Program-made: the position numbers and the translations under genes | Shown: positions 1 to 64,000 of the stretch, piece by piece | How the letters are laid out: every line of letters begins with the position of its first letter | How positions within the stretch are numbered: position 1 is the first letter of the stretch | Notes under the pieces: model-generated | What the model saw: the letters and a program-made list of their open reading frames with translations, nothing else | Database searches by the model: none | What the model was told of the DNA's origin: nothing | Assembly (NCBI RefSeq): GCF_965230735.1 | Contig: NZ_OZ246016.1 | Location: 765,194 to 829,193, forward strand | Length of the DNA: 64,000 nt | Direction of reading: 5' to 3' | Source of the DNA: Motiliproteus sp. | GTDB lineage: Bacteria > Pseudomonadota > Gammaproteobacteria > Pseudomonadales > Balneatricaceae

Positions 1-816
1 GTTGGCGATCATGATCGGTGACACCAGACCGCTGTCCTCGGCGCGCCACCAGCGTGGGGCCCAGTCGCTGCCGCGTTGTTCCTCGAAGGCGCCGTCGCTG
101 AGAAAGGCGACCAGCCGTTCACCGGGTAGCGGCTGGTGAATGTAGTGCAGACCGGCAAACCCCAGATAACCGCCCTCCAGGCTGGCACCGGCGGTGTTGA
201 CGTTGACGTGGCTGCCCAGCGGCGAGGCCGGACGCCCGTCGGCACTGACATGGTAGGCATAAAAGTCCCGTACAAACCGGGTCAGGCCTGCATCGTCGAG
301 CGGGTAGTTGTCGTGATGGATCGGCAGACTGTTGCCCACCAGCAGGTTGGTGGCGTCGACGGCGGCGACACAGTGACCCTGCCCCATCAGCCAGTGCCGG
401 CTGACGCCGCTCAGCGCGTTGATCAACAGGTAGCCGACATAGCCGGGCACCATGTTCAGCGAGCCGCCGGTGTGGCCCTGAGGGTCGCGTTTGAAGTCGG
501 CATGGGTCAGATCACGGCCGTCCCGGTAGACGTTCTCGGCGTAGGTCATATGCACCACCAGCCACATCGCTGCCGAGGCCAGGCGGTCGGCGGCCTGTAG
601 CTGTCGATAGGCGACACTCTTGTCGGTGATTGCGCCCTGGTGGTGGAGCCGGTCGACCAGTTCGTAGACCCTGACCTGGGTTTGAGGGCGGTGGCGGATG
701 ACGCCGTAACCGGCGGCCCAGTCGGCGAAAATAAGATCCCGCTCGCGATACAGCGCGGCGCGCTGTTCGATTTCGTGCTGGTGGTAGCGATGGATCTTCA
801 ACTGCTCCTTGCTCAT
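1..816 (-). CDS. Phosphoketolase (XFP) family TPP-dependent enzyme, N-terminal part; runs off the window edge
   Basis: Not in the ORF track; translated manually from ATG at 816 (AAGGAG RBS upstream), open to base 1: MSKEQLKIHRYH...DPQGHTGGSLNMVP...WLMGQGHC...LGSHVN...EGGYLG...VAFLSDGAFEEQRG. GHxG, GQGH, EGGxLG and the DG-type TPP motif match phosphoketolases. Confidence 0.75.
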   Translation of the reverse strand, partial: MSKEQLKIHRYHQHEIEQRAALYRERDLIFADWAAGYGVIRHRPQTQVRVYELVDRLHHQGAITDKSVAYRQLQAADRLASAAMWLVVHMTYAENVYRDGRDLTHADFKRDPQGHTGGSLNMVPGYVGYLLINALSGVSRHWLMGQGHCVAAVDATNLLVGNSLPIHHDNYPLDDAGLTRFVRDFYAYHVSADGRPASPLGSHVNVNTAGASLEGGYLGFAGLHYIHQPLPGERLVAFLSDGAFEEQRGSDWAPRWWRAEDSGLVSPIMIAN

Positions 817-1021
817 TGCTAACTCCTTGTTGAGACGGGGATATTGAGTCAATGGCGATCCCTTAAACGTAGTCCCAAAAGCGCCCTTTGGAAACCAAAT
901 TCATGGGTCCTGATCAGGCTTGCTATTTACTTTGGTCGGTGGGCTTGGCTAAGGCAAAGATAAATATCCGGACTAAACTGACCGTTATAACGATAAGCCA
1001 GCGGCTAAGGGGTCGAATGCA

Positions 1022-1408
1022 ATGATGATGAAGCTGGAGCAGAGCAGCTCCGATCGTCTCGGTTTTCTGGTCAGCGGCAAGCTGACCGACAACGATTACA
1101 AGAATTTTCTGATTCCGCAGGTGCGCCAGGCGCTGCTGCATCACGACCGGATCCGGCTGCTGTTTTTACTCGAAGGCTTTCGTGGCTGGGAGTTGCAGGC
1201 GGCCTGGGATGATCTGATCTTCGGACTGGAGATCAATCATCGGGTCGAGCGGCTGGCGGTGCTGGGCTCGCAGGAGTGGGAGCGCTGGATGGCGCAACTG
1301 GCCAAGCCCTTCACCTATGGTGAGATTCAGTTTTACCAGCTCAACCAGCTTGAGCAGGCGTGGCAGTGGATAGATCAGCAGCCCGCCGTAGTCGGTAACG
1401 CAGGCTGA
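1022..1408 (+). CDS. STAS/SEC14 (SpoIIAA-like) domain protein
   Basis: 128 aa; VSGKLTxxDY, GWELQAAWDDL and RLAVLGSQEWERW are typical of the SpoIIAA-like family. Confidence 0.8.
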   Translation: MMMKLEQSSSDRLGFLVSGKLTDNDYKNFLIPQVRQALLHHDRIRLLFLLEGFRGWELQAAWDDLIFGLEINHRVERLAVLGSQEWERWMAQLAKPFTYGEIQFYQLNQLEQAWQWIDQQPAVVGNAG

Positions 1409-2597
1409 AGGCCAGCGCCGCCGTCAGCGCCAAAATCAACAGCGATCCCAATACCACCCCATTCCATCCCTGGGCCTGCCAGAACCGGTCCAGGTAGAAG
1501 CCCCCGCTGGCGGCTCCCAGGTAATAGCAGACCAGATAGAGCGACGAGGCGCTGGCCCGGGCATGCTCGGCGTTGCGGTTGACCCAGGCGCTGCAGACCG
1601 AGTGGCAGATAAAGAAGCCAAAGCTACTGACCAGCAACCCCAGCACGATGGTTGGTAGAGCCTGGTATAGCGTCAGTAGGGAGCCGAGCATCATGATCAG
1701 CACCCCGGCCAGCATGCAGTCCGGTTGGCCAAAGCGCTGGCTCAATTTGCCCGATACCGCCGAGCCCAGCGAGCCGCTCAGGTAGGTTAGAAACAGCATT
1801 CCCAGCCAGCTGGGAGCCAGCTCGAACGGCGCATCACTGAGTACATAGGTGATGTAGCTGTACTGGTTGGAGAAGATAAAGAAATTCAGACCCCCGATCA
1901 GGTAGGCGGTCACCAGCAGCGGATTGCGCAGGTGGCCGGCCAGATCGGTCGCCATGGTTTTCGGCCTGAGCGGGCGGGGTTGGAAGTGCTGCGACGGCGG
2001 TAGCAGCCAGGCCACCAGCGCCACGCCCAGCAGGCTGAGAACGCCAAGCAGATAGAAGGCGCTGTACCAGTCTAGCCAATCGGTGACAAAGCCACCCACC
2101 AAGCGACCGCTGATGCCGCCCAGCGAATTGGCACTGATATAGAGCCCCACCGCCAGCAGCAGCGCCGGGCGCTCGAACTCATCCCCCATGTAGGCGATCG
2201 CGATCGCCGGTAACCCGCCCAACAGCAGTCCCTGCAGCATCCGTAGCGCCAGCAGCGAGTCGTAACTTTGTGTCAGCGGGAGCAGCAGGCTCAGGACGCT
2301 GGATCCGAATAGGGTCAGCAGCATGATCCGGCGCCGCCCCAGTGCATCCGACAGCGGCCCGTAGACCAGCAGCGACAGGCCCAGGGTCAGCATCGGCAGG
2401 GCCAGCGACCAGGTGGCCTGTAGATCGGTCAGCTCGAACTGGGTCCGCAGCAGCGGAAACAGCGGCTGGGTGATGTAGAGGTTGGCGAACACGATAAAGG
2501 AGCCCAGGCACAGGGCTAGGGTAGCGCGGGTAAAGGCGGTGGTGCCGGTTTGGATCATGCTGGGCTTCATCGAGTCAGTGGGATAGCGGAGCTCCAC
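1341..2597 (-). CDS. MFS transporter (YnfM/YybF-like)
   Basis: About 12 hydrophobic segments, motif A GPLSDALGRRRIM, NLYITQPLFP, ASASSLYL. True start may be ATG 2570 or 2558. Confidence 0.85.
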   Translation of the reverse strand: MELRYPTDSMKPSMIQTGTTAFTRATLALCLGSFIVFANLYITQPLFPLLRTQFELTDLQATWSLALPMLTLGLSLLVYGPLSDALGRRRIMLLTLFGSSVLSLLLPLTQSYDSLLALRMLQGLLLGGLPAIAIAYMGDEFERPALLLAVGLYISANSLGGISGRLVGGFVTDWLDWYSAFYLLGVLSLLGVALVAWLLPPSQHFQPRPLRPKTMATDLAGHLRNPLLVTAYLIGGLNFFIFSNQYSYITYVLSDAPFELAPSWLGMLFLTYLSGSLGSAVSGKLSQRFGQPDCMLAGVLIMMLGSLLTLYQALPTIVLGLLVSSFGFFICHSVCSAWVNRNAEHARASASSLYLVCYYLGAASGGFYLDRFWQAQGWNGVVLGSLLILALTAALAFSLRYRLRRAADLSTATPAQAG

Positions 2598-2626
2598 TGT
2601 AGGTCAATCCAGTGAATATCAAAAAT

Positions 2627-2650
2627 ATATAATCTCTATAGAATTTATAG
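2627..2650. promoter_or_regulatory. Probable LysR binding sites (T-N11-A) in the divergent MFS/LysR intergenic region
   Basis: Palindrome CTATA-GAATT-TATAG (2636-2650) plus adjacent TATAATCTCTATA. Confidence 0.4.
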
Positions 2651-2697
2651 CGAGTTGGTATAGTGTCTGCATTAGCAGAGTTGGTTGAGAGCGAGCG

Positions 2698-3573
2698 ATG
2701 GACCTACGCAAACTACGCATCTTTGTCGAAGTGGCCCGCCACGGCAGCTTCAGCGGCGCCGCCCGGGCGTTGCCACTGGCCCAACCGGCCGTCAGCGTGG
2801 CGGTGCAGAAGCTGGAGCAGGAGCTGGACCTGCTGCTGTTTCACCGTCACGACCGCCGTATCAGCCTGACCTCCGAGGGGAAGGTACTGCTGCAGCATGC
2901 GCAGCGGATGCTGGAGGACCTGCGCCAGGCCCAACTGGAGATGGATGAGCTCAAGGGGCTGCGCAAGGGCGAGGTTCGGATCGGCATTCCGAGCATGCTC
3001 GGTACCTACTATTTTCCCGAGCTGCTGATGGCGTTCAAGCAGCGTTATCCACAGCTCAAGCTATCGGTGGAGGAAGCCGGTGCCCGGGATATCCAGCAGA
3101 TGATCGATGCCGGCGAGCTGGATATGGGGATTATCGTACGGGAGCAGTTACCGGAGTCGCTGGAAGCTGAGCTGTTCCTGCGCGAGCAGATGGTGGTCTG
3201 CCTGCCGCCGGAGCACCCCTTAGCGGCCCAACCGAGCGTCAGTTTCGAGCAATTTTTCGCCGAGCCGCTGGTGCTGTTCAAGCCAGGTTATTTTCATCGC
3301 GCCTTTATCGATCGGTTGGCCCAGCAGACCGAGCTGCCGATGCAGATCGAGTTTGAAACCAACTTGATTCCGCTGATTCGTAAGATCGTCCGCAAGGGGT
3401 TCGGGGTCACCACCTTCCTGGCGATGGTGGCCGAGGGGGATTCGGAACTGGCGGCACGGCCGTTCAGTGAGCCGGTCTGGCTGGACCTCTGTATCGCCTG
3501 GAAACGGGGCGCCTATCTGTCCCATGCCGACCGCAGTTTCGTCGAGTTTTTGCTCGAGCACAGCCGGGTCTGA
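2698..3573 (+). CDS. LysR family transcriptional regulator
   Basis: N-terminal HTH (LRIFVEVARHGSFSGAARALPLAQPAVS) and LysR substrate-binding domain; divergent from the MFS gene. Confidence 0.95.
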   Translation: MDLRKLRIFVEVARHGSFSGAARALPLAQPAVSVAVQKLEQELDLLLFHRHDRRISLTSEGKVLLQHAQRMLEDLRQAQLEMDELKGLRKGEVRIGIPSMLGTYYFPELLMAFKQRYPQLKLSVEEAGARDIQQMIDAGELDMGIIVREQLPESLEAELFLREQMVVCLPPEHPLAAQPSVSFEQFFAEPLVLFKPGYFHRAFIDRLAQQTELPMQIEFETNLIPLIRKIVRKGFGVTTFLAMVAEGDSELAARPFSEPVWLDLCIAWKRGAYLSHADRSFVEFLLEHSRV

Positions 3574-3761
3574 GCCGATCAATTCGCTGTATTAATTAAT
3601 TTCAATACTTGATTGAAAACTTTCAACGCCATTCATGCTGCGACAGCGCTGCATTGATCAATCTTTATGCTATGATTGCCGCCCATTTTTGAAGCAGCCC
3701 GCGGATTCCGGAGTGAGCCTGGAGTGTACCGCCGGCAGGAAAGTTTGAGGTCGTTGTTGCC

Positions 3762-4994
3762 ATGAGCAAGATTACATCCCTGGACAAGAGCAAGATTAAG
3801 TTTCTGCTGCTTGAGGGCGTTCACCAATCCGCCGTCGATACCCTGAAGGCGTCCGGCTACAGCAACATCGATTACCTGACCACCGCGCTGCCGGAAGACG
3901 AGCTGATCGAGCGGATCAAAGACGCTCACTTTGTCGGTATCCGTTCCCGGACTCAGCTCAACGAGCGGGTGTTCGAAGCGGCGTCCAAGCTGATGGCGGT
4001 GGGTTGTTTCTGTATCGGTACCAACCAGGTTGATCTGAACGCGGCGATCGCCAAGGGTGTGACCGTGTTCAACGCGCCCTACTCCAACACTCGCTCGGTG
4101 GCGGAACTGGTGATTGCCGAAGCGATCATCCTGATGCGTGGCGTGGCCGAGAAGAATGCCAAGGCCCACCGTGGGGTCTGGAACAAGTCGGCTTCCAACT
4201 CCTATGAAGTTCGTGGCAAGAAGCTGGGCATCATCGGCTACGGTTCGATCGGTTCTCAGCTGAGCGTGATGGCCGAATCCCTGGGTATGGAAGTGATCTT
4301 CTACGATACCGTCACCAAGCTGCCGCTGGGTAACGCCAACCAGGTAGGCTCGCTGAAAGAGCTGCTGAACCAGGCCGACATCGTCAGCCTGCACGTGCCG
4401 GAAAGCCCGTCGACCAAGAACATGATCGGTCCGCAACAGCTGGAGCAGATGAAGCCGGGCTCGATCCTGATCAACGCTGCCCGCGGTACCGTGATCGAGA
4501 TCGATGCGCTGTGCGAAACCCTCAAGACCGGCAAGCTGCTGGGTGCGGCGATCGACGTGTTCCCGGTTGAGCCCAAGTCTAACAGCGAAGAGTTCGTCTC
4601 GCCGCTGCGTGAGTTCGACAATGTGATCCTGACCCCGCACGTCGGTGGCTCCACCATGGAAGCGCAGGAGAACATCGGTTTTGAAGTGGCCGAGAAACTG
4701 GTCAAGTACTCCGATAACGGCTCCACCATCACCTCGGTCAACTTCCCCGAGGTGGCCCTGCCGGCGCATCCGGACAAGCACCGCCTGTTGCACATCCACG
4801 AGAACGTGCCGGGCGTGATGACCGCGATCAACCATGTGTTCTCCGATAACAATATCAACATCTCCGGTCAGTACCTGCAGACCAACGATAAGGTCGGTTA
4901 CGTGGTGATGGATATCGATGCCGAGCACTCCGATCTGGCGGTCAAACAGCTCAAGCAGGTGCCGGGCACCATCCGCTGCCGGGTACTGTTCTAA
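3762..4994 (+). CDS. serA: D-3-phosphoglycerate dehydrogenase
   Basis: GIRSRTQL, GCFCIGTNQVDL, NAPYSNTRSVAELV, LTPHVGGST and C-terminal ACT domain; E. coli-type SerA. Confidence 0.97.
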   Translation: MSKITSLDKSKIKFLLLEGVHQSAVDTLKASGYSNIDYLTTALPEDELIERIKDAHFVGIRSRTQLNERVFEAASKLMAVGCFCIGTNQVDLNAAIAKGVTVFNAPYSNTRSVAELVIAEAIILMRGVAEKNAKAHRGVWNKSASNSYEVRGKKLGIIGYGSIGSQLSVMAESLGMEVIFYDTVTKLPLGNANQVGSLKELLNQADIVSLHVPESPSTKNMIGPQQLEQMKPGSILINAARGTVIEIDALCETLKTGKLLGAAIDVFPVEPKSNSEEFVSPLREFDNVILTPHVGGSTMEAQENIGFEVAEKLVKYSDNGSTITSVNFPEVALPAHPDKHRLLHIHENVPGVMTAINHVFSDNNINISGQYLQTNDKVGYVVMDIDAEHSDLAVKQLKQVPGTIRCRVLF

Positions 4995-5024
4995 GCCGGA
5001 TTGCTAAACGGCGACAAACCCTCC

Positions 5025-5051
5025 AAGCCCTGCTGTATAGCGGGGCTTTTT
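5025..5051 (+). terminator. Rho-independent terminator after serA
   Basis: AAGCCCTGCT-GTAT-AGCGGGGCTT followed by a T tract. Confidence 0.7.
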
Positions 5052-5202
5052 GGTATAGGCTTAGTAACTAAGCTGTTTCTGTATTAGTTCGCTTTAAAGC
5101 GCAACTGAAGGGATGGTCTAGATCTCGGCAATGCCGTTGGACGGCATGGGGAGATGGGTTGACGGTCGGACGGAACAAACCGACCGGATGTAGTCTGAAG
5201 GG

Positions 5203-7035
5203 ATGGCCATGCCTTTATCGATACTGCACCAACGCCTTTCGAACTGGATCCTGGTGGCGATTGCTCTACTGCTGGCCGCCCTCTCCCTGCTATGGCTGAT
5301 TATCACCACCGCCTCTGAACGCCAGGATCAGGCTGCCGCCGAGCAATACCGGCAGCAGGTCGACTCGGCCTTGAACTACGAGATCAAGGGCTTAGGCACC
5401 CATGCGATGGATGCCGCCTGGTGGGATGAAGCGATCCGGAACCTGGTGCAACAGCCTGACCCGGACTGGGGCCAGAGTAATATCGGCGCCTATCTGGATG
5501 AGGAGTTCGGGATTCCGATCTCGATGGCGATCGATCAGCACGACCGCCTGCTGCAGGGGTTTGTCGATTCGGAACCGATGCAGCATTTTGAGCCCTTTGC
5601 CGACAGCCGTTCACTGGCGATATTGATTCAGCAGGCACGGGCTAGTTCACTTCAGGACCCGGAAGGGTTCGGCGGTTTGATCGAAGTGGCCGGACAGCTC
5701 TACGTTGCCGGGGTGGCCCCTTTTACCACCGAAGAGGTCGCCGACGATGATGTCCGCAGTGGCGAACTGTTCAGTGTGCTGGTGTTTTTAAAGCGCTTTG
5801 ACGCCGACTATGTCGACGGCTTCTCTGAGCGCTTTTCGCTGCAACTGACCGGTATCAGACCTTATGCCGGTAACAACAGTCTGCCGATGACCACCTTAAC
5901 GGGTAATAATCTCGGCCACCTGCATTTCTCCCCGCCGACACCGGGCCTGCACCTGATCGATTCGATCCTGCAGCCGGTATTGCTGTTCAGTGCGGTGCTG
6001 GGGGCGATGTTCCTGCTCAATGCCTACTTCAGTTTCCGTACCGCCCGACTCAGCCAATTGTTGGAAATAGAACACAAACAGTTACGGCAGACCCGTTTCG
6101 AACTGAAGATCAATCAGGAGATTATCGGTTCGATCAAGGAAGGGGTGGTCGTGGTCGATGAGCAGTATCTGATCACCTATACCAATCCCGCCTTCAGCCG
6201 AATCACCGGTTTCTCTGACGCAGAAGTGATCGGTAAACGTGCGCTGATGGACCCGAGGATCGACGTCAGTAAATCGCTATATCAGCAGATGCAGCAGGCG
6301 ATTGACGAGCAGGGTAACTGGGAACATGAGATTAACGCGCAGCGCAAAGATGGGACGAACTATACCCTGAGCATGTCGGTCAGCCCGTTGATCGATCAGG
6401 GGCAGTGCAGCAGCGAGCTGGTGGGAATCTTCACCGATGTGACCGAGCGCAAGCAGCAGGAGCGACTGCTGGAGAAGCTGGCCAATCAGGATACCCTGAC
6501 CGAACTGTTGAATCGGCGTAGTTTCAAGCAGCGGGTGGAGCAGAAGATTGAGCGGGCGGGGCGTCACCCCGATACCCGATTGGCGTTGCTGTTTATCGAC
6601 CTGGACCTGTTTAAGGAGGTCAACGATTCCTACGGGCACGAGATTGGCGATCAACTGCTGATCGAGATTGCCGTGAGAATCCGGCGCTGCCTGCGCGCCT
6701 ATGACACGGTTGGCCGCATCGGCCTTGAGGAAGCGACAGCGCAAGTGAGCGGCGCCCTGGTCGGGCGGGTCGGCGGTGATGAATTTACCATCGCGATTGA
6801 CGAGCTTGCCGGCCAGCAAGATCTGGAGCGGGTGATCCAGCGCCTGCTCGAGCAGATTGAACAGCCCTTAACCCTTGCGGGCCAACAGGTGGCGGTGACC
6901 GCCAGCATCGGGGTGGCTATCTACCCGGAAGACGGAGGCAGTTATGCCGACCTGATCCGCCATGCCGATAAAGCGATGTATCGTTCCAAGCAGGGCGGGC
7001 GCAACCGCTCCTGCTATTACTCCGACCCGGTCTGA
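5203..7035 (+). CDS. Membrane diguanylate cyclase (CHASE4-PAS-GGDEF)
   Basis: Two TM segments flank a CHASE4-like region (DAAWWDEA). PAS (ITYTNPAFSRITGFSDAEVIG), DTLTELLNRR, FIDLDLFKEVNDSYGHEIGD, GGDEF, ADKAMYRSK; no EAL domain. Confidence 0.9.
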   Translation: MAMPLSILHQRLSNWILVAIALLLAALSLLWLIITTASERQDQAAAEQYRQQVDSALNYEIKGLGTHAMDAAWWDEAIRNLVQQPDPDWGQSNIGAYLDEEFGIPISMAIDQHDRLLQGFVDSEPMQHFEPFADSRSLAILIQQARASSLQDPEGFGGLIEVAGQLYVAGVAPFTTEEVADDDVRSGELFSVLVFLKRFDADYVDGFSERFSLQLTGIRPYAGNNSLPMTTLTGNNLGHLHFSPPTPGLHLIDSILQPVLLFSAVLGAMFLLNAYFSFRTARLSQLLEIEHKQLRQTRFELKINQEIIGSIKEGVVVVDEQYLITYTNPAFSRITGFSDAEVIGKRALMDPRIDVSKSLYQQMQQAIDEQGNWEHEINAQRKDGTNYTLSMSVSPLIDQGQCSSELVGIFTDVTERKQQERLLEKLANQDTLTELLNRRSFKQRVEQKIERAGRHPDTRLALLFIDLDLFKEVNDSYGHEIGDQLLIEIAVRIRRCLRAYDTVGRIGLEEATAQVSGALVGRVGGDEFTIAIDELAGQQDLERVIQRLLEQIEQPLTLAGQQVAVTASIGVAIYPEDGGSYADLIRHADKAMYRSKQGGRNRSCYYSDPV

Positions 7036-7178
7036 GTCACTGCGCCAACAAACCACTGCTGATCCCGTCTAGACTGAGTTTATAGACTGCTTTCTAAGGA
7101 ACCTGCGAATAAGCGGTTTCTGCAAGTGCGAGACGCTGGCAAGGACTTCTTGGCAGGCTCCTTAACAAGGAGGCGCCT

Positions 7179-8255
7179 GTGAACGTTATCCGCCCGATCG
7201 AGCGGGATGACCTGAGCGCGTTGCTGCGGATTGCAGAGCTCAGCGGGCCGGGCTTCACCTCGTTACCGCTGCATCCGGAACTGCTGGAGCAGCGAATCAA
7301 CCAATCCATTGCGTCGCTGCAACAGGCGTCAGGGCGATTCGACGGCGATCACTACCTGTTTGTGCTCGAGCACGGTGAAACCGGCGAGGTGATCGGTACC
7401 ACCGCCATCGCCTCCCGGGTTGGAATGCAGGACCCCTGGTATCACTACCGGATCGGAACTGTGGTTCATGCCTCGCGGGAGATGGGAATCCACAACCGCT
7501 TCAATACCCTCTATCTGTGCAATGACTACACCGGTCACTCGGAGGTCTGCAGCCTGTTTCTGGACCCCGCCTACCGCCGTGATCGCAATGGCACCTTGCT
7601 ATCGAAATGCCGGTTTCTGTTTATGGCGCAGTTTCCGGAGCGGTTTGCCGAGCGCGTTATCGCCGAGATGCGCGGAGTTTCCAACGACGCCGGAGACAGT
7701 CCGTTCTGGGAAGGTCTGGGGCGGCACTTCTTCAGCATGGAGTTCTCCGAGGCGGATTACCTGACCGGATTGGGAAATAAGTCGTTTATCGCCGAGTTGA
7801 TGCCCAAGCACTCGATCTACATTCATCTGCTGCCCGAGAGCGCGCAGCAGGTGATCGGTGAAGTTCATCGCAATACCCGCCCGGCCCGCAAAATGTTGGA
7901 GGATGAGGGTTTTCACTTCGAAGGCTACGTCGACATCTTCGATGCCGGACCGACCCTGATCTGTCGGCTCAATGATATTCGCAGCGTCAGTTACAGCGAG
8001 CAGCAACGCCTGGCCAAGGTGGTGAAAAAACTCCCCCCGGGACAGGCTTGTTTGCTGGCCAACACCCGGTTGCAGGGTTACCGCTGTATTTTGACCGAGT
8101 TGCCCTATTTCCCCGAAGGAAAGCTGCAACTTAGCCGGATCCAGGCCGACGCGCTGCAGGTTGAGCCGGGCGATGGGTTGCGGCTGGTGCCGTTGGCGCT
8201 GACCCGTAAACGAGCCGCCGCCGAGCCGGACTCTGATGGCTCTGCAAGCGGCTAG
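7179..8255 (+). CDS. astA: Arginine N-succinyltransferase
   Basis: SGPGFTSLP, YHYRIGTVVHAS, LCNDYTGHSEVCSLFL, IAEMRG, SPFWEGLGRHFF, YVDIFDAGP. Confidence 0.9.
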   Translation: MNVIRPIERDDLSALLRIAELSGPGFTSLPLHPELLEQRINQSIASLQQASGRFDGDHYLFVLEHGETGEVIGTTAIASRVGMQDPWYHYRIGTVVHASREMGIHNRFNTLYLCNDYTGHSEVCSLFLDPAYRRDRNGTLLSKCRFLFMAQFPERFAERVIAEMRGVSNDAGDSPFWEGLGRHFFSMEFSEADYLTGLGNKSFIAELMPKHSIYIHLLPESAQQVIGEVHRNTRPARKMLEDEGFHFEGYVDIFDAGPTLICRLNDIRSVSYSEQQRLAKVVKKLPPGQACLLANTRLQGYRCILTELPYFPEGKLQLSRIQADALQVEPGDGLRLVPLALTRKRAAAEPDSDGSASG

Positions 8256-8354
8256 CTGGTGGCTCAATGGCGGTTGGATGGGTGTTTTTACTGGCAAAGC
8301 CTCGGATTCAACGCTAACTTCAGGGGCTCGATTTAATGGACAAAAAGGCGATGG

Positions 8355-9131
8355 ATGGCGGTGTTTGAACTGCAGATATTGGGCGTTGGTGGGGGGATCT
8401 CCCACATCTACCAGAGCGAGTGCTCCAGCAGCCTGCTGTTGCTTCGCCATCAACAGCCCTGGGCGCTGATCGATCTGGGACTGGGGGTGGTCGATGCGCT
8501 GCATCGGCAGGGATGGAGCCTGCCTGAGCGGGTGCTGATCAGTCATAACCATACCGACCACGCCGGTGAGTTGCCGGTGGTTTTGCGGGTTGAACAGGCG
8601 GCCGGACGACGGCTGCAGGTCCTGGCCGAGACTGGCGTCTGCCAGCGGTTGATCGAGCATCGAATGGCCGAGCATGCACAGTTGATTGATCCCCATGAGC
8701 TGGCCGAATGGCGGTCCGCCGAGGCCGGTGAGCGCGTCGATTTGGGGGCTGGTCTGACACTGGAGTGGCTACCGACCCGGCACAGCGAGCGTTGCTTCGG
8801 ATTTTTGCTTTATCTGGAGGGCGCTCCGTTACTGGGTTACAGCGCCGACAGCGGTGAGCTGACCTCGCTTTATCAGCGGTTGTGTGAGGCGCCGACGGTG
8901 ATCTTTGATGCCCGTGAAACAGGGAGCGACTGGCATGCGGGATTCGATCAGATTCAGCCCTGGTTGGCAGCGGGACGGTATTTGATCAGCCATGGTATTC
9001 CGGCAGAGCAGCAACCGGACTACCGATACCGGGGACGGCGGCTACCGTTGTTGCAGCCTGGCCAGCGATTGGTTCTCGGTACGGCAACGCGCGGCGAGCC
9101 TGAGGGCGAGCATAGGGAGGTGAATCGATGA
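8355..9131 (+). CDS. MBL-fold metallo-hydrolase (RNase Z / cNMP phosphodiesterase-like)
   Basis: LGVGGG start, LIDLG, HNHTDH metal motif, TRHS, YSADS, late HA and SHG. Confidence 0.8.
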   Translation: MAVFELQILGVGGGISHIYQSECSSSLLLLRHQQPWALIDLGLGVVDALHRQGWSLPERVLISHNHTDHAGELPVVLRVEQAAGRRLQVLAETGVCQRLIEHRMAEHAQLIDPHELAEWRSAEAGERVDLGAGLTLEWLPTRHSERCFGFLLYLEGAPLLGYSADSGELTSLYQRLCEAPTVIFDARETGSDWHAGFDQIQPWLAAGRYLISHGIPAEQQPDYRYRGRRLPLLQPGQRLVLGTATRGEPEGEHREVNR

Positions 9132-9775
9132 AGATTGCTGAGACCGTCGAGCAGACCATTGACTGCATCTATTGGTTATCCCCTTATCGCTGGGTCGATC
9201 ACCACCTGAAAGGGCGTGAGTCGGAGCACCGGCCGGGAACTCCGGAACAACAGCGCTGGCGTCAGCGCCGGTTGCGGCTCTCCGAGCGCTATATCTGCTA
9301 CTGGCTTGTGGCGGCGGTGTTGCTGTATCTGTTGCACCCGTATTTGGTGCCGTTGGGACTCTGGTTGATGGTGCCGCTGCTGCTGCGGGTATTTGGCATT
9401 CTCAACAAAGAGTTGGGCGTGGCGCTGTTCAATCGCTGCAAAATCACCGATGGCCCGCGGGTGGCAGCGACGGGTCGAACGATCGTGCTGGCGTTGATCA
9501 ACTACCTTACCGCACTGTTTTTGCTGGCGGCCTGTTATGGCTTGCAAGGCGCTGCCGCCTTTCAGGATACGCCGGTCTATGCGGTCAACGGGGTCGAGCT
9601 TTGGCCGCTGATCCAGGCGGCCAAATTGCACTTTACCCTCGGCGAAGCCTTTACCCCGGTCAGTGCGGCCGGTTGGTTGTTAACGCTGTTCCATAGCGGC
9701 TTCTGCTTTCTGTTCGGTACCCTGGTGATCTCGTTGTTCGTGTCCCTGTTGAACGTGAGCTCGGAGAACGCCTGA
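9128..9775 (+). CDS. Membrane protein with C-terminal ion-channel-like (Ion_trans_2-like) segment
   Basis: ATGA start/stop overlap with the MBL gene; about 4 TM helices; HFTLGEAFTPVSAAGWLL resembles the pore-helix/filter/TM pattern TTLGYGDITPxxxxGRLL. Confidence 0.55.
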   Translation: MKIAETVEQTIDCIYWLSPYRWVDHHLKGRESEHRPGTPEQQRWRQRRLRLSERYICYWLVAAVLLYLLHPYLVPLGLWLMVPLLLRVFGILNKELGVALFNRCKITDGPRVAATGRTIVLALINYLTALFLLAACYGLQGAAAFQDTPVYAVNGVELWPLIQAAKLHFTLGEAFTPVSAAGWLLTLFHSGFCFLFGTLVISLFVSLLNVSSENA

Positions 9776-9788
9776 TCGAAGCCGGTCC

Positions 9789-10205
9789 CTAGCGGCGCGG
9801 CGGCAGTTGATCATACTCGGGTAACTCGGCAGCACTGCGGTACCACTCGGCGCGGGAGTTGCAGAAGATATTCTGCGAAGGCCGGATATCCGGTACCTGG
9901 TCCAGCGTGCCGGCGGGAATCACCACCACCTTGCCGCCTTTGGCGATCCAGGGCATCGAGGAGCCGCAGGTTTTACAGAAGCTGGTGGCAAAGTAGCGGC
10001 TGTTGTCCGGTTCAAAGCGTCCCAGCGTCTCGGTGCTGCTGAGCCATTGAAAATGCTCCGGCTGGACAAACAGATTGGCCGCGTGCGCACTGCCGGTGAA
10101 TTTACGGCAGCGCGAGCAGTGGCAGTACTGAAAAATGTCCAGATGACCACTGGCTTGATAGCGCAGCGCACCGCATAAACAGCTGCCTTCGATCGGTTTA
10201 TTCAT
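9789..10205 (-). CDS. GFA (CENP-V) family zinc protein
   Basis: GSCLCG, CHCSRCRK and FCKTCGS motifs. Confidence 0.85.
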   Translation of the reverse strand: MNKPIEGSCLCGALRYQASGHLDIFQYCHCSRCRKFTGSAHAANLFVQPEHFQWLSSTETLGRFEPDNSRYFATSFCKTCGSSMPWIAKGGKVVVIPAGTLDQVPDIRPSQNIFCNSRAEWYRSAAELPEYDQLPPRR

Positions 10206-10230
10206 CGCCGCTGTACCTCGTGGCTGGATG

Positions 10231-10686
10231 TTATTGTGGCATCAAGGGCTTGAGCACCTGTTGCAAGCGTTCGTTATCCATGTGTTGCTGCAGCCCGGCC
10301 ATCCCCTGTTTGACCTCCGGATTGGCAAACAGCTCCTGGGCCGCGACCTGTCCCAGTACCCGAAAGCTGGCTTGCAGTGCCAGCGGGCCTTCGTATTTCA
10401 CCGCGTTCTGCAGCTGTGGCAGACAGCGCTCGGTGGTCAGCTGCATAAACAGTCCGGCCACTTCCTGGTTGGCCTGATCCCGTTGATCGGCATTGATCGA
10501 GGCCATCGATTGGACCGAGGGGTGGAGCGCCATGGCACTGAACATCCAGCGTACCAGAGTCAATTTATCCTGATGGGTGGAGGATTCGACCAAACAGCGG
10601 GACAGGTCGTCGGTGTAGATCTGGGCCTGGGCCGTGAGCGGGGCCGAGCAGAGCAGGGTTAGGGCGATCGGGCGTAGCAGTTTCAT
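10231..10686 (-). CDS. Hypothetical exported protein
   Basis: ATG 10686 with RBS; signal peptide MKLLRPIALTLLCSAPLTAQA; mature region DDLSRCLVEST...ASFRVLGQVAAQELF. Confidence 0.7.
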   Translation of the reverse strand: MKLLRPIALTLLCSAPLTAQAQIYTDDLSRCLVESSTHQDKLTLVRWMFSAMALHPSVQSMASINADQRDQANQEVAGLFMQLTTERCLPQLQNAVKYEGPLALQASFRVLGQVAAQELFANPEVKQGMAGLQQHMDNERLQQVLKPLMPQ

Positions 10687-10767
10687 CACAGCATCCTTTT
10701 CTGAGTTGAACCTCAAGCTTATACCGAATCGGTCGGAGGGGGTTATCCAGCTCGCCCCCAATTCGTC

Positions 10768-11121
10768 TTATCCGGCGCGACTACCATTGGGAACCGGTGT
10801 CTCCGGCGTGGCCAGACAGGGGGTCAGCTTATCGGCATAACCGATATCAAACAGCATGCCCTGAGACAGTTCCCCGGCCATCTTGCGCTCGGGCAGGTTG
10901 ACCACAAACAGGGCCTGCTTGCCTTCGATCTCTCTGGGGTTGTCCCGCTCCTGTTTGATACCGGCCAGGATCGAGCGTTGATGATCGCCGAAGTCGACGG
11001 TCAGTTTCATCAGTTTGTCGGACTTGGCGACCTCGCTGACCTCCAGAATAGTACCGACGCGGATATCAAGCTTGTCGAAATCTTCGAAACTGATCGGGTC
11101 TTTGATCGGGGCGGGTTCCAT
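10768..11121 (-). CDS. tRNA-binding OB-fold protein (CsaA/Trbp111-like)
   Basis: ISFEDFDKLDIRVGTILEV, KLTVDFG, FVVNLPERKMAGELSQGM. Confidence 0.85.
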   Translation of the reverse strand: MEPAPIKDPISFEDFDKLDIRVGTILEVSEVAKSDKLMKLTVDFGDHQRSILAGIKQERDNPREIEGKQALFVVNLPERKMAGELSQGMLFDIGYADKLTPCLATPETPVPNGSRAG

Positions 11122-11167
11122 GGTGGGCTCCTTTGATTCTTGCTCTGAAGGTTGAGCGCTGAGCAAT

Positions 11168-11202
11168 AAAAAACCCCAGCGGATCGCCCGATGGGGTTTT
11201 TG
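11168..11202. terminator. Bidirectional terminator-like hairpin downstream of ilvE
   Basis: A-tract, CCCCAGCGG...CCGATGGGG stem, T-tract. Confidence 0.65.
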
Positions 11203-11222
11203 AAAGTCTTATTTGGTTGGTG

Positions 11223-12218
11223 TTAAACCGTGGTCAGCCAGCCGTGCTTGTCTTCGGCCTTGCCCCACTGAATATCGTTGAGAGTCTGGCGCAGTTTGAC
11301 GGTGGTCGGGCCAACGCTGCCGCTGCCGACTTTCAACTCTTTACCCTGGTAGATCAGGGTGCCGACCGGGGCCAGTACCGCCGCTGTACCGGACAGAGCC
11401 GCTTCACAACCGGGCTTGGCGGCACGCTCGAGCAGCTCGTCGACGCTGAGCTGGCGTTCGGACACTTTCATTCCCAGGTCGCGGGCGATGGTCAGGATCG
11501 AGTCGCGGGTCACCCCGTGCAGGAAGCTTTCATCCAGTGCCTTGGTAATGATCTCGTCACCGTCGATCAGCAGGAAGTTGGCGGCGCCGGTCTCCTGGAC
11601 ATCGCCGCCGGGCGCGAACAGCACCTGATCGGCCTGGAACTCGGCCCGGGCATTCATGATCGGCTGCAGCGCGCTGGCGTAGTTGCCACCGCTCTTGACC
11701 ATCCCCATGTGGGCGGCGCAACGCATGCCGTCGTCTTCGATCAGCAGCCGCAGGCAGGCATCGCCACCGGCGAAGTAGTCGCCAACCGGGGACAGCAGCA
11801 CATACTGACAGGAGCTGGTGGACGGGGCCGCCGCCTTGCCGATCGCGGCTTCGGTACCGATATGGGTCGGGCGGATATACATCGAACCGGGAGCTGCCGG
11901 GACTTCGTCGGCGAAGTGGGCGACGACATCGGTGATCATCTTGGCGGTGGCGTCCGGATCGATCTCCGGCAGGGCCAGCAGGCGGCTGCTTTGAGCGAAA
12001 CGGACGATATTACGGTCCATCCGGAAGATCTTGGTGGAGCCGTCTTCGTGTCGGAACGCTTTCAGGCCTTCGAAGCAAGTGCTGGAGTAGTGCAGCACGT
12101 GGGCACCGGGGTGTAGTTGAATACTGTCGCTGGAAACCATCTCGGCCTCGCTCCAGCTTGTTCCATCAAACCAGGAGATCGCCATTTTCGGCATGAAAAC
12201 GGTACCAAATGCAGACAT
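11223..12218 (-). CDS. ilvE: Branched-chain amino acid aminotransferase
   Basis: LHYSSTCFEGLKAFR, YIRP, KSGGNYA (PLP lysine), ETGAANF, FLHGVTRDSIL, SGTAA. Confidence 0.9.
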   Translation of the reverse strand: MSAFGTVFMPKMAISWFDGTSWSEAEMVSSDSIQLHPGAHVLHYSSTCFEGLKAFRHEDGSTKIFRMDRNIVRFAQSSRLLALPEIDPDATAKMITDVVAHFADEVPAAPGSMYIRPTHIGTEAAIGKAAAPSTSSCQYVLLSPVGDYFAGGDACLRLLIEDDGMRCAAHMGMVKSGGNYASALQPIMNARAEFQADQVLFAPGGDVQETGAANFLLIDGDEIITKALDESFLHGVTRDSILTIARDLGMKVSERQLSVDELLERAAKPGCEAALSGTAAVLAPVGTLIYQGKELKVGSGSVGPTTVKLRQTLNDIQWGKAEDKHGWLTTV

Positions 12219-12390
12219 GTAGCTACCTCAATGCAAACTTTTATTCTTAAATGGAGCCACGTGGCTGAGTCGGAATAACCGGTTCGGTGAAGCAGTCTGG
12301 CCGGTGAAACTCGTGGGGCGGGAGCCGCCCGGTGGCGTATGGGTTTGATTGTAATCAGCCGCGTCGCAAAAGGGAATCACCGCTAACCGG

Positions 12391-13098
12391 TTAGCCGGCG
12401 TGATAGCCGTCCAGCAGCCGTTGCCAGTGGGCGCTGTGATCCTGGTTGGGAAATAGCTTGTTGAGCGAACGCAGCAGTCGGTCCAGGTTGCCCTGCTGCC
12501 AGCCGGGTTCGGATGGGCGCAGCCGACAACGGTCGAAATCGATCAGATAAACTTGCTGCTGGGTGTCGATCAGGATATTTCGCAGGTTCAGGTCGACGTG
12601 ATCGAGCCCGGCGTGGTGGAAGCGGGCGATGGTGCGGCCGACCTCCTGCCAGGGAAAATCCCGCAGCGACTGCTGCAGCCGGTCGGCCATTGAGGCGACA
12701 TCGGGTAGCCGTTCGGTGATCAGGTCGGCCTGATAGCTCAGGCCGCGGCGTACGATGGCGGCGGCCACTGGGCGGGGAACCGGCAGACCCCGGCTGCGAA
12801 GCTGGTGGGTCAGTTCGAATTCCTGGTAGGCGCGGGTCTGTTTCAGGCCACTCCAGAGATAGCGATCTTCGCTCAAGCGGGCCGCCATGCCGCCGCGCTT
12901 GTAGTGACGCCAGACCAGGTTCAGTTGCAGCTCCGGATGGCACAGAAAGTGGCTCTCACCCCGACCCGGTGCCGAGCCGAGCCAGCCGCCATTGCCGCGC
13001 CACCAGTTGAGATCGAACCATGATCGGTTAATATGCTCAACCAGTTCCGGTGCAACCAGCAGCGTAGCTCCAGCCTGTTGAATAACTTGGAAACCCAT
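12391..13098 (-). CDS. kdkA: Kdo (3-deoxy-D-manno-octulosonic acid) kinase
   Basis: GRGES, RHYKRGG, TRAYQEF, YQADLITE, HVDLNLRNIL, YLIDFDR; located in the LPS locus. Confidence 0.9.
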   Translation of the reverse strand: MGFQVIQQAGATLLVAPELVEHINRSWFDLNWWRGNGGWLGSAPGRGESHFLCHPELQLNLVWRHYKRGGMAARLSEDRYLWSGLKQTRAYQEFELTHQLRSRGLPVPRPVAAAIVRRGLSYQADLITERLPDVASMADRLQQSLRDFPWQEVGRTIARFHHAGLDHVDLNLRNILIDTQQQVYLIDFDRCRLRPSEPGWQQGNLDRLLRSLNKLFPNQDHSAHWQRLLDGYHAG

Positions 13099-13100
13099 TC

Positions 13101-14216
13101 GTGAACCCCAGTGCTAACTCCAGTACGACCTGTGCCGATCAGACGTTGAAGATCTCGCCGTTGCTTGGTCGGGCACCGGAATCAATCTGTGTGCTGCGCC
13201 TTTCGGCGCTGGGCGATGTCTGCAATACCCTGCCGGCAGTTCGAGCGCTGCAGCGGCAGTGGCCCGATTGTCGCATAACCTGGATCGTAGGCAAGGTCGA
13301 AGCCATGATGCTGGACGGCATCGATGGGGTTGAGTTGCTGGTCTACGACAAACGCAGTGGTTTCAAGGGGATGCTTGAACTTCGAAAGCAGCTCAAAGGA
13401 CGTCGCTTTGATCTGTTGCTTCATATGCAGGCGGCGCTGAGGGCCAGCCTGCTGTCACTGTGCATTCCGGCCAAAATACGCTTGGGGTTCGATGCCGAAC
13501 GGGCCAAGGATAATCAGCGGTTGTTTACCAATCGCCAAATCGCCCCGAACCCCCGCAAGCATGTGCTCGACGGCTTTATGGATTTTATCCGTGCCTGCGG
13601 CGCCGACGCCGAGTCGCTGGAGTGGCGGATGCCGATTCCCGATCAAGATCGACAGCAAGCCCGCCGGTTGGTCGGTGAGCAGCGCTATCTGGTGATCAGC
13701 CCCTGCTCCAGCCAGCGGATTCGCAATTTCCGCAACTGGTCGGTCGAAGGCTATGCCGAGGTGATCGACCATGCCTGGCAACAACATGGCCTGCGAACGG
13801 TACTCAGCGGCGGGAACACCGAGTTGGAGCAGCACTACGGAGAGCGTCTGGGTGAGCTTTGCAGCGCGGCGCCGATTAATCTAATCGGTAAAACCTCCTT
13901 GAAGGAGCTGCTGGCGCTGATCGAAGGGGCTGAGCTGGTGTTGGGTCCGGATTCGGGACCGATGCACATGGGAACCGCCACCGGTACCCCTGCGCTGGGG
14001 CTCTATGCCAGCTCCAACCCGGATCGGACCGGTCCCTACCTGAGCCGACAGTGGGTGGTGAACGCCTACCCGGCGCAGGTTCATAAAGCGTTCGGCTGCG
14101 AGGTGGATTCGATCAGCTGGGGCAAACGGGTACGCGAACCCGATGTGATGGACAGTATTCAGGTTGCCGAGGTGACAGCGATGATGGACCGTCTACTGGC
14201 GGAGCGTTCCGCTTGA
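13101..14216 (+). CDS. GT9 glycosyltransferase (heptosyltransferase, OpsX-like)
   Basis: LRLSALGDV, HMQAALRAS, RLGFDAERAK, GPDSGPMH; true start may lie further downstream. Confidence 0.85.
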   Translation: MNPSANSSTTCADQTLKISPLLGRAPESICVLRLSALGDVCNTLPAVRALQRQWPDCRITWIVGKVEAMMLDGIDGVELLVYDKRSGFKGMLELRKQLKGRRFDLLLHMQAALRASLLSLCIPAKIRLGFDAERAKDNQRLFTNRQIAPNPRKHVLDGFMDFIRACGADAESLEWRMPIPDQDRQQARRLVGEQRYLVISPCSSQRIRNFRNWSVEGYAEVIDHAWQQHGLRTVLSGGNTELEQHYGERLGELCSAAPINLIGKTSLKELLALIEGAELVLGPDSGPMHMGTATGTPALGLYASSNPDRTGPYLSRQWVVNAYPAQVHKAFGCEVDSISWGKRVREPDVMDSIQVAEVTAMMDRLLAERSA

Positions 14217-15481
14217 GTCGGTTGTTCTATCAGCTGCTACTGATTCTGGCGGCACCCTTGCTGTTGTGGATGGGGCGTAAGCAGGATCCGGTCCGTTGGC
14301 GTGAGCGCTTGGGGCGCTACCCGGGCGAGCTGCCACAGCGGCCGATCTGGCTCCATGCCGCCTCTTTCGGTGAGGCCAAGGCGGCCGGGGTGTTGATCGA
14401 GGCGGTACGCAACGCCGGTTATACCGGTCCCTGGCTAGTGACCACCACCACCGCCACCGGTGCCGAGGAGATCGGCAAGGCTCTCCGTCCTGGCGATCGT
14501 CATCTCTACGCGCCGCTGGACTCACGGGCGGTGGTCAAACGGGTACTGGAGCAGATCCAGCCGCAACTGCTGCTGGTGATGGAGGTCGAGATCTGGCCCA
14601 ATCTCTGGGCTGAGTGTGCCCGGCAACAGATCCCTGTGGTGCTGGCCAATGCACGCTTATCCGAGTCCTCAATGCGAAGCTATCAGCGTTATCTCCCGGC
14701 GTTATGGCGCTCAACCCTGGCCAAGGCTAGTCTGATTCTGGCGCAGGATGGGGGTATCGCCACTCGTTTCTCAGCCCTTGGCGTTGCTGAACAGCGACTG
14801 CGGCTGGGGGGGAATCTCAAGTACGCGCAACCCCTGCCCTCTGATATTACCCGGCAAGGTGAAGCTATGCGCCAGATACTGGGGACTAAGCGACCGGTGT
14901 GGCTGGCGGCCAGCACCCACGACGGCGAAGAGTCGATCGCGCTGGAATGCCACCGACAGTTGCTGGCGCAGCAGCCTGATGCCTTGCTGGTGCTGGTGCC
15001 GCGTCACCCGCAGCGGTTTGAGACTGTGGCGCAACTGTGCCGACAGTCGGGATTCAATTGGCAACGGCGTAGTGATTCGAAGCAAGAGCCGGTGGCCGAT
15101 GACTGCGAACTCTATCTGGCCGACAGCCTGGGCGAGCTGCTGCCGTTTTACGCCGCTGCTGATCTTTGCTGGGTAGCCGGCAGCTTTGTCGATGTTGGCG
15201 GACATAATATTTTGGAGCCCGCCGGTTGCGGCTGTCCGATGCTGGTTGGGCCCGATATGCGCAATTTTGAGACCATCAATCGCCAGTTTGTTGAAGCCGA
15301 TGGTTTGATTCAGGTTGATGATCAAGCGGCGTTGGCCGAACAGGTGGTTCGGTTGATGCCAGATAGTGAAGCGAGAATCCGGATGGCCGAGTCGGCTCGG
15401 CAGCAATTGCAGGGCTATCAAGATGTTGCGCTAAAGCAAGCCGAAGCGGTACTGGACGCATTAAATCAGCCCGCGCCTTAG
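14213..15481 (+). CDS. waaA: Kdo transferase
   Basis: IWLHAASFGE, TTTTATG, EVEIWPN, NARLS, AASTHDGEE, PRHPQRF, GGHNILEPA. Confidence 0.92.
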   Translation: MSRLFYQLLLILAAPLLLWMGRKQDPVRWRERLGRYPGELPQRPIWLHAASFGEAKAAGVLIEAVRNAGYTGPWLVTTTTATGAEEIGKALRPGDRHLYAPLDSRAVVKRVLEQIQPQLLLVMEVEIWPNLWAECARQQIPVVLANARLSESSMRSYQRYLPALWRSTLAKASLILAQDGGIATRFSALGVAEQRLRLGGNLKYAQPLPSDITRQGEAMRQILGTKRPVWLAASTHDGEESIALECHRQLLAQQPDALLVLVPRHPQRFETVAQLCRQSGFNWQRRSDSKQEPVADDCELYLADSLGELLPFYAAADLCWVAGSFVDVGGHNILEPAGCGCPMLVGPDMRNFETINRQFVEADGLIQVDDQAALAEQVVRLMPDSEARIRMAESARQQLQGYQDVALKQAEAVLDALNQPAP

Positions 15482-15571
15482 TCAAATCCGGTTCTATGAT
15501 AGAATCACGCCCATTTACTCGGCCCAGCGGTAGGGGCCGGGCTATCTCATTCAGTTAATTGAGAAATCAGA

Positions 15572-17299
15572 TTGAGAACCAATAGAGAACTGCTGGGTCG
15601 TCTGATGACCTATGTGCGGCCGCACTGGGGCAAATTTGTCATCGCGATCATTGCGATGGCGGTGGTGGCCAGTACCGAGCCGGCGGTGGCGGCGATGATG
15701 CAGCCGCTGATCGATGGAACCTTTATCGACAAGGATCCCGATGCCATTGTGATGGTACCGCTGACCTTCGTCGGGTTGTTTTTCGTCCGCGGAGTTGCCC
15801 GGGTCGTGGCGACGCTGGGGGTGACCTCGGTGGCAACCCGGGTGGTGATGCAGCTGCGGGTTGAGCTGTTCAGCCATATTCAGCAGCTGCCACAGTCCTA
15901 TATGGATTCCAACACCACCGGCAAACTGTTGTCGAAGGTGACTTACGATGTCGAGCAGTTGTCATCGACCGCCAGTAAGGTCTGGCTGGTTTTGGTTCGT
16001 GATTCGCTGATTATCATCGGTCTGCTTGGCTACCTGTTCTACCTCAACTGGCGACTGGCGATGCTGATGCTGATCGCCGGGCCGGTTATTGCGGTGATCA
16101 TCAAGCTGGTCAGCAAGACGATGCGCAAATCCAGTCGACTGCTGCAGGACAATATGGGCCAACTGACCCACCGGTTGGAAGAGAACCTGAAAGGGCATCG
16201 GCTGGTGAAACTGTTTCTGGCCGAATCCCAGGAAGAGACCAAGTTTTACGATGTGGTGAACCAGTTACGCCAGAATACCCTGAAGCTGGTAGTGATCGGT
16301 GCAGCCAACTCACCGGTGGTACAGTTTGTGATCGCCATCGCCCTGGCCAGCGTGATCTATTTCGCCGCCACGCTGGAGGGTGATTCGGCCATGACGCCGG
16401 GTGAGTTTGTCTCCTTCTTTACCGCGATGGGTATGCTGTTTGCCCCGATGCGTTCGCTGACCAGTGTCAACGAGCCGTTCCAGCGCGGCATGGCGGCGGC
16501 CGAGACCCTGTTTACCCTGCTGGACCATCCGACCGAATCGGACAGCGGCGATGAACTGAAGCAGCCGTTCAGCGGAAAGATCGAGATTCAGAATCTGAGT
16601 TTCCGCTATGCGCCCGAGCTGGATCCGGTTCTCAAAGGAGTCAGTGTCGGGTTGAATCCCGGTGAGACCTTGGCGTTGGTGGGAGGCTCCGGCAGCGGCA
16701 AATCGACCCTGACCCAGCTGTTGACCCGTTTCTACCAGCCCGAATCGGGCCAGATCCTGTTCGATGGAACGGATATCCAGACCCTGAAGCTCAGCTGCTT
16801 ACGTAGCCAGATCGCCTATGTGGATCAGGATGTGTTCCTGTTCAATGAGAGCGTGGCCGATAACGTCGCCTTTGGTGATCCCGAGGGCGCCGATCTGGAT
16901 CGGGTCCGCGAAGCGCTCAGGCATGCCCATGCCGAGGAGTTCGTCGACAAGATGGATGGCGGTATCCATGCCCAGATCGGTGAACAGGGTAGCCTGCTGT
17001 CCGGTGGTCAACGCCAACGGCTGGCCCTGGCCCGGGCCTTCTACAAGGATGCGCCGCTGCTGATCCTGGACGAAGCCACGTCGGCGCTGGATAACGAGTC
17101 CGAGCGTCAGGTACAGGCAGCACTGGAAGAGCTCTGTGAAGGTCGGACTACGATTATCATTGCTCACCGCTTGTCGACCATCGAGCATGCCGATCGAATT
17201 CTGGTGATGGACAAGGGTGAAGTGAAAGAGATGGGAACCCATCAGCAGTTGTTGGAAAAAGGCGGTATCTATCGCCAGCTGTACCGGGAGATGCACTGA
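15572..17299 (+). CDS. msbA: Lipid A-core flippase, ABC transporter
   Basis: TMD plus NBD (GGSGSGKST, LSGGQRQR, LILDEATSALD); lies between waaA and lpxL. Confidence 0.95.
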   Translation: MRTNRELLGRLMTYVRPHWGKFVIAIIAMAVVASTEPAVAAMMQPLIDGTFIDKDPDAIVMVPLTFVGLFFVRGVARVVATLGVTSVATRVVMQLRVELFSHIQQLPQSYMDSNTTGKLLSKVTYDVEQLSSTASKVWLVLVRDSLIIIGLLGYLFYLNWRLAMLMLIAGPVIAVIIKLVSKTMRKSSRLLQDNMGQLTHRLEENLKGHRLVKLFLAESQEETKFYDVVNQLRQNTLKLVVIGAANSPVVQFVIAIALASVIYFAATLEGDSAMTPGEFVSFFTAMGMLFAPMRSLTSVNEPFQRGMAAAETLFTLLDHPTESDSGDELKQPFSGKIEIQNLSFRYAPELDPVLKGVSVGLNPGETLALVGGSGSGKSTLTQLLTRFYQPESGQILFDGTDIQTLKLSCLRSQIAYVDQDVFLFNESVADNVAFGDPEGADLDRVREALRHAHAEEFVDKMDGGIHAQIGEQGSLLSGGQRQRLALARAFYKDAPLLILDEATSALDNESERQVQAALEELCEGRTTIIIAHRLSTIEHADRILVMDKGEVKEMGTHQQLLEKGGIYRQLYREMH

Positions 17300-18204
17300 T
17301 GCGGATAAAGAATCCGACCCTCAAAGACCTGATTGGCCCCCGGTTTTGGTTGCTTTGGCTGGGGCTGGGGATCTTGCGGCTGTTGATCATGCTGCCGTTT
17401 CCGATGCAACTGGCGATCGGTCGGTTTGTTGGGCGACTGCTGTACCGTCTGGCACCGAAACGGGTCAAGGTCGCACGTCGCAATATCGAGCACTGTTTTC
17501 CTGAGCAGAGCGCCGAACAGCACGAAACGCTGACCCGGCAGCACTTTGAAGCTCTGGGTATCTCGTTGTTTGAAACCGGTCTGAGCTGGTGGGGCCGTGA
17601 TCGTCAGATCGCACCCCTGCTAAAAGAGATCAATGGACTGGAGCACCTGCAGGCAGCCCAGGCTGAAGGCAAAGGGGTGATCCTGCTTTGCGCCCACTTT
17701 ACCGATCTGGAGATCGCCTGCCGGATGCTGGTACCCCATGCCAGCTTCGCCGCGGTTTACCGGCAGATGAACAATCCGTTGCTGGAATATGTCACCGCGG
17801 CCGGTCGTAACCTTCACTCCGAAGAGGCGATTCCCAAGGACAATATCAAGCGCATGATCAAGCTACTGCGTAACGGACGCACGATCTGGTTCGCCTCGGA
17901 TCAGAGCTATCGGCGTAAGAACAGTGAACTGATCAGCTTTTTCGGCCAACCGGCTCCGACCGCGATGGTGATTCCTTCGTTGGCGCGGATGGGAAAGGGG
18001 GTGGTGATTCCGTTTAATGTTGCCCGGATCGACGACGGTTACCGGATCGATATTCTTCCCGTCTGGGAGGCATACCCTTCCGGCGATGAAGTGGCCGATA
18101 CCGAGCGCTACCACCGTACCATTGAGGATCAGGTCCGAAAGGTGCCGGAACAGTATCTGTGGGTGCACAAGCGGTTCAAGGGTGCACCAGGCTTCGAATA
18201 CTGA
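17299..18204 (+). CDS. lpxL: Lipid A lauroyl acyltransferase (LpxL/LpxP family)
   Basis: AHFTDLE catalytic HX4E, FFGQPA, PEQYLWVHKRFK. Confidence 0.85.
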   Translation: MRIKNPTLKDLIGPRFWLLWLGLGILRLLIMLPFPMQLAIGRFVGRLLYRLAPKRVKVARRNIEHCFPEQSAEQHETLTRQHFEALGISLFETGLSWWGRDRQIAPLLKEINGLEHLQAAQAEGKGVILLCAHFTDLEIACRMLVPHASFAAVYRQMNNPLLEYVTAAGRNLHSEEAIPKDNIKRMIKLLRNGRTIWFASDQSYRRKNSELISFFGQPAPTAMVIPSLARMGKGVVIPFNVARIDDGYRIDILPVWEAYPSGDEVADTERYHRTIEDQVRKVPEQYLWVHKRFKGAPGFEY

Positions 18205-18217
18205 GGAGTTTTCACCG

Positions 18218-18985
18218 ATGAGTGCTGCCATCCCGACGCTGACGGTTATCGTGTTGACTAAGGACTCCGCCTCCTTTCTTCGACGTTGTTTGGCCAGCGC
18301 GGACTGGGCAGACGAGTTGTTGGTCTACGACAGCGGCAGTTCTGATGAGACGTTAGCGATTGCGGCTGAGTTCAATGCCAAGGTGGTGGTGGATGAAGAT
18401 TGGCAGGGCTTTGGTCGTCAGCGCCAGAAGGCCCAGCAACAGGCTACCAGTGACTGGCTGTTCTGGCTCGACAGCGATGAAATTATCTCGGCCGAGCTGC
18501 GAGATTCGATCCGAGAAACCCTTCAAGAGGCACAACCTGATTACGCCTATCGCTGTGCCCGCCTAACCGACTATTTCGGTAGCTTTATCCGCCATGGTGG
18601 CTGGTACCCGGACTGGGTGGTGCGGCTGCATGATCGCCAGCGCTACCAGTACAACGATGCTCAGGTGCACGAATCGATCAGCTGTGACAAAGAACAGATC
18701 CGCACCCTCAACGGAGACCTGGAACACTACACCACCGAATCCTTCAGTGCTTACATGGCTAAGTCGGTCCGTTATGCCGATGACTGGGCACGGGACCGCC
18801 ATGCCCGCGGCAAGAAGGTTTCCGTTGCTGGGGTGTTGTTACGCTCTGGCTGGATGTTTATCCGTAAATACCTGCTCCAACGCGGCTGTTTAGACGGCAA
18901 GCATGGACTGCTGCTGGCGGTACAGTCGAGTCACTACACCTTCAATAAGTACTTTGCCCTCTGGATCCTGAACCGTCGTCGTTAG
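18218..18985 (+). CDS. GT2 LPS core glucosyltransferase (WaaE/KdtX/LgtF-like)
   Basis: ATG 18218 with GAGGAG RBS; YDSGSSDET, WQGFGRQRQ, WLDSDE, GGWYPD, VHE, GCLDGKHG. Confidence 0.85.
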   Translation: MSAAIPTLTVIVLTKDSASFLRRCLASADWADELLVYDSGSSDETLAIAAEFNAKVVVDEDWQGFGRQRQKAQQQATSDWLFWLDSDEIISAELRDSIRETLQEAQPDYAYRCARLTDYFGSFIRHGGWYPDWVVRLHDRQRYQYNDAQVHESISCDKEQIRTLNGDLEHYTTESFSAYMAKSVRYADDWARDRHARGKKVSVAGVLLRSGWMFIRKYLLQRGCLDGKHGLLLAVQSSHYTFNKYFALWILNRRR

Positions 18986-18995
18986 ATCCTAATAA

Positions 18996-19999
18996 TCAGC
19001 GATTCTTACTGATCCATTTTTGCAGCCGCCACTGTCCTTCGATCCACTTTCCCGGTAGCAGTATGGCTCTTAAAAGGCCCTGCTTAAATTGATCGCTGGT
19101 GCCTGAAGGAATCTCCATCGATGGGTCACAGTAGCTGCGATATAGTCGTTGCCAGCCCAAGTGAGACAGGTAAGTGATGCGCCCGCTGAGACGGTTGGCT
19201 CGCTCATCATCCGCAAACTTGCTGTTCAGTCCCAGGCCGATAGTCTCGGGCTCGCCGACGACAAGGTTATTGGCATAACAGATATCGCTGATACGCTTTA
19301 ACCGATCAGAGTATTCATGCAGGTGTTGGAGTTCGATGCTGGGATCGAATTTCTGCAAGGCGGCAAGCCAGAACTTCTGCGTGCAATCCGGTGGGAAGTA
19401 GGGGCTGCCCAAGCCTTGGACTTTCCCCAATCTGTCGGGATCGAGCTGATAATCCTCAAACAGAGCTAGATCCCAAAGTACCAGCAGGTCTTCGGTCAGA
19501 CCAAAATAGAAGAAGTCGCAGGCGTGAAACACCACCGGCATCCCCTTGGCGTATTCGCGGGTAAAGGTGTTGTTGACCACCACCCGTTCTTTCAAGAACG
19601 CATACTCGGGGTGACGCTGGCTGAACTGCTGTTGCAGGGTCTTAAACTGATCCCCGACCAGGAAATTATCCGAGCGAAGCTTCATCGCATAGCGGTCTTG
19701 ACCCGTTTCAACCCTTCCCGGGATGAGACGATCTGGCGATTGTTGTTGAGCTTGCCGGGGGTGCCATCGGCCAGATAGCGGTAGATATTGGGGCCGGGAT
19801 CCTCACAGATGACGAGTTCATCGTAATCCAGCCCTTGCAGATTTTGATCTGGCCAGGTCGACAGAATGATGTGGGCGCCCGGCAGGTACTGCCGAATACT
19901 TTGGAGACTACGATAGGTGATCCCTTCGTCCATTGGGCGGTCGTCCCGCGCTTGGACCGGTCCTTGAACGACGACACTGATGTCTGCATTGTTGATCAT
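18996..19999 (-). pseudogene. wavE: WavE LPS synthesis protein, frameshifted into two ORFs (19682-19999 and 18996-19685)
   Basis: ISVVVQGP, IILSTW, NNNRQIVSSREGL end in KTAMR*, and the next ORF starts MKLRSDN. Adding one C (ACC GCT to ACC CGC T) gives continuous KTRYAMKLRSDN and a 334-aa protein. Confidence 0.85.
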
Positions 20000-20718
20000 G
20001 GTGTTTGCTTCAGTACCGCTTGGTATTCATCGGGAGTGCCGCAGAAGATCACTTCTTCGGGGTCAATGACCGAGTAACGGATATCCTTAGCATCACGAAT
20101 GGCCAGGTTGTATATCGGGGCGATATAGAGCTCTCCCGCGTCCAGTCGATCGGTTTCGAACTGGCTGTACTCTTGATAGTAGTGGCGGTATAGCTCGGCG
20201 CTGGCCCAATGGTAAAGACCGGTGCAACAGAACTCCGAGATCTCCTGCTTTTCAGCGGTTCGGATTACCCGGTCGGAGCCCGGGGCCTGTGGCTCGATAT
20301 TGCTCCAGTTCTTACCTGAACCGATAAAGGTTTCCAGATAGCCATCGGCTTGATCACAGAACCCGGGCTTGCGGTAGTTGGGGCGGAAGGTATCAATATT
20401 GAAGATATACAGCGGTTCGTCGGTCAGCCCATCCAGCCCCAACGCCACGGTTTCTGCCTGGCCGCCGGTGGGTTGATTCAGGATAACCAGCTGGTAATCG
20501 CGAATACCCAACCGTTTGGCCTCGGTCTCGACAAAGGCGGGAGTATCAAACTGATCTCTGACGATAAACAGGAAGGGGTCGGTGTCAAAATAAGCGCTGA
20601 AGCTGCATACCGAGTGGGCAAACAGACTCTGACCATGGGCGTCGAGCTTGTACTTGGGTTCGGTATAGCCGGCACTGAAAAAGCGCGACGACATTCCAGC
20701 CATCGGTATCACGAACAT
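19996..20718 (-). CDS. Nucleotidyltransferase/GT-A fold capsule/LPS biosynthesis protein (BcbG-like)
   Basis: VIPMAGMSSRF, PKY, TGGQAETV, IFNIDT, CTGLY, GELYIAPIYN, FCGTPDEY. Confidence 0.75.
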   Translation of the reverse strand: MFVIPMAGMSSRFFSAGYTEPKYKLDAHGQSLFAHSVCSFSAYFDTDPFLFIVRDQFDTPAFVETEAKRLGIRDYQLVILNQPTGGQAETVALGLDGLTDEPLYIFNIDTFRPNYRKPGFCDQADGYLETFIGSGKNWSNIEPQAPGSDRVIRTAEKQEISEFCCTGLYHWASAELYRHYYQEYSQFETDRLDAGELYIAPIYNLAIRDAKDIRYSVIDPEEVIFCGTPDEYQAVLKQTP

Positions 20719-22305
20719 GGCTGTTCTCCTTGAAGTTCGGCGTAGAGACGATAGGCATTTGCCAGCATGGTCATCTGTCGTTCCGGCTGGTCATTGTGAA
20801 GCGGAAGCATCGACAGAAAAAGCTGGACTCCAATGGCTTGAACGCAATCTTGAAGTTGTGGCTGGTCGCTGAAGAAGACTTCATTAAAGGCTTGATTGAT
20901 CCCCAGATGATAGGTTGCCGCATAGTCGCGTAACTCCAATCCGGAATCCGTCTGTTTGGCCTTGAGGCGGCCAGCAATGATCAGGTCATAGAGACCGTGC
21001 ACGGAATGGTAAAGCTTGGCGTAGTCATAACGGCTGTCGCCATAGAGGGTCGGTCTGCCTTGCGCATCGATGCCCCTTGGGTCGATAACTTTGATCCGAC
21101 GGGTGCGGAAGTCGTAGAGGATGTTGCTGAAGCAAAAGTCGCCATGAACGATCGCAACATTCTGCAGGGTTGCTGCCGGAATCCGCTCGCTACTCTGTTC
21201 GGCAATGTCACGAGGTGATGGATACAGGGTGCCATTGAGATGAATCGGCTTATCGATATCAACACCGCTGTGGATGGCGAACTGTTCCAACCTGTCCAGG
21301 GTTTTGGGTAGGTACAGTGAATCAATGTCAGTGGGATGAAGTTCACTGGACTCCGGCGAATAGGCTTTACAGCGGGCTAGGAAGCGGTGGCAGGATTGGA
21401 AGATTCGACGCCAGGAGGCCTTTGCCAGATGACCGAAGACGAACAGATCGCTGAGCGGGAGGTTGTAGAGGTACTCCAGCGAATAGCCGGCACGGTCACC
21501 GTCATTGAAACGGCTTAGCAGCTTGGGGCTGTAGATCTGGATATCATTGGGAAGAGCTTCAAACCAGTTCGCTTCACCTTCCATTTTGTCCACTTTGTGG
21601 CTGGATTTACGCGCGGTGCTGCGATTGATTTCCAGTGCATTGAAGCTGCGCTGAGTGGTAAAGGCGGCTCTCGAATTGAAGTAGGCGTTCAGATGGCCGA
21701 AATCGAACCAATCATTGGCCTGCACCAGGCTGATTTCAAGCTGTTCGTGGTATCGGTTGATCGCACCGATAAAATCGCCCCGTTGTTGGGTCAGATGGCG
21801 GACTAGCTTAAGAGAGGAAGAAAAACTGAAATAGCCGCTGGCGACGATATCGCCGTCAACAGCCAACTGCCAACTGCTCGTCCAGTAATTGCGCTGAATG
21901 CTGTTGGCTTAATGCACGACGGTAATATCCGGAGTTGGGAGAGATACTGACCAGATCGTTTCCTTTCGGAAGGTTCTGGAAAAGTGTGTCGCCGTGCAGA
22001 ATCTGTAATTGAGAGTTTCCACACTGTGCCATATTCAGACAATAAAGCACCGACTCTCCCAAGCTCAGCCCCTCGGGCACGGTAATCAGCTTAACGCTAT
22101 GCTCGGCAATGAATGCCTGTTCATAGTCGCTCAGTTCAAAACTCTCCGGAATCGACAGGTAGATATCATCAGAGAGGGGTTCTGCCAGAGCGATCTGGTA
22201 TTCGTACAGACAGCGATTCCCCAGCGGTAGAAAGCTGGGAGGAAGGCACCCCAACTCGCTGGCAAACTCCTGGCTGATATAAGCCCCGGAAGTGATCAGG
22301 AACAC
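20709..22305 (-). pseudogene. NTP-transferase-like + APH/choline-kinase-like fusion (BcbE-like), split by a 7-bp duplication
   Basis: 5' ORF (LITSGAY, LPPSFLPLGN, ILHGDTLF) and 3' ORF (WFDFGH, HGDFCFSNIL, VIDPRG, LFLSMLPLH). Removing one GCCAACT copy gives ...DEQLAVDGDIVASGY... and one 529-aa ORF. Confidence 0.85.
21862..21877. repeat. 7-bp tandem repeat GCCAACT x2.3 causing the frameshift
   Basis: GCCAACT GCCAACT GC read directly at 21862-21877. Confidence 0.9.
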
Positions 22306-22698
22306 TCAATTGCCCTCTTTCAAGCGCTGGGCTTCATCTGCGAGCAGCTTGTCGATTTGTACGGGCTCCAAGCTGGCAAACTCACTGGGTCGAATCGCTT
22401 TGTTATCAACGTAGAAACCTTCAAAGCCGCACCAGGGCTTGCCTACTTGAACCTCATCGTAGGGAACCCGATGCCGGTCAAGCCATTCCAGTATGGTCGG
22501 TAACGTATGTACATTGATCTTGCCGATGTCGCCTTGATACGTACGCATATTGCGGGCGGTGGCAATACAGATCTCGAACCCCTGTTCTTTGTAGTGGCGT
22601 AGCTTCTCGATAACCGCTAGGTTCGGCTCTTTGGACTCGTAAGGGCCGGGCTTGTCTATCGTCAGGGTGCCGTCCAGATCGATAACCAGTTTTTTCAT
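22306..22698 (-). CDS. HAD-IIIC capsule biosynthesis phosphatase (EcbF/BcbF family)
   Basis: VIDLDGTL, ATARNMRTY, KPWCGFEGFYVDNKAIRPSEF; its TGA directly abuts the GTG of the next gene. Confidence 0.85.
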   Translation of the reverse strand: MKKLVIDLDGTLTIDKPGPYESKEPNLAVIEKLRHYKEQGFEICIATARNMRTYQGDIGKINVHTLPTILEWLDRHRVPYDEVQVGKPWCGFEGFYVDNKAIRPSEFASLEPVQIDKLLADEAQRLKEGN

Positions 22699-22713
22699 GA
22701 TGGTTCTTCTGCC

Positions 22714-23808
22714 TTAGCGATTAGATTCAAGAAGGTGCCGGAAAAATGCCCGCGTGTTGGCTACCGCCTGATCGACAGTGAAATGATCCGCTAATCGCTG
22801 TCGTGCGGCCTTGCCCATCTGATGTCGATCTTCAGGCGAATCGATCAGCCGTTTGATCGATTCTCCAAGTGCGGCACCGTCTCCGGGGGCAACCACTAGC
22901 CCCGATTCTCCACTGACGATTAACTCGGCACTGCCGCCGGTGTCCGTTACCACGCAGGGAAGGGCATAGGCCATCGCCTCGATCACGGTTTTGGGTAAAC
23001 CTTCGCGTTTTAAGGAGGGCAGTACCGAGATATCACTGGCACTGACCAGGGCTGGAACGTCGTTACGGAAGCCCGCCAAGTGGATTCGTTCCCTGGCCGG
23101 GCTTTGTTTCACCTGGCTGGTAAATTCTTCAGCATCCATACCTCCGCCGACCAGTATCAAGTGGGCGTCGGTATCAATTTGGCCAAAGGCTTCAACCAGT
23201 AACGGCATCCCTTTACGTGGCCTGGCATTTGCGACGCAGATTACCTTGACGGCAGATCCGGGGATCCCGAACTCGGCCTCTAAATCTGCTGGCTTAACAT
23301 CCTCGTACCAGCGCAGGTCGTGGCCTTTGTAGACGGTGACGACGTTAGATTCTGGTAGAAAAACTCGGGGTCGCAGGTCATCTCGAACGGCGTTAGCGAC
23401 GCCGATAATGCCGTCGATGCGAGGGTTCAGGTGGGTTAGATAGCTGGCCGGATCATGGCGGTAGATATTACCGGTCTGGCCCCGGTAGTTGACGACCTTG
23501 ACCGGTAGGCCAATGGCGGCCAGAGCACCGTTGACGATCGCCTTGTTATTGAACAGGTACAGAATATCGTAACTACCCTGCTTGAGCTCGTGTCGAATAC
23601 GGCGAATGGCTGCCCAACTGAATTTTTTTTGTGGATGATAATCGATGACCCGAATGCCCTGTTCCTCAAAACGGGGAGCGTACTCGGATTGACCCTGGGT
23701 CATCAGGGTAAGGTCCACACCGGCTTTATGGAGGCCGATCAACATCTCGGCTTCCGGTCTGACACTGTTCCAAGTATCGGTATAGGAGCTGATAACCAGT
23801 ACTTTCAT
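22714..23808 (-). CDS. GT4 glycosyltransferase
   Basis: CVANARPRKG, GFRNDV, SVLPSLKREGLPKTVIEAMA, TDTGGSAE. Confidence 0.9.
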   Translation of the reverse strand: MKVLVISSYTDTWNSVRPEAEMLIGLHKAGVDLTLMTQGQSEYAPRFEEQGIRVIDYHPQKKFSWAAIRRIRHELKQGSYDILYLFNNKAIVNGALAAIGLPVKVVNYRGQTGNIYRHDPASYLTHLNPRIDGIIGVANAVRDDLRPRVFLPESNVVTVYKGHDLRWYEDVKPADLEAEFGIPGSAVKVICVANARPRKGMPLLVEAFGQIDTDAHLILVGGGMDAEEFTSQVKQSPARERIHLAGFRNDVPALVSASDISVLPSLKREGLPKTVIEAMAYALPCVVTDTGGSAELIVSGESGLVVAPGDGAALGESIKRLIDSPEDRHQMGKAARQRLADHFTVDQAVANTRAFFRHLLESNR

Positions 23809-23935
23809 CGATAGGGCTCTAGTTTTCCGGCAAAGTGTGCAAGTTTATCATCTGAACGCTGGATTCGCTGGGAGTTCGGTACCTGACGTGCTTTATCGTT
23901 ATACTCGCGGGCAAGCCAAGGGGGACAAGCGTTTC

Positions 23936-24976
23936 ATGCCCAAACTATTACATATCAATCTATCCAGTGCTTTTGGCGGTGGCGAGCGCCAAACGGCTAA
24001 TCTAATCAGCTTCCTTAGCCGGCAGCCCGATATGGAGCAGATACTGATTACTCGGCCGGGCAACCCATTGGCTGAACTGGGCCAACAACATGGATGTCAG
24101 GTTATAGAAGCCAAGAATCAGCTGCAGCAGCATTTTTCACCGCTATGCCGAGGTGTGGATCTGGTGCACTGTCATGATGGCCGATCGGTCTACTGGGGGC
24201 TGTTGCATCGCTGGTTGAAGGGTACTCCTTATGTGATTAGCCGCAGAGTCGAGCACCCGATCAGTGCCAAGCGATCATCACGCTGGGCCTATCAGAATGC
24301 CGAGAAGATCATCTGCTTGAGCCGAGCAATCCGATCCCAGGTGGCTAAGGTGGCGCCGATCGATAAAACAGTGATCATTCCTTCGGCATGCTTTCCCGTT
24401 CCAAGCGATCCCGAGAAGTCGGCAGCGATTCGGGCATGCTATCCGGGTAAGCGGCTGATTGGCCAGATAGGGGCTCTGATCGATCTTAAAGGTCAGCGTT
24501 ATACGCTTGAGGTGGCCAGGCAACTGCAACACAGCCATCCTGATGTTCACTTTCTGTTCTTGGGGTCTGGGCCAAATCTGGGATCGCTGAAACAACAGGC
24601 GGCGGGCTTGAGCAATGTGGAGTTTGTTGGGCAGGTCCAGAATGTTGGAGATTACCTGGCGTGCTTTGAACTGCTGTTGATGCCGTCACTGATGGAAGGG
24701 TTTGGTTCGACCATTCTCGAAGCCATGCATCATGGTGTCGCGGTGATCGCGTCTGAAGTGGGTGGAATTCCCGATATTATCCAAAACCAGTCCAATGGGT
24801 TGTTGGTACCGCCAGCTGACAGCCAGTCACTGGCGAATGCAGCAGTTTGCCTATTAGACCACCAGGCCGAGCGAGAGCAGATTGCCGAAAACGGCCGTCA
24901 GACGGTGGGTGCCTACCGCCCGGAAGTGGTCTTTAACCAGTGCTGGACGTTATACCAGAATCTGCTGGGCTGTTAG
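23936..24976 (+). CDS. GT4 glycosyltransferase
   Basis: Likely ATG 23936; FGGGERQ, HCHDGRS, LKGQ, PSLMEGFGSTILEAM, SEVGGIPDII. Confidence 0.9.
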   Translation: MPKLLHINLSSAFGGGERQTANLISFLSRQPDMEQILITRPGNPLAELGQQHGCQVIEAKNQLQQHFSPLCRGVDLVHCHDGRSVYWGLLHRWLKGTPYVISRRVEHPISAKRSSRWAYQNAEKIICLSRAIRSQVAKVAPIDKTVIIPSACFPVPSDPEKSAAIRACYPGKRLIGQIGALIDLKGQRYTLEVARQLQHSHPDVHFLFLGSGPNLGSLKQQAAGLSNVEFVGQVQNVGDYLACFELLLMPSLMEGFGSTILEAMHHGVAVIASEVGGIPDIIQNQSNGLLVPPADSQSLANAAVCLLDHQAEREQIAENGRQTVGAYRPEVVFNQCWTLYQNLLGC

Positions 24977-26195
24977 ACGGCGTCCCATGCAAGCGCTTTT
25001 GATGACTCAAGCAACCGGCTAGGATGACCACCAGGGCTACCAAAAATACGGTAGTTATGTTGTGGCTTAACATCGCCTGCGTCAGGCCAAAATCAACATA
25101 GCCAAATACCAGTAACAAACCAGCGGTGGCCAACTGTAAGTCGACTGATCGCATCCGATAGAAGAAACGTAACAGTAGCGCGTAAAAGGCGAGCAGGGCT
25201 GCCAAACCGAACACTCCCAGCTCGGCCAGGGTTGTCAGCATTTCACTATGGGCATGACCATAGCCGATATTACGGGCAACCTGCTTTTGGCTAATCAGTT
25301 GCTTGACGCTGCTTCGATACTCTCCTTCGCCAACTCCGAATACGGGGGACTGTTGGAACATAATCCCAGCGGCACGCCACATCTCTAAGCGAGTGCCCGC
25401 TGAGCCCTCTACACTGCCTTCTTCCGATAGATAGCTGATCGTATCAGCTACAGCCTTATCAACTTTGTATTTGACCAGTTGATTATTTTGATAGACGCCC
25501 AAAGTCGCTATTAAAAAGCATGCATAGATACCGAAGCGTATGGGTTTAATTTCTATAGCTTCGCGAAGAATTAGCCACAGCATAACCGGGATTGCGATCC
25601 AACCCCCACGGGTTCCTGAAGTAATGGATCCCATCAATCCAAATCCAAAAGCAATAATCGCTAACATAATCAGCCATTTGCTCCGTGGATGGTCCGGTTT
25701 CGGCTTGATGCAGTAGGTCAACGACAGCACACCTAGTATTAGCGATAGATCACCAAAAGAAATCTTAGAGATATATCCATGAGCTACCACCAAGCCGAGC
25801 ACATATTTTTGATAGTAACCAAAACATCCCGCCCCGATCGCACCGATAAAAAGTCCGGCATAGAGCCAGCTTTTTGAGGCGCCAAAGCGCCGGACGGCAA
25901 AGAAGATCGGTAGCACCAGCAAAAATCTGGAGGCAATATCGAAATCGGCCAGATCGCTGTTCTGGTGCACCAGCATGTTGATTAATACCGCCAGGGGGTA
26001 GATCGCCATGGCCACCAGCAGAAGCTTCTCGTCCTGCTCCAGCTTAATGCCCCGGTTATGGCGGGTCAGCAGCATGGCGATCGACAATAACAGCATTAGT
26101 AAGGCGACGGCACCGATCGATCGATCGACCACCAACAGCAGGGCGGTGAACAGCATTAGTGCCAGGTTAAAGCCTTGGGAGAGTACAGCGTGCAT
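24933..26195 (-). CDS. waaL: O-antigen ligase
   Basis: Multi-TM; SGTRGGWIA, large periplasmic loop with SAGTRLEMWRAA, GVGEG, HAHSEMLTTLAELGVFG. Confidence 0.85.
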   Translation of the reverse strand: MHAVLSQGFNLALMLFTALLLVVDRSIGAVALLMLLLSIAMLLTRHNRGIKLEQDEKLLLVAMAIYPLAVLINMLVHQNSDLADFDIASRFLLVLPIFFAVRRFGASKSWLYAGLFIGAIGAGCFGYYQKYVLGLVVAHGYISKISFGDLSLILGVLSLTYCIKPKPDHPRSKWLIMLAIIAFGFGLMGSITSGTRGGWIAIPVMLWLILREAIEIKPIRFGIYACFLIATLGVYQNNQLVKYKVDKAVADTISYLSEEGSVEGSAGTRLEMWRAAGIMFQQSPVFGVGEGEYRSSVKQLISQKQVARNIGYGHAHSEMLTTLAELGVFGLAALLAFYALLLRFFYRMRSVDLQLATAGLLLVFGYVDFGLTQAMLSHNITTVFLVALVVILAGCLSHQKRLHGTPSNSPADSGITSSTG

Positions 26196-26215
26196 GACAA
26201 CTTCTTCTGGATTAC

Positions 26216-27226
26216 TTAATTCTGATTAGAGGGGATGCAGGCAAGGACCTGGTCCACGCTGACATCAACTAGCGAATGGTTCTCAGGCAGCTCCCGAATC
26301 GCTAGTAGGCTCTCATCTCCGCCCAGGTCGGCCCGCAGGATATCGGCATTGCGGGTAAGCGGTGGGGTGTATTCGGGGGTGGTGGTTCGGTAGATTGCGA
26401 TCAGGTGGCAACCCACGGCGGCGGCGATGTGCATCAGGCCGGAGTCATTGCTGATCGCGTGTTGTGCCAGGGCTAGCAGGTCGACGGCGTCTTCGAGCTG
26501 GGTTTCGCCGCACAGGTTAAGCAGCTCGCAGTTGGCCTGTTGCTGAATCGCATCGGCAACCGCTCGATCTTTGGGTGAGCCTAGGCACCAGAGTTGATAG
26601 CCCTGCTTGGCCAATTGATCCGCTGCTTGTGCCCAGTACTCCGCCGGCCACTGTTTAGCAGGGCCGAACTCAGCCCCGGGCAGTAGAGCTACCACGGGTT
26701 TGCTCAGATCCAGCTGATGTTGATCGATCAACCGTTGCTGGTTCTTCTCATCGACGGTGAGTTGCGGATCGATGATCGTGGGTGGATCCAGGCTTGGCTT
26801 GTCTCCCAACGCGACCATCCGCTGTACGGCCAGCGGTAGGCGTTCCTTGTCGAGCAGGCGCATGTCGTTGATGACGCCGTAGCGCATCTCGCCACGAAAC
26901 CCCCGGCGTTCGGGGACTTCGGCGATCCAAGGTAACAAGGCGGCTTTGAACGAGCGAGGAATCACGATGCTGTGGCTGTATTGACGTTTGACCAGCCCCA
27001 GCCCTAGTTGCCAGCGTTTCTTCAGCCCCAGCTCGCCGTGTTTAACATCCAGCGCGATGGCATTTTCCACCTCCGGCATTCTCGCCAGAATCGGTAATGA
27101 CCAGCCCGGTGCCACCACATCGATGGTGCAGTTAGGCTGTTGCTGTTTCAGGTGTTTGAACAGACTTTGGCACATCACCATATCGCCGACCCAGGAGGGG
27201 CCGATGATCAGCCAGCGTTTTGACAT
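26216..27226 (-). CDS. waaF: LPS heptosyltransferase II
   Basis: IGPSWVGDMVM, PRSFKAAL, GEMRYG, PGAEFGPAKQWP, NDSGLMH. Confidence 0.93.
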   Translation of the reverse strand: MSKRWLIIGPSWVGDMVMCQSLFKHLKQQQPNCTIDVVAPGWSLPILARMPEVENAIALDVKHGELGLKKRWQLGLGLVKRQYSHSIVIPRSFKAALLPWIAEVPERRGFRGEMRYGVINDMRLLDKERLPLAVQRMVALGDKPSLDPPTIIDPQLTVDEKNQQRLIDQHQLDLSKPVVALLPGAEFGPAKQWPAEYWAQAADQLAKQGYQLWCLGSPKDRAVADAIQQQANCELLNLCGETQLEDAVDLLALAQHAISNDSGLMHIAAAVGCHLIAIYRTTTPEYTPPLTRNADILRADLGGDESLLAIRELPENHSLVDVSVDQVLACIPSNQN

Positions 27227-27277
27227 GGTGGGTAATCCCGTGTGATCTGGAGTAGTTGGATGTTCACGCTTGATCGA

Positions 27278-28225
27278 TCAGTCTCGATGCAGCCACTGCA
27301 TATATTCGGCAACGCCTTGCTGTACGGTTTTAAACGGCTCGTCGTAGCCCAGGGCCCGTAGTTTGCTGATATCAGCCTGGGTGAAGCTCTGGTAGGAGCC
27401 CTTCAGGTGATCGGGAAACTCGATGAATTCGATCTGGCCCTTGCCGTGGTAGGCGATGACCGAATCGGCTACATCCTTGAACGACTGGCTGCGACCGGTA
27501 CCGAGATTGAAGATCCCTGAGTGCTCCGGGTGGTCCATAAACCACAGATTGACGTTGACTACGTCGCCGACAAAAACAAAATCCCGTTTCTGACCACCAG
27601 CTTCGTAGCCATCGTAGGCACCGAACAGTTTCGGGTCTTCGCCGCGCTGGATCTGGCAGTGATTGTGGTAAGCCACACTGGCCATGCTACCTTTATGTTG
27701 CTCGCGGGGGCCGTAAACGTTGAAGTAGCGGAAGCCGACGACCTGCGAACTGGGCTGCTGAGGCAGAATCCGACGCACGTACTGGTCAAACTGCCACTTG
27801 GAATAGCCGTAGACGTTGATCGGTCCTTCGCAGGCCAGCTCTTCGCGGAAGATCTCGCCCTTACCATAGGTTGCCGCTGAAGAGGCGTACAGAAACGGAA
27901 TCTCGCGCTCCAGGCAGTAGTGCAGCAACACTTTGGAGTACTCGTAGTTGTTCTCCACCATGTATTTGCCGTTCCACTCGGTGGTGGCAGAACAGGCACC
28001 TTCGTGAAAAACCGCCTCGATCGGCCCCAAGGCTTCCCCGGCTTTGATTCGGGCCAGGAAGTCGTCCTTGTCTAGATAGTCGCTGATCTGGCAGTCCTGT
28101 AGGTTCCAGAACTTATGCCCGTCGGTCAGGTCATCCACCACCAGAATGTCGGTGATACCCCGATCATTCAGGCCTTTGACGATGTTGCTGCCGATCATGC
28201 CGGCGCCGCCGGTTACGATAATCAT
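27278..28225 (-). CDS. hldD: ADP-L-glycero-D-manno-heptose 6-epimerase
   Basis: [48 protein letters not shown]. Confidence 0.96.
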
Positions 28226-29673
28226 GAACCTTGATTCTCCTCGGTGGTGCGGATCCGGCGGACGATATTGGTGGTGGAGCAGCCGTCCAGGAAGCCCAGG
28301 ATGATCACTTCACCGCCGTTAAGGATCACCGCCTCGCCGCCGGCGACATCTTCGGCCTTGTAGTCGCCGCCTTTGACCAGGATATCCGGCAACAGCTCTT
28401 TGATCAGTTCGGCAGGAGTGTCATCGACCGAATCCTTGCCGAACGGCACCACCCAATCGACACTGCCGAGGCCGGACAGTACCGCCATCCGTTGCTCCAG
28501 CGGGTTGATCGGCCGCTCCGGCCCTTTCAGTCGCTCGACCGAGTCGTCGGAGTTGACGGCCACAATCAGCTTATCGCCCAGCGAACGGGCTTGTTCCAGA
28601 TACTGCACGTGACCGGCGTGGAGGATGTCGAAGCAGCCGTTGGTCATCACCACCTTCTCGCCGCGGGCGCGGGCGGTCTGAATCTGTTTTTGCAATGCAT
28701 GGACGCTGAGGATACCAGTCTCTTCGACCGCCTCGCCCAGTACCGCGCGGTTAAGCTCCTCGGCGCTCAGGGTAGCGGTTCCCAGCTTGGCGACCACGAT
28801 GCCGGCGGCCAGGTTGGCCAGACGGGTGGCGTCTTCGATGGTTTCGCCGGCGGCCAGCGACGCGGCCAGGGTTCCGATCACCGTATCGCCGGCACCGGTG
28901 ACATCGTAGACCTCTTGCGCCAGGGTCGGGATATGCAGTTCCTGATCAGATTGGATCAGGGCCATACCGCGTTCGCTGCGGGTCACCAGCAGGGCATCCA
29001 GCTCACAGGCCGTGCGTAAGTTGTGGGCTCGCTCAACCAGCTCGGTATCGTCCTGCCACCAGCCGACCACCGCGGCAAATTCTGACTCGTTGGGGGTAAT
29101 CAGGGTGGCCCCGGTATAGCGGCTGAAGTCGGTACCTTTCGGGTCGACCAACACCTGCTTACCGGCGGCGCGGGCACGGGAGATCATCGCTCGGATCTCA
29201 TCCAGACAGCCCTTGCCGTAATCGGAGAACACCACCGCGTCGCAGTCTCGCAGGCAGTGGTCAAAGCGGCTTAGCAGATGGGCGTGATCGTAATCTTCGA
29301 AACCGTCTTCAAAATCGAGTCGGATCAACTGCTGGTTGCGGCTCATGACCCGCAGCTTGGTGATGGTGTCCGAACCCTCGACCTCTTCGAACTCGCACTG
29401 AACACCGGCTTCATTGAGTTGTAACCGCAGACTATCGGCGGCTTCGTCTTTACCGACCAGCGATAGCAGGGTGGCATTGCCACCCAGGGCGACGATGTTC
29501 AGGGCAACGTTTCCGGCGCCGCCGGGGCGGCCTTCATGATCCTTGATATGGACCACCGGCACCGGTGCCTCCGGTGAAATTCGACCGGTCTGGCCGTGCC
29601 AGTAACGATCGAGCATCAGGTCGCCCACCACCAGAACGCGGGCGCTGGAAAAGTCCGGAGTAAAGAGCTGCAT
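28222..29673 (-). CDS. hldE: Bifunctional heptose-7-P kinase / heptose-1-P adenylyltransferase
   Basis: [45 protein letters not shown]. Confidence 0.96.
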
Positions 29674-29702
29674 GGATTGGTCCGCTTAATTCGTTTCCAT
29701 CG

Positions 29703-30266
29703 TTAAGCCAGATCGCTATCGATCTGCTCGCACAACCAGTGGCCGATAAAGATATGGGCTTCCTGAATACGGGCCGTCTCATCGCTGGGGACGGTTACCG
29801 AGATATCGGCCATTCCCGCTAATTTCCCACCGTCACGACCCAACAAGGTCGCCGATTTGATTCCCATGGCTTGGGCTTGTTCCACCGCTTTGATGATATT
29901 GCCGCTGTTGCCAGAGGTGCTGATGCCGATCACCAGATCACCCGGCTTGGCCAGCCCTTCGATCTGACGCGAGAACAGGGTTTCGAACTCGTAATCGTTG
30001 CTGTGGGCGGTGACCAGCGAACTGTCGGTGGTCAAGGCGATGGAACCCAGAGGTCCCCGTTCGGCCTTGTAGCGCACCATCAGCTCCGCCGCCAGATGCT
30101 GAGCATCGGCCGCGCTGCCGCCGTTACCCATCCACAACACCTTGCCGCCGCCGCGCAGACACTCGACCACGGCCTCGGCCAGCGCAACCACCTCGGGACC
30201 CAGAGACTGAACCCGCTCAAAGGTTTCCTGATGACGTTTGAGCGCACCTTCGAAACTTGAAATCAC
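29703..30266 (-). CDS. gmhA: Phosphoheptose isomerase
   Basis: Likely GTG 30266; GNGGSAADAQH, NDYEFETLFSRQ, STSGNS, RIQEAH. Confidence 0.93.
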   Translation of the reverse strand: MISSFEGALKRHQETFERVQSLGPEVVALAEAVVECLRGGGKVLWMGNGGSAADAQHLAAELMVRYKAERGPLGSIALTTDSSLVTAHSNDYEFETLFSRQIEGLAKPGDLVIGISTSGNSGNIIKAVEQAQAMGIKSATLLGRDGGKLAGMADISVTVPSDETARIQEAHIFIGHWLCEQIDSDLA

Positions 30267-30359
30267 GCTAGGGACTCTCCGCAGACTGAAAAAAGGAGCC
30301 CAGTATACCAGAGCCCCCACAGGACTGTTAAAAACCTGAATTGCTTCTATGGGATATGC

Positions 30360-30395
30360 TTGACAGCGATAACTAAACCCGCTTAAATACGCGCC
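30360..30395 (+). promoter_or_regulatory. Probable sigma70 promoter of tRNA-Phe
   Basis: TTGACA at 30360, TTAAAT/TAAATA 17-18 bp later, then GC-rich discriminator GCGCC. Confidence 0.5.
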
Positions 30396-30415
30396 TCTTG
30401 CGCATCAGCGCCTGT

Positions 30416-30491
30416 GCCCGGATAGCTCAGTTGGTAGAGCAGAGGATTGAAAATCCTCGTGTCGGTGGTTCGATTCCGCCTCCGGGCACCA
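30416..30491 (+). tRNA. tRNA-Phe (GAA)
   Basis: 76 nt GCCCGGATAGCTCAGTTGGTAGAGCAGAGGATTGAAAATCCTCGTGTCGGTGGTTCGATTCCGCCTCCGGGCACCA; cloverleaf with encoded CCA. Confidence 0.98.
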
Positions 30492-30499
30492 TCTCTTTC

Positions 30500-30530
30500 A
30501 AAGGCTTGCAATCAAATGCAGGCCTTTGTT
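30500..30530 (+). terminator. Terminator after tRNA-Phe
   Basis: AAAGGCTTGCA...TGCAGGCCTTT stem followed by GTT. Confidence 0.65.
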
Positions 30531-30744
30531 GTTTCTGGGTTTAGCACATGGCCATCGACCGCGAGTTGAAAGTTGAAAAAGTGCTACTCAGATCGTGGAT
30601 TTTGTGCGACATTTCACGCCTCTCAACAGGCGCCTAGTCTGGCGTTATATTTTTCTTTGAGTTTCGCCCTTTCCTAGCGAAACCAAGCTCACGACGATCA
30701 CTATCGACAGAGAGGTCGATGCTGTTTATTGGGGGTTTTATGCC

Positions 30745-32667
30745 TTGGAAAATCAATCCATAACTCACTGGAGTGCTGAGCAATCGGCACAACTCTACGG
30801 GATCAACGACTGGGGTTCTGACTACTTCGAATTGTCCGATCAGGGCGATGTTGTCGCTAAGGTGCCCGTCAACGACAAACTCGTTCGTCTTCCTTTGCCT
30901 GAAATACTCTCCGGCATTCGTCAACGGGGCTTACCGCTGCCGTTGATCCTGCGAATCGAGAACCTGCTCGACGCCCAGATTCAGAAGCTCAACGAAGCCT
31001 TTAAGCGGGCCATTGACAGCTCCGGCTATCAGGGGGCCTATCAGGGTGTGTTTCCGATCAAGGTCAATCAACAGGCCCAGGTGATCGATGAGATCGCTCA
31101 CTTTGGCCAGCGCTACCGCCATGGTCTGGAAGCGGGCAGTAAGGCCGAATTAATCATCGCCTTATCAACACTGAAGGCCGATGGTCGCTTGATCGTCTGC
31201 AACGGCTACAAGGATCAAGAGTTTATCGACCTGGGGCTGCGTGCGCAGCGGCTGGGTTATCGCTGTCTGTTTGTGATCGAAACGCCGACCGAGCTGCCGA
31301 TCATTATCGAGCGCAGCCATGCGCTGGGGATCCGGCCGCTGGTGGGGGTCCGGATCAAGCTGTCTTCCAAGGTCAGTGGGCTGTGGAACAAGACCAGCGG
31401 CGATCGCAGCATCTTCGGGCTGACCACCAACCAGCTGATCGAGGTGATCGATACCCTCAAGCAGCACCAGATGCTCGACTGCCTGCAGTTGCTGCACTAC
31501 CACCTGGGCTCCCAGATCCCCAATATTCGCGAGATTCGCAACGGGGTGATGGAGGCGTGCCGTTACTATACCGACCTGGTCAAGGAAGGTGCCGCGATGG
31601 GCTTTCTCGACCTGGGCGGTGGCCTGGCGGTCGACTACACCGGTGCCAGCAGCAACCAGGAGCACTCCAAGAACTACAACCTCAACGAGTATTGCAGCGA
31701 TATCGTCGAGGTGGTGATGAGCACCCTTGATGCCCAGGGCATCGAGCACCCCTGTATCGTCACTGAATCGGGACGGGCCACGGTCGCTTACTCCTCGATG
31801 CTGCTGTTCGATGTGCTGGAAGTGACCCAGTTTGAGCCGGTCGACAGCGCGCCGACCGTGCCTGAAGATTCCCACGAACTTATTCTGAACCTGCAGGACG
31901 TGCTCAAGGGGATCACCTCGAAGAACCTGCAAGCGAGCTACAACGACGCCCTCTATTACCGCGATGAGATCGGGGAGCTGTTCAAGCGCGGTCAGATCAG
32001 CCTGCGCGATCGCTCGGGGGCAGAGAACCTGTTCTTAGCGACGCTGCAGCGGATAGTCGCGCTGTTGAAACAGTCGGATCGGATTCCGCCGGATCTGGAA
32101 GGGTTGCGTGAATACCTGGCCGATATTTACTACGGCAATTTCAGCGTGTTCCAGTCGCTGCCCGATGTCTGGGCGATCGACCAGGTGTTCCCGGTGATGC
32201 CGATTCACCGCAACGACGAAGAACCGACCCGCGAGGCGATCATCGCCGATATCACCTGCGACTGTGACGGCAAGATCGATCGGTTTATCGACGCCAGCGA
32301 GATCCGCAACACTCTGCCATTACATCCGTTGCGTGAGGATGAGGATTACATCCTGGGAGTGTTCCTGGTCGGTGCGTATCAGGAAACCCTGGGGGATCTG
32401 CATAACCTGCTGGGCGATACCGCGGTGGCCAGTGTGCGGATCAATGAAGACGGAACCTTCGATGTGATGAAGGAGCTGGAGGGAGACAGCATCGCCGACG
32501 TGCTCAGCTATGTTGAATTTCAACCCAAGGCGTTGTTTGAAAACTTTCGCGCAACGGCGGAGCAGGCGGTCAGAGATAAAAAAATATCGCCCTCTGAACG
32601 GCGCGATGTGCTGCGTAGTTTCGATGAGAGTCTGCGCGGTTATACCTACTACGAAAAAACCAAATAA
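30745..32667 (+). CDS. speA: Biosynthetic arginine decarboxylase
   Basis: VFPIKVNQ (PLP lysine), GLEAGSKAEL, CNGYKD, HYHLGSQI, DLGGGL, TESGRA, DITCDCDG, GAYQETLG. Confidence 0.95.
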   Translation: MENQSITHWSAEQSAQLYGINDWGSDYFELSDQGDVVAKVPVNDKLVRLPLPEILSGIRQRGLPLPLILRIENLLDAQIQKLNEAFKRAIDSSGYQGAYQGVFPIKVNQQAQVIDEIAHFGQRYRHGLEAGSKAELIIALSTLKADGRLIVCNGYKDQEFIDLGLRAQRLGYRCLFVIETPTELPIIIERSHALGIRPLVGVRIKLSSKVSGLWNKTSGDRSIFGLTTNQLIEVIDTLKQHQMLDCLQLLHYHLGSQIPNIREIRNGVMEACRYYTDLVKEGAAMGFLDLGGGLAVDYTGASSNQEHSKNYNLNEYCSDIVEVVMSTLDAQGIEHPCIVTESGRATVAYSSMLLFDVLEVTQFEPVDSAPTVPEDSHELILNLQDVLKGITSKNLQASYNDALYYRDEIGELFKRGQISLRDRSGAENLFLATLQRIVALLKQSDRIPPDLEGLREYLADIYYGNFSVFQSLPDVWAIDQVFPVMPIHRNDEEPTREAIIADITCDCDGKIDRFIDASEIRNTLPLHPLREDEDYILGVFLVGAYQETLGDLHNLLGDTAVASVRINEDGTFDVMKELEGDSIADVLSYVEFQPKALFENFRATAEQAVRDKKISPSERRDVLRSFDESLRGYTYYEKTK

Positions 32668-32750
32668 TTTCAACACGTCGGTTGCGATTTGCTCGCAACC
32701 GGACCTTTTCATTCAGTGGGGAAAACCCCGGAGAATGTGGAGAAAAAACC

Positions 32751-33950
32751 ATGTCTAAAGTACTTATTATCGGTGCCGGTGGTGTCAGCGGTGTGGTGGT
32801 TCACAAATGTGCGCAGTTGCCGGAGGTGTTCTCCGAGATCGTGCTGGCAAGCCGTACCAAATCAAAGTGTGACGCGATCGCTGCTCAGATCGATCGTCCG
32901 ATCGAAACCGCCCAGGTCGATGCCGACAACGTGCCGGAACTGGTTGAACTGATCAATCGGGTCAAGCCGGAACTGGTGATCAACGTGGCTCTGCCGTATC
33001 AGGATCTGACGATCATGGACGCCTGTCTGGAGACCGGGGTTCACTATCTGGATACGGCCAACTACGAGCCGCTGGATACCGCCAAGTTCGAGTACCACTG
33101 GCAATGGGCTTATCAGGATCGTTTCAAGGAAGCGGGCCTGACCGCGCTGCTGGGTTCGGGCTTCGATCCCGGTGCCACCAACATGTTTACCGCCTATGTG
33201 GCCAAGCACTACTTCGACGAGATCCACACCCTGGATATCATCGACGTCAACGGCGGTGACCACGGCTACCCGTTCGCGACCAACTTCAACCCCGAGATCA
33301 ATATCCGCGAAGTGACCGCCGAGTGTCGTCACTGGGAGAACGGAGAGTTTGTTGAAACGCCGGCGATGTCGACCAAGCAGGAGTTCACCTGCCCGGAGGA
33401 GGTCGGTACCTTCAATATCTACCGGATGTACCACGAGGAGCTGGAGTCGCTGACCAAGCACTACCCGACCCTGAAAAAGGCGCAGTTCTGGATGAGCTTC
33501 GGTGACAGCTACCTCAAGCATCTGGAAGTGCTGGGCAATGTCGGGATGACCGGTATCGAGCCGGTGGAGTACAACGGTCAGCAGATCGTGCCGATCCAGT
33601 TTCTGAAGTCGCTGCTGCCCGACCCGGCTTCACTGGGGCCGCGTACCGTCGGTAAGACCTGTATCGGTTGTTATGTCCGCGGTATCAAAGACGGACAGCC
33701 GAAAACCGTCTACATCTACAACACCTGCGATCACCAGGCCTGTTATCAGGAAGTGAAATCCCAGGCGATCTCCTACACCACCGGGGTGCCGGCGATGATC
33801 GGTGCCAAGATGATCCTGGAAGGTGGCTGGAAGCAGCCGGGGGTCTGGAACATGGAGCAGATGGATCCGGATAACTTTATGGCGGATATGAACCAGTACG
33901 GCCTGCCCTGGACCGTAATCGAAGACCCCGAGTTTGAGCTGATGCCCTAA
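32751..33950 (+). CDS. Carboxy(nor)spermidine dehydrogenase/synthase (saccharopine dehydrogenase family)
   Basis: LIIGAGGV, INVALPYQDL, YLDTANYE, GSGFDPG, TNFNPEINIRE, HEELESL, SYTTGVPA; lies next to nspC. Confidence 0.92.
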   Translation: MSKVLIIGAGGVSGVVVHKCAQLPEVFSEIVLASRTKSKCDAIAAQIDRPIETAQVDADNVPELVELINRVKPELVINVALPYQDLTIMDACLETGVHYLDTANYEPLDTAKFEYHWQWAYQDRFKEAGLTALLGSGFDPGATNMFTAYVAKHYFDEIHTLDIIDVNGGDHGYPFATNFNPEINIREVTAECRHWENGEFVETPAMSTKQEFTCPEEVGTFNIYRMYHEELESLTKHYPTLKKAQFWMSFGDSYLKHLEVLGNVGMTGIEPVEYNGQQIVPIQFLKSLLPDPASLGPRTVGKTCIGCYVRGIKDGQPKTVYIYNTCDHQACYQEVKSQAISYTTGVPAMIGAKMILEGGWKQPGVWNMEQMDPDNFMADMNQYGLPWTVIEDPEFELMP

Positions 33951-33991
33951 CGGCGTTGGCTCAAAGTCGGTGATGGTTGAGGAAAGCGCCC

Positions 33992-35179
33992 GTGACGATT
34001 AAATGCCAAACCTTCGAGGGCTTTGATCCCTCCCGTGTGCCATCGCCCTGCTTTGTCGTTGACGAAGCGGCGGTCGAGGCGAATCTGAAGCTGTTGCAGC
34101 AGCTTCAGCAACGCAGCGGCGCCAAGGTGCTGGCGGCCTTGAAGGCGTTTTCCTGCTGGCAGCTGGGTGAGCTGACGGCACGCTACCTATCCGGTAGTTG
34201 CGCCAGCGGTTTGCATGAAGCCAGGCTGGCGCGGGAGCACTATAGCGGCAGCGATGGAAGCGGCGAGGTACATGTCTATTCCGCCGCCTACAGCGAAGCC
34301 GATATGGTTGCACTGGTCGAGCTGGCCGATCATCTGGTGTTCAACTCGTTCGATCAGTGGCGCCGTTTCAAGCCGCTGATCGAGCAGGCCCAGCAGCATC
34401 GGCCGCAGCTGAAAGTCGGTCTGCGGATCAATCCCGAGCACTCCGAAGGCACGGTGGCGATCTATGATCCCTGTGCTCCCGGCTCGCGTCTGGGGATTCC
34501 GCTGGCGGCCTTCTCGGGTCAAGATCTGAGCGGCCTCAGCGGGTTGCATTTCCATACCCTGTGCGAGCAGGGCTTTGATGCGCTGGATCGCACCCTGGTG
34601 GCGGTCGAGCGCAAGTTCGGACACCTGTTGCCGCAGCTGGAGTGGATCAATTTCGGTGGTGGCCACTGGTTGACCGCACCCGGCTATGATCTGGATGGGT
34701 TGGTTGAGCGTATCCGAGACTTCTCTCGACGGTACGATCTTCAGGTCTATCTGGAGCCGGGGGAGGCGATCGCGATCCATACCGGGGTGCTGGTTGGCGA
34801 GGTGCTGGACGTGGCGCAGACCGATCGCCAGCATGCGTTGTTGGACGTATCGGCCACCTGCCATATGCCCGATACCCTGGAGATGCCCTACCGTGCCGAT
34901 ATCTTTACGGCCGGTGAGGCGGACGCCAAGCCCCATACCTATGAGCTCGGCGGGCCCAGCTGTCTAGCCGGTGATCGGATCGGTCAGTACAGCTTTGATC
35001 GACCGCTGAGGGTCGGGCAACGGTTGCTGTTTGATGATATGGCACACTATACGATGGTGAAGACGACCACCTTCAACGGGGTGAAACTGCCGGCCATTGC
35101 GATCTGGAACTCGGATACGGACGAGCTACGGGTGGTGCGCGAGTTTGGTTATCAGGACTTCAAGACGAGGTTGTCCTGA
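33992..35179 (+). CDS. nspC: Carboxy(nor)spermidine decarboxylase
   Basis: LAALKAFS, ASGLHEARL, RINPE, YDPCAPGSRLG, HFHTLCE, NFGGGH, LEPGE, DMAHYTMVKTTTFNG. Confidence 0.93.
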   Translation: MTIKCQTFEGFDPSRVPSPCFVVDEAAVEANLKLLQQLQQRSGAKVLAALKAFSCWQLGELTARYLSGSCASGLHEARLAREHYSGSDGSGEVHVYSAAYSEADMVALVELADHLVFNSFDQWRRFKPLIEQAQQHRPQLKVGLRINPEHSEGTVAIYDPCAPGSRLGIPLAAFSGQDLSGLSGLHFHTLCEQGFDALDRTLVAVERKFGHLLPQLEWINFGGGHWLTAPGYDLDGLVERIRDFSRRYDLQVYLEPGEAIAIHTGVLVGEVLDVAQTDRQHALLDVSATCHMPDTLEMPYRADIFTAGEADAKPHTYELGGPSCLAGDRIGQYSFDRPLRVGQRLLFDDMAHYTMVKTTTFNGVKLPAIAIWNSDTDELRVVREFGYQDFKTRLS

Positions 35180-35187
35180 GCGGGTCG

Positions 35188-36111
35188 ATGGACCCGGCAA
35201 CGGAGGTAATGATGGATAATTTTGATCAATTGGTGGCGCCCGAGTATCCGATCTTTCTGGGCTCCGAGATCGAGCAGCCCAGTCCGCAGGAGGCGCGCTT
35301 CCATATCCTGCCGGTTCCCTACGAAGACAGTGTCTCTTACGGCGGCGGTACCGCCAATGGCCCCAAATCGATCCTGCAGGCGTCCTGGCAGCTGGAGACT
35401 TGGGATGGTCAGTCCAACCCCAGCGAGCTGGGAATCTATACCCATCAGCCGATCAACTGTCATGGGGAAGCGCAGGCAGTGATCGGCCGGATCGCCGCGC
35501 TGACCTACGAGATCGCCAAATTGGGCAAGATGCCGGTTGCCCTGGGGGGAGAACATTCGGTGACCTGGGGGGTGATCAAAGGATTACTGGACGCCGGTAT
35601 TGACGATTTCGGAGTGGTCCAGATCGATGCCCATGCCGATCTGCGCGATGCCTATGAGGGTAACCCCTACAGTCATGCCAGTGTGATGAAGCGGATCGTC
35701 GACCAGGGGGTGCCGCTGTTCCAGTTGGGTATCAGGGCCTTCTGCGACGAGGAGCGCCAGACTCGAGAACAGTTTGGGGTCCATTATCTGGATGCGGATC
35801 AGTTGGTTCCGCAGCAGATCAATCAGATCGAACTGCCCAGCGATTTTCCCAGCCGGGTGTTCTTCACCGTCGATGTCGATGGCCTTGATCCCAGCGTATT
35901 TCCCTCAACCGGAACGCCGGTTCCCGGAGGGTTGGGTTGGTACCAGACCCTGAGTCTGTTCGAATCGGTCGCCAGGCAGCGCCAGATCATCGGTTTCGAT
36001 GTTATGGAACATGCGCCTATTCCCGGTTTTCATGCCTATGATTTCGCCGCCTCGATGCTGGTCTACAAACTGATGGGAATTGTGCAGCGGACCCAACCTG
36101 CGCCTGTTTGA
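35188..36111 (+). CDS. speB: Agmatinase
   Basis: GGEHS, IDAHADLRD, DVDGLDPS, TGTP ureohydrolase motifs; in an operon with speA. Confidence 0.9.
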   Translation: MDPATEVMMDNFDQLVAPEYPIFLGSEIEQPSPQEARFHILPVPYEDSVSYGGGTANGPKSILQASWQLETWDGQSNPSELGIYTHQPINCHGEAQAVIGRIAALTYEIAKLGKMPVALGGEHSVTWGVIKGLLDAGIDDFGVVQIDAHADLRDAYEGNPYSHASVMKRIVDQGVPLFQLGIRAFCDEERQTREQFGVHYLDADQLVPQQINQIELPSDFPSRVFFTVDVDGLDPSVFPSTGTPVPGGLGWYQTLSLFESVARQRQIIGFDVMEHAPIPGFHAYDFAASMLVYKLMGIVQRTQPAPV

Positions 36112-36199
36112 GCAGTTCTTGGATCGGGACTCTGTTGGTAATCCGTTTCGCTAGGGTCGAACGGTATTCGGCTTGATGCTGAGCGGTTAGCTGCTTAGG

Positions 36200-36478
36200 A
36201 TGAGCCGAGTTTCAATTAATGAGGAAAATCTGATGGTCGATAAGCGGGAGATTCGTAAGGACCGGTACTTGAAGTTGATGACTAAGACCGGGATTCCGCT
36301 GGCGATCATCAGTGTGCTGAGTCTTTGGGCCGGACGCTATTTTGGCTCGCCGGGACTGGGGATGCTGTTCTTTATCACCTGCCCGTTGGCGATGGCGATT
36401 GGCCTGGCCTACAACATCCGTTACGTGATGCTGGCGGTGCGCAAGCAGCGTGAGGCGAAGGAAAAAGAGGAGCGGTAA
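36200..36478 (+). CDS. Small 2-TM hypothetical membrane protein
   Basis: Two hydrophobic segments with basic flanks; ends 3 bp before the Crp gene. Start may be ATG 36233. Confidence 0.6.
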   Translation: MSRVSINEENLMVDKREIRKDRYLKLMTKTGIPLAIISVLSLWAGRYFGSPGLGMLFFITCPLAMAIGLAYNIRYVMLAVRKQREAKEKEER

Positions 36479-36481
36479 GCC

Positions 36482-37156
36482 ATGAGCGAACTCCATCCGC
36501 TGCTCGAAATGCACTTTCCGACCCTGGCCGGCGTTGATGATGCCGAGGGTCGGGCGATTCTGTCCGAGGCGATGTTGCTGGAGGTACCGCCGGGGCAGTC
36601 GGTGTTCCGGGTTGGTGATCCTTGCCAAAATTTTCTGATGGTCGCCGCCGGCCAGGTCAAGGTGATCGGGCGCGGCAGCAGCGGACGTGAAATTCTGCTG
36701 TACCGGATTGATCAGGGTGGCACCTGCGTGCTGACCACCGCCTGCCTGATGGGGCACGATGCCTATCCGGCCGAAGGGATTACCGAGACCACGGTACAGG
36801 CGTTTGCGATTCCGCGGCAGCGGTTTGAGCAGGCGCTGGCCGGTTCGGAAGGCTTACGTCGGTTTGTGTTCGCTTCTTATGGCGAGCGGTTGAGCGACCT
36901 GATCCGGCTGGTTCAGCAGTTGGCCTTCGAACGGATCGACCTACGCCTGGCCCGCTATCTGATCGAAAACTGCCGTGAACGGATCGAGGTGCAGATTACC
37001 CACCAGCAGTTGGCGATCGAACTGGGCTCGGCCCGAGAAGTGGTCAGTCGCCAGCTCAAGAGTTTCGAACGTCAGGGCTGGATCAGCCTGGGACGCGGAA
37101 CCATCCGGGTCGAACATCTGGCCGGACTGGAAACCCTGCTCGATTGTCAGGGCTGA
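36482..37156 (+). CDS. Crp/Fnr family transcriptional regulator
   Basis: cNMP-binding fold (GREILLYRI, TCVLT) and HTH THQQLAIELGSAREVVSRQLK. Confidence 0.92.
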   Translation: MSELHPLLEMHFPTLAGVDDAEGRAILSEAMLLEVPPGQSVFRVGDPCQNFLMVAAGQVKVIGRGSSGREILLYRIDQGGTCVLTTACLMGHDAYPAEGITETTVQAFAIPRQRFEQALAGSEGLRRFVFASYGERLSDLIRLVQQLAFERIDLRLARYLIENCRERIEVQITHQQLAIELGSAREVVSRQLKSFERQGWISLGRGTIRVEHLAGLETLLDCQG

Positions 37157-37191
37157 GCCGGCTTCTTCATCCGCCACTAATTCGCCCTTAT

Positions 37192-37204
37192 GTGACCTAG
37201 TCAC
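37192..37204. promoter_or_regulatory. Palindrome GTGAC-CTA-GTCAC, candidate operator upstream of the DUF2892 gene
   Basis: Perfect inverted repeat 78 bp upstream of ATG 37282; half-sites resemble the CRP family. Confidence 0.4.
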
Positions 37205-37281
37205 TGAACTCTCCATTAGGCTCGACTAAAGTAGCTCCATCTGCCGTACGGCACTCAAGCGACTTGATAAGGAGCCTTCCT

Positions 37282-37476
37282 ATGAACGCGAATATTGGCA
37301 CTGTCGATAAGATCCTGCGCATCGTTGCCGGATTGGTTCTGATCTCCCTGGTTTTCATCGGCCCGCAGACCCCTTGGGGCTGGGTTGGCCTGGTGCCCTT
37401 GCTGACCGCACTGATCAACTTCTGTCCGGCTTACCGGATCTTCGGTATCAGCACCTGCCGCAAGTGCGACTCCTGA
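37282..37476 (+). CDS. DUF2892 (YgaP-like) membrane protein
   Basis: NIGTVDKILRIVAGL...PLLTALINFCPAYRIFGISTC; AAGGAG RBS. Confidence 0.9.
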   Translation: MNANIGTVDKILRIVAGLVLISLVFIGPQTPWGWVGLVPLLTALINFCPAYRIFGISTCRKCDS

Positions 37477-37649
37477 TCCGATTCTAATCGGTACGGGCTA
37501 GGGTTCTGCTCGAGGCTGGCCTCGTCAGGCTTGACGTCCGGGGTCGGTGACCGACCTGTTTTTCGATGGTTTGGGCTGGAAGGGAGTCTGCCGCAGTCTT
37601 CCTGGCCAGATGTAAGGCGCCAAGGTCCTGAAATTTGGTTATGCCCCTT

Positions 37650-37686
37650 ACGGCAGCGTTAGTAACCCGACGCTGCCGTTTTTTTC
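37650..37686 (+). terminator. Rho-independent terminator
   Basis: ACGGCAGCGT-loop-ACGCTGCCGT followed by a T tract. Confidence 0.75.
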
Positions 37687-37747
37687 TGTCTCCGCGGCTC
37701 CACTGCTATGTCTGCTCAAATGCCGCGATGTCGGTTTTCTATTTCCA

Positions 37748-37764
37748 GTTCAGTCAGTATTCAT
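37748..37764 (+). promoter_or_regulatory. PhoP-type box (GTTCAG-N5-ATTCAT)
   Basis: Matches the Pseudomonas PhoP direct repeat GTTCAG-N5-RTTCAG; TAATCT about 11 bp downstream; precedes the operon carrying the PhoP/PhoQ-like pair. Confidence 0.5.
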
Positions 37765-37812
37765 TGATCGCGCCCTAATCTGTGTTTAGAAACGCTAACA
37801 GGGGACAGAACG

Positions 37813-38433
37813 ATGAACACTCATCTCAACAAAACCAAGCGTCCATTCAAGAGCATGCTGCTGGGGCTGGCGATCAGCGCTTTGATTGCTGCGCCGGTGA
37901 TGGCCGAGGCCGGCCACCGCGGTGATCACAAGTATCAGAATCACAACTACCAGAAAGGAAAGGCTCGATACGACTATGCCAAAGTGGTGTCGGTCGAGCC
38001 GGTGACCCGATCGGTATCGCGCAAAGTGCCCTACCAGAGTTGTTGGCAGGAGGAGGTGGCCTACGAGGTGCCGACCCATGGTGGCTACCGATCACGTACC
38101 CCGGAGATTCTCGGTGGCATTGCGGGTGTCGCGCTGGGGAGCAGCCTGGGCAGCAATCACCACAAGAGCAACCGCACCATCAAGGCGATTGCCGGTGGTT
38201 TGCTGGGAGCATCCATCGGACGGGATCTGGGGCGTCAGCACCACCAGCCGGCGACCCGAACGGAATACCGCACCGAACAGCGTTGTGATACCCACTACGA
38301 AACTCACTGGGAGGAGCGGATTACCGGCTACGATGTCCGCTACCGCTATCGGGGAGAGACATACCATACCCGCATGGACTATGATCCGGGGAACAAAATT
38401 CGTGTCCAGGTACAGGTAAGGCCGGTGTTCTGA
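37813..38433 (+). CDS. Glycine-zipper 2TM domain protein (YcfJ-like)
   Basis: Signal peptide; YDYAKVVSVEP, GGIAGVALGSSLG, AGGLLGASIG, GYDVRYRYRG. Confidence 0.8.
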   Translation: MNTHLNKTKRPFKSMLLGLAISALIAAPVMAEAGHRGDHKYQNHNYQKGKARYDYAKVVSVEPVTRSVSRKVPYQSCWQEEVAYEVPTHGGYRSRTPEILGGIAGVALGSSLGSNHHKSNRTIKAIAGGLLGASIGRDLGRQHHQPATRTEYRTEQRCDTHYETHWEERITGYDVRYRYRGETYHTRMDYDPGNKIRVQVQVRPVF

Positions 38434-38467
38434 TTGCAGCACGTCGGCCGATGGAGGCTAGTCCGGT

Positions 38468-38752
38468 TTGACCCTGAATAATCAACTTGTTCGCAGTGTG
38501 GGTGTGTCGTTGTTAACGGGGCTGTTGATGCTGACCACGCCGACCGTGCAGGCAGCCGATCCAATCGGCAGAGACCGGGCCGCTGAGTTGGTGCAGCAAC
38601 GCTACGGCGGCAAGGTGTTGGATCTTCAGCGGGTCGGCAGTGGCAACAAGATGGCCTATCGGGTCAAGCTGCTGCAGCCTTCCGGGCGGGTTAAATTGAT
38701 TCTGATCGACGCCACCAGCGGTAAGGACTTGCCCTTCAAAGGGCGCCAGTAA
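38468..38752 (+). CDS. PepSY-like domain protein
   Basis: Signal peptide; AAELVQQRYGGKVL, YRVKLLQPSGRV, IDATSG. Confidence 0.8.
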   Translation: MTLNNQLVRSVGVSLLTGLLMLTTPTVQAADPIGRDRAAELVQQRYGGKVLDLQRVGSGNKMAYRVKLLQPSGRVKLILIDATSGKDLPFKGRQ

Positions 38753-38789
38753 ACCGCCAGCTTGGAAAGGATAACGAAAGGGGACAACG

Positions 38790-39467
38790 ATGCGTGTTCT
38801 GGTAGTTGAGGATGAACAGGCGCTGCGTGAGCAGTTGGGTGAGGCGCTGAAGTCGCGCAATTATGCGGTCGATCTGGCGCCTGACGGTGAAGAGGGGCTT
38901 TATCTGGCCCAGGAGTGGGAGTTTGATCTGGCCGTGATCGACCTGGGACTGCCGGGGCTGAGCGGACTGGAGCTGATTCGTCGTATCCGTGAGCAGGGCA
39001 GCCGCCTGCCGATCCTGATTCTGACCGCCCGCAGCGACTGGCAGGATAAGGTGGAAGGTCTGGAAGCCGGTGCCGACGACTATCTGACCAAGCCCTTCCA
39101 TATTGAGGAGCTGCTGGCGCGGGTCAACGCGCTGCTGCGCCGATCGGCCGGTCAGGCCAGCCCCAGCGTCAACTACGGCCCGATCCGGATCGATACTGCC
39201 GCCAAGCGGGTCTACCTGCAGGAGCAGCCGCTGGAGTTGACCGCCTACGAATACAACACCCTGGAATACCTGATTCATCAGGCCGGCAAGGTGGTTTCCA
39301 AGACCGAGCTGACCGAGCACCTCTACGATCAGGACTTTGATCGCGACAGCAACGTGATCGAAGTCTTTATCACCCGCTTGCGCAAGAAGCTCGATCCCAG
39401 CGGCGAGCTGAAACCGATCGCCACCGAGCGCGGTCGCGGTTACCGGTTTGTGTTGAGCGCCGACTGA
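38790..39467 (+). CDS. OmpR-family response regulator (PhoP-like)
   Basis: VVEDE, DLGLP, ILTAR, GADDYLTKPF, winged-helix VIEVFITRLRKKL, RGRGYRF. Confidence 0.93.
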   Translation: MRVLVVEDEQALREQLGEALKSRNYAVDLAPDGEEGLYLAQEWEFDLAVIDLGLPGLSGLELIRRIREQGSRLPILILTARSDWQDKVEGLEAGADDYLTKPFHIEELLARVNALLRRSAGQASPSVNYGPIRIDTAAKRVYLQEQPLELTAYEYNTLEYLIHQAGKVVSKTELTEHLYDQDFDRDSNVIEVFITRLRKKLDPSGELKPIATERGRGYRFVLSAD

Positions 39468-39474
39468 TCTGCTT

Positions 39475-40821
39475 GTGTTGCGACTGCGGATCCCCTACTC
39501 CCTCAATGCCCGTCTCGGGCTGGCGTCCTGTCTACTGCTGCCGCTGATTATCGGCCTGACCGCGCTGATTCTGGATCAGGCCTACAGCCGCAGTCTGGAG
39601 CAGACGGTGCGCGAGCGGCTGGAGCTGCAGACCTACGTGCTGTTGGGCGCCGCCGAAGCCGGTGGCGGGGTGTTGTGGATGCCGCCAAGCCTGCAGGAAC
39701 CGCGTTTCAGTCAACCCGGCTCCGGTCTGTTCGGGCTGGTCAGCGATGCCGACGGCAAGCTGCTGTGGCGCTCCGAGTCCAGTCTCGGGGCGGAGCTGCA
39801 ACCGCTGCAATCCAAGCCCGAGCCGGGACAGGCGTTGTTCGGGGTCGATGATATGGGGTTGTTCTTCTACAGCTACCGGGTGTTGTGGGAAATCGAGTCC
39901 GGGCAGGTGACCGAATTTGTTTTCAGCACCCTAGAGCGACCGGATCGTTTTCGGGCCGCGCTACGCGAGTTTCGATTCCACCTGTGGAGTGGACTGGCGT
40001 TGTTGGGCTTGCTGCTGTTGGCAGCCCAGGCGCTGCTGATGCGCTGGGGATTACAGCCGTTGCAGCAGATGGCTCAGGACATCAAATCGATGGAGACCGG
40101 CGATCAGAACCAATTGGAGGGACGCTACCCCCAGGAGGTTCAGCCGCTGACCCACAACCTCAACCTGCTACTGGAAACCGAACGCGGCCGACGCCAGCGT
40201 TACCGCAACACCCTGGCCGATCTGGCCCACAGTCTCAAAACGCCGCTGGCGGTGATGCGGAATGAAGTGGAGACGGATCGATCTGCGCCGACCAACACCG
40301 AGCTGCTGCAACAGCAGGTGGATCGAATGGAGCAGATCATCAATCACCAGCTCGGTCGGGCCGGTTCGGCATCGGCGCAAAAACTGTTGCAACGCACCCA
40401 GGTTCGCCCGGTAGCCGAGCGTATCGGTCTGGTGATGGCCAAGGTCTATCCGGATAACTACCGTAGTTTCGAGGTGATCGGCGAAGACGAGTCTTTTACC
40501 GGCGACGAGCGGGACCTGATGGAGATGCTCGGCAACCTGATCGACAACGGATTTAAGTATGGCGCCGGCCGGGTTCAGGTACAGATCGAGACCGGAGCGC
40601 AGCAGTTGTTGATTCGGATCGAGGACGACGGCCCGGGGGTGGCCGACGAGCTGGGTGAGCTGATCATTCAGCGGGGCACCCGCGCCGATTCGATCGCACC
40701 TGGGCAGGGTATCGGCCTGTCTGTGTTGCGCGATATTCTCAGCAGCTACGGCGGCACCCTGACCCTGGGGCGCAGCGAAAGCCTCGGCGGCGCCAGTTTC
40801 TGTCTGCAATTGCCCCGCTAG
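39475..40821 (+). CDS. Sensor histidine kinase (PhoQ-like)
   Basis: Two TM, HAMP, LAHSLKTPL, GNLIDNGFKY, EDDGPG, GQGIGL. Confidence 0.93.
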   Translation: MLRLRIPYSLNARLGLASCLLLPLIIGLTALILDQAYSRSLEQTVRERLELQTYVLLGAAEAGGGVLWMPPSLQEPRFSQPGSGLFGLVSDADGKLLWRSESSLGAELQPLQSKPEPGQALFGVDDMGLFFYSYRVLWEIESGQVTEFVFSTLERPDRFRAALREFRFHLWSGLALLGLLLLAAQALLMRWGLQPLQQMAQDIKSMETGDQNQLEGRYPQEVQPLTHNLNLLLETERGRRQRYRNTLADLAHSLKTPLAVMRNEVETDRSAPTNTELLQQQVDRMEQIINHQLGRAGSASAQKLLQRTQVRPVAERIGLVMAKVYPDNYRSFEVIGEDESFTGDERDLMEMLGNLIDNGFKYGAGRVQVQIETGAQQLLIRIEDDGPGVADELGELIIQRGTRADSIAPGQGIGLSVLRDILSSYGGTLTLGRSESLGGASFCLQLPR

Positions 40822-40845
40822 TCGGGGCGGTTCGGCTTTGGCGAC

Positions 40846-42234
40846 TCAGCCCAGACTCTTCTCAAACACCTTGGAATTACGCTGCAGGTTGTAGAGCGCC
40901 TGCTTGCCTTTGGGTAGAGTGCTCAGATCCGCCTCGACAAAGCCGCGTTCCTGAAACCAGTGGGCGGTGCGGGTGGTAAGCACAAACAACCGCTCGATTC
41001 CCTGAGCACGGGCCTGCTGTTCGATCTGGCTCAGCATCCGGTCCCCCCGGTTGCCACCACGATAGTCGTCGCTGACCGCCACGCAGGCTAGCTCGGCCGA
41101 GCCATCCTGGTAGGGGTAGAGCGCCGCGCAGCCGATGATGCTGTTGTCACGTTCGACCAGCACGAAGCGGTCGATCTCGGTCTCCAGCAGTTCGCGCGAG
41201 CGCCGAACTAGCACCCCGCGCTCCTCCAGCGGCCGGATCAGTTCCAGAATCCCGCCGACATCGTCGATGCCGGCCTGGCGTACCTGCTCGTAGCTCTCCT
41301 GCAGCACCATGGTGCCGGTGCCGTCGCGGGTAAACAGCTCCAGCAGCAGCGCCCCATCCTGGTGGTAGCTGATCAGGTGGCCGCGATCGACCCCGCCGTG
41401 GCAGGCGGTGGTCACGGCGGTCAGTTGGCGGGCCAGCTGGCTATGGGGTTGCTGCGAATCGGTCAGTCCGTCCAGATATTGCTGCAGCAACCGTTCGGCG
41501 GCCTTGGTCAGCAGTTCGGAGTGCTGTTGGCCGCTGTCATGGACGATGCCATTATCCTCGCCGAAGCAGATCAGCTTGTCGGCTTTCAGTGCGATCGCCA
41601 CTTGGGCGGCGACGTCTTCGATCGCCAGGTTGAACACTTCGCCGGTGGGGGAGTAGCCCAGGTTGGACAGCAGCACCATCGAGCCCTGATCGAGTAGATG
41701 GTTGATCGAGCTGCTATCGACCCGACGCACTTCACCGGTGTGGCAGTAGTCGACGCCGTCGACCACACCCAGGGGTTTGGCGGCGATAAAGTTACCGCTG
41801 CACACCCGCAATTTGGCCCCGTGCATCGGCGAGTTGGGTAGGCCCATCGACAGCCGCGCTTCGATATCGGTCCGCAGTCCGCCGATCACCTCTTTGACGC
41901 ACTCCAGGGTTGGCCCGTCGGTAATTCGCAGGTGCCGGTGCAGTTGGGACTTGATTCCCCGTTGGGCTAGTTGCGATTCGATCTGCGGGCGACCGCCATG
42001 GACGATCACCAGGCGGAGACCGAGGCTGTTGAGCAGCGCCAGGTCGTTGGCAATGTTATTGAATTTGCCGTCGGTCAGGGCATCGCCGTCGAGCAGCAAC
42101 ACCAGGGTCTTACCGCGATGGGCATTGATGTACGGCGAGCAGTGACGGAAGAACTCGACGTAGTTCGCGTTAGCGTTGGCGCTGGGATTGGTGCCGGCGC
42201 CTGGGTTGGCGATAGTAGCGCTGACTTGGCTCAC
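40846..42234 (-). CDS. argA: Amino-acid N-acetyltransferase (N-acetylglutamate synthase)
   Basis: PYINAHRGKT, VHGGRPQI, GNFIAAKPLG, ELFTRDGTGT; C-terminal GNAT domain LFVLTTRTAHWF. Confidence 0.95.
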   Translation of the reverse strand: MSQVSATIANPGAGTNPSANANANYVEFFRHCSPYINAHRGKTLVLLLDGDALTDGKFNNIANDLALLNSLGLRLVIVHGGRPQIESQLAQRGIKSQLHRHLRITDGPTLECVKEVIGGLRTDIEARLSMGLPNSPMHGAKLRVCSGNFIAAKPLGVVDGVDYCHTGEVRRVDSSSINHLLDQGSMVLLSNLGYSPTGEVFNLAIEDVAAQVAIALKADKLICFGEDNGIVHDSGQQHSELLTKAAERLLQQYLDGLTDSQQPHSQLARQLTAVTTACHGGVDRGHLISYHQDGALLLELFTRDGTGTMVLQESYEQVRQAGIDDVGGILELIRPLEERGVLVRRSRELLETEIDRFVLVERDNSIIGCAALYPYQDGSAELACVAVSDDYRGGNRGDRMLSQIEQQARAQGIERLFVLTTRTAHWFQERGFVEADLSTLPKGKQALYNLQRNSKVFEKSLG

Positions 42235-43415
42235 GCGCGGGGTTCCTCCTGAACGGCTGGCTGGAGTGACAGACAGCTATCGATTATCAGTTGTTGCAAC
42301 AGCTCAACGGTGGGCTGGATCTGGTCGAAGGCCAAAAACTCATCCGGTTGATGGGCCTGGTCGATCGAACCGGGCCCGAGCACAATGGTATCCATCCCCA
42401 GTTGTTGCATAAAGGGGGCTTCGGTGCCGAACGCGACGGTTTCTGCCGGTTTTCCGGTGAGTTTTTCGGCTAAGCGAACCAGCTCGGAATCCGGCTGATT
42501 GTTGAATGCGGGGATTCCGGGAAATAGCGATTTGGCCTCGAGTTTAACCCCGAGATCGGCGGCGATCGGCGCCAAACGGTGCTTGATCTGATCTCTTAGC
42601 GCCTCAAGCTCCATCCCCGGCAGTGGCCGCAGATCGAAATCCATCTCACAGTGGCCGCAGATCCGATTGGGATTATCGCCACCATGGATACAGCCGAGAT
42701 TGAGGGTCGGGACCGCGACTTCGAAGGCGTCGTTCTGGTATTGCAGTTGCAGCTCCTGGCGGAATTGGAGCAACTCGGCGATCAGTCGGTGCATCGCTTC
42801 CATCGCATTGTTGCCCAATGCCGGATTAGAGGAGTGGCCGGCCCGACCGGTGAGTCGCACCCGCTCCATCATCATGCCCTTATGCAGGTAGACCGGCTTC
42901 AGTCCGGTCGGCTCGCCGATCACCGCCCGGCGGGCTTTGGGTTTACCGGCCAGCGCCAGCGCCCGGGCACCGGACATGCTGGTCTCCTCGTCGGCGGTCG
43001 CCAGGATGATCAGTGGCTGCTGCAGCGGTTGGTCGACAAACTGCCGGGCTGCTTCGATCGCGAGGGCGAAAAAGCCCTTCATGTCACAGCTGCCCAGGCC
43101 ATAGAAGCGCTGGTCATGCTCGGTCAGCTTGAACGGATTGTGGTTCCAGCGTCCGGCATCAAAGGGCACGGTGTCGGTGTGGCCCGACAGCACCAGGCCG
43201 CCGGAGCCGCTGCCGAGAGTGGCGATCAGGTTGGCTTTGCCGGGATGACCCTCGACCGGCAATACCTCGGTGTGAAATCCCAATCCATCGAGCCAGCCTT
43301 CGAGCTTCTCGATTACCGCCAGGTTGCTGGTGTCGAGCTCGTCCAGGGTCGAGCTGATCGACGGCGTGGCGATCAACTGTTGCAGCATCTCGGTTAACGA
43401 GGGAACGGCGTTCAT
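42231..43415 (-). CDS. argE: Acetylornithine deacetylase
   Basis: SGHTDTVP, GSCDMKGF, ADEE, GEPT, NRICG, FGTEAP, AHQPDE. Confidence 0.93.
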   Translation of the reverse strand: MNAVPSLTEMLQQLIATPSISSTLDELDTSNLAVIEKLEGWLDGLGFHTEVLPVEGHPGKANLIATLGSGSGGLVLSGHTDTVPFDAGRWNHNPFKLTEHDQRFYGLGSCDMKGFFALAIEAARQFVDQPLQQPLIILATADEETSMSGARALALAGKPKARRAVIGEPTGLKPVYLHKGMMMERVRLTGRAGHSSNPALGNNAMEAMHRLIAELLQFRQELQLQYQNDAFEVAVPTLNLGCIHGGDNPNRICGHCEMDFDLRPLPGMELEALRDQIKHRLAPIAADLGVKLEAKSLFPGIPAFNNQPDSELVRLAEKLTGKPAETVAFGTEAPFMQQLGMDTIVLGPGSIDQAHQPDEFLAFDQIQPTVELLQQLIIDSCLSLQPAVQEEPRA

Positions 43416-43508
43416 GGGGTGACCCGGCAATCAGTGGCTAATTCACTATTCTGCCGCCATCGGGGCGCAAAAATAAAGGTTCTTCACGGATTGGCGGGGG
43501 ATTGGGTG

Positions 43509-44369
43509 CTATTGCGACGGCTTGGCGAAGGATTTGAGATACACAGCAATGGCGGCACGGTCCGCTTCGCTCAGCTGCGAGGTGCTGTTGTCGACCACTT
43601 TGCCCATCGAGCCGCTGAAGAAATCACCGTCGAGCATCATCCCGGTTTCCAGCGCAAAGCGGATATCTTCATCCTGCCAATGCCCGAACTCAGGATTGCT
43701 GTTGGCGGTCAATCCCGGCACCGATTCGCCTTCCGGTCCGTCGGGAGTGCCCTCGAGTAGACGCTTCCGCTCCAGCCCGCCCAGCCAGGTCCGAGGGCTG
43801 TGGCATTCGACACAGTGGGCGGGGCCGTTGACGAGATAGGCGCCACGGTTCCATTGCGCGCTCTGATCCGGGGAGGGTTGAAAGCGCCGATCGTCGAGGT
43901 AGAGCCATTTCCACAGCCCCAACAGACTGCGGTAGCGGTACGGGAAGTTGAGCTGGTGCGGTTTCGACGGCTCGGCACTGGCGGGTTGGCTGTCGAGGTA
44001 GGCCTTCAGGTCGTGCAGTTCGGCGTCGCTCATCAGGCTGTAGGCGGTATAGGGAAAAGCGGGGTAATAGTGCTCACCCTCGGGGCTGATCCCCCGACGC
44101 ATGGCGCGGATAAAGTCTGCGTCGCTCCAGGCGCCGATACCTTGCTGCGGATCGGCGCTGATATTGGGGGTGTAGAAGGTGCCGAACGGTGTGGCCATCG
44201 CCAGGCCACCGGCCAACGGTGCTCCACCATTGTCGGCATCGGTGTGGCAGGAGGCGCAGCCACCGAGGGCGAACAGGTAGGCACCGCGCTGGATGGCGGC
44301 TGGGTCAGCCTGGGCTGTCGGTACCAGTAGCAGCGTCAACAGTAGAATTAAGCCGGAGCGTCGGATCAT
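43509..44369 (-). CDS. Diheme cytochrome c
   Basis: Signal peptide; CASCH and CVECH; TPFGTFYTPNIS, YYPAFPY. Confidence 0.88.
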   Translation of the reverse strand: MIRRSGLILLLTLLLVPTAQADPAAIQRGAYLFALGGCASCHTDADNGGAPLAGGLAMATPFGTFYTPNISADPQQGIGAWSDADFIRAMRRGISPEGEHYYPAFPYTAYSLMSDAELHDLKAYLDSQPASAEPSKPHQLNFPYRYRSLLGLWKWLYLDDRRFQPSPDQSAQWNRGAYLVNGPAHCVECHSPRTWLGGLERKRLLEGTPDGPEGESVPGLTANSNPEFGHWQDEDIRFALETGMMLDGDFFSGSMGKVVDNSTSQLSEADRAAIAVYLKSFAKPSQ

Positions 44370-44833
44370 TTTTTCGGTTTACGGAAGTCGGTATGGCAGC
44401 CTTTGCAGCTCTTGCCCAGCAGCACGAACTGCTTGCGAAGGGCTTTGAAGTCCGCCTCTTGAGCGGCAAGATCGGCCAACCGCTGAGCTTCGCCACGACT
44501 GGTTTCGGCCTGCTGCTCGAACTTGGGCCACTGTTGCCAGATCTTCGGCAACGCTTCGGATTTTCCGGTGGCCGAACCTTCCGGGAACATCATCAGCAGA
44601 TGCTGGTTATGTTCCAGAATCGTGGCCGAGCCTCGGCTGAAGGTCTCCAACTCGAACGGCTGCTTACCTTTGACGATCGCCGACATCGCTTTCATGGCAT
44701 CGCCCATCGCTTTCATCGAATCCATCCGCTCTTTGACGATCCCGGTGGCCCCCTGGTGGGCCTGTACAGCCAGAGAGCCCGACAGCAGCAGGCCGGCTAG
44801 GGTGGTAAGCAGAGTGGTGTGGCGTCGAGACAT
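44366..44833 (-). CDS. Cytochrome c' / c-556 (class II)
   Basis: ATG 44833; signal peptide; FPEGS, IWQQWPKF, C-terminal CKGCH. Confidence 0.88.
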   Translation of the reverse strand: MSRRHTTLLTTLAGLLLSGSLAVQAHQGATGIVKERMDSMKAMGDAMKAMSAIVKGKQPFELETFSRGSATILEHNQHLLMMFPEGSATGKSEALPKIWQQWPKFEQQAETSRGEAQRLADLAAQEADFKALRKQFVLLGKSCKGCHTDFRKPKK

Positions 44834-44896
44834 CGGGGAGTCCTTTAAATCAATAACGGGTGGGTTTTGGGATGAAGGTAGAACGATTGATTCGCC

Positions 44897-44948
44897 GCTG
44901 CAATCAAAAGCTGCAACCCATCGCTGCAACAAATAGCCGCAACCAATA
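44897..44948. repeat. Four direct repeats with 13-bp period (GCTGCAA core) upstream of cytochrome c'
   Basis: GCTGCAA at 44897, 44910 and 44923; GCCGCAA at 44936. Confidence 0.7.
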
Positions 44949-44983
44949 AAAACGGCGGAGAGCTTTCGCTGTCCGCCGTTACT
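44948..44983 (-). terminator. Terminator after pit
   Basis: AACGGCGGA...TCCGCCGTT stem with an A-tract on the + strand. Confidence 0.65.
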
Positions 44984-45012
44984 GGATCTAATGTTGCCTG
45001 GATGGCTAAGCC

Positions 45013-46278
45013 TTAGGCGAAGATCCCCTTCAGGGTGAAGAAGATCAGGATCGCCAGACCGGCACCAGCCGGCAGGGTCACGATCCAGGACATGAAGATG
45101 GTGCCGACGACGCGCAGGTTCAGCGCCGACAGACCACGGGCGATACCCACACCCAGTACCGCACCCACCAGGGTGTGGGTGGTGGAGATCGGCAGACCGG
45201 TACCGGAGGCGATAACCACGGTGGTGGCCGCCGCCAGGGTTGCGGCAAAACCGCGGCTCGGGGTCAGTTCGGTGATGTTGTTACCGACGGTGGCGATAAC
45301 CTTGTGGCCGTACATGATCAGGCCGAGAACAATACCGCCGCCGCCGAGCAGCAGAATCCAGGACGGCATGGCGCTCTTCTGGGCGATCTCACCACCGGCA
45401 CCGACGATGCTGACAACCGCAGCCAGCGGGCCAACGGCGTTGGCCACGTCGTTGGAGCCGTGGGCGAAGGCCATCGCACAGGCGGTAAACATCATCAGTA
45501 CGCCGAACACCTTCTCCACGCTGGTGAAGTGGTAGTCACGGTTTTCCTCTTCGGTTTGAGTGATGCTTTTTTGCAGGTGCTTGGCCAGGAAGAACACCAC
45601 CAGGCCGGCAACGACAGAATACAGCGCCGCCTCACCGAAGCTGACGCCCAGGCCGATATGCTTGAGACCCTTGGTAAAGGTCACCATCGCGATGATGTAA
45701 CCGACCAGGAAGCTGTAGACCGGCACGTATTTTTTGGCGTTGGCGAACGGGTCCGCCGTGTCCATTATCAATTTCTGCACCGATCGGAACAGCAGATAAC
45801 CGAGGCTACCCGCGAGTACCGGCGAGACCACCCAGCTGGCGACGATCTTGCCGACCTTGCCCCAGGCCACCGCATCGACGGAGATACCCACGGCGGCAAA
45901 GCCAACCACGGCACCGACGATGGAGTGGGTGGTGGAGACCGGCCAACCGAAGTGGGTCGCGATCAGCAGCCAGATACCGGCGGCCAGCAGAGCGGCGATC
46001 ATGCCGAATACCAGCAGTTCCGGCGTGCCACTGAGCATGCTCGGATCGATGATCCCTTTACGGATCGTTTTGGTGACTTCGCCACCGGCCAGGTAGGCAC
46101 CGGCGAATTCGAAGATGATGGCGATCATAATCGCCTGCTTGATGGTCAGCGCCTTGGAGCCGACTGAGGTACCCATAGCGTTGGCCACGTCGTTGGCACC
46201 AACGCCCCAGGCCATAAAGAAACCAACCACACAGGCAAGGATGACGAGTACGTCACCGTACTGGCTAATAATTTCCAT
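45013..46278 (-). CDS. PiT family inorganic phosphate transporter
   Basis: GANDVANAMGTSVG, PVSTTHS, HGSNDVANA, GLPISTTH. Confidence 0.95.
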   Translation of the reverse strand: MEIISQYGDVLVILACVVGFFMAWGVGANDVANAMGTSVGSKALTIKQAIMIAIIFEFAGAYLAGGEVTKTIRKGIIDPSMLSGTPELLVFGMIAALLAAGIWLLIATHFGWPVSTTHSIVGAVVGFAAVGISVDAVAWGKVGKIVASWVVSPVLAGSLGYLLFRSVQKLIMDTADPFANAKKYVPVYSFLVGYIIAMVTFTKGLKHIGLGVSFGEAALYSVVAGLVVFFLAKHLQKSITQTEEENRDYHFTSVEKVFGVLMMFTACAMAFAHGSNDVANAVGPLAAVVSIVGAGGEIAQKSAMPSWILLLGGGGIVLGLIMYGHKVIATVGNNITELTPSRGFAATLAAATTVVIASGTGLPISTTHTLVGAVLGVGIARGLSALNLRVVGTIFMSWIVTLPAGAGLAILIFFTLKGIFA

Positions 46279-46298
46279 GATCTTTCCTCGGAAGTGTT

Positions 46299-46979
46299 CT
46301 AGCGGGCCAGCAATAGCTGGAAGCGACTACCTACCTGCTCGGCCCGGTCGGCCAGTTCACCGACCCAGTCGATGACCTTGTACAGGAACATAACGTCGAT
46401 GGGAGGAAGATCCTTTTCCAGTTCGAACAGTTGATGACGCAGCTGTCGTTCACGCTCATCGGTGGCGGTTTCCAGCTCGTCCAGGCGAGTGATGATCTTC
46501 TCCACCACGTCAGCCTCGCGACCACGGAAGCCGGTGGCGACCAGCTCGTCCAGTTCGTTCAGTGCCTGAACCGCCTGTTCACAAACGGCGATGGAGCCCT
46601 TCAGGTACTCCATCATCAGATCGGCCATGCTAGCCGGAATCTGCATTTGGCGGCCCAGCATGATGCCGGCAATGTCCTTGGCCTTATTGGCGATCTGGTC
46701 CTGCATCCGTAGCAGTTCCAACAGATCGGAACGCGGCACCGGCATAAACAGGCTCTTGGGCAGGTGCTGACGCAGGTCCTGCTTGAGCGTGTCGGCTTCG
46801 TGTTCAAGATCACTGATGCGCTGCTGGGCTTTCTCGGCCTGGTTCCAATCCTGGCTCAACACTGCGTCGAAGAAGGGGATCAGCTCAACAGCACAGCTAT
46901 GGGCCTTCTCGATATGGGTCTGCAGCGGTTTAACCGGAGATTGGGCAAACATGTTTAGAAAGGAACTGTTTGCAACCAT
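46299..46979 (-). CDS. TIGR00153/DUF47 (PhoU-like) phosphate transport regulator
   Basis: LEHEADTLK, LFMPVPRSDLL, LPPIDVMFLY, LADRAE; directly upstream of pit. Confidence 0.9.
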   Translation of the reverse strand: MVANSSFLNMFAQSPVKPLQTHIEKAHSCAVELIPFFDAVLSQDWNQAEKAQQRISDLEHEADTLKQDLRQHLPKSLFMPVPRSDLLELLRMQDQIANKAKDIAGIMLGRQMQIPASMADLMMEYLKGSIAVCEQAVQALNELDELVATGFRGREADVVEKIITRLDELETATDERERQLRHQLFELEKDLPPIDVMFLYKVIDWVGELADRAEQVGSRFQLLLAR

Positions 46980-47027
46980 AGTGAACCACCTCTAGGGTTA
47001 GAAAATTTGGCGCAAGTATAAGGTCGG

Positions 47028-47100
47028 CTGTCATCGTTTTGTAGCTTTTTTACACAAATAAATTCAGCCAACTTTCACCCAATTGTCATCAAAATGTCAC
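47028..47100 (+). promoter_or_regulatory. Phased Pho-box (PhoB) array
   Basis: CTGTCAT 47028, TTGTAGC 47039, CTTTCAC 47072, TTGTCAT 47083 and ATGTCAC 47094 all fall on an 11-bp register. Confidence 0.6.
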
Positions 47101-47154
47101 AATTGATATACATCAGACGCTAACCGGTTTTTGTTGTCAGCATGGAGGCCAATC

Positions 47155-48111
47155 ATGCCCAGTGAGATCGAGCTGAAACTCAGCCTTCCGGTGGACGCCC
47201 AGCAACTGTTCGCGGAGCTGCCTCTGCTACAACAGTATAGCGATGGCGTGCGCCAGGATTCGTTGCTCAACTGCTACTTCGATACACCCGATCAGCAGCT
47301 GAATCGACACCGGGTGGCGTTACGGATTCGCCGCATCGGCGAGCGGTTTATCCAAACCCTGAAAACCCGAGGCAGCAGCCAGGGGGGACTGCACCAGCGG
47401 CAGGAGTGGGAGTGGGATGTGGCGGGTGAACAGTTGGAGCTGGATAAACTACCGGCTGAGGCACTGCCCCAGGATATCCCGCTGCAACAGCTGGGTGCCG
47501 CCTTCAACACCGACTTTCAACGCACCAGTTGGCAGCTGAGTTATCCCTATCAAGGCCAGACAACCCAGATCGAGCTGGTGCTGGACCAGGGCCAGGTCAT
47601 CGCTGCCGGTCGGCATGATCCGATCAGTGAGATCGAGCTGGAGCTCAAGCAGGGTGAAACCGGTGCGCTGTTCGACCTGGCTGAAAAGTTGGCCGATCAG
47701 GTGCCGTTGCGTGTCAGTCGGATCAGCAAAGCCGAAAAAGGTTACCGATTGCATAGCCCGGATCGGGCTCGTCCGGTGCCGCCGTTGCCGGAGTCGACCG
47801 CGGAATCCGATGATCCGGCGGTAGTCGGGCAACTGATCGAACGGTTGCAGGCGCTGCTGGAGCTGTTCGAGTTCAATGCTGATGCGCAACTGTTGCCCCA
47901 GGCGCAACAATGTCTGCAGGGATTACACCGGCAGCTGGCCGAAGCCCAGCCGTCACTGGGTCAATTGCTGCTGGAGCAGGGCAAACGGCTACACAGTCTG
48001 CTTGAGGTGACGTACGATTGGGAGAGTTGCCAGCAGTGGCTTCATAGCCGTGACCTGGGTGTCTGCCTGCTGCGTCTCAGCCGCTGGCTGTATCAACAAT
48101 CTCAGGGCTGA
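47155..48111 (+). CDS. CYTH-domain protein (YgiF-like inorganic triphosphatase)
   Basis: EIELKL, YFDTPD, LRIRR, QTLKT, EWE, FQRTSW, EIELELK, SKAEKGY. Confidence 0.88.
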   Translation: MPSEIELKLSLPVDAQQLFAELPLLQQYSDGVRQDSLLNCYFDTPDQQLNRHRVALRIRRIGERFIQTLKTRGSSQGGLHQRQEWEWDVAGEQLELDKLPAEALPQDIPLQQLGAAFNTDFQRTSWQLSYPYQGQTTQIELVLDQGQVIAAGRHDPISEIELELKQGETGALFDLAEKLADQVPLRVSRISKAEKGYRLHSPDRARPVPPLPESTAESDDPAVVGQLIERLQALLELFEFNADAQLLPQAQQCLQGLHRQLAEAQPSLGQLLLEQGKRLHSLLEVTYDWESCQQWLHSRDLGVCLLRLSRWLYQQSQG

Positions 48112-48192
48112 TCGAACCTCTCGTTTGGCCCGACCGCTTTACCAGCCTTCGGCGGGCGCCGCCCGCCACCCGGCACGATCAAAGGATGAACC

Positions 48193-51129
48193 ATGCCCCA
48201 GACTTTGCCTCCTTCTATTCCCGCCTCCTGCTACGACCTGCTGCCCGCCTCGCTCGCCTCAGAGCTGGAGACCAACTGGCAGCGCTATCAGGATCAGGCG
48301 GACAGCGACCAGTATGAACAACTGCAGGCGTTGCCGGAAGACTTCTGGCAGCAGCTGAGTCGGTGCTGGAGTGGCAGCCTGTTTGTGGTGGAGCAGTGCC
48401 TGAATCGTCCCGAGCTGCTGCCGGATCTGCTGCCCGATCTGGAGCGAAGCTACGACGACGGGGAGTACGCCCGACGACTGGAGCAGATCCTCGCGAGTGC
48501 CGAAACCGAGAATGATCTGCATCGCTGCCTGCGCCAGTTCCGTCACCGTGAGATGAGCCGGATCATCTGGCGTGATCTGAATCGACTGGCCGAGATGGAG
48601 CAGACCACCGCCGACCTCAGCGCGCTGGCCGATGCCTGTATCGATCAGGCGCTGAACTGGCTTTACCGTTGGGCCTGCGACAAGTGGGGCACGCCCCACT
48701 CCCGCGCCCGCGAAGGCCAGCCGGCCCAGCCGCAGCAGATGGTGGTGATCGGGATGGGCAAATTGGGGGCTGGCGAGCTGAACCTGTCCTCGGATATCGA
48801 CCTGATCTTCGCGTTCCCGGAGATGGGGGAGACCGAAGGTGCCCGTCGTTGCCTCGATAACGCCAGCTTCTTCAATAAACTGGGTCAGAAACTGATCCAG
48901 GCGCTGGACCAGCAGACCGCCGACGGCTTTGTATTCCGGGTCGATATGCGCCTGCGCCCCTACGGCCAGAGCGGTATTCTGGTGCCGCATTTTGCCGCGA
49001 TGGAGGAGTACTACCAGGATCAGGGCCGCGACTGGGAGCGCTACGCGATGATCAAGGCGCGGGTGGTGGCCGGTGATCAACAGGCTGGCGCCCAGCTGAT
49101 GGCCGATCTACGCCCGTTCGTGTACCGCAAGTACCTCGATTACAGCGCGTTCGAATCGCTGCGCGAGATGAAGGCGATGATCAACCGCGAGGTGCGCCGC
49201 AAGCAGTTGCACGGCAACGTCAAACTGGGACCGGGCGGAATTCGCGAGGTCGAGTTCGTGGCCCAGGCGTTCCAGCTGATCCGCGGTGGTCGCGACTCTC
49301 GTCTGCAACAGCGGGAGCTGAAAACCATTCTGAGCCTGCTGCCGGATGCCGTAGGCATGCCAGAGCAGGCCGCCGACGAGCTGTATCAGGCCTACCGGAT
49401 GCTGCGAAACGCCGAGCATGCGATCCAGGCGGTCCAGGATCGCCAGACTCAAGAACTGCCCACCGAAGAGCTGGAGCAGACCCGCATCGCCTTCAGCATG
49501 GGCTTTGAGCGCTGGGAAGATTTTATCGCCGAGCTGGAGCAGCAGCGGGCCAAGGTGCGTCATCACTTCGCCGAGGTGATCGCGCCGGTGGATGACAGCG
49601 ACGATGACGAGTCCAACGACGATAGCTGGGCCTTGTTGTGGAAGGGGGAACTGGACGAAGCCAGCGCGGTGGCAGAGTTTAGCGCCCAAGGCTTTGAACA
49701 GCCGGAACAGGCCCAGAAGCTGCTCGACAACCTGCGTAGTAACCGCAAGGTGCTGGCGCTGCAGTCGATCGGCCGGGAGCGGCTAGATCGGGTAATGCCG
49801 TTATTGCTGGAAGCCGTCGCGGGACAGCCGCAGCCGACCCAGACCCTGGAGCGGACCCTGCAGTTGATCGACTCGGTATTGCGCCGCAGCGCCTACCTGG
49901 TGCTGCTGTGGGAAAACCCCGGTGCGTTGGCCCAGCTGGTCAAACTGTGCTCGGCCAGTCCCTGGTTTGCCGAACAGTTGGCCAAACAGCCGATTCTGTT
50001 GGATGAACTGATCGACGTCACCAGTCTCTACGCGCCACCGAATAAAGAGCAGCTGCAGCAGGAGCTGCGTCAGCAGTTGCTGCGGATTCCGGAAGAGGAT
50101 GTCGAGCAACTGATGGAAGCGCTGCGCTACTTCAAGCATGCCCATGTGCTGCGGGTGGCGGCGGCCGAGATCAGCGGTGCGCTGCCGTTGATGAAGGTCA
50201 GCGACTACCTGACCTACATCGCCGAAGTGGTGCTCGAAGGTGCTCTCGATATCGCCTGGCGAATCCTGACCGACAAGCACGGCCTGCCGCAGCAGTCAGC
50301 GGGGGTGCCCTGTGAGCGTGACTTTATCGTGGTCGGCTACGGCAAGGTCGGCGGTCTGGAGCTCAGTTACGGTTCCGACCTGGATCTGGTGTTTATCCAC
50401 GACGGTGCTCTGAACCAGCATACCGACGGCAACAAGCCGATCGATAATCAGGTGTTCTTCACCCGCCTGGGGCAGAAGATCATCCATATCCTCAACACTT
50501 TCACCACCTCCGGCCAGCTCTACGAGGTGGACATGCGACTGCGCCCATCCGGCAACTCCGGAATGTTGGTCAGCTCGCTGAAGGCGTTTCGTGATTACCA
50601 GCTCAGCGAAGCCTGGACCTGGGAGCATCAGGCCCTGGTACGGGCCCGGGTGGTGGCGGGTAGTCCGTCCTTGCAGCAGCGGTTCGAAGAAGTCCGCGCC
50701 GAAGTGCTGTCCCAGCAACGCGAGTTGCCGAAGCTGAGAACCGAAGTGATCGACATGCGCCGCAAGATGCGTGAGCACCTGGGCAGCAGCCAGTCCGATG
50801 ATACCGACAGCGCCGTGTTCCACCTCAAGCAGGACAGCGGCGGCATCGTCGATATCGAGTTTATGGTGCAGTACCTGTCCCTGGCCTATTCCGAGCAGCA
50901 ACCGGCGCTGATCGAGTACACCGACAATATCCGTATTCTGGAAGCCGCCGAGCGGCTGGAACGACTCAGTGTCGAGGATGCCGAGCTGCTGCGTGAAGCC
51001 TATAAAACCTACCGATCCGTGGGCCACAGTCGGGCGCTGCAGGAGCAATCCAGTCTGGTCGATGATCAACAGCTGGGTGAGTTGCGGGCCAAAGTGGCGG
51101 GTATTTGGAAGCAGCTGATGAATGCGTGA
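48193..51129 (+). CDS. glnE: Glutamine synthetase adenylyltransferase / adenylyl-removing enzyme
   Basis: Two NT domains: GMGKLGAGELNLSSDIDL and GYGKVGGLELSYGSDLDL; VDMRLRP twice, WERYA, WEHQAL. Confidence 0.96.
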   Translation: MPQTLPPSIPASCYDLLPASLASELETNWQRYQDQADSDQYEQLQALPEDFWQQLSRCWSGSLFVVEQCLNRPELLPDLLPDLERSYDDGEYARRLEQILASAETENDLHRCLRQFRHREMSRIIWRDLNRLAEMEQTTADLSALADACIDQALNWLYRWACDKWGTPHSRAREGQPAQPQQMVVIGMGKLGAGELNLSSDIDLIFAFPEMGETEGARRCLDNASFFNKLGQKLIQALDQQTADGFVFRVDMRLRPYGQSGILVPHFAAMEEYYQDQGRDWERYAMIKARVVAGDQQAGAQLMADLRPFVYRKYLDYSAFESLREMKAMINREVRRKQLHGNVKLGPGGIREVEFVAQAFQLIRGGRDSRLQQRELKTILSLLPDAVGMPEQAADELYQAYRMLRNAEHAIQAVQDRQTQELPTEELEQTRIAFSMGFERWEDFIAELEQQRAKVRHHFAEVIAPVDDSDDDESNDDSWALLWKGELDEASAVAEFSAQGFEQPEQAQKLLDNLRSNRKVLALQSIGRERLDRVMPLLLEAVAGQPQPTQTLERTLQLIDSVLRRSAYLVLLWENPGALAQLVKLCSASPWFAEQLAKQPILLDELIDVTSLYAPPNKEQLQQELRQQLLRIPEEDVEQLMEALRYFKHAHVLRVAAAEISGALPLMKVSDYLTYIAEVVLEGALDIAWRILTDKHGLPQQSAGVPCERDFIVVGYGKVGGLELSYGSDLDLVFIHDGALNQHTDGNKPIDNQVFFTRLGQKIIHILNTFTTSGQLYEVDMRLRPSGNSGMLVSSLKAFRDYQLSEAWTWEHQALVRARVVAGSPSLQQRFEEVRAEVLSQQRELPKLRTEVIDMRRKMREHLGSSQSDDTDSAVFHLKQDSGGIVDIEFMVQYLSLAYSEQQPALIEYTDNIRILEAAERLERLSVEDAELLREAYKTYRSVGHSRALQEQSSLVDDQQLGELRAKVAGIWKQLMNA

Positions 51130-51242
51130 GTTGAGTCGTGCTTCCCGAAGCCTTTGACCATGCACGCTCGGGAGGCTGTAACAGGATTTAGTTAAATTGA
51201 TGGTGTTGGTTCTAACTCTCTGAGTTTGAGGATAGTTCTTAT

Positions 51243-51460
51243 TGCGCTCACTCGAGTGCGTTCATTTTTGTCGCAACAAAAACGAACCAAAAAATGCTTT
51301 GCCCGATGACTTGGCCCTTCGGGCATTCATTCGGTACATCCCTGTGCCTCACCCTGCGCGCTGATTTAAAAAACGGGCTCAGATGGAAACTCGGCCTTCG
51401 GCCTCAAACAGCCATCATCGCTGATCCGTTCTCCAAACCCGTGCTCGGCTGCGTCAAGGG
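51243..51460 (-). repeat. Structured intergenic repeat-like element A
   Basis: Multiple hairpins (GTTCATTTTTG..ACAAAAACGAAC, GCCCTTCGGGC, GGCCTTCGGCC); minus-strand core TGTTTGAG..CGAAG..GAGTTT shared with element B. Confidence 0.55.
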
Positions 51461-51512
51461 CGGTTGAGGCCGTGCTATTTGCAGTTCCGTTGCCTCAGAA
51501 TAAACACCCACA

Positions 51513-51714
51513 CCCCTTTTGTGCCGGTGAGCATTGCAGTCTGACAATGGAGTAGAGCGATTGATGTTTGAGGGAGCGAAGCGAGTGAGTTCCAATCGCG
51601 GCCATTGGCAGGCGAAACGCGCAACGTAGCCAGCGAAGCTGGCCAAGCAAGCGGGGCCGCCTAGGGTTGTTAGGGAAATGGCGGCGCATTTCCCTAACAC
51701 GCCCGAAAGGGCGT
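51513..51714 (+). repeat. Structured intergenic repeat-like element B
   Basis: Core TGTTTGAG..CGAAG..GAGTTC; hairpins GCCAGCGAAGCTGGC, TGTTAGGGAAATG..CATTTCCCTAACA, CGCCCGAAAGGGCG. Confidence 0.55.
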
Positions 51715-51746
51715 AACTGAAGTTAACTGCGCGCTTTCAACTTAGA

Positions 51747-52499
51747 TCAGGAGCGGCTGACCGGCAATCCCAGTTCATCCTCAAGTGATTTCTGTAACAC
51801 CAGCACCCGCTGGGACTCTTTCAGAATATAGCCGTCGCTCTGCATTCGGGTCAGCACCCGGCTCAGGGACTCGGGTGTCAGTGACAGGTAGCTGGCCAGA
51901 TCCTGTTTCGGCATCGGCAGTTTGATTCGTGGCGAGGTCGAACCGTTACGACGGTTGCGTTCCTGCAGCTGGTACAGGAAGCGCATGACGCGAACCTCAG
52001 CGGGGTCGCTGCGTAGGACTTTCCAGTCCTGCTCGTGCTGTTGGATCGTCATCCCCATTCGCTCGATAAAGCGGCTCTGCAACTTGGGTGCATGTCCGCA
52101 AAGGTCCAGCAGCTCTTTGTAGGGGATTTCACAGATCCAGGTGGTCTCCAACGCGATCAGATCGGTCGGATAGCTGGTGGACCCGATCCCGTCGAGACCG
52201 GCCAGGTCGCCGGGGTGGAAAAAGCCCACCACGGAGGCGCGACCATCGACAGTGACCGTTTCGGCTTTGACGCAGCCGGATTGGATTGAAAAGATCGAGC
52301 GGAACGGATCGCTCTGACGGTAGATGGTATCACCGGCTTGGTAGGGGCCACGCTCCTGGATCAGGTCGCGCATCTCGGCGCCGATTGATTGATCCAAGCC
52401 GAAAGAAAGGCACAGTTTTTCAGCCTGGCAATGCTGACACTGGCGATGGCTATCGACCAGATGCAAGCGAGCCCGGCAGTTTTTATCCTGAGTGGTCAC
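51747..52499 (-). CDS. FNR/ANR-type [4Fe-4S] Crp-family regulator
   Basis: C-x2-C-x5-C (CQHCQAEKLC) plus central TWICEIP cysteine; recognition helix DLASYLSLTPESLSR. Confidence 0.85.
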   Translation of the reverse strand: MTTQDKNCRARLHLVDSHRQCQHCQAEKLCLSFGLDQSIGAEMRDLIQERGPYQAGDTIYRQSDPFRSIFSIQSGCVKAETVTVDGRASVVGFFHPGDLAGLDGIGSTSYPTDLIALETTWICEIPYKELLDLCGHAPKLQSRFIERMGMTIQQHEQDWKVLRSDPAEVRVMRFLYQLQERNRRNGSTSPRIKLPMPKQDLASYLSLTPESLSRVLTRMQSDGYILKESQRVLVLQKSLEDELGLPVSRS

Positions 52500-52529
52500 A
52501 AGGGGCGTCCGTTCTTATTGTCTAATGAA

Positions 52530-52545
52530 AGTGATATATATCACA
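52530..52545. promoter_or_regulatory. CRP/FNR-family palindrome upstream of the FNR-like gene
   Basis: AGTGA-TATATA-TCACA (equivalently GTGAT-N4-ATCAC), 31-46 bp upstream of the ATG. Confidence 0.55.
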
Positions 52546-52869
52546 TCCGAGTTGGCGAAGACGAGTGTTCGGAAGCGTTTTCATCGAAAACTCTTCAATG
52601 TCCGCGTAAGCCGCATGGTTAAAGGGGTAAGCGTTTTCCGGCAAGGTGACTTAAAGCCCCGAATTGATCCAACAACCGGTCCAAAAGGACCGATCATTTT
52701 CCGGGGTGTTGCCGACGAGGGCGCGATCATACGGGAACCAAAACTCCGATTACAGTCTTTATATGATTATTTTTGGAACATCGGAATTTGTGTCCGAACA
52801 GGCTGGCCCCAAGGTGCTCCGAGAAATATAGTCGATATCTGCGAAATGGCATGGGTTGGAGGTCAATAA

Positions 52870-53469
52870 ATGACCGATCACATGATTGAGTCCTGGCAGC
52901 AGCTCCTCGAGGACGTTAAGGCTTGTCGTCAATGCCAGGCCGATCTTCCCTTTGAGCCAAGACCGATTCTGCAGTTTGACCCGCGAGCGAGGATTCTGCT
53001 GGCCGGGCAGGCACCGGGCCGGATCACCCACGAGCGTGGGATTCCATTTGATGATCCCAGTGGTGAACGACTGCGGGCTTGGTTGGGGCTGGATCGACAG
53101 CAGTTCTACGATCCCTCTAAGCTGGCCATTCTGCCGATGGGATTTTGCTACCCGGGTCGTGGTCGTAGCGGTGATCTGCCGCCGCGGCCGGAGTGTGCTC
53201 TACGTTGGCGTGAACCTCTGATGGAGCAACTGACTCAGTTGCGGATGATTCTGCTATTGGGTAAATACGCCCAGGACTACCACCTGCAGGACCGCCGCTC
53301 GTTGTCCGAGCGGGTGGCTGACTGGAAAGAGGCGGCTTCTACCGACCGTCCTCAGATTATCTGTCTACCCCATCCCAGCCCGAGAAATCAGCATTGGATC
53401 AAACAGCGACCCTGGTTCGAAGCCGAGCTGTTGCCCTGGTTGCGCCAGCAGGTGGCGAGCTACCTTTGA
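52870..53469 (+). CDS. Uracil-DNA glycosylase family protein
   Basis: CRQC, GQAPG, PFDDPSGERLR, GFCYPG, LGKYAQ, LPHPSPRN. Confidence 0.88.
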   Translation: MTDHMIESWQQLLEDVKACRQCQADLPFEPRPILQFDPRARILLAGQAPGRITHERGIPFDDPSGERLRAWLGLDRQQFYDPSKLAILPMGFCYPGRGRSGDLPPRPECALRWREPLMEQLTQLRMILLLGKYAQDYHLQDRRSLSERVADWKEAASTDRPQIICLPHPSPRNQHWIKQRPWFEAELLPWLRQQVASYL

Positions 53470-53475
53470 TGGGGC

Positions 53476-56358
53476 TTAAAACGCCTTACTGAAGGACTGT
53501 AGCGCGTCGATGCTGGCCTGAAGCAGCTGGGTCAGTTCGTTTAGCTGCTCGGCGGTTAGCGGTTGGTTTCGGCTGCTGGCTTCAAGGGCCTGACAGCGTT
53601 GATACAGTTGTTCCAGTCCCAGGCTGGCGGCGGAGCCTTTAAGGCTGTGGATCAGATCCGGTTGTTGGTCGGCGTTGTCGTGGCAATCGATCTGCTCCAG
53701 AGTCTTGGGTGCGTTGCTGACAAACAGGTCGATCATCTGCTGCACCGTGGCCGGGCCCAGTTGCTGCAGATCCTGCTCGAGTACCGAGCGCTTGAGCAGC
53801 TCGACATCAGCGAAATCGGAAGCCTGGACGGGCGGTTGCTCGGGTAAGCTCTCCGCCATCCCCATGGCTTTCATGAGGGCCTGGCTCAACGCCTGGCGCT
53901 GGATCGGCTTGGCGATAAAACCATCGAAGTCGGCGGCCAGATAGTCGTCGATCTCCTCTTTGAATACATGGGCGGATACCGCCAGGATCGGCATCGATCG
54001 ACCCTGTTCGGCCAGTTTCGCTTTGAGTTGTGAGCACAGCGCCACGCCGTTGATATCGGGCAGGTTGATATCGACCAGGGCGATATCAAATGGCTGCTGC
54101 GACAGCTGCTGCAGAGCGCTCTGTCCATCGACGCTGCTCTGAACCTGGTGCCCCAGCTGTTGCAGCAAGCCTTCGGCTACTAAGCGATTGATGGGGTTGT
54201 CCTCCACCAGCAATACCCGCAGCCCGGACAGTGCCGGTTCGGAATCTGAAGCAGGCTGAAGGATTGGCTGCTCGTCTGACTGTTGTGGCGGCTCTGCTTC
54301 GCACAGTGGCAGCTCAAACCAGAAACAGCTGCCCTCGCCATGACGGCTGCGTAGTTGTAGATCGCCCCCCATGGCCGCCACCAGACTTTTGCTGATGGTC
54401 AGTCCCAGTCCGGTACCGCCGAGCTGATGGTTGCTGCCGACCTGGGAGAAGGCATTGAAAATATCCCGTTGTCGTTCTTCGGCGATACCGATACCGCTAT
54501 CGGTCACCTCAACCCGCAGCCGGGCCGACTCAGCCTGGGTATTGAGACCGACCTGTAACTGTACCGAGCCCTGTTCGGTAAATTTGATCGCGTTGCCGAC
54601 CAGGTTGGTCAGCACCTGGCGTAGCTTGCCTTGATCGGCGCGAATCCACTTCGGTAACTGCGGATCAACCTGTAGCCGGAGTGATAACCGCTTATGATCG
54701 GCTCGCGGCTGCATCAGCGTGATCAGCTGATTTAGCATCCGGGTCAGCTCGAAATCCTGCTCGCTGATCTCGACCCGGGTCGATTCGACCTTGGAGTAGT
54801 CCAGGATGTCGTTAAGGATATCGAGCAGGTTCTCACTGGAGATCAGCGAGGTGTCGACGTAGGTCCGTTGCTGCGGGTCTAGCGGGCTCTGCTTGAGCAG
54901 CTCCAGGGTGCCGATAACGCCGTTCATCGGGGTGCGGATCTCGTGGCTCATATGGGCCAGGAAGGTGGATTTGGCCCGATTGGCCTGCTCGGCCCGCAGT
55001 TTGGCTTCGGCGTGGGCGGCGGCTTCGTTGTTGAGTTGAAGGTTGGCCTGGGACAGTTCCCGGGTGCGCTGATTGACCTGCTGCTCCAGATCCTGCTTGT
55101 GTTCCCGTAGCTGTTGTTCGAGTTGCTGTCGGGCCAGGATATTCTGGCGGAACACCTCGATGGCACGGGCCATGTCGGCCAGCTCGTCGTTGCCACGCTG
55201 GTCCAGCTCAATCGCCAGATCGCCCTCTGCCAGCCGGTGCAGTGCCTGGGTGCGGTCCTCCAGTCGGCGTACGATATCGCGGTAGACCACCTTCCACATC
55301 AGCAACACCAGCAGCACTAGGGTGGCGATACCGCTGACGATCACCACCCGCTCGCCTTCGATCAACAGCTCATTGAGCCCGTCGGTGGCTTGTCCGATCC
55401 GGCGGCTGCCGTGATCGACGATCGCTTTGACCACCTGGTTGAGGTTGCTGAACAGCTGCTGGTTGCTGTGATCGAGCATCCGCAGTTCCTGATTGACCGC
55501 CAGCCACTGCCGCCTGGCCTCGAAGGGACTTCGCAGCTGCTGGATCTGGCGCAGGGTAGCCTGGGCGCGCTCGGCCCGTTGCGGGTCGGCAATCACTCGG
55601 ACTCGGCGTTGCATCACTTCCAGCACTTGCAGGTACTGCTGCTCCAGCTGATCGATAACGTTGGTGCTGTCCAGCGAGGCCAGCTTGCCGATGTTGTAAC
55701 GCAGCTGATAGCTCTTTTGCAGCAGCTCCGACATCTGTTCGAGCTGGTCGATATCGTCTTCCAGGGTCTGATCCAGCGAGCGGAACACCTGCTCCGGCTC
55801 GACCTGACGATCGACCAGATCATAAACATTCACCAGATTGACGATGGCAATGGTATTGGCGTTGGCGACCTGGGATTGGGTCAGATCGGCGATCTCGCTG
55901 AGCATCTGGTCCAGTTGCTGCAATCTCGAATCGAGCTGCTGCTGATAGGTGATACGGCGGCTGGTCAGTGGTTCGAGCTGGCGCAGGTTGGTCTCGATTC
56001 GTCCCCCCAACTGACGGACCTGATCGAGCTGTTCGGCCGAGAACAGGTGATCCAGATCGGCCCGGAACAGGGTCTGCAGCTCGGCGCTCAATCCGGCCAG
56101 GGCTTTACCCAGGGCGTAACTGTCGGGCTGGCTGTTGGTGGTGCTGAGCAGCTGGGCGGTCTTGGAGATCCCGATATTCAGCTCCGCCAGTTGTTGCGCC
56201 ACCCGCATGGCCGGAATCGCCTCTTCGGAGACCAGCCGCTCTTTGCTGGTCACCTGCTTGAATCCGGACCAGGCGATCAACGACGCCAGCGACGACAACC
56301 CCGCCATCAACAGGAAGGCGTAGAGTAGTTTGCGTGTGATGCCGATCCTTAGGGTCAC
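53476..56358 (-). CDS. torS: TMAO sensor hybrid histidine kinase
   Basis: Large periplasmic domain, [29 protein letters not shown], receiver and HPt (HSLKGSA); divergent from torT. Confidence 0.92.
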
Positions 56359-56512
56359 CGCGTGCTCCCGGGCCGTTTGGGTTGAGCTTAGTGCTAACAG
56401 GCCCTAGTCTATCGACAATCCCGCTCAGGTTGAAAAGCGATTGCCGGTCGTTTGACGGTGCTCAAACCGCAACCTGTCCGACGGCGGGTCCGGTCAACGA
56501 ACAGGTGCAGAC

Positions 56513-57592
56513 GTGAACAGATCCGCTTGCCATTGGTGGCATCGGTACCGATTTGGGCTGGTAACGATAATCCTGACCGTCATGATGACATCGACGGCGC
56601 AGGCCTGGACGGTGCAATCCCGCCAGCCCCTGTTCCAGTTTGAGCAGTGGCAGCAAGCCCAGATCGAGCCGATCACCACCGCCAGCCGACCCTGGCGCCT
56701 GTGCGCGCTGTATCCCCATATCAAAGACTCCTACTGGCTTAGCGTCAATTACGGCATGGTCGATCAGGCCGAGCGGCTCGGAGTGCAGCTCAAAGCGGCC
56801 GAAGCCGGCGGCTACCACCACCTGGAGCGGCAGTGGCAGCAACTGCAGGCCTGCCTGGACTGGCCCGCCGATGCGATTCTGCTGGGAACGGTGGCGTATC
56901 AAGAACTCAACAGTCGGTTGCAGCAGCTCGATAGCGAGGTGCCGCTGTTCGGGGTGGTGAATGATCTGTCCCGCGATGGTCTGACCGGTCGGGTGGGGGT
57001 GTCCTGGTACCAGATGGGCTTCAAGGTCGGCCGTTTTCTGGCCGAGCGCCACCCGGCCGGGAGCGTACCGGCCAAAGTCGCCTGGTTCCCCGGCCCGAAA
57101 CGGTTGGAAGCCAAATCGGAAGTGGGCAGCGGCATCCGTGATGGGCTGGCCGACAGCGCGGTGACCGAGGTGATCACCGCCGGTTACGGCGACAACGATC
57201 GTGACGTGCAGCGGGCGTTGTTGCAGCAACTGCTTGATCAGCATCAGGATCTGGACTACATCGTCGGCGGCGCGGTGCTGGTCGAGATCGCCATCAATGA
57301 ACTCAAACACCGTCAACTCGACAAACCGCCGCAACTGATCAGCCACTACTATTCCCACGGTATGTACCGGGCGCTGCTGCGGGGCAAAGTGTTGATGGCC
57401 AACACCGATCAGATGGTGCTGCACGGCCGCTTGGCGATCGATCAGGCAGTACGCTATCTGGAAGGGCAGCCGCTAGAGCACGATATCGGCCCGGAGATTA
57501 TCAGCCTGACCCGGGACCGGCTCAGTCCGCAGATCAAGCAGGACTCGCTGTCACCGGCCAGCTTTATGCCGACCTATCGGGTAGAGCCTTAG
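56513..57592 (+). CDS. torT: TMAO reductase system periplasmic protein
   Basis: LCALYPHIKDSYWLSVNYG, EAGGY, VSWYQMG, AWFPGP, YGDND, AIDQAVR, LSPASF. Confidence 0.92.
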   Translation: MNRSACHWWHRYRFGLVTIILTVMMTSTAQAWTVQSRQPLFQFEQWQQAQIEPITTASRPWRLCALYPHIKDSYWLSVNYGMVDQAERLGVQLKAAEAGGYHHLERQWQQLQACLDWPADAILLGTVAYQELNSRLQQLDSEVPLFGVVNDLSRDGLTGRVGVSWYQMGFKVGRFLAERHPAGSVPAKVAWFPGPKRLEAKSEVGSGIRDGLADSAVTEVITAGYGDNDRDVQRALLQQLLDQHQDLDYIVGGAVLVEIAINELKHRQLDKPPQLISHYYSHGMYRALLRGKVLMANTDQMVLHGRLAIDQAVRYLEGQPLEHDIGPEIISLTRDRLSPQIKQDSLSPASFMPTYRVEP

Positions 57593-57786
57593 GCGTTGTA
57601 AAAAGCGGTAACCCAAATAGGTTTTGCCGGGGAATAAAGCAGACTATCGGTACAAACGCTAAGCTATAGTATCGAGACGATAAGTACCCAGCGTGCCGGT
57701 AACAGTATCGGTCCACCCTTCTAAGATCAGGGAGATCACAACGATCAGCAGGGACAGCTTCTTCCAATCATTTTCAATCTTTGGTG

Positions 57787-57928
57787 GCCTAACCATTTGC
57801 CCGTTGGGCGAACTGGGCCTGATAGATGTTGCTGAATCGATGGATGATTTTTCCTTGCTACCTTGGAAGGTAGACCAAGCTTGCAAGGAAGGTCTTCTTT
57901 ACAAGGGCCAAGTATTGAAGTGTTAAGC
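57787..57928 (+). repeat. Leftmost recombination site (degenerate long attC or attI-like)
   Basis: R' GTTAAGC at 57922; candidate R'' GCCTAAC at 57787; inner inverted repeats TTCCTTGC..GCAAGGAA and TACCTT..AAGGTA; L-box spacing non-canonical. Confidence 0.45.
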
Positions 57929-57960
57929 AAATACTCAAATTGACTTTGAGGAGGTAGCTA

Positions 57961-58398
57961 TTGGAATCCCTTAAAATTCTAAAGACAGAAATTGATAGTC
58001 ACATTGAGAGCTTCTCTTCGAAAGCTAACAGGGATAAAGGGAAAACCTTTAGATTTAAATTAGCCACACTAACCCTAACGTTAATTGCTACTCTCGCATT
58101 AGGTATCGAATTTGGGGAAGAGAATAAGGTGCTTATGAAGAATGCAGCTTTTGTATGTAGCGCATTTGTTACTTTTCTGACAGGGCTTGATCTTTATTAC
58201 AATCACAAAGGGCTTTGGGTCCAGTATGTTAAGACTAGAAACCAGTTATACGCACTAAAGTATGAGATAAAAATTTCGGAAGCTCATGAAAAAGATCTGA
58301 ACGAAGATCTCGTGAAAGAGTTCAGCCAGAAGCTTGAGAGAATATTGGAAGAATGCAACAAATGGTGGCTTAAAGAGAGATCGCGAGAAGATGCTTAA
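57961..58398 (+). CDS. Cassette 1: SLATT/DUF4231-like 2TM protein
   Basis: TTG start with GAGGAGG RBS; helix, two TM segments, then NHKGLWVQYVKTRNQLYALK and a helical tail. Confidence 0.75.
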   Translation: MESLKILKTEIDSHIESFSSKANRDKGKTFRFKLATLTLTLIATLALGIEFGEENKVLMKNAAFVCSAFVTFLTGLDLYYNHKGLWVQYVKTRNQLYALKYEIKISEAHEKDLNEDLVKEFSQKLERILEECNKWWLKERSREDA

Positions 58399-58467
58399 CA
58401 AGGCCAAGCAGTGCGTGCCCTTCGGGCACCGGACTCGCTTCGCTCGCCGCTGTTAGCGGCGTTATGC
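58393..58467 (+). repeat. attC site 1 (75 bp)
   Basis: GCTTAAC-AAGGC-CAAGCAG...CTGTT-AGCGGC-GTTATGC; extrahelical G in L''; inner hairpins GCCCTTCGGGC and CGCTTCGCTCG. Confidence 0.9.
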
Positions 58468-58482
58468 GACAAAAGGAACCGC

Positions 58483-59289
58483 ATGAGATTTATTAAAGCA
58501 AATCTACCATTTTTGCTAGCTTGTATTGCTACGCTTACAGCTTTTATATGGTTAGTAGCATCCCCTGATTTCGAACCAATAGTTACAACAGTAGTGGGCT
58601 TAATTACATGCATTAGCTTAAGACCTAAAGATTGGATGATCATCAGAAAAAGGAATCAATCAGAACTACCAGATTTCGAGTTCAATCGAATTAGCGTAAC
58701 AAAAAATACAAGAAGAGATAATATATACACAGAAGAAAATGGCTTGAAGCGTTTTAATTTTGATCATGCTTTAAGCGATAGAGATAAGTCCATAGAGTTC
58801 TCTGCTAAACCCGGAAAATACAAGTATAGCGAATGGAGCAAGGTGCCTATTCGTGTAGTTATTCTGTCGCAATCAAATACGTGGGGAGAAAACAAACACT
58901 ATGTATATGCGATAGTCCCAGATAAGAGTCCGGTTTGTTTTTATCAGTTCGAAGCTGTGTGCTGCGAAATATGCGCAGATGATGTTGATGGTGATGGGAA
59001 TTTAGAGGTTGTAATAGGCTACAAGTGCGGTGCTCATACTGAGGGATTAAGGGTTTTTCGTTTGGATGATCATTTTGACCTGATTTCAGTCCCTGGCTCT
59101 GACATAGGCAGTGACTTCCCATTAATTACTTGGGGGAGAGCGGATGGCGTTGACTATTCCGTTAACTCTTACAGCAGAAACTGGGGTGAGAATAGAGAGG
59201 AGTGGCATACACAAATTGAAGTATACAGGTATAGAGATGGAAAGTTTGATCTCTACAAGTCTGAGAAAGTGCAGTGGCAACCCGCATAA
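58483..59289 (+). CDS. Cassette 2: hypothetical protein with N-terminal 2TM and an FG-GAP-like DVDGDGNLE motif
   Basis: ATG 58483 after AAAGGA; hydrophobic N-terminus; DDVDGDGNLEVVIGY; stop lies in the attC2 R'' box. Confidence 0.75.
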   Translation: MRFIKANLPFLLACIATLTAFIWLVASPDFEPIVTTVVGLITCISLRPKDWMIIRKRNQSELPDFEFNRISVTKNTRRDNIYTEENGLKRFNFDHALSDRDKSIEFSAKPGKYKYSEWSKVPIRVVILSQSNTWGENKHYVYAIVPDKSPVCFYQFEAVCCEICADDVDGDGNLEVVIGYKCGAHTEGLRVFRLDDHFDLISVPGSDIGSDFPLITWGRADGVDYSVNSYSRNWGENREEWHTQIEVYRYRDGKFDLYKSEKVQWQPA

Positions 59290-59358
59290 CAAATCAAAGC
59301 AGCACTGCTACTTCTTGGCTGGACGCGCTAACGCGCGCCGCTGTTTGAGGTGTTAAGT
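59284..59358 (+). repeat. attC site 2 (75 bp)
   Basis: GCATAAC-AAATC-AAAGCAGC...GCTGTTT-GAGGT-GTTAAGT; extrahelical G; inner CGCGCTAACGCGCG hairpin. Confidence 0.9.
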
Positions 59359-59372
59359 GAAAAGGAAGCTCT

Positions 59373-60338
59373 GTGAAAATATGGTATTTCGAAACATCTG
59401 CTGTTAATTATCTTATGGATATCATGTCTGCACATGATGCTGTTGAAACAAAGAAAATACAGCTTCTGAAAGGAAGAGATTGGTGCATATCGCCAGTAAC
59501 TCTGCTTGAAATACTGCAAACATCAGACCCAGAAAGACGAAGGGAGATTGTTGAGTTCGCACAATGCTTATTTAGTAGTGAGCTTCTAGCCTCTCCAGAA
59601 GAAACAATTATTCACTATATAAATCAGGGCTTTCCATCTGAAGAGAAAAGGGTAAGACTTTCCTCGCAAAGCCTATTAGCTGATGTTTGGCGTGATACAT
59701 CCACAAATTATAAAGAAATAAATGTAGATGTTGAACAACTGAAAAACAGGAATAAAATTTTAAAGTCTTTCACGAAGATGATTCATCAGGTTATTAATGG
59801 AAAAGATAATATAATTATTCCAACATCAGAGAATGAGTCGTTTAATTATTCTTTAGAGGCGTGGTTAAATAGCTTAGAGTTCATTAAAAACGACTCTCCA
59901 TATACGCAAGAGCTAAGAACCATATTTAAATTATCGATTGTCTATCTAATTTTATTAATATGCTGTCATGTCGGCCCAGGCCAAGAGATAACTAATAGGT
60001 TATGGGAAAAAATAGGTATTGATAAAACAAAATGCAGAATTAATTATGCGCTCAGCAACTGGGAGCCATTAATATATAAAGGCCCTCTATCTACCTTAGC
60101 AAAAATGGCTTATAGCCAATCATTGGTCAGATTTTCAAGGGGTGTTTATAACGATAGCCTACATGCAATGTACCTTAATTACACGGATCTCATTTTTTCT
60201 GATGATGGCCACTTCAAAGATCTTCAAAACGCCCTTGCTGGAACTCCCTACTTCAGTAGAGTTCAGATCATGTCTGAAATTCCATTTAAAAAGGAGTCTC
60301 ATAGAGGTGAATTTAAATCTAACATGGTAATCACTTAA
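59373..60338 (+). CDS. Cassette 3: PIN-like domain protein (putative RNase)
   Basis: YFETSAVNYL, CISPVTLLEIL, and C-terminal YNDSLHAMY..LIFSDDGHF match the PIN acidic tetrad, split by a long insert. Confidence 0.65.
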   Translation: MKIWYFETSAVNYLMDIMSAHDAVETKKIQLLKGRDWCISPVTLLEILQTSDPERRREIVEFAQCLFSSELLASPEETIIHYINQGFPSEEKRVRLSSQSLLADVWRDTSTNYKEINVDVEQLKNRNKILKSFTKMIHQVINGKDNIIIPTSENESFNYSLEAWLNSLEFIKNDSPYTQELRTIFKLSIVYLILLICCHVGPGQEITNRLWEKIGIDKTKCRINYALSNWEPLIYKGPLSTLAKMAYSQSLVRFSRGVYNDSLHAMYLNYTDLIFSDDGHFKDLQNALAGTPYFSRVQIMSEIPFKKESHRGEFKSNMVIT

Positions 60339-60396
60339 CTACACGCCTTTCAGGCACCTGACGCAGCAAAGCTGGCCGGTTATTAAGGCGTTATAT
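60333..60396 (+). repeat. attC site 3 (64 bp, partly degenerate)
   Basis: ACTTAAC...GCACC..GCAGC-AAA-GCTG..CCGGTTATTAAGGC-GTTATAT; L''/L' pairing imperfect. Confidence 0.7.
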
Positions 60397-60549
60397 CAGA
60401 AACTAAAAGCCCACTTGTGGGTTAAATCCACTCCACCGACAAACAGCCAGTCCTTGCTATACAAGGCCTTCAACTATACTCCCTGCTGTTCTAAGCAACT
60501 CGGTCCAGACCGTTAATGTGGGGCGGTGGATTTGAAATAGGGGCAGTGG

Positions 60550-61266
60550 ATGATACAGAGAAACCACCCGAAGCGTTCTATCATCGCCCTGGTGTTGCTG
60601 CTACTAGCCCCCATCTATTTGGCACTGCCCGTCTCCGCCGCTCAGTATCGTTGCGATAACATCCCGGAAGTTTCCCTCTCTGCGCCCAACGACAACATGC
60701 TCGACTATGTTTGCACGGCCGCGGCCAGGACGTTCGAATTTCTAGGCCGCTATCAGATGGGACCTCAAAGGCCGATCCAGGTTGAGATCATTGAGCATCA
60801 GATTAACTCGGGCGGCTACAAGGCCTTTGGCAGTTATGACCGCCAAAGCGAGCGCGTCCGAATTATGTCGCTACCTGCCGTATTGAACAGCAGCCAATCA
60901 CCGCAGATGTACAAGATGCCGTTTGATCAGGAGCATTATATCGGTGCCCTTGCTCATGAGCTGGCCCATGCGGTGTTTCACCAGAATGCCGTCGACGTCG
61001 AGGAGAAGTGGAACAATACCGCCCACGAATATATCGCCCATGCCACCCAGCTCGGTGTGTTAGCGGCGCCGAAGCGTGAGCAGATTATTTTGTCTGAAGA
61101 GACGGGCCCTTGGGAGTCAGGGGATGAGATCAGCGTGACTTACATGGCCTTCAATCCCACCGGCTTCGCGGTGAAGTCCTATCTGCATCTGACTCAATTG
61201 AGCAATCCGCAGCCGTTTATCAAGCTGCTGTTGAATCACAAATGGCTGTATATCTCGGTGCCCTGA
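60550..61266 (+). CDS. Exported hypothetical protein with HExxH motif
   Basis: Signal peptide; ALAHELAHAVFH followed by HEYIAH; not followed by an attC. Confidence 0.7.
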   Translation: MIQRNHPKRSIIALVLLLLAPIYLALPVSAAQYRCDNIPEVSLSAPNDNMLDYVCTAAARTFEFLGRYQMGPQRPIQVEIIEHQINSGGYKAFGSYDRQSERVRIMSLPAVLNSSQSPQMYKMPFDQEHYIGALAHELAHAVFHQNAVDVEEKWNNTAHEYIAHATQLGVLAAPKREQIILSEETGPWESGDEISVTYMAFNPTGFAVKSYLHLTQLSNPQPFIKLLLNHKWLYISVP

Positions 61267-61308
61267 GGAGCTGATGCTCTGGACAATTAGCGTTGATGAG
61301 CTGTCGGC

Positions 61309-62052
61309 TCAGTTCACCTCGGCGGCAAACAGGTAGCCTTCGCCGTGGACGGTGATCAGTACTTCCGGGGCTTTCGGATCGGTTTCGATCTTGTTGCGCA
61401 GGCGCCGAACCAGTACATCGATGGTGCGATCGCTGGGGCTGTCGACCCGATGACTGATCAGGTTCAACAGTCGCTCACGACTCAGGACTCGGTTGGGGTA
61501 GGCGACAAAGGCCACCAGAATTTCGTACTCGGCCTTGGTCAGTTTGACCGGTTGATCGCCACGGCACAGCTTGCGGCGCGGGATATCGAAGCGCCAGTCG
61601 CCAAAGCGCAGGATGTCGCTGTCCTCTTCAACCTCCGGCTGTTGGGCCTCTGATTGGCGCGCCAGTGAGATCCGCCACAGCAGGTTCTTTACCCGCACCA
61701 GCAGCTCGCGCAGCTCCACCGGCTTGGTGACATAGTCGTCGGCGCCCATCTCCAATCCCACGATCCGGTCCACCGTATCGGTGCGGCCGGTGACCAGAAT
61801 AATGCCGATGTTGGACTGGCTGCGGAGCTCGCGGGTCAGTGCCAGGCCGTCTTCCCCCGGCAGGTTGATATCCAGCAGCACCAGATCGATCTCGGCCTTG
61901 GCCAGCTCCTCGCGCATCTCGACCCCGCTGCCGGCCTGGCTGACCCGGTAACCGGCGTTTTCGAAATAGCCGCTCAACTTGAGCCGGGTGATCGGATCAT
62001 CTTCGACCACCAGGACGTGGTAGGTCGGTGCCGGTTGGTAGCTTGTGCTCAT
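61309..62052 (-). CDS. torR: TMAO response regulator
   Basis: OmpR family; VVEDDPITR, DINLPGEDG, VTGRTDTVDRIVGLEMGADDYVTKP, TVHGEGY; divergent from torECA. Confidence 0.92.
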   Translation of the reverse strand: MSTSYQPAPTYHVLVVEDDPITRLKLSGYFENAGYRVSQAGSGVEMREELAKAEIDLVLLDINLPGEDGLALTRELRSQSNIGIILVTGRTDTVDRIVGLEMGADDYVTKPVELRELLVRVKNLLWRISLARQSEAQQPEVEEDSDILRFGDWRFDIPRRKLCRGDQPVKLTKAEYEILVAFVAYPNRVLSRERLLNLISHRVDSPSDRTIDVLVRRLRNKIETDPKAPEVLITVHGEGYLFAAEVN

Positions 62053-62155
62053 GTTGGTTTCACTCTGTGCGGCGGGTGACGGCAGCGGGATTTGCTCGAC
62101 CACTGTCGGCAAGGATACCCGGTTTTGCCGGGATGGCATCGTCCCAGGTCAATTT

Positions 62156-62218
62156 CTGTTAACAATTTTTCATATTTCGTTCCCGCCTGTACATAACCGC
62201 CGACAGACCCGTTCACAC
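62156..62218 (+). promoter_or_regulatory. tor boxes (TorR sites, consensus CTGTTCATAT)
   Basis: Decamers CTGTTAACAA 62156, TTTTTCATAT 62166, TCGTTCCCGC 62177, CTGTACATAA 62187, CCGTTCACAC 62209 on a 10-11 bp register. Confidence 0.65.
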
Positions 62219-62348
62219 CCTCGCTTTAGCATTAAATCCATACAGAAGTTAATGGCATGTGGTGCCGGCGACTGCCGCCCTCTCCTGCAATGGTGGTCGC
62301 CGGTTCACCCCGCTACCGATTCACGCTAAACGCCCGAGTGAGGTTGTT

Positions 62349-62519
62349 ATGAACACGAACTCTGAAACCAAAAACGAGGTTAGCGCAGTCCAGGAAACCA
62401 AGGCGTTTCTGCTGATCTCTGTGCTGGCTATCCCGCTGCTGACCGTGCTGGGTATTGCCGGTTACGGCTTTGTCGTCTGGATGATGCAACTGCTGATGGG
62501 CCCTCCGGGCCACTTTTGA
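62349..62519 (+). CDS. torE: TorE/NapE family small membrane protein
   Basis: 56 aa; ETKAFLLISVLAIPLL..GYGFVVWMMQLLMGPPGH; directly precedes torC. Confidence 0.85.
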   Translation: MNTNSETKNEVSAVQETKAFLLISVLAIPLLTVLGIAGYGFVVWMMQLLMGPPGHF

Positions 62520-62567
62520 TCGGCCTGCGCGAATCCGTCGCCTCGAAACTAATTCTGGAGTGAAATC

Positions 62568-63746
62568 ATGTCTATTCCTTCCATGTGGAAAATCATCCGC
62601 TCGCCGAGCACCCACCTGAGTCTGGGTGTGCTGACGCTGGGCGGATTTATGGCCGGTGTGGTGTTCTGGGGTGCCTTCAATACCGGGCTCGAAGCCACCA
62701 ATACCGAAGAGTTCTGTATCAGCTGTCACGAGATGGAGGCCAACGTCTATCAGGAGCTGCAAGAGACCGTGCACTGGTCCAACAACTCCGGTGTTCGGGC
62801 CACCTGTCCTGACTGTCACGTCCCTCACAACTGGACCGACAAGATCGCCCGTAAGATGCAGGCCAGCAAAGAGGTGTTCGGCAAACTGTTCGGCACTATC
62901 GATACCCGCGAGAAGTTTCTCGACAAGCGGCTCGAGCTGGCGCAGCACGAATGGCAGCGCTTCTCGGCCAACAAGTCGCTGGAATGCCGCAACTGCCACG
63001 ATTACAACAGCATGAACTTCGACAACATGTCGGAGAAAGCCCAGGTCCAGATGCGTCGCGCCGCCGAGCGTGATCAGAGCTGTCTGGACTGCCACAAAGG
63101 CATTGCCCACGAACTGCCGGACATGCTTGAAGGGGTCTCCGAAGCCTTTGCCCAGCTGGAGCAGGGTGCCGCGGTATCCGGCTTCGACACCGGTAAAACC
63201 TATTACAGCATCCGCCAGCTACCGATCTACGAAGACCCGCAATTGGCGGTCGAAGCCGGTCAGCTGAATGCGGCTACCCCGGTCAAGGTGCTGGAGATCG
63301 ACGGTGACAGCCTCAAGGTCGAGCTGAGCGGTTGGCGTCGGACCAAGGGCTTTGGTCGGGTTATCAACGAAGACTTCGGCTTCAACATCTCCTCCGGCCA
63401 CCTGTCCAAGGCCGCGGCCCAGAACGATCAACTGGTTTCCGGCTTCGAGCGAAAAGAGGACGACATGACCGGGCTGGAATGGGAGCGGATCAACGCGGTG
63501 GTCTGGATGCGGGCCGGTTCCCTGGCCGAGTCCACCGAGATGATCTGGGACTATGCCAAAGAGACTTACCAGAGCAGCTGTAGCGTCTGCCACACCCAGC
63601 CCGATGAGAACCACTTCGACGCCAACACCTGGCCGGGGATGTTCAACGGCATGCTGTCCTTCGTCAACCTCGACGGTGACAGCCAGGCGGTGATCCTGAA
63701 GTACCTGCAGAAACATTCGTCCGATTTCTCCGACGACAAGCATTGA
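62568..63746 (+). CDS. torC: Pentaheme c-type cytochrome of TMAO reductase
   Basis: N-terminal TM; five CxxCH motifs (CISCH, CPDCH, CRNCH, CLDCH, CSVCH). Confidence 0.95.
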
Positions 63747-63833
63747 AACCCCGGCGCGCGGGCAGGGATAGCCGTAAGTCGCGCTCTTCAGATCACTGAA
63801 GCAGAACGAATTTGAAAATTTAAGGAGCACATT

Positions 63834-64000
63834 ATGTCCATCAACAGACGTAATTTTCTAAAAGGCATCCTGGCTTCATCGGCGGCTTCGATGGTTGGGC
63901 CCAGCCTGCTGGTTCGCAGCGCTCAGGCCGCCGAAACCGATCCGGGCATCTGGCGCATTACCGGCTCCCACTGGGGCGCCTTCCGGGCCCGGATCTACGG
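63834..64000 (+). CDS. torA: TMAO reductase catalytic subunit, N-terminus (partial)
   Basis: Manual translation MSINRRNFLKGILASSAASMVGPSLLVRSAQAA...TGSHWGAFRA; Tat signal; AAGGAG RBS. Confidence 0.9.
   Translation, partial: MSINRRNFLKGILASSAASMVGPSLLVRSAQAAETDPGIWRITGSHWGAFRARIY

Follow-up and report, generated by a model that had tools for sequence, protein, structure and literature searches.

The Motiliproteus sp. module described here is probably a recently inactivated version of a widespread and mobile four-gene cassette that places a furanose, most likely beta-D-fructofuranose, on surface glycans. It was found in the window, i.e. the whole 64,000-nucleotide stretch of DNA that was analysed. 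Three of its products form a triad: a HAD phosphatase, a fusion of a nucleotidyltransferase-fold domain with an APH-type kinase, and a separate nucleotidyltransferase of 240 aa (NT240). The triad may be the missing bacterial route to nucleotide-activated beta-D-fructofuranose, via fructose-2,6-bisphosphate and fructose-2-phosphate, a proposal to which we give about an even chance. The cassette points to a bacterial fructose donor pathway because the Vibrio cholerae core locus and fructose-bearing capsule loci share it. In the literature searched, we found no paper naming a bacterial NDP-fructose donor, and only gene-deletion phenotypes for the activation of fructose for capsules or LPS.

Organization and inactivation of the module

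The minus strand at 18996-22698 carries four translationally coupled genes within an LPS-core locus, in the order EcbF/BcbF-family HAD phosphatase, fusion, NT240 and WavE. The open reading frames lie exactly at the following coordinates:

22306-22698, minus strand: HAD phosphatase, 130 aa, intact (TIGR01689 and PDB 1xpj matches)
21856-22305, minus strand: N-terminal fragment of the fusion, 149 aa, ending at a premature stop that results from a duplication (aligns to residues 1-146 of intact homologues)
21863-21876, minus strand: 7-bp tandem duplication, CAGTTGG twice on the coding strand, which shifts the fusion frame (direct sequence; the protein alignment breaks exactly there)
20709-21866, minus strand: C-terminal fragment of the fusion, 385 aa, with the rest of the nucleotidyltransferase-like domain and the APH-type kinase (Pfam APH PF01636)
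19996-20718, minus strand: NT240, 240-aa nucleotidyltransferase of the VC0230/4evw type (PDB 4evw match)
19682-19999, minus strand: N-terminal fragment of WavE, 105 aa (PF07507 positions 1-97, 140 bits)
about 19693-19695, minus strand: loss of a single base in WavE, CCC to CC relative to intact relatives, in the VKT-RY-AxKLRSDN motif (protein alignment and DNA comparison with L009, L010 and L087)
18996-19685, minus strand: C-terminal fragment of WavE, 229 aa (PF07507 positions 100-285, 153 bits)

The fusion starts immediately behind the stop of the HAD, and overlaps exist at the fusion/NT240 and NT240/WavE junctions. On one flank lie the LPS-core genes for a Kdo transferase, an MsbA-type ABC exporter, a lipid A acyltransferase and a GT2, and on the other flank those for two GT4 glycosyltransferases, an O-antigen ligase and a GT9 heptosyltransferase. 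Coordinates, junctions and flanking genes thus confirm the coupled minus-strand HAD/fusion/NT/WavE unit that the preliminary description had placed in a core locus. The module's neighbours are LPS-core genes only, and neither an arabinose-5-phosphate isomerase nor DNA glycosyltransferases were found among them.

In the sequence as assembled, two of the four genes are broken. No single intact frame of about 520-540 codons is present for the fusion, which is split at the duplication; its two fragments are jointly colinear with the whole of intact 520-540-aa homologues, and the C-terminal one is 57% identical to the protein of Motiliproteus sediminis. Likewise, an intact WavE of about 310-340 aa with the T-x-Y-A-x-K-L-R-x-D-N motif was not found, the conserved Tyr being lost in both frames. 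Both WavE fragments exceed the PF07507 gathering cut-off of 27 bits, and the C-terminal fragment is 79% identical to the M. sediminis WavE. With the fusion and WavE each split by a frameshift, the sugar branch is therefore not made as encoded. Judging from the sequence, the inactivation of the module as assembled looks recent, because nearly all other conserved residues have been retained: none of 80 conserved columns is altered in the fusion and 1 of 36 in the HAD (D to N; conserved meaning, for both proteins, the same residue in 95% or more of the homologues), and none of 59 in NT240. The module of M. sediminis, in the same core-locus context, is intact (HAD 130, fusion 527, NT 239 and WavE 340 aa).

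Predicted functions of the four proteins

The assignment of the HAD to the EcbF/BcbF family, made initially from the sequence, was borne out, the protein scoring 190.8 bits with TIGR01689 (cut-off 162) over positions 1-122 of the 126 in the model; a scan of the same genome with this model returned the module HAD as its single match. The protein matches PDB 1xpj with an E-value of 2e-50; the next PDB match is GmhB, whose weak similarity falls short of significance (E 0.3-0.4). Its motif I reads DLDGT; in the 'DD' motif the second position, occupied by Asp in 95% or more of 72 homologues, is here an Asn.

The fusion had been described as an NTP-transferase joined to a kinase. An AlphaFold model of an intact orthologue contains both folds: its N-terminal part resembles the sugar-1-phosphate nucleotidyltransferases MurU (among the best matches, with a TM-score relative to target of 0.61-0.64), HddC and GalU, and its C-terminal part resembles APH kinases. 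The kinase domain carries the HGDFCFSN and IDPRG...GDxRYD motifs. However, the nucleotidyltransferase-like domain lacks the catalytic signature: where the fusion of phage DLP_6 reads AAGSGQRF..PK, bacterial fusions read SGAY..QE..PPSF. The signature is absent from bacterial fusions and from ORF236 of phage phiRSL1, with a separate nucleotidyltransferase always adjacent, whereas the stand-alone DLP_6 fusion retains it. Motif comparison thus revealed no catalytically competent nucleotidyltransferase domain within the bacterial fusion, and this domain, devoid of the Arg/Lys signature, is probably a non-catalytic partner.

Because the fusion has lost this signature, NT240 is probably the working pyrophosphorylase of the module. 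Its own signature, AGxSSRF...PK, is intact and GalU-like, with G8, R12 and K22 invariant, and aligns to that of UTP-glucose-1-phosphate uridylyltransferases of the GalU type. It matches PDB 4evw, annotated 'nucleoside-diphosphate-sugar pyrophosphorylase', with an E-value of 8e-79. WavE, for its part, models as a distant GT-A-like fold (pLDDT 93); its best structural matches are the GT-A glycosyltransferases GT6, WrtF and B4GALNT1 (E about 4e-5), with low TM-scores of about 0.3.

Counterparts in Vibrio cholerae and in capsule loci with fructose

In V. cholerae, the core locus has all four genes of the module in an identical order (VC0232-VC0229: HAD, fusion, NT, WavE), adjoining waaA, waaF and waaL, which substantiates the link between wavE and the V. 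cholerae core that had been drawn beforehand. The gene numbers could be fixed with published primers: those for VC0231 lie within the fusion gene and those for VC0229 within the WavE gene. Between V. cholerae and the window or its relative, identities are 61% for the HAD, 41% for the fusion, 54% for the NT and 41% for WavE. All four are intact in V. cholerae, where a second WavE paralogue lies alongside, whereas the window's fusion and WavE are frameshifted. As the V. cholerae HAD is 100% identical to PDB 1xpj and the NT 99% identical to PDB 4evw, two proteins of this module already have crystal structures without a function, and no published biochemical function was found in the literature for any of VC0229-VC0232. 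The V. cholerae core contains fructose. VC0231 and VC0229 have been reported as needed for the adsorption of phage VP3 (PMC10458087).

Related genes had also been expected in the loci of fructose-bearing glycans, and homologues of the HAD (126 aa), the fusion (522 aa) and the NT (243 aa) do occur together in the Escherichia coli K4-type capsule locus. Of the K4 counterparts initially named (KfoD, KfoI and KfoE), the HAD, in the KfoI position, and KfoE were recovered, but the third gene is an unnamed one encoding the 243-aa NT and not KfoD. The M. sediminis fusion is homologous over its full length to the 522-aa KfoE (36% identity, E 2e-117), and the published kfoE deletion arms flank exactly this open reading frame. 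Deletion of kfoE leads to unfructosylated chondroitin in E. coli K4 (PMC7925653, PMC8858990), and bcbE and bcbG mutants of Pasteurella multocida lose the fructose side chain (PMC13552107). In the literature, a dependence of fructose on these genes is documented for kfoE, bcbE and bcbG only; no LPS structure of Motiliproteus was found. The P. multocida triad appears to consist of BcbE (NT), BcbF (HAD) and BcbG (fusion), BcbE and BcbG being assigned by gene length and order only: bcbE, bcbF and bcbG measure 711, 375 and 1566 bp, the sizes of the NT, HAD and fusion genes, and this order is also found in E. coli 118UI.

As in the window, the HADs of K4 and P. multocida belong to NCBIfam TIGR01689, and in K4 KfoE corresponds to the fusion and the 243-aa NT to NT240. 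In contrast to the window, where the genes lie with WavE in an LPS-core locus, these are ABC-transporter-type capsule loci without WavE, and the transferase is therefore another protein there (KfoD- or 562-aa-type). In published work KfoE goes by the name of 'fructosyltransferase', yet its architecture is kinase/NT-like. Campylobacter jejuni HS:1 adds fructose without the triad, via a single different gene, HS1.08 (PMC7901785).

Distribution of the module

The triad was detected in at least 561 species-representative genomes. Among 81 loci from Proteobacteria, Bacteroidota, Campylobacterota and Desulfobacterota, NT240 is present in all, the order HAD-fusion-NT240 is kept in 72, and WavE occurs in 27, mostly LPS-core loci, usually directly after NT240. 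In 201 Vibrionaceae genomes, WavE and the HAD are both present in 29 and both absent from 166, with WavE only in 2 and the HAD only in 4 (p = 2e-28); this almost perfect co-occurrence (HAD in 29 of the 31 genomes with WavE) agrees with the linkage of the two genes proposed at the outset. The O-antigen cluster of E. coli O78 also holds all four genes. In the tree of fusion proteins, the window's sequence shares its subclade with those of M. sediminis, E. coli O78 and a Desulfuromonadales MAG, apart from the subclade of the fructose-linked KfoE and VC0231; the substrate identity for the window's subclade is therefore extrapolated.

Enzymatic precedents and proposed pathway

The kinase, phosphatase and nucleotidyltransferase logic foreseen in the preliminary description now has a characterised homologous precedent, since the phage proteins AfhE (an NT-kinase fusion) and AfhF (a HAD whose best PDB match is 1XPJ) make UDP-D-arabinofuranose from Ara-5-P via Araf-1,5-P2 and Araf-1-P (PMC13326640). 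These enzymes of phage HY126, like RB69 gp52:53/gp51 and DLP3 gp82/gp81, have the architecture of the window's fusion and HAD; in their chemistry, a furanose omega-phosphate is phosphorylated at the anomeric position, then loses its distal phosphate and is finally nucleotidylated. The window's HAD matches 121 phage records, among them homologues of RB69 ORF051 (RB69 gp51 being an AfhF-type phosphatase), and its fusion matches those of phages phiRSL1 and DLP_6. Identities between phage and bacterial proteins are only about 26-31%, but the homology is detectable by sequence. The systems also differ. The phage enzymes use Ara-5-P with a dedicated isomerase for DNA hypermodification, whereas the window's neighbours are those of an LPS core; and the phage fusion performs both steps, whereas the bacterial fusion is always paired with its separate NT.

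Other pathways offer partial parallels. In GDP- and ADP-heptose synthesis (HddA or HldE, GmhB, HddC or HldE), an omega-phosphate is likewise converted to a bisphosphate, a sugar-1-phosphate and an NDP-sugar, and two of its enzymes reappear among the matches, HddC as a structural match of the fusion's NT-like domain and GmhB as the next PDB match of the HAD. Its sugar is, however, an aldoheptopyranose, and heptose kinases belong to the GHMP or ribokinase-like families, not to APH. AmgK/MurU pairs an APH-family anomeric sugar kinase, acting on MurNAc, with a MurU-type NT, but as separate proteins, with no phosphatase and in a cell-wall recycling role.

D-fructofuranose-6-phosphate is the 1-C-hydroxymethyl analogue of D-arabinofuranose-5-phosphate. 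By analogy with the phage route, we propose that the APH-type kinase domain of the fusion would phosphorylate the anomeric hydroxyl of fructose-6-phosphate, giving fructose-2,6-bisphosphate, and that the EcbF/BcbF-family HAD would take off the 6-phosphate to give fructose-2-phosphate. NT240 would then form NDP-fructofuranose with an NTP, probably UTP, and WavE would transfer the fructofuranose to the LPS core. We infer both the identity of the sugar and the role of WavE as transferase.

Alternative explanations

The same enzymology could serve, in the subclade of Motiliproteus and O78, to activate a different phosphosugar, giving D-arabinofuranose (from arabinose-5-phosphate) or another furanose. 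The only biochemically characterised homologues, AfhE and AfhF, do use Ara-5-P, which is present in every Kdo-making bacterium, and the position of the window's fusion away from KfoE and VC0231 would fit, as would its grouping with E. coli O78, whose published repeat unit is not known to contain a ketose. Nevertheless, we consider this explanation unlikely. The bacterial proteins form a compact family, far from the phage enzymes, whose branches measure 4-9 changes per site where the median is 0.29; the fusion keeps 80 conserved columns, the HADs are 57-72% identical across subclades, all genetic data on bacterial members point to fructose, and the locus is without the dedicated arabinose-5-phosphate isomerase of the phage clusters. 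An activation of the LicA/LicC kind, in which the kinase and a cytidylyltransferase would act on a small alcohol (such as choline, ethanolamine or glycerol) to install a phospho-linked substituent other than a sugar, with WavE as a phosphotransferase, is very improbable: such a route can do without a HAD phosphatase, although 72 of the 81 loci have the HAD in synteny, the K4 and P. multocida mutants lose a hexose and not a phospho-group, and the NT240 signature is that of sugar-1-phosphate uridylyltransferases.

It is also conceivable, but improbable in our view, that the triad makes the donor for a neighbouring glycosyltransferase, e.g. the GT4 at 22714-23808, while WavE performs another core step. 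Homologues of this GT4 (45-61% identity) lie beside the module in many loci, the similarity of WavE to GT-A enzymes is weak, and the triad of capsule loci functions in the absence of WavE. Against this, WavE hardly ever occurs unless the HAD is also present (29 of 31 genomes) and usually follows NT240 directly, V. cholerae has the triad and WavE with no homologue of the GT4, and WavE again accompanies the triad in the O-antigen cluster of O78, whose backbone can be made by three other glycosyltransferases. We thus retain WavE as the candidate transferase of a fructofuranose donor made by the triad.

Implications

The activation of fructose matters for the chondroitin of E. coli K4, the haemorrhagic-septicaemia capsules of P. 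multocida and the V. cholerae core, which is a phage receptor. Linking the cassette, the K4 and P. multocida genes, VC0229-VC0232 and the phage UDP-arabinofuranose enzymes yields a specific pathway of three steps that is open to testing in vitro; these four lines of evidence together reassign KfoE, which would be a kinase and not a fructosyltransferase, and single out WavE as the candidate transferase, which would represent a new family of GT-A-like enzymes that add fructofuranose to LPS. When glycans are released in the usual way, by acid hydrolysis, ketofuranosides are lost. Given this loss and the number of genomes that carry the triad, fructofuranose on LPS and capsules would, if the proposal is true, be far commoner than published structures show, and hidden acid-labile sugar branches are predicted on well-studied antigens such as that of E. 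coli O78. What this means for the Motiliproteus genome is less far-reaching: an accessory branch of its LPS core appears to have just been switched off by two frameshifts.

The module and its LPS-core locus

The module in this genome is of the type represented by VC0232-VC0229 of Vibrio cholerae and seems to have been broken recently. The genome, from the marine gammaproteobacterial genus Motiliproteus, is complete (3.96 Mb), and its minus strand at 18996-22698 holds six open reading frames that make up four genes:

22306-22698, minus strand: HAD phosphatase of 130 aa, NCBIfam TIGR01689 ('EcbF-BcbF capsule biosynthesis phosphatase'), 190.8 bits with a cut-off of 162
Minus strand, two ORFs of 149 and 385 aa: fusion of a nucleotidyltransferase-like and an APH-type kinase domain (hereafter the fusion), jointly aligning end to end with intact proteins of 520-540 aa
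Minus strand: separate nucleotidyltransferase of 240 aa (NT240), matching PDB 4evw, 'nucleoside-diphosphate-sugar pyrophosphorylase' (E 8e-79)
Minus strand, two ORFs: WavE, Pfam PF07507 positions 1-97 and 100-285

The four genes are translationally coupled as one unit, their starts and stops abutting or overlapping. The neighbouring genes mark this as the LPS-core locus: those on one flank encode a Kdo transferase, an exporter of the MsbA type, a lipid A acyltransferase and a GT2 enzyme, those on the other a pair of GT4 enzymes, an O-antigen ligase and a heptosyltransferase of family GT9. The preliminary description, which had reported a minus-strand unit of four genes in a core locus and an EcbF/BcbF-family phosphatase, agrees with the ORFs, their coupling, the neighbours and the TIGR01689 score. 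None of the four genes has a second copy in the genome.

Two neighbouring genes deserve mention. Just upstream of HAD lies a GT4 gene (22714-23808) with module-adjoining homologues of 45-61% identity in Photobacterium, Marinobacter, Motilimonas, Psychromonas and Corallincola. Within Motiliproteus it is present in just 4 of 20 genomes, and it may belong to a larger mobile unit of five genes. The O-antigen-ligase (Wzy_C) gene at 24933-26195 is situated in the lowest-GC kilobase of this region (0.487 against about 0.55-0.60) and has no counterpart at the equivalent site of Motiliproteus sediminis; there the genes for the heptosyltransferase and GT4 are direct neighbours. The ligase gene was probably acquired separately.

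Frameshifts and probable recent inactivation

The lesion in the fusion, read directly from the sequence, is a perfect 7-bp tandem duplication (CAGTTGG on the coding strand, 21876-21863). The upstream frame ends in '...DEQLAVGC*' and the downstream frame resumes with '...LAVDGDIV', at the '...MAVDD...' of intact homologues. In WavE, one base is lost from a CCC run at about 19693-19695, within VKT-RY-AxKLRSDN, the motif best conserved in the family. All four genes are intact in M. sediminis HS6 (130, 527, 239 and 340 aa), in matching context.

Columns with a single residue in at least 95% of homologues were counted as conserved. The fusion has changed at 0 of 80 such columns, NT240 at 0 of 59 and HAD at 1 of 36. 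This sole change apart from the frameshift sites is an Asp to Asn replacement in the acidic 'DD' motif of HAD ('FYVDNK'), where at least 95% of 72 homologues have Asp. Because the copies are nearly pristine apart from the frameshifts, inactivation is probably recent, or, as regards the one-base lesion in WavE, possibly an assembly error; a clean 7-bp duplication is atypical as a sequencing error.

Distribution and synteny

In the protein collection the fusion family makes up over 1500 clusters at 90% identity, and species-representative genomes gave at least 561 matches. Synteny was examined in 81 loci (80 retrieved loci and one from E. coli); L-numbers in this text denote individual loci. NT240 adjoins the fusion in all 81 and HAD lies directly upstream in 72. 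This triad occurs in Vibrionaceae, Alteromonadales, Acetobacteraceae, Caulobacterales, Prevotellaceae, Campylobacter and Desulfovibrionaceae, among others. WavE accompanies it in 27 of the 81 loci, mostly with homologues of WaaA, WaaF or WaaL nearby, that is, in LPS-core loci; in capsule loci, unrelated large proteins take the place of WavE. Two proteins considered as WavE homologues, KfoD and a 562-aa protein of an E. coli plasmid locus, were rejected for lack of homology.

WavE was found in 0 of 400 genomes in an even sample of the class, and its co-occurrence with HAD was therefore judged on 201 sampled Vibrionaceae genomes. Both were present in 29 of these, WavE without HAD in 2, HAD without WavE in 4 and neither in 166 (Fisher's exact test, p = 2e-28). 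Thus WavE is rare and its presence is tied to the triad, as expected if WavE uses the product of the triad.

After that of M. sediminis, the fusion closest to ours (62-63% identity) is in a Desulfuromonadales MAG (JAAXQG010000139.1, L010) with all four genes adjoining WaaA, WaaF, WaaL and GT homologues, which suggests that a whole core-locus segment was transferred across phyla. A 129.5-kb plasmid of E. coli (NZ_CP071075.1, 87185-89935, L005) has a kps-type capsule locus (KpsM/T, KpsC/S) in which the triad is joined by a hexose-1-phosphotransferase of the Stealth family and a GT2/TagF-like protein; plasmids account for 4 of the 124 matches in E. coli. The triad is also present in Campylobacter bilis (L064). 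In C. jejuni IA3902, CJSA_1353-1355, in the HS1/8 capsule-locus insertion, are consecutive 'unknown' proteins of 240, 507 and 132 aa (PMC7901785, Table), the sizes of NT240, fusion and HAD.

Folds and catalytic signatures

The preliminary description of an NTP-transferase/kinase fusion was borne out by the AlphaFold2 model of the intact protein (pLDDT 87), which matches both aminoglycoside-phosphotransferase-type kinases and sugar-1-phosphate nucleotidyltransferases, with TM-scores relative to the target of 0.61-0.64 for MurU and HddC and 0.51-0.55 for GalU. When the PDB was searched with a profile of the fusion alignment, nucleotidyltransferase matches were marginal (E 0.011-0.017), and matches to TPR repeats were discarded as spurious. 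The hhalign comparison of the fusion N-domain with NT240 was weak (probability 3.9%, E 0.011) and served only to line up the signature motif.

In NT240, Gly8, Arg12 and Lys22 are invariant within 'AGxSSRF...PK', which aligns with the signature of UTP-glucose-1-phosphate uridylyltransferase. Bacterial fusion N-domains have 'SGAY..QE....PPSF' at this position, without the Arg and the Lys. Stenotrophomonas phage DLP_6, which has the fusion only, keeps 'AAGSGQRF...PK'; in Ralstonia phage phiRSL1 the fusion has lost the signature and a separate 240-aa nucleotidyltransferase follows directly. From these motifs we infer that nucleotidyl transfer in the bacterial cassette would be carried out by NT240, and that the fusion N-domain would be a remnant without catalytic activity or would serve for binding.

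No sequence-related solved structure was found for WavE. Its model (pLDDT 93) best matches glycosyltransferases of the GT-A fold, namely the GT6 blood-group enzymes, WrtF and B4GALNT1, with E about 4e-5 and TM-scores of only about 0.3. WavE is thus plausibly a nucleotide-sugar-dependent transferase, albeit a very divergent one.

Occurrence in loci for fructose-bearing glycans

The core of V. cholerae O1 contains fructose. In a Vibrionaceae genome (L092) the core locus reads waaL, waaF, waaA, HAD, fusion, NT240, WavE and a second WavE, which agrees with the V. cholerae wavE named in the preliminary description. This locus has a HAD with the sequence of PDB 1xpj (100% identity) and an NT240 that is 99% identical to PDB 4evw. 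Published V. cholerae qRT-PCR primers map without mismatch, those for VC0231 inside the fusion and those for VC0229 inside WavE; given this and the gene order, VC0232 is HAD, VC0231 the fusion, VC0230 NT240 and VC0229 WavE. According to the paper with these primers (PMC10458087), VC0229 and VC0231 take part when phage VP3 adsorbs, as would suit a common role in a surface structure. The two WavE paralogues of L092 (10606-11373 and 11749-12474) are adjacent and convergent, and a Psychromonas genome (G444, contig C2, L075) has three WavE copies within 9 kb, which suggests several WavE-dependent transfers per core.

In E. coli, the K4-type kps locus contains, in order, an epimerase, a KfoB-like protein, a chondroitin-polymerase-like GT, an IS, a 477-aa protein, HAD (126 aa, 56% identical to ours), a 522-aa protein, a 243-aa protein, UDP-glucose dehydrogenase and a GT2. 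Of these, the 522-aa protein is homologous to the fusion over its full length (36% identity, E 2e-117) and the 243-aa protein is a homologue of NT240, so that the related genes expected in this locus for a fructose-bearing glycan were indeed found side by side. The 50-nt 'kfoE' deletion arms of Badri et al. match without mismatch immediately before and after the 522-aa ORF (PMC7925653, Supplementary Table 3), and KfoE is therefore the kinase/nucleotidyltransferase-like fusion. Its deletion yields unfructosylated chondroitin (PMC7925653); the name 'fructosyltransferase' rests on this phenotype, which donor synthesis explains equally well. The 243-aa gene is labelled 'glycosyltransferase family 2 protein' in RefSeq, probably a misnomer for a nucleotidyltransferase. 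It is intact in TUM14697 (L091, 7835-8566) and frameshifted in E. coli E686 (L090, 13838-14559), where the annotated ORF covers only the C-terminal 149 aa and the annotation likewise gives kfoA and kfoC as broken.

The capsule of P. multocida type B has a fructose side chain, which BcbE, BcbF and BcbG were expected from comparative work to add and which is lost in bcbE and bcbG mutants (PMC13552107). BcbF is the namesake of TIGR01689. The lengths in the TraDIS tables (bcbE 711 bp, bcbF 375 bp, bcbG 1566 bp) are those of NT240, HAD and the fusion, and the order NT-HAD-fusion also occurs in E. coli 118UI. BcbE and BcbG were absent from the best 120 matches of two homologue searches; from gene length and order we infer that BcbE is of the NT240 type and BcbG of the fusion type.

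Proposed chemistry and weight of the readings

A precedent comes from phage HY126, the experiments on which are summarised in a 2026 article about phage DNA with arabinosylated 5-hydroxycytosine (PMC13326640). AfhE, with an N-terminal nucleotidyltransferase fused to a C-terminal kinase, converts D-arabinofuranose-5-P to the 1,5-bisphosphate, the Mg-dependent HAD phosphatase AfhF takes off the 5-phosphate, and AfhE then makes UDP-arabinose (PMC13326640). The homologous phosphatases RB69 gp51 and DLP3 gp81 have 1XPJ as their best PDB match (PMC13326640). 1XPJ is the VC0232 protein of V. cholerae. Our HAD matched 121 phage records, including RB69 ORF051 homologues, at about 30% identity, and the fusion matched ORF236 of phiRSL1 over its full length (29%, E 3e-39) as well as the DLP_6 fusion.

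Since D-fructose has the D-arabino configuration, fructofuranose-6-P is arabinofuranose-5-P with a hydroxymethyl group on the anomeric carbon. By step-for-step analogy with AfhE and AfhF, Fru-6-P would be converted to Fru-2,6-P2, then to Fru-2-P and finally to an NDP-fructofuranose. The heptose pathway with GmhB follows an equal logic, and GmhB was the next, non-significant PDB match of HAD.

The activated-ketofuranose module of the preliminary description is the best-supported explanation and can now be stated more sharply: we think it fairly probable that this is a recently inactivated cassette, most likely for beta-D-fructofuranose, with the donor made by the above steps and transferred by WavE to the LPS core. 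That the same scheme serves another sugar seems rather unlikely. Several observations limit the fructose reading or speak against it. In the fusion tree, a compact cluster of bacterial proteins stands well apart from the phage enzymes, with KfoE and VC0231 in one subclade and our protein, M. sediminis, the Desulfuromonadales MAG and E. coli O78 in another, so that fructose is an extrapolation for our subclade. No paper naming a bacterial fructose donor was found in the literature on UDP-, GDP- or CMP-fructose or fructose-2-phosphate. Also, fructose in C. jejuni HS:1 is added by a different single gene (PMC7901785), and the triad is thus not the sole route.

All four genes are found in the O78 O-antigen cluster of E. 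coli ETEC H10407 (NC_017633.1, 2329824-2348144; L099, 5798-11728), as a HAD-fusion-NT triad and a WavE-family gene with 57, 42, 45 and 36% identity to our or the M. sediminis proteins, together with three ordinary GTs, wzx and wzy. The published O78 repeat is not known to have a ketose or any sugar that would need these four genes. The three GTs suffice for the backbone and fructofuranosides are very acid-labile, so that a branch could have been overlooked; the K4 polysaccharide is defructosylated by hydrolysis. The cluster therefore suggests an unreported, possibly acid-labile side branch in O78.

Compared with the characterised kinase/HAD/nucleotidyltransferase scheme of furanose activation, the fructofuranose cassette would be a variant with a probable ketofuranose substrate, a nucleotidyltransferase split off and a dedicated candidate GT-A-like transferase. 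In the jumbo phage phiRSL1 (L098, 2395-8632), the fusion ORF236 and the separate 240-aa nucleotidyltransferase ORF235 adjoin genes for an APS kinase and a sulfotransferase-like protein, a hint that the phage encodes a pathway for a modified sugar.

What the first reader, a model, noticed from the sequence alone, without database searches (positions are those of the whole stretch)
21862..21877. 7-bp tandem duplication switches off the NTP-transferase/kinase fusion
Seen: GCCAACT x2.3; deleting one unit fuses 21856-22305 and 20709-21866 into one 529-aa ORF. Inference: a clean 7-bp duplication is unlike a homopolymer read error, so it is probably a real slipped-strand mutation. It could revert by precise loss of one unit, giving ON/OFF variation of an LPS decoration, a classic phage-receptor escape route.
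Basis: partly seen in the sequence, partly recalled or inferred. Interest (0 to 1): 0.65.

Follow-up and report, generated by a model that had tools for sequence, protein, structure and literature searches.

The report
Seven-base duplication breaks an LPS gene
A marine bacterium (genus Motiliproteus) carries a seven-base tandem duplication that knocks out a sugar-activating enzyme gene in its lipopolysaccharide core locus, and a second frameshift in the same four-gene module points to ordinary recent gene loss, not a proven on/off switch.

Summary
On the coding (minus) strand the sequence reads GAG-CAGTTGG-CAGTTGG-CTGTTGAC. Every relative has seven fewer bases there. One unit fewer gives a 529-aa protein that lines up without a gap with about 530-aa homologues, including the intact 527-aa gene at the same position in Motiliproteus sediminis.

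The break lies in a beta-hairpin turn inside the N-terminal nucleotidyltransferase-like domain, so it probably inactivates the enzyme.

The lesion is young. All 104 conserved family positions are kept in the two pieces.

It is unlikely to be an assembly error. Among 161 orthologues compared with M. sediminis, the only true frame breaks are this gene and its operon partner wavE, which has a C3-to-C2 contraction.

The repeat is not a designed switch tract:
- It has two perfect copies beside one imperfect copy.
- It is not conserved in relatives.
- Period-7 repeats of this length occur at about chance frequency in the genome.

Loss of one unit could in principle restore the frame, as in the pneumococcal capsule and E. 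coli malT precedents. With wavE also broken, that alone would not restore the module.

Verdict: a recent null allele in a decaying LPS-decoration module. It is a known kind of event and of modest interest.

The parts
21857..21877 (-). Heptamer array. On the minus strand it reads GCAGTTG GCAGTTG GCTGTTG: two perfect units and one imperfect unit. One perfect unit is the extra 7 bp relative to all relatives.
21856..22305 (-). N-terminal fragment (149 aa) of the broken fusion gene. It holds about 70% of the nucleotidyltransferase-like domain and ends ...EQLAVGC*.
20709..21866 (-). C-terminal fragment (385 aa as listed from a TTG). It holds the rest of the nucleotidyltransferase-like domain plus the APH-type kinase domain (PF01636).
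22306..22698 (-). HAD phosphatase of the EcbF/BcbF capsule-biosynthesis family (TIGR01689, 190.8 bits against a cut-off of 162). It is the intact first gene of the module.
19996..20718 (-). Intact 240-aa partner protein with no family hit. Its start overlaps the fusion gene's stop. It is conserved beside the fusion gene in M. sediminis, Citrobacter and E. coli plasmids.
18996..19999 (-). wavE (PF07507), split into 105-aa and 229-aa ORFs by loss of one C. Relatives read ACC CGC TAC; the window reads ACC GCT A at 19694-19695.

Best explanation
This is a real and evolutionarily recent slipped-strand mutation.

Inferred ancestral state and event: the gene read GAG CAG TTG GCT GTT GAC (E-Q-L-A-V-D). 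That sequence already held two near-identical heptamers, GCAGTTG GCTGTTG (6 of 7 bases). Replication slippage added one more GCAGTTG unit.

Shown from sequence: the +7 shift ends translation three codons later (…AVGC*). It cuts a 529-aa enzyme in a beta-hairpin turn in the middle of its N-terminal nucleotidyltransferase-like domain.

Inferred consequences: the enzyme is inactivated. About 1.1 kb of untranslated message probably also lowers expression of the two translationally coupled downstream genes.

Context: the gene belongs to a four-gene module (EcbF/BcbF-type HAD phosphatase, this fusion, a 240-aa partner, WavE) embedded in the LPS core/lipid A locus. The module presumably activates and attaches a non-essential core decoration whose chemistry is unknown. 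wavE carries an independent -1 frameshift, so the module as a whole is being lost in this lineage while the core backbone genes stay intact.

Reversibility: the duplication could revert by precise loss of one unit. Nothing shows that it acts as an evolved switch.
For: - Extra 7 bases and perfect collinearity once one unit is removed.
- Intact syntenic orthologues: M. sediminis has a 527-aa fusion gene and a 340-aa WavE, and 10 of 12 locus genes are collinear and intact in the window.
- The genome has a single copy and no paralogue.
- An AlphaFold2 model of the closest homologue (pLDDT 92.7) places the break between strands 143-148 and 153-161. The N-domain runs to about residue 215.
- Foldseek matches APH kinases and sugar-1-phosphate nucleotidyltransferases such as VTC1, UGPase, HddC and MurU.
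- All 67 invariant and 37 near-invariant family columns are kept in the two pieces, so the lesion is young.
- The assembly looks sound: one 3.96-Mb contig, 99.25% completeness, mean ORF 316 aa, 91% ORF coverage.
- Among 161 orthologues compared with 400 kb of M. sediminis, the only true frame breaks are this gene and wavE.
- The wavE lesion is a C3-to-C2 contraction relative to three relatives.
- Locus context: hldE, hldD, waaF, Wzy_C ligase-like gene, GT4 x2, waaA, GT9, Kdo kinase, msbA-like ABC transporter, lipid A acyltransferase.
Against: - No reads could be examined, so reality and clonality of the duplication rest on indirect argument.
- No same-species second genome or metagenome contig exists to show the one-copy allele.
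- Loss of function is inferred from a model of a 66%-identical homologue, not measured.
- Because all conserved residues are retained, continued selection cannot be excluded. That would fit a switch, or a gene that is really intact.
Confidence: 0.7

Rival explanations
1. It is a working reversible ON/OFF switch. Gain and loss of one heptamer toggles the LPS decoration in the population, for example to escape phages, as with tandem-duplication phase variation of pneumococcal capsule genes or 'leaky' malT resistance in E. coli.
For: - Short tandem duplications do revert precisely. The malT 25-bp duplication reverts at 2.3-2.7e-5 per generation, and a 6-bp duplication mutant also gave revertants (PMC6112682).
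- Pneumococcal capsule genes vary by duplication and excision (Waite 2001 and 2003, as cited in PMC4022640).
- All conserved residues of the broken gene are intact.
- The target is a surface-glycan gene.
- Family members are independently disrupted in other lineages.
Against: - There are only two perfect units. For inserts of 9 bp or less the expected reversion frequency is at most about 1e-5 (PMC4022640).
- The heptamer pair is not conserved in relatives.
- Such repeats occur at chance frequency in the genome.
- wavE in the same operon has a separate -1 frameshift in a C3 run, which reverts far less readily. Losing the unit would therefore not turn the module back on.
- No alternative allele was found.
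Confidence: 0.12
2. It is an assembly or consensus artefact. The organism really has one unit and an intact gene.
For: - A single-contig assembly implies long reads, which make indel errors.
- The companion wavE lesion is a 1-nt homopolymer change, a typical error type.
- The pieces show no decay at all.
Against: - A perfect 7-bp non-homopolymer duplication is not a usual read-error type (general knowledge).
- Genome ORF statistics are normal.
- No other frame break was seen among about 156 other orthologues, so two random errors landing in one 3-kb module is improbable.
Confidence: 0.1
3. The gene is split but still works. Either the two pieces are both made, with re-initiation at the TTG 11 nt upstream of the stop, and assemble. 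Or the ribosome shifts +1 at the site.
For: - The cut falls in a surface turn between two strands.
- The two ORFs overlap, and between them they hold every residue of the intact protein.
Against: - There is no Shine-Dalgarno sequence before the weak TTG start.
- There is no known +1 shift signal. The site is UGU UGA C, unlike the prfB type (general knowledge).
- The local DNA shows no significant structure (z = 0.17).
- The cut separates strands of one core sheet.
- No homologue is built as two genes at this point. Of the 120 best hits, 115 are single chains of 514-576 aa.
Confidence: 0.04

Closest known systems
Tandem-duplication phase variation of Streptococcus pneumoniae capsule genes (cap3A, cap8E/wchA, tts; Waite et al. 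2001 and 2003, cited in PMC4022640)
   Same: A spontaneous perfect tandem duplication inside a surface-polysaccharide biosynthesis ORF causes a frameshift null. It is in principle reverted by precise excision of one copy.
   Different: - In pneumococcus both states and the switching were observed. Reversion frequency there is discussed in relation to insert length, with at most about 1e-5 expected for inserts of 9 bp or less.
- Here only one state is seen and the unit is 7 bp.
- A second lesion sits in the same operon.
- The organism is a Gram-negative marine bacterium and the target is an LPS core decoration, not a capsule.
E. coli malT short-duplication alleles giving 'leaky' phage-lambda resistance (Chaudhry et al. 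2018, PMC6112682)
   Same: A short tandem duplication (25 bp, also 6 bp) knocks out a gene needed for a phage receptor and reverts at a high rate.
   Different: - Reversion was measured there (2.3-2.7e-5 per generation).
- Here no phage, receptor role or reversion is known.
Classical simple-sequence contingency loci, e.g. Haemophilus influenzae licA (CAAT repeats in a choline kinase gene of the lic1 LPS-decoration operon; from general knowledge)
   Same: A repeat inside the 5' half of an LPS-decoration gene sets the reading frame. LicA (an APH-like kinase) with LicC (a nucleotidyltransferase) is a functional analogue of the kinase/nucleotidyltransferase fusion here.
   Different: - Contingency loci carry many units (often more than 10), and the tracts are conserved across strains.
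- This tract has 2-3 units and is absent from relatives.
- Multi-copy arrays do exist elsewhere in this genome, but not here.
HAD / kinase-nucleotidyltransferase / 240-aa cassette of capsule loci (Pasteurella multocida EcbF/BcbF family; E. coli K4 region 2, where kfoE is linked to fructosylation, PMC10609508)
   Same: - The HAD protein passes the TIGR01689 EcbF/BcbF cut-off.
- The same three-gene cassette sits in a Citrobacter Kps-type capsule locus and on E. coli plasmids.
   Different: - Equivalence of the fusion protein to KfoE/BcbE rests on earlier unchecked notes. It was not tested here.
- The substrate is unknown.
- Here the cassette is joined to WavE inside an LPS core locus.

Membership tests
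Frameshift by tandem duplication (slipped-strand insertion) | The extra bases are an exact copy of the adjacent bases, and their length is not divisible by 3. | tested here: met
   CAGTTGG CAGTTGG; 7 extra nt relative to L031, L001, L002 and L003.
Frameshift by tandem duplication (slipped-strand insertion) | The ancestral gene is a single ORF through the site. | tested here: met
   Of the 120 best homologues, 115 are 514-576 aa. The syntenic M. sediminis gene is 527 aa.
Phase-variable contingency locus (SSR type) | A multi-copy repeat tract long enough for high slippage rates. | tested here: not met
   Two perfect units and one imperfect unit. Runs of this size occur at chance frequency in the genome.
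Phase-variable contingency locus (SSR type) | The tract is conserved, or variable in copy number, among relatives or strains. | tested here: not met
   Relatives lack the repeat. No same-species sequence was found.
Phase-variable contingency locus (SSR type) | Both ON and OFF alleles are present in a population or in the reads. | not testable with these tools
Waite-type reversible duplication switch | Precise excision restores function. | tested here: inconclusive
   The frame would be restored. wavE in the same operon is independently frameshifted, so restoration of the pathway is doubtful. No reversion data exist.
Nucleotidyltransferase-like / APH-kinase fusion family ('capsular biosynthesis protein', about 530 aa) | Full-length collinear homology and retention of the family's conserved residues. 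| tested here: met
   66% identity over the C-terminal piece to P0002 (E = 1e-172). 67 of 67 invariant and 37 of 37 near-invariant columns are kept.
Nucleotidyltransferase-like / APH-kinase fusion family ('capsular biosynthesis protein', about 530 aa) | Two-domain fold: sugar-phosphate nucleotidyltransferase-like N-domain and APH-like kinase C-domain. | tested here: met
   PF01636 matches 28 of 37 members, and NTP-transferase Pfam families match 4 of 37. AF2 model and Foldseek hits support the fold. Catalytic activity was not tested.
WavE (PF07507) | Match to the Pfam profile above the gathering score. | tested here: met
   The two fragments cover profile positions 1-97 (140 bits) and 100-285 (153 bits).

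The most novel reading that the evidence does not exclude
A free-living marine gammaproteobacterium uses, or at least benefits from, a Waite/malT-type revertible 7-bp duplication to toggle a lipopolysaccharide core decoration made by a still-uncharacterised phosphatase/kinase-nucleotidyltransferase/WavE module. On this reading the wavE C-run change is either a sequencing error or a second, slower toggle. The culture would then hold a minority of one-copy, decorated cells.
Probability: 0.1. Interest if true: 0.5.

Novelty: new member of a known kind. Interest (0 to 1): 0.22.

Why it matters
On its own this is an ordinary natural null allele. It has three modest uses.

1. It shows, with a within-genus control, that this strain has recently lost a four-gene LPS-core decoration module while keeping the core backbone. 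M. sediminis keeps the module intact. The two species form a natural pair for finding out what the uncharacterised HAD / kinase-nucleotidyltransferase / 240-aa / WavE cassette adds to LPS.
2. It adds an environmental example to the recurring pattern of short tandem duplications hitting surface-glycan genes.
3. It warns annotators that the 385-aa 'phosphotransferase' and the 149-aa ORF are two pieces of one pseudogene.

Tried and rejected
- Sister strains: a DNA search of 40 relatives and a protein search of 80 family genomes found only M. sediminis, at about 67% DNA identity. The 5.8-billion-cluster protein search gave no hit above 66% identity. An exact-pattern scan of metagenome contigs that accepted either allele found nothing.
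- Local DNA structure as a cause of slippage: the fold is not better than shuffled sequence (z = 0.17), so this was rejected.
- Repeat as a statistical anomaly: rejected, since counts are at chance level.
- Natural two-gene design: rejected. The few short homologues start at other positions or lie on broken or low-coverage contigs.
- Programmed frameshift: no slippery or stimulatory signal is visible, so this was given low weight.
- PDB sequence search of the family: no relatives. A fold search was needed instead.
- Literature searches for wavE, bcbF and ecbF were swamped by unrelated words and gave nothing on the module's chemistry.
- Three other apparent 'split' genes in the orthologue screen turned out to be two antisense shadow ORFs and an ftsY with a separate 42-aa upstream ORF.

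Full report
**What is there**

The plus strand at 21857-21877 reads CAACAGC CAACTGC CAACTGC. TRF calls it a period-7 array of 3.0 copies at 92% match. On the coding (minus) strand this is GAG CAGTTGG CAGTTGG CTGTTGAC.

Two minus-strand ORFs meet here and overlap by 11 nt: 21856-22305 (149 aa, ending ...LLDEQLAVGC*) and 20709-21866 (385 aa, listed from a TTG). Removing one unit in silico gives a 529-aa frame reading ...LLDEQLAVDGDIVASGYFSF....

**Is it more than chance?**

The repeat alone is not. The 3.96-Mb genome has 240 perfect heptamer doublets (241 expected). It has 16 period-7 runs of 16 nt or more (11.3 expected).

The evidence that this is a real insertion is comparative.
- A search with the 385-aa piece found 4383 relatives. 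Among the 120 best hits, 115 are 514-576 aa. The exceptions besides the window's own piece are 367, 387, 416 (partial) and 498 aa.
- In an alignment of 13 of them, both window pieces align end to end. The junction falls on the conserved stretch EQMAVDGDVVASGYF with no gap.
- At the DNA level the closest relative (66% identity over the C-terminal piece, a MAG contig) reads GAGCAGATGGCTGTCGATGGCGAT. The window reads GAGCAGTTGGCAGTTGGCTGTTGACGGCGAT.
- The window therefore has exactly seven extra bases, identical to the neighbouring seven.
- The inferred ancestor, GCAGTTG GCTGTTG, was already a 6-of-7 imperfect doublet. That is a plausible seed for slippage. Relatives do not share this near-repeat.

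**Organism and locus**

The window lies in a single-contig genome of 3,955,599 bp, 57% G+C and 99.25% completeness. The only same-genus genome with the gene is the one whose contig is Motiliproteus sediminis HS6 NODE_7, so the genus is Motiliproteus.

M. sediminis has the same 12-gene arrangement. Ten of those genes are intact and collinear in the window at 64-87% identity. Two are split across frames: this gene (527 aa in M. sediminis) and wavE (340 aa in M. sediminis).

The surrounding genes are a standard LPS core/lipid A locus:
- Kdo/WaaP-family kinase, GT9 heptosyltransferase and WaaA
- an MsbA-like ABC transporter, lipid A acyltransferase and a GT2
- the four-gene module
- two GT4 glycosyltransferases and a Wzy_C ligase-like protein
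- WaaF, HldD, HldE and a SIS-domain (GmhA-like) protein

Within the module, stops and starts abut or overlap (TGA-GTG; ATG 8 nt before the stop; ATGA). This suggests one translationally coupled operon.

**The broken protein**

Pfam finds an APH-type kinase domain in the C-terminal piece and in 28 of 37 homologues. NTP-transferase families match the N-terminus in 4 of 37. No solved structure is related by sequence.

An AlphaFold2 model of the closest homologue is confident (pLDDT 92.7, pTM 0.90). It shows an alpha/beta N-domain to about residue 215, followed by the kinase. Foldseek matches APH(3') kinases and sugar-1-phosphate nucleotidyltransferases (VTC1, UDP-glucose pyrophosphorylase, HddC, MurU, IPCT).

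The break corresponds to A148-V149|D150 of the model. That is the turn between strands 143-148 and 153-161, well inside the N-domain. The 149-aa product therefore lacks about 30% of that domain and the whole kinase. The second piece has no Shine-Dalgarno sequence and only a TTG start.

Loss of function is inferred, not measured. The genome has no second copy.

The kinase + HAD phosphatase + nucleotidyltransferase logic resembles known activation routes such as AmgK/MurU, LicA/LicC and the heptose pathway (general knowledge). The substrate is unknown. Earlier scan notes suggest a link to the fructose branch of E. coli K4. I confirmed only three things:
- The HAD protein passes the EcbF/BcbF model.
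- The HAD-fusion-240-aa cassette recurs in a Citrobacter Kps-type capsule locus and on E. coli plasmids.
- A review cites kfoE for fructosylation.

**Age of the lesion**

All 67 invariant and 37 near-invariant columns of a 37-member family alignment are retained in the two window pieces. Neither piece has a further stop. The frameshift is therefore much younger than the split from M. sediminis.

**Artefact or real?**

The argument is indirect.

Genome-wide ORF statistics are normal: 3817 ORFs, mean 316 aa, 91% coverage, and 51 ORFs of 1000 aa or more.

As a direct control I took 297 ORFs of 150 aa or more from 400 kb of M. sediminis and compared them with this genome.
- 161 had likely orthologues.
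- 143 of these were full length.
- 13 differed only at the N-terminal start call.
- 5 appeared split.

Of the five, two are antisense shadow ORFs. One is ftsY preceded by a separate 42-aa ORF. That leaves only the fusion gene and wavE as true breaks. Two breaks in one four-gene module, against none in about 156 other genes, is not what scattered consensus errors would give. It is what mutations in a dispensable or counter-selected pathway would give.

The wavE lesion is a C3-to-C2 contraction. Three relatives read ACC CGC TAC and the window reads ACC GCT A. Taken alone that could be an error. The 7-bp duplication is not a usual error type.

**Switch or decay?**

Short duplications do revert.
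- The E. coli malT 25-bp duplication reverts at 2.3-2.7e-5 per generation, and a 6-bp duplication mutant also yielded revertants (PMC6112682).
- Pneumococcal capsule genes vary by duplication and excision. Inserts of 9 bp or less are expected to revert at no more than about 1e-5 (PMC4022640).
- Microhomology-mediated tandem duplications are described as rapidly reversible, though detected about 20-fold less often in E. coli than in fission yeast (PMC8639346).

So "in principle revertible" is fair. Four points argue against an evolved switch:
- The tract has two perfect units and is not conserved.
- Its frequency is at chance level.
- No alternative allele exists in any collection searched.
- The second frameshift in wavE means that losing the unit would not restore the module.

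Family members are also broken independently in Endozoicomonas sp. ALC020 (182 + 367 aa, at a different site) and on a low-coverage metagenome contig. This fits frequent loss of such accessory surface-glycan genes.

The module is rare in the family. Only 2 of 81 genomes carry it, both Motiliproteus.

**Other readings**

A programmed +1 shift, or a functional split with re-initiation, has no supporting signal. The site is UGU UGA C, there is no SD sequence, and local structure is not significant (z = 0.17).

**Verdict**

- It is most likely a real slipped-strand duplication that inactivates the gene.
- The ON/OFF and phage-escape reading is unproven. The second lesion makes it less likely.

This is a new instance of a known kind of event. 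Earlier notes of this scan list several similar short duplications in polysaccharide genes. I did not test those notes.

Noticed in passing
window 19682-19700 (lesion at 19694-19695): wavE, the last gene of the same operon, is frameshifted by loss of one C from a CCC run. M. sediminis and two other relatives keep that run (ACC CGC TAC).
   Followed up: yes
genome C1:3129708-3129747, outside the window: Octamer CTAGCGAC x5 lies between two same-strand ORFs (234 aa and 156 aa). It has many more units than the finding's tract and may be a simple-sequence switch.
   Followed up: no
genome C1:1953382-1953423 and C1:2881113-2881147, outside the window: Heptamer arrays TGATTCC x6 and GCAACGG x5 lie in or next to intergenic regions upstream of small ORFs. 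They are possible promoter-spacing repeats.
   Followed up: no
genome C1:870144-870263, about 41 kb beyond the window end: Hexamer CTGAGC x20 encodes a (PE)n acidic repeat in the A-domain of ftsY. In this genome a separate 42-aa membrane ORF precedes ftsY. In M. sediminis the same peptide is in frame with ftsY.
   Followed up: partly
L036 (Endozoicomonas sp. ALC020, CP184830.1) 2489-4104: The homologous fusion gene is also broken there (182 + 367 aa). Its N-terminal part is 68% identical to a congener's protein and its C-terminal part 94%, which suggests a recombination mosaic at the break.
   Followed up: partly
L037 (Citrobacter freundii CP097107.1) 5609-8364; E. coli plasmids NZ_CP071075.1 and NZ_CP103510.1: The HAD (131 aa), fusion (540 aa) and 245-aa cassette sits in a Kps-type capsule locus next to KpsC/KpsS-like genes. 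It also occurs at 71% DNA identity on four E. coli plasmids.
   Followed up: partly

Follow-up and report, generated by a model that had tools for sequence, protein, structure and literature searches.

The window, i.e., the whole 64-kb stretch of DNA that was analyzed, carried a three-cassette integron array at 57923–60390, between torT and torR, with no integrase gene (intI) beside it, as found by direct reading and by script. The array was preceded by a conserved module, called the platform here, which includes a small gene designated gene X. The features of the locus were as follows:

56513–57592, + strand: torT, periplasmic binding protein (Pfam Peripla_BP_4/1), left chromosomal flank
57713–57922, + strand: platform copy at torT, ending at the G of G/TT (57922; slash, crossover), from paralogue comparison
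57714–57878, − strand: gene X pseudogene, 5′ part, start codon lost, four in-frame stops (six-frame profile hit)
57861–57906, no strand assigned: three 10-bp palindromes, centers 18 bp apart (alignment of 16 platform copies)
57923–58461, + strand: cassette 1, with ORF 57961–58398 (145 aa, SLATT_1, NF033634, two-transmembrane) and attC1 58393–58467 (45.4 bits)
58462–59352, + strand: cassette 2, with ORF 58483–59289 (268 aa, N-terminal membrane anchor) and attC2 59284–59358 (41.8 bits)
59353–60390, + strand: cassette 3, with ORF 59373–60338 (321 aa) and attC3 from 60317 or 60333 to 60396 (24.2 bits)
60391–60549, + strand: right flank, compared with the M. coralliicola locus by eye
60550–61266, + strand: DUF6639 ORF, 238 aa, signal peptide, HExxH (Pfam PF20344, E 6e-13)
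61309–62139, − strand: torR, response regulator (Pfam Response_reg and Trans_reg_C), right chromosomal flank

Organization and Class of the Array

The G/TT boundaries lay at 57922/57923, 58461/58462, 59352/59353 and 60390/60391 (direct reading and script), and the GC content of cassettes 1, 2 and 3 was 0.41, 0.41 and 0.36, vs. 0.62 for torT and torR (script). Together with the attC hits described below, these values confirmed the three AT-rich cassettes of the original prediction. A profile search with TIGR02249 found no intI in the window, again as predicted. CALINs are clusters of attC sites lacking an integron integrase (Cury et al., 2016, PMC4889954), recognized here by two or more attC sites that share a strand and lie within 4 kb, called with an attC covariance model, and by the absence of a nearby intI. 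The window contained three attC hits, all on the + strand and 0.9–1.0 kb apart. The array is thus a genuine integron cassette array and, because it lacks an integrase in cis, by definition a CALIN, as had been proposed for the interval between torT and torR. It is not a complete integron, in which intI adjoins attI and the array, the neighbor of the docking site being the gene X pseudogene. The array itself is ordinary. No sigma-70 promoter reading into the cassettes was predicted. A search of public sequencing runs turned up neither RNA nor independent DNA data for the organism, the only runs with this stretch being those of the source sample.

The torT gene was 92% identical to that of the M. 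coralliicola locus. To the right of the array, clear homology with M. coralliicola restarted at about 60443, and TTATATCAGAAACTAAA, within 60391–60549, corresponded to what had been the right half of the docking site (both by eye). The DUF6639 ORF belonged to an inserted block common to M. coralliicola and was missing from the empty torT–torR junctions of two congeners. It was considered as a fourth cassette and rejected, since the attC model found no attC after the ORF.

attC Sites

Each cassette carried an R″ box (GCTTAAC at 58393–58399, GCATAAC at 59284–59290 and ACTTAAC at 60333–60339) that was the exact reverse complement (7/7) of the R′ box at the 5′ end of the same cassette (GTTAAGC, GTTATGC and GTTAAGT, respectively), with a unique match per cassette. 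The TAA stop of each ORF sat inside its own cassette's R″. This boundary logic, first noticed by reading the sequence, held in all three cassettes when examined by script.

A covariance model (R1) was built in this work from 21 attC sites, none of them from the window, and hits were reported at E ≤ 10. It returned only three hits in the 64 kb, all where attC sites had been claimed: attC1 (45.4 bits, E 1.6e-8), attC2 (41.8 bits, E 1.1e-7) and attC3 at 60317–60396 (24.2 bits, E 0.002), the last being weak. The model also recovered VCR-type sites in V. cholerae, which were absent from its training set. Rfam contained no attC family and yielded chance hits only. When all TAAC...GTTA pairs were scanned for hairpin energy, the results lacked specificity in this GC-rich genome, and a simple L-box score, which gave 37 hits vs. 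47 in a reversed-genome control, was informative only at ≥8 in low-GC surroundings.

The L boxes of attC1 and attC2 showed a spacer of 3 nt, a stem of 5 bp, a single bulged base and a further 3–4 bp, and attC2 folded into one hairpin that carried a bulged base. In attC3 the R boxes were present and the L box was poor; model R1 preferred ATCTAAC at 60317 as R″, 16 bases before the ACTTAAC (60333) that follows from the boundary logic. The canonical extrahelical base is a G on the bottom strand. In the model alignments, the unpaired L-box base of attC1 and attC2 was a G on the top strand and therefore a C on the recombining bottom strand. The canonical L boxes with an extrahelical G that had been claimed for these two sites were thus right as to the position of the bulge, but the G lies on the wrong strand to be canonical. 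A bottom-strand extrahelical C occurred in 7 of the 25 attC sites collected by chaining from these arrays. It represents a variant and does not exclude function, because a natural functional precedent exists: SonIntIA and IntI2 efficiently excise the attC of dfrA1, which has A-N7-8-C (Larouche and Roy, 2011, PMC3053210). The dfrA1 site likewise has a bottom-strand extrahelical C in place of G, but with A-N7-8-C spacing and in mobile class 1 and 2 integrons, whereas the bulge here lies 5 bp into the L box.

Cassette Contents

All three cassette ORFs were intact. The cassette 1 protein matched NCBIfam NF033634 (SLATT_1) with 76.9 bits (cut-off 41), and scored 22.2 against Pfam PF18181, under the cut-off of 26.3. 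The SLATT domain is linked to defense. The cassette 2 protein belonged to no known family, and its homologues were patchily distributed in Photobacterium, Shewanella and Pseudoalteromonas. For cassette 3, a 66% identical homologue was found in Vibrio cholerae, between two 129-nt attC sites detected by model R1. The AlphaFold2 model of the cassette 3 protein (pLDDT 89.5) had no significant fold match in the PDB, the best being VapC (E 0.79, probability 0.28, TM 0.18–0.36). A PIN nuclease is defined by a PIN fold with four conserved acidic residues; the match is a weak PIN-like hint, possibly of a split PIN-like protein. PADLOC and Pfam searches gave no hits for the cassette 2 and 3 proteins, so that the suggestion of defense or toxin cassettes found support in cassette 1 only, through its SLATT domain.

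The Docking Platform

The region 57787–57929 was considered as a long attC ('attC0') and rejected, as its GCCTAAC was not conserved in other copies and it gave no attC-model hit. The stretch 57713–57922, likewise without an attC-model hit, is a decayed copy of the platform. The platform consisted of gene X (∼104 aa), encoded on the opposite strand, three CCTTGSAAGG palindromes at 18-bp intervals, and a crossover that ended in G/TT, with a core of the type CTAWTAAnnTG/TT; core and palindromes were both conserved. Three copies were present in the genome, the torT copy being 77–78% identical to the other two, and all three ended in ...TG/TT and then diverged. Among 16 aligned copies from several genera, the last ∼90 bp, including the palindromes, was most strongly conserved, and similarity vanished immediately after GTTA. 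Beyond this alignment, variants of the palindromes and core were found in four further genomes, plus one in Shewanella algae.

The R′ halves of the first cassettes varied among platform copies (TTAAGC, TTAGCT, TTATGC, TTATAT, TTAGGG, TTATTT and others), and wherever a chain was found they matched the R″ of their own cassette. Conserved non-cassette sequence thus ended at G/TT and was followed by differing first cassettes, as is required of an attI. The torT copy ended at the G of G/TT, which marks it as attI-like, a docking site rather than an attC; by comparison of its copies, the platform appears to behave as an orphan attI-like site. No description of such a platform was found in the literature searched. 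The original prediction of a neutral chromosomal site did not hold, the array being attached to a conserved and repeated docking platform.

The palindromes lay in the upstream region of gene X, between its start and the crossover. In the torT copy they were CCTTGGAAGG (57861–57870), GCTTGCAAGG (57879–57888) and a degenerate CTTTACAAGG (57897–57906), and the center of the third was 20.5 bp before the crossover G (measured by script). With its gene X pseudogene, its degenerate third palindrome and the weak attC3, the torT copy is the most decayed of the genome, and may now be only weakly active. Its core, TATTGAAGTG, was off the consensus. Two other interpretations of the region were discarded. 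The platform was not an intI remnant, as the gene X frames had no similarity to IntI and neither the true attI of the genome nor its deleted-intI remnant resembled the platform. Small ORFs 57659–57886 and 57745–57930 (− strand) were not retained as genes, their frames being broken or startless in other copies.

Gene X

The pseudogene at torT aligned to gene X with E 4.8e-21 and contained two internal TGA and two internal TAG codons (six-frame profile search). An intact paralogue was located at C1:1407776–1408048. Gene X represents a real family, with 81 homologues of ∼104 aa and a conserved C-terminal domain. It was often a pseudogene, many hits containing stops. Its AlphaFold2 model (pLDDT 82) had no significant PDB fold match, a profile search gave no PDB sequence match, and no catalytic signature was seen. 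The product is most likely a small regulator that binds DNA at the palindromes, and the intact gene X at 1.41 Mb could serve all three platforms.

Cassette arrays were found upstream of gene X, on the opposite strand, in Shewanella algae, Gallaecimonas, Marinobacterium, Aestuariirhabdus and S. morhuae, and nearly all close homologues examined headed an array. A more distant homologue had phage- or plasmid-like surroundings, with neither palindromes nor cassettes. In S. morhuae a tyrosine recombinase adjoined gene X; considered as an integron integrase, it was rejected, being not an IntI and looking like an island integrase.

Integrase, Other Arrays and Relatives

A genome-wide search, which the original prediction had called for, recovered one intact IntI at C1:1266358–1267305, 440 kb from the array. 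It scored 427 bits against TIGR02249 (cut-off 265) and was the only hit above the cut-off. The attC model revealed at least three further arrays, at 1.41 Mb, at 1.89 Mb and in the main integron. Of the two other platform copies, that at 3.45 Mb was followed by low-GC DNA in which no attC was detectable, and the remaining one headed a two-cassette array (SduA (Shedu) and ankyrin) with the same R″/R′ logic. Recognized anti-phage genes in the genome's arrays were Shedu, at this sister platform, and Ppl and DRT9, both in the main integron. The true attI of the genome adjoined intI, with a second instance at 1.893 Mb beside a deleted intI, and the platform sequence was unrelated to it. According to one report, an attI site is recognized by its cognate integrase only (PMC2095811).

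Comparison of the torT–torR junction in relatives bore on the origin of the insert. In two more distant congeners the genes were convergent, only ∼40 bp apart and without insert, whereas M. coralliicola carried the platform at the three loci occupied in this genome, with other cassettes, and had no intI. At its torT locus the crossover read GCT instead of GTT, and the end of the first cassette no longer matched its own R″. The platform was already at torT in the common ancestor with M. coralliicola. Because the cassette content differs from that of this sister species, at least one exchange took place after the split.

Among 20 Motiliproteus genomes, the platform was present in 12, intI in 8 and both in only 3. 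The 9 platform-positive genomes without detectable intI differed in cassette content between species, and the platform never adjoined intI in genomes where both positions could be compared. It also occurred in Shewanella, Marinobacterium, Gallaecimonas and others, heading comparable arrays in other marine bacteria.

Proposed Origin of the Array and Alternatives

The array was joined exactly at G/TT to a module of gene X, palindromes and core, suggesting that the platform plays the part of an attI. It is accordingly considered probable that this three-cassette array sits at a conserved attI-like platform that is serviced by an IntI acting in trans. A block of platform, cassettes and DUF6639 gene would have been inserted between torT and torR in the ancestor shared with M. 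coralliicola, and the cassettes at torT would have changed afterward. An integron integrase acting in trans, either the genome's own IntI 440 kb away or, in relatives without intI, a transient one, would insert and excise cassettes at the platform, by recombining the folded bottom strand of attC with the double-stranded platform core.

Several observations count against this reading, namely the dissimilarity of the platform to the true attI, given the reported restriction of attI sites to their cognate integrase, its non-co-occurrence with intI at the genus level, with M. coralliicola lacking intI altogether, the frequency of gene X pseudogenes, the distant homologue without cassettes, the lack of a predicted promoter and the weakness of attC3, for which the model chose an R″ other than that of the boundary logic.

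Chance resemblance can be dismissed almost entirely. It would make the attC-like features accidental matches in an AT-rich island gained otherwise, and the simple energy and L-box scans do yield many chance hits (37 vs. 47 in the reversed-genome control); but the covariance model gave only three hits in 64 kb, with E down to 1e-8, the boundary logic held in 3/3 cassettes, and the cassette 3 homologue lies between VCR-type sites in V. cholerae, which effectively refutes it. A doubtful yet real possibility is that the array is a fossil, its cassettes captured long ago, the torT platform dead and nothing mobile now. The start-less gene X with its four stops, the departure of the third palindrome and of the TATTGAAGTG core from consensus, the weak attC3 and, in M. 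coralliicola, the GCT crossover and the first-cassette end that no longer matches its R″ fit such a history; against it, attC1 and attC2 are intact and high-scoring, all three R″/R′ pairs match at 7/7, the three ORFs are intact, the exchange after the split from the sister species has to be explained, and attC × attC excision needs no attI. An ordinary attG insertion at a GWT triplet in the promoter of a small regulator is unlikely. Here the platform would be conserved as operator and promoter, not as a recombination site, and the palindromes do occupy the interval from the gene X start to the crossover, a position that would suit an autoregulatory operator; moreover, integron integrases frequently insert cassettes at many genomic 5′-GWT-3′ sites, which may be how small CALINs arise (10.1101/2022.09.11.507474). 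Random use of attG would not strike one triplet repeatedly, and the same G/TT was used independently in three paralogues and several genera, with differing first cassettes. Conservation extends to the crossover-proximal core CTAWTAAnnTG/TT as well as the palindromes, and almost all of the close gene X homologues that were examined stand at the head of an array.

It is very unlikely that the platforms belong to a separate gene-capture system, with gene X, or a recombinase recruited by it, taking the place of a cis-encoded IntI. Such a system would account for the varying cassettes of the 9 platform-bearing genomes without detectable intI and for the separation of platform and intI, but a frequently pseudogenized gene X of ∼104 aa, with no catalytic signature or known fold, is a poor candidate; the partner sites are typical attC hairpins with G/TT crossovers, i.e., IntI substrates, and the recombinase that neighbors gene X in S. 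morhuae is not an IntI and resembles the integrase of an island. More speculative than the trans-serviced platform, and improbable, is that gene X, palindromes and core form a portable, integrase-independent docking station, a 'distributed integron' that would capture cassettes without an intI of its own. In one reading, gene X protein bound to the palindromes would recruit or gate an integron integrase supplied in trans; in a bolder one, it would recruit some other recombinase. If this were true, genomes without intI could both capture and exchange cassettes, and do so at a number of scattered loci.

CALINs are roughly as frequent as complete integrons, and their origin and mobility have been described as unresolved (PMC4889954; 10.1101/2022.09.11.507474). 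Under the preferred reading of a platform serviced in trans, the present case offers one class of them an origin that is concrete and can be tested: an attI-like site with a small gene, reused across paralogous loci and gammaproteobacterial genera and unlinked to intI. If an integrase acting in trans does recombine the platform, integrons here would be distributed systems with several docking sites per genome, and the counting and annotation of cassette reservoirs would change. The presence of Ppl, DRT9 and Shedu in the arrays fits the recent picture of integrons as banks of defense genes.

Comparison With Known Systems

The array resembles described CALINs (Cury et al., 2016, PMC4889954) in having two or more attC sites in one orientation, single ORFs that lack promoters and no intI within a distance of 4 kb, and in the presence of intI elsewhere in the genome, as for about half of CALINs. 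Unlike these, which are described as without recognizable platform and of unclear origin, it follows an attI-like module that is conserved, repeated and equipped with a small gene. With the platform of sedentary chromosomal integrons (intI, attI and Pc) it shares a divergent gene beside a double-stranded docking site, insertion at G/TT, and an inverted repeat ∼20 bp before the crossover; the genome's true attI carries GAGGAC-ACC-GTCCTC at a similar distance (by eye). The divergent gene here, however, encodes a 104-aa protein and not a tyrosine recombinase, and the site is unrelated in sequence to the genome's own attI. The attI1 of class 1 integrons, with DR1 and DR2, similarly has several repeated motifs upstream of a simple crossover, but the repeats here are 10-bp palindromes with an 18-bp period and no GTTRRRY-like core. 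Insertion at attG (Loot et al., 10.1101/2022.09.11.507474) is alike in its use of GWT outside a complete integron and in giving small arrays without integrase; attG sites are short, numerous and unconserved, whereas here one long conserved site was reused across paralogues and genera.

Cassette Array Between torT and torR

The window (C1:765194–829193) lies within the 3.96-Mb single-contig genome of Motiliproteus sp., whose nearest named relative among the genomes searched was Motiliproteus coralliicola C34. In the block between torT and torR, the GC content falls from ~0.62 to 0.36–0.47, and three cassette ORFs, each with a ribosome-binding site ahead, are followed by an ORF encoding a DUF6639 protein.

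Features of the torT–torR region (window positions)
56513–57592, + strand, torT
57713–57922, docking platform (~210 bp) ahead of cassette 1
57961–58398, + strand, ORF of cassette 1, 145 aa
58393, R'' box of cassette 1, GCTTAAC
58483–59289, + strand, ORF of cassette 2, 268 aa
59284, R'' box of cassette 2, GCATAAC
59373–60338, + strand, ORF of cassette 3, 321 aa
60333, R'' box of cassette 3, ACTTAAC
60550–61266, DUF6639 ORF
61309–62139, - strand, torR

The G|TT cassette boundaries of the original prediction were correct on re-reading of the sequence. As it had also claimed, each R'' box is the exact reverse complement of the R' box at its cassette's own 5' end, and the TAA stop of each ORF lies inside the R'' box. 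The match is the sole one within each cassette, exactly the signature left by recombination via circular cassette intermediates. Because Rfam has no attC family, a covariance model including the R-box and L-box pairs was built from 21 aligned sites, gathered by boundary logic from other loci and other genomes, with none from the window. Outside its training set, the model also recognized the 129-nt VCR-type sites of Vibrio cholerae. In the 64-kb window it found attC1 (58393–58467, 45.4 bits), attC2 (59284–59358, 41.8 bits) and attC3 (60317–60396, 24.2 bits), all at the predicted places, with no further attC site at E ≤ 10. The third is marginal, and the model placed its R'' box 16 bases upstream of that given by boundary logic. 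The model matches and the boundary signature together establish that the three-cassette array is real, and with three attC sites in the window it was rightly labeled a CALIN, an attC cluster lacking an integron integrase (Cury et al., 2016; PMC4889954).

The L boxes of attC1 and attC2 have a 3-nt spacer and 5 bp, then a bulged base. The position claimed for a canonical extrahelical G therefore stood but the strand did not, as the bulged base is a top-strand G and hence a C on the recombining bottom strand. Canonically, the extrahelical base of the bottom strand is a G. The dfrA1 attC, a functional site that SonIntIA and IntI2 excise well (PMC3053210), has a bottom-strand C too, as do 7 of 25 chain-collected attCs of related arrays; this base is a variant rather than a defect.

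Cassette 1 encodes a SLATT_1 two-transmembrane protein, for which a role in defense is plausible; for cassettes 2 and 3 such a role is hypothetical. The product of cassette 2 has a membrane anchor and matches no known family; its homologues are patchily distributed in Photobacterium, Shewanella and Pseudoalteromonas. For cassette 3, a homologue of 66% identity likewise lies as a cassette within a VCR array of V. cholerae; the structure model of the cassette 3 product was confident, with only a weak VapC-like resemblance. A signal peptide and a HELAH (HExxH) motif make the DUF6639 protein a possible secreted metallopeptidase.

A Conserved, Repeated Platform Ahead of the Array

The ~210 bp ahead of cassette 1 is a repeated sequence in the genome, with two further copies of 77–78% identity.

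Further platform copies
C1:3454033–3453822, copy at 3.45 Mb
C1:1407931–1407726, copy at 1.41 Mb

All three copies stop at ...TG|TT, beyond which the sequences diverge. At 1.41 Mb, the platform copy is followed by two cassettes that obey the same boundary logic and carry SduA (Shedu) and an ankyrin protein. The platform comprises a small gene on the opposite strand to the cassettes (gene X) and, between its start and the crossover, three 10-bp CCTTGSAAGG palindromes with centers 18 bp apart; from the last center to the crossover G is 20.5 bp. Across 16 aligned copies, from Motiliproteus, Oceaniserpentilla, Bermanella, Bacterioplanoides and one unclassified MAG, conservation was strong as far as GTTA and absent thereafter. 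Shewanella algae had the same layout of three palindromes. Variant platforms, in which the palindromes numbered one to three and the core was of the CTAATAAGCTG|TTAGC type, occurred in S. morhuae, Marinobacterium, Aestuariirhabdus and one metagenome contig; palindromes were also present in Gallaecimonas, where the stretch read ended before the crossover. The 5' half-box of the first cassette varied among copies and matched that cassette's own R'' wherever a cassette chain was found, which points to the conserved sequence acting as the attI-side partner in cassette insertion. Such a platform at the array head contradicts a random landing at the neutral chromosomal site originally proposed.

Comparison of torT–torR junctions among relatives, as had been suggested, revealed that the two genes converge with ~40 bp between them in two more distant congeners, and they likewise converge in E. 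coli. In M. coralliicola the insertion was present, with the same platform (gene X pseudogene), right flank and DUF6639, but a single, different cassette followed by a canonical attC, and a crossover mutated to GCT. The other two platforms likewise stood at matching chromosomal positions in this species and M. coralliicola, again with different cassettes. These shared positions and differing contents indicate that the platforms are older than the species split and that cassette content has turned over since.

Two further platform-like arrangements were observed. In the shared flank 3' of the array (60450–60500), just before the DUF6639 gene, CCTTGCTATACAAGGCCTTCAACTATACTCCCTGCTG|TT resembles a platform palindrome and core and possibly marks an earlier docking site that has degenerated. 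On one contig of MAG HF-Din24 (locus L026), two platform cores with palindromes lay 4 kb apart, the platforms ending at 5928 and 1839. Separate cassettes followed each core, and gene X was missing from the second.

Gene X was intact at 1.41 Mb (MYRRSKKYQAQ..., ~105 aa, good Shine-Dalgarno), truncated at 3.45 Mb, and a pseudogene in the window, where the start codon was lost and four stops occurred. Its family comprises at least 81 proteins of ~104 aa from marine Gammaproteobacteria, with a well-conserved C-terminal domain and no assignment in Pfam, PHROG, PADLOC or NCBIfam. The AlphaFold2 model (pLDDT 82) had a four-stranded sheet preceded and followed by one helix each, with no significant match in the PDB by fold or sequence. 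Close homologues stood at the heads of arrays; one more distant homologue lacked palindromes and had phage- or plasmid-like genes around it. Palindromes placed between the gene start and the crossover suggest that the gene X product binds them and regulates its own gene, and perhaps the cassettes as well; a role as a recombination helper is unlikely.

Integrase and Other Arrays

The genome encodes one intact IntI (427 bits). Among 20 Motiliproteus genomes, the platform occurred in 12 and intI in 8, with both in only 3, where they lay far apart; intI was not found in M. coralliicola. The simplest explanation would be that cassettes are moved by an integrase acting in trans, possibly a transient one. 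The platform sequence was unrelated to the genome's true attI, which adjoins intI and occurs a second time, with a deleted intI, at the head of a fourth array at 1.893 Mb.

The complete integron (C1:1254000–1268000; locus L007 6750–12330, minus strand; intI at L007 12305–13309) carries anti-phage systems as cassettes. One encodes a 916-aa Ppl protein (PADLOC E = 4.5e-156) and a 244-aa partner; the next, preceded by ~230 bp of non-coding DNA, encodes a DRT9 reverse transcriptase (E = 2e-214). The last attC appeared interrupted beside a 322-aa ORF (L007 5398–6366). The fourth array (C1:1892900–1895300, + strand; attC model matches at 1893607 and 1894590) is a classical integrase-loss CALIN, headed by an apparent intI remnant and a true attI nearly identical to that of the main integron (…TATGAGGACGCCGTCCTCATAACCAGGCTG|TTAGC). 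Two isolated attC sites in low-GC surroundings, C1:2127882–2127962 (+, 47.3 bits) and C1:2801675–2801731 (-, 45.4 bits), may be single-cassette insertions (SALINs).

Two different arrays share a ~55-bp sequence, ACTATGGTTTCCCGTCAAGATAGTTAGGCCATTTTTGCCTCCCATCTCTC, following AGCTAACAAGTG at their right ends (C1:~1895104–1895170; locus L021 ~1800–1850). This sequence also occurred in M. coralliicola (locus L030) and is possibly the terminus of an element targeting attC sites. In S. morhuae, the first cassette behind a gene X platform bears at its attC an inserted group II intron reverse transcriptase (RVT_1 + GIIM; locus L037 2734–4083), a placement like that of attC-targeting group IIC introns.

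Compared with known CALINs and cassette arrays, the torT–torR array is itself an ordinary member, while its conserved orphan platform is a variant for which no description was found in the literature searched, and one that can be tested at the bench.
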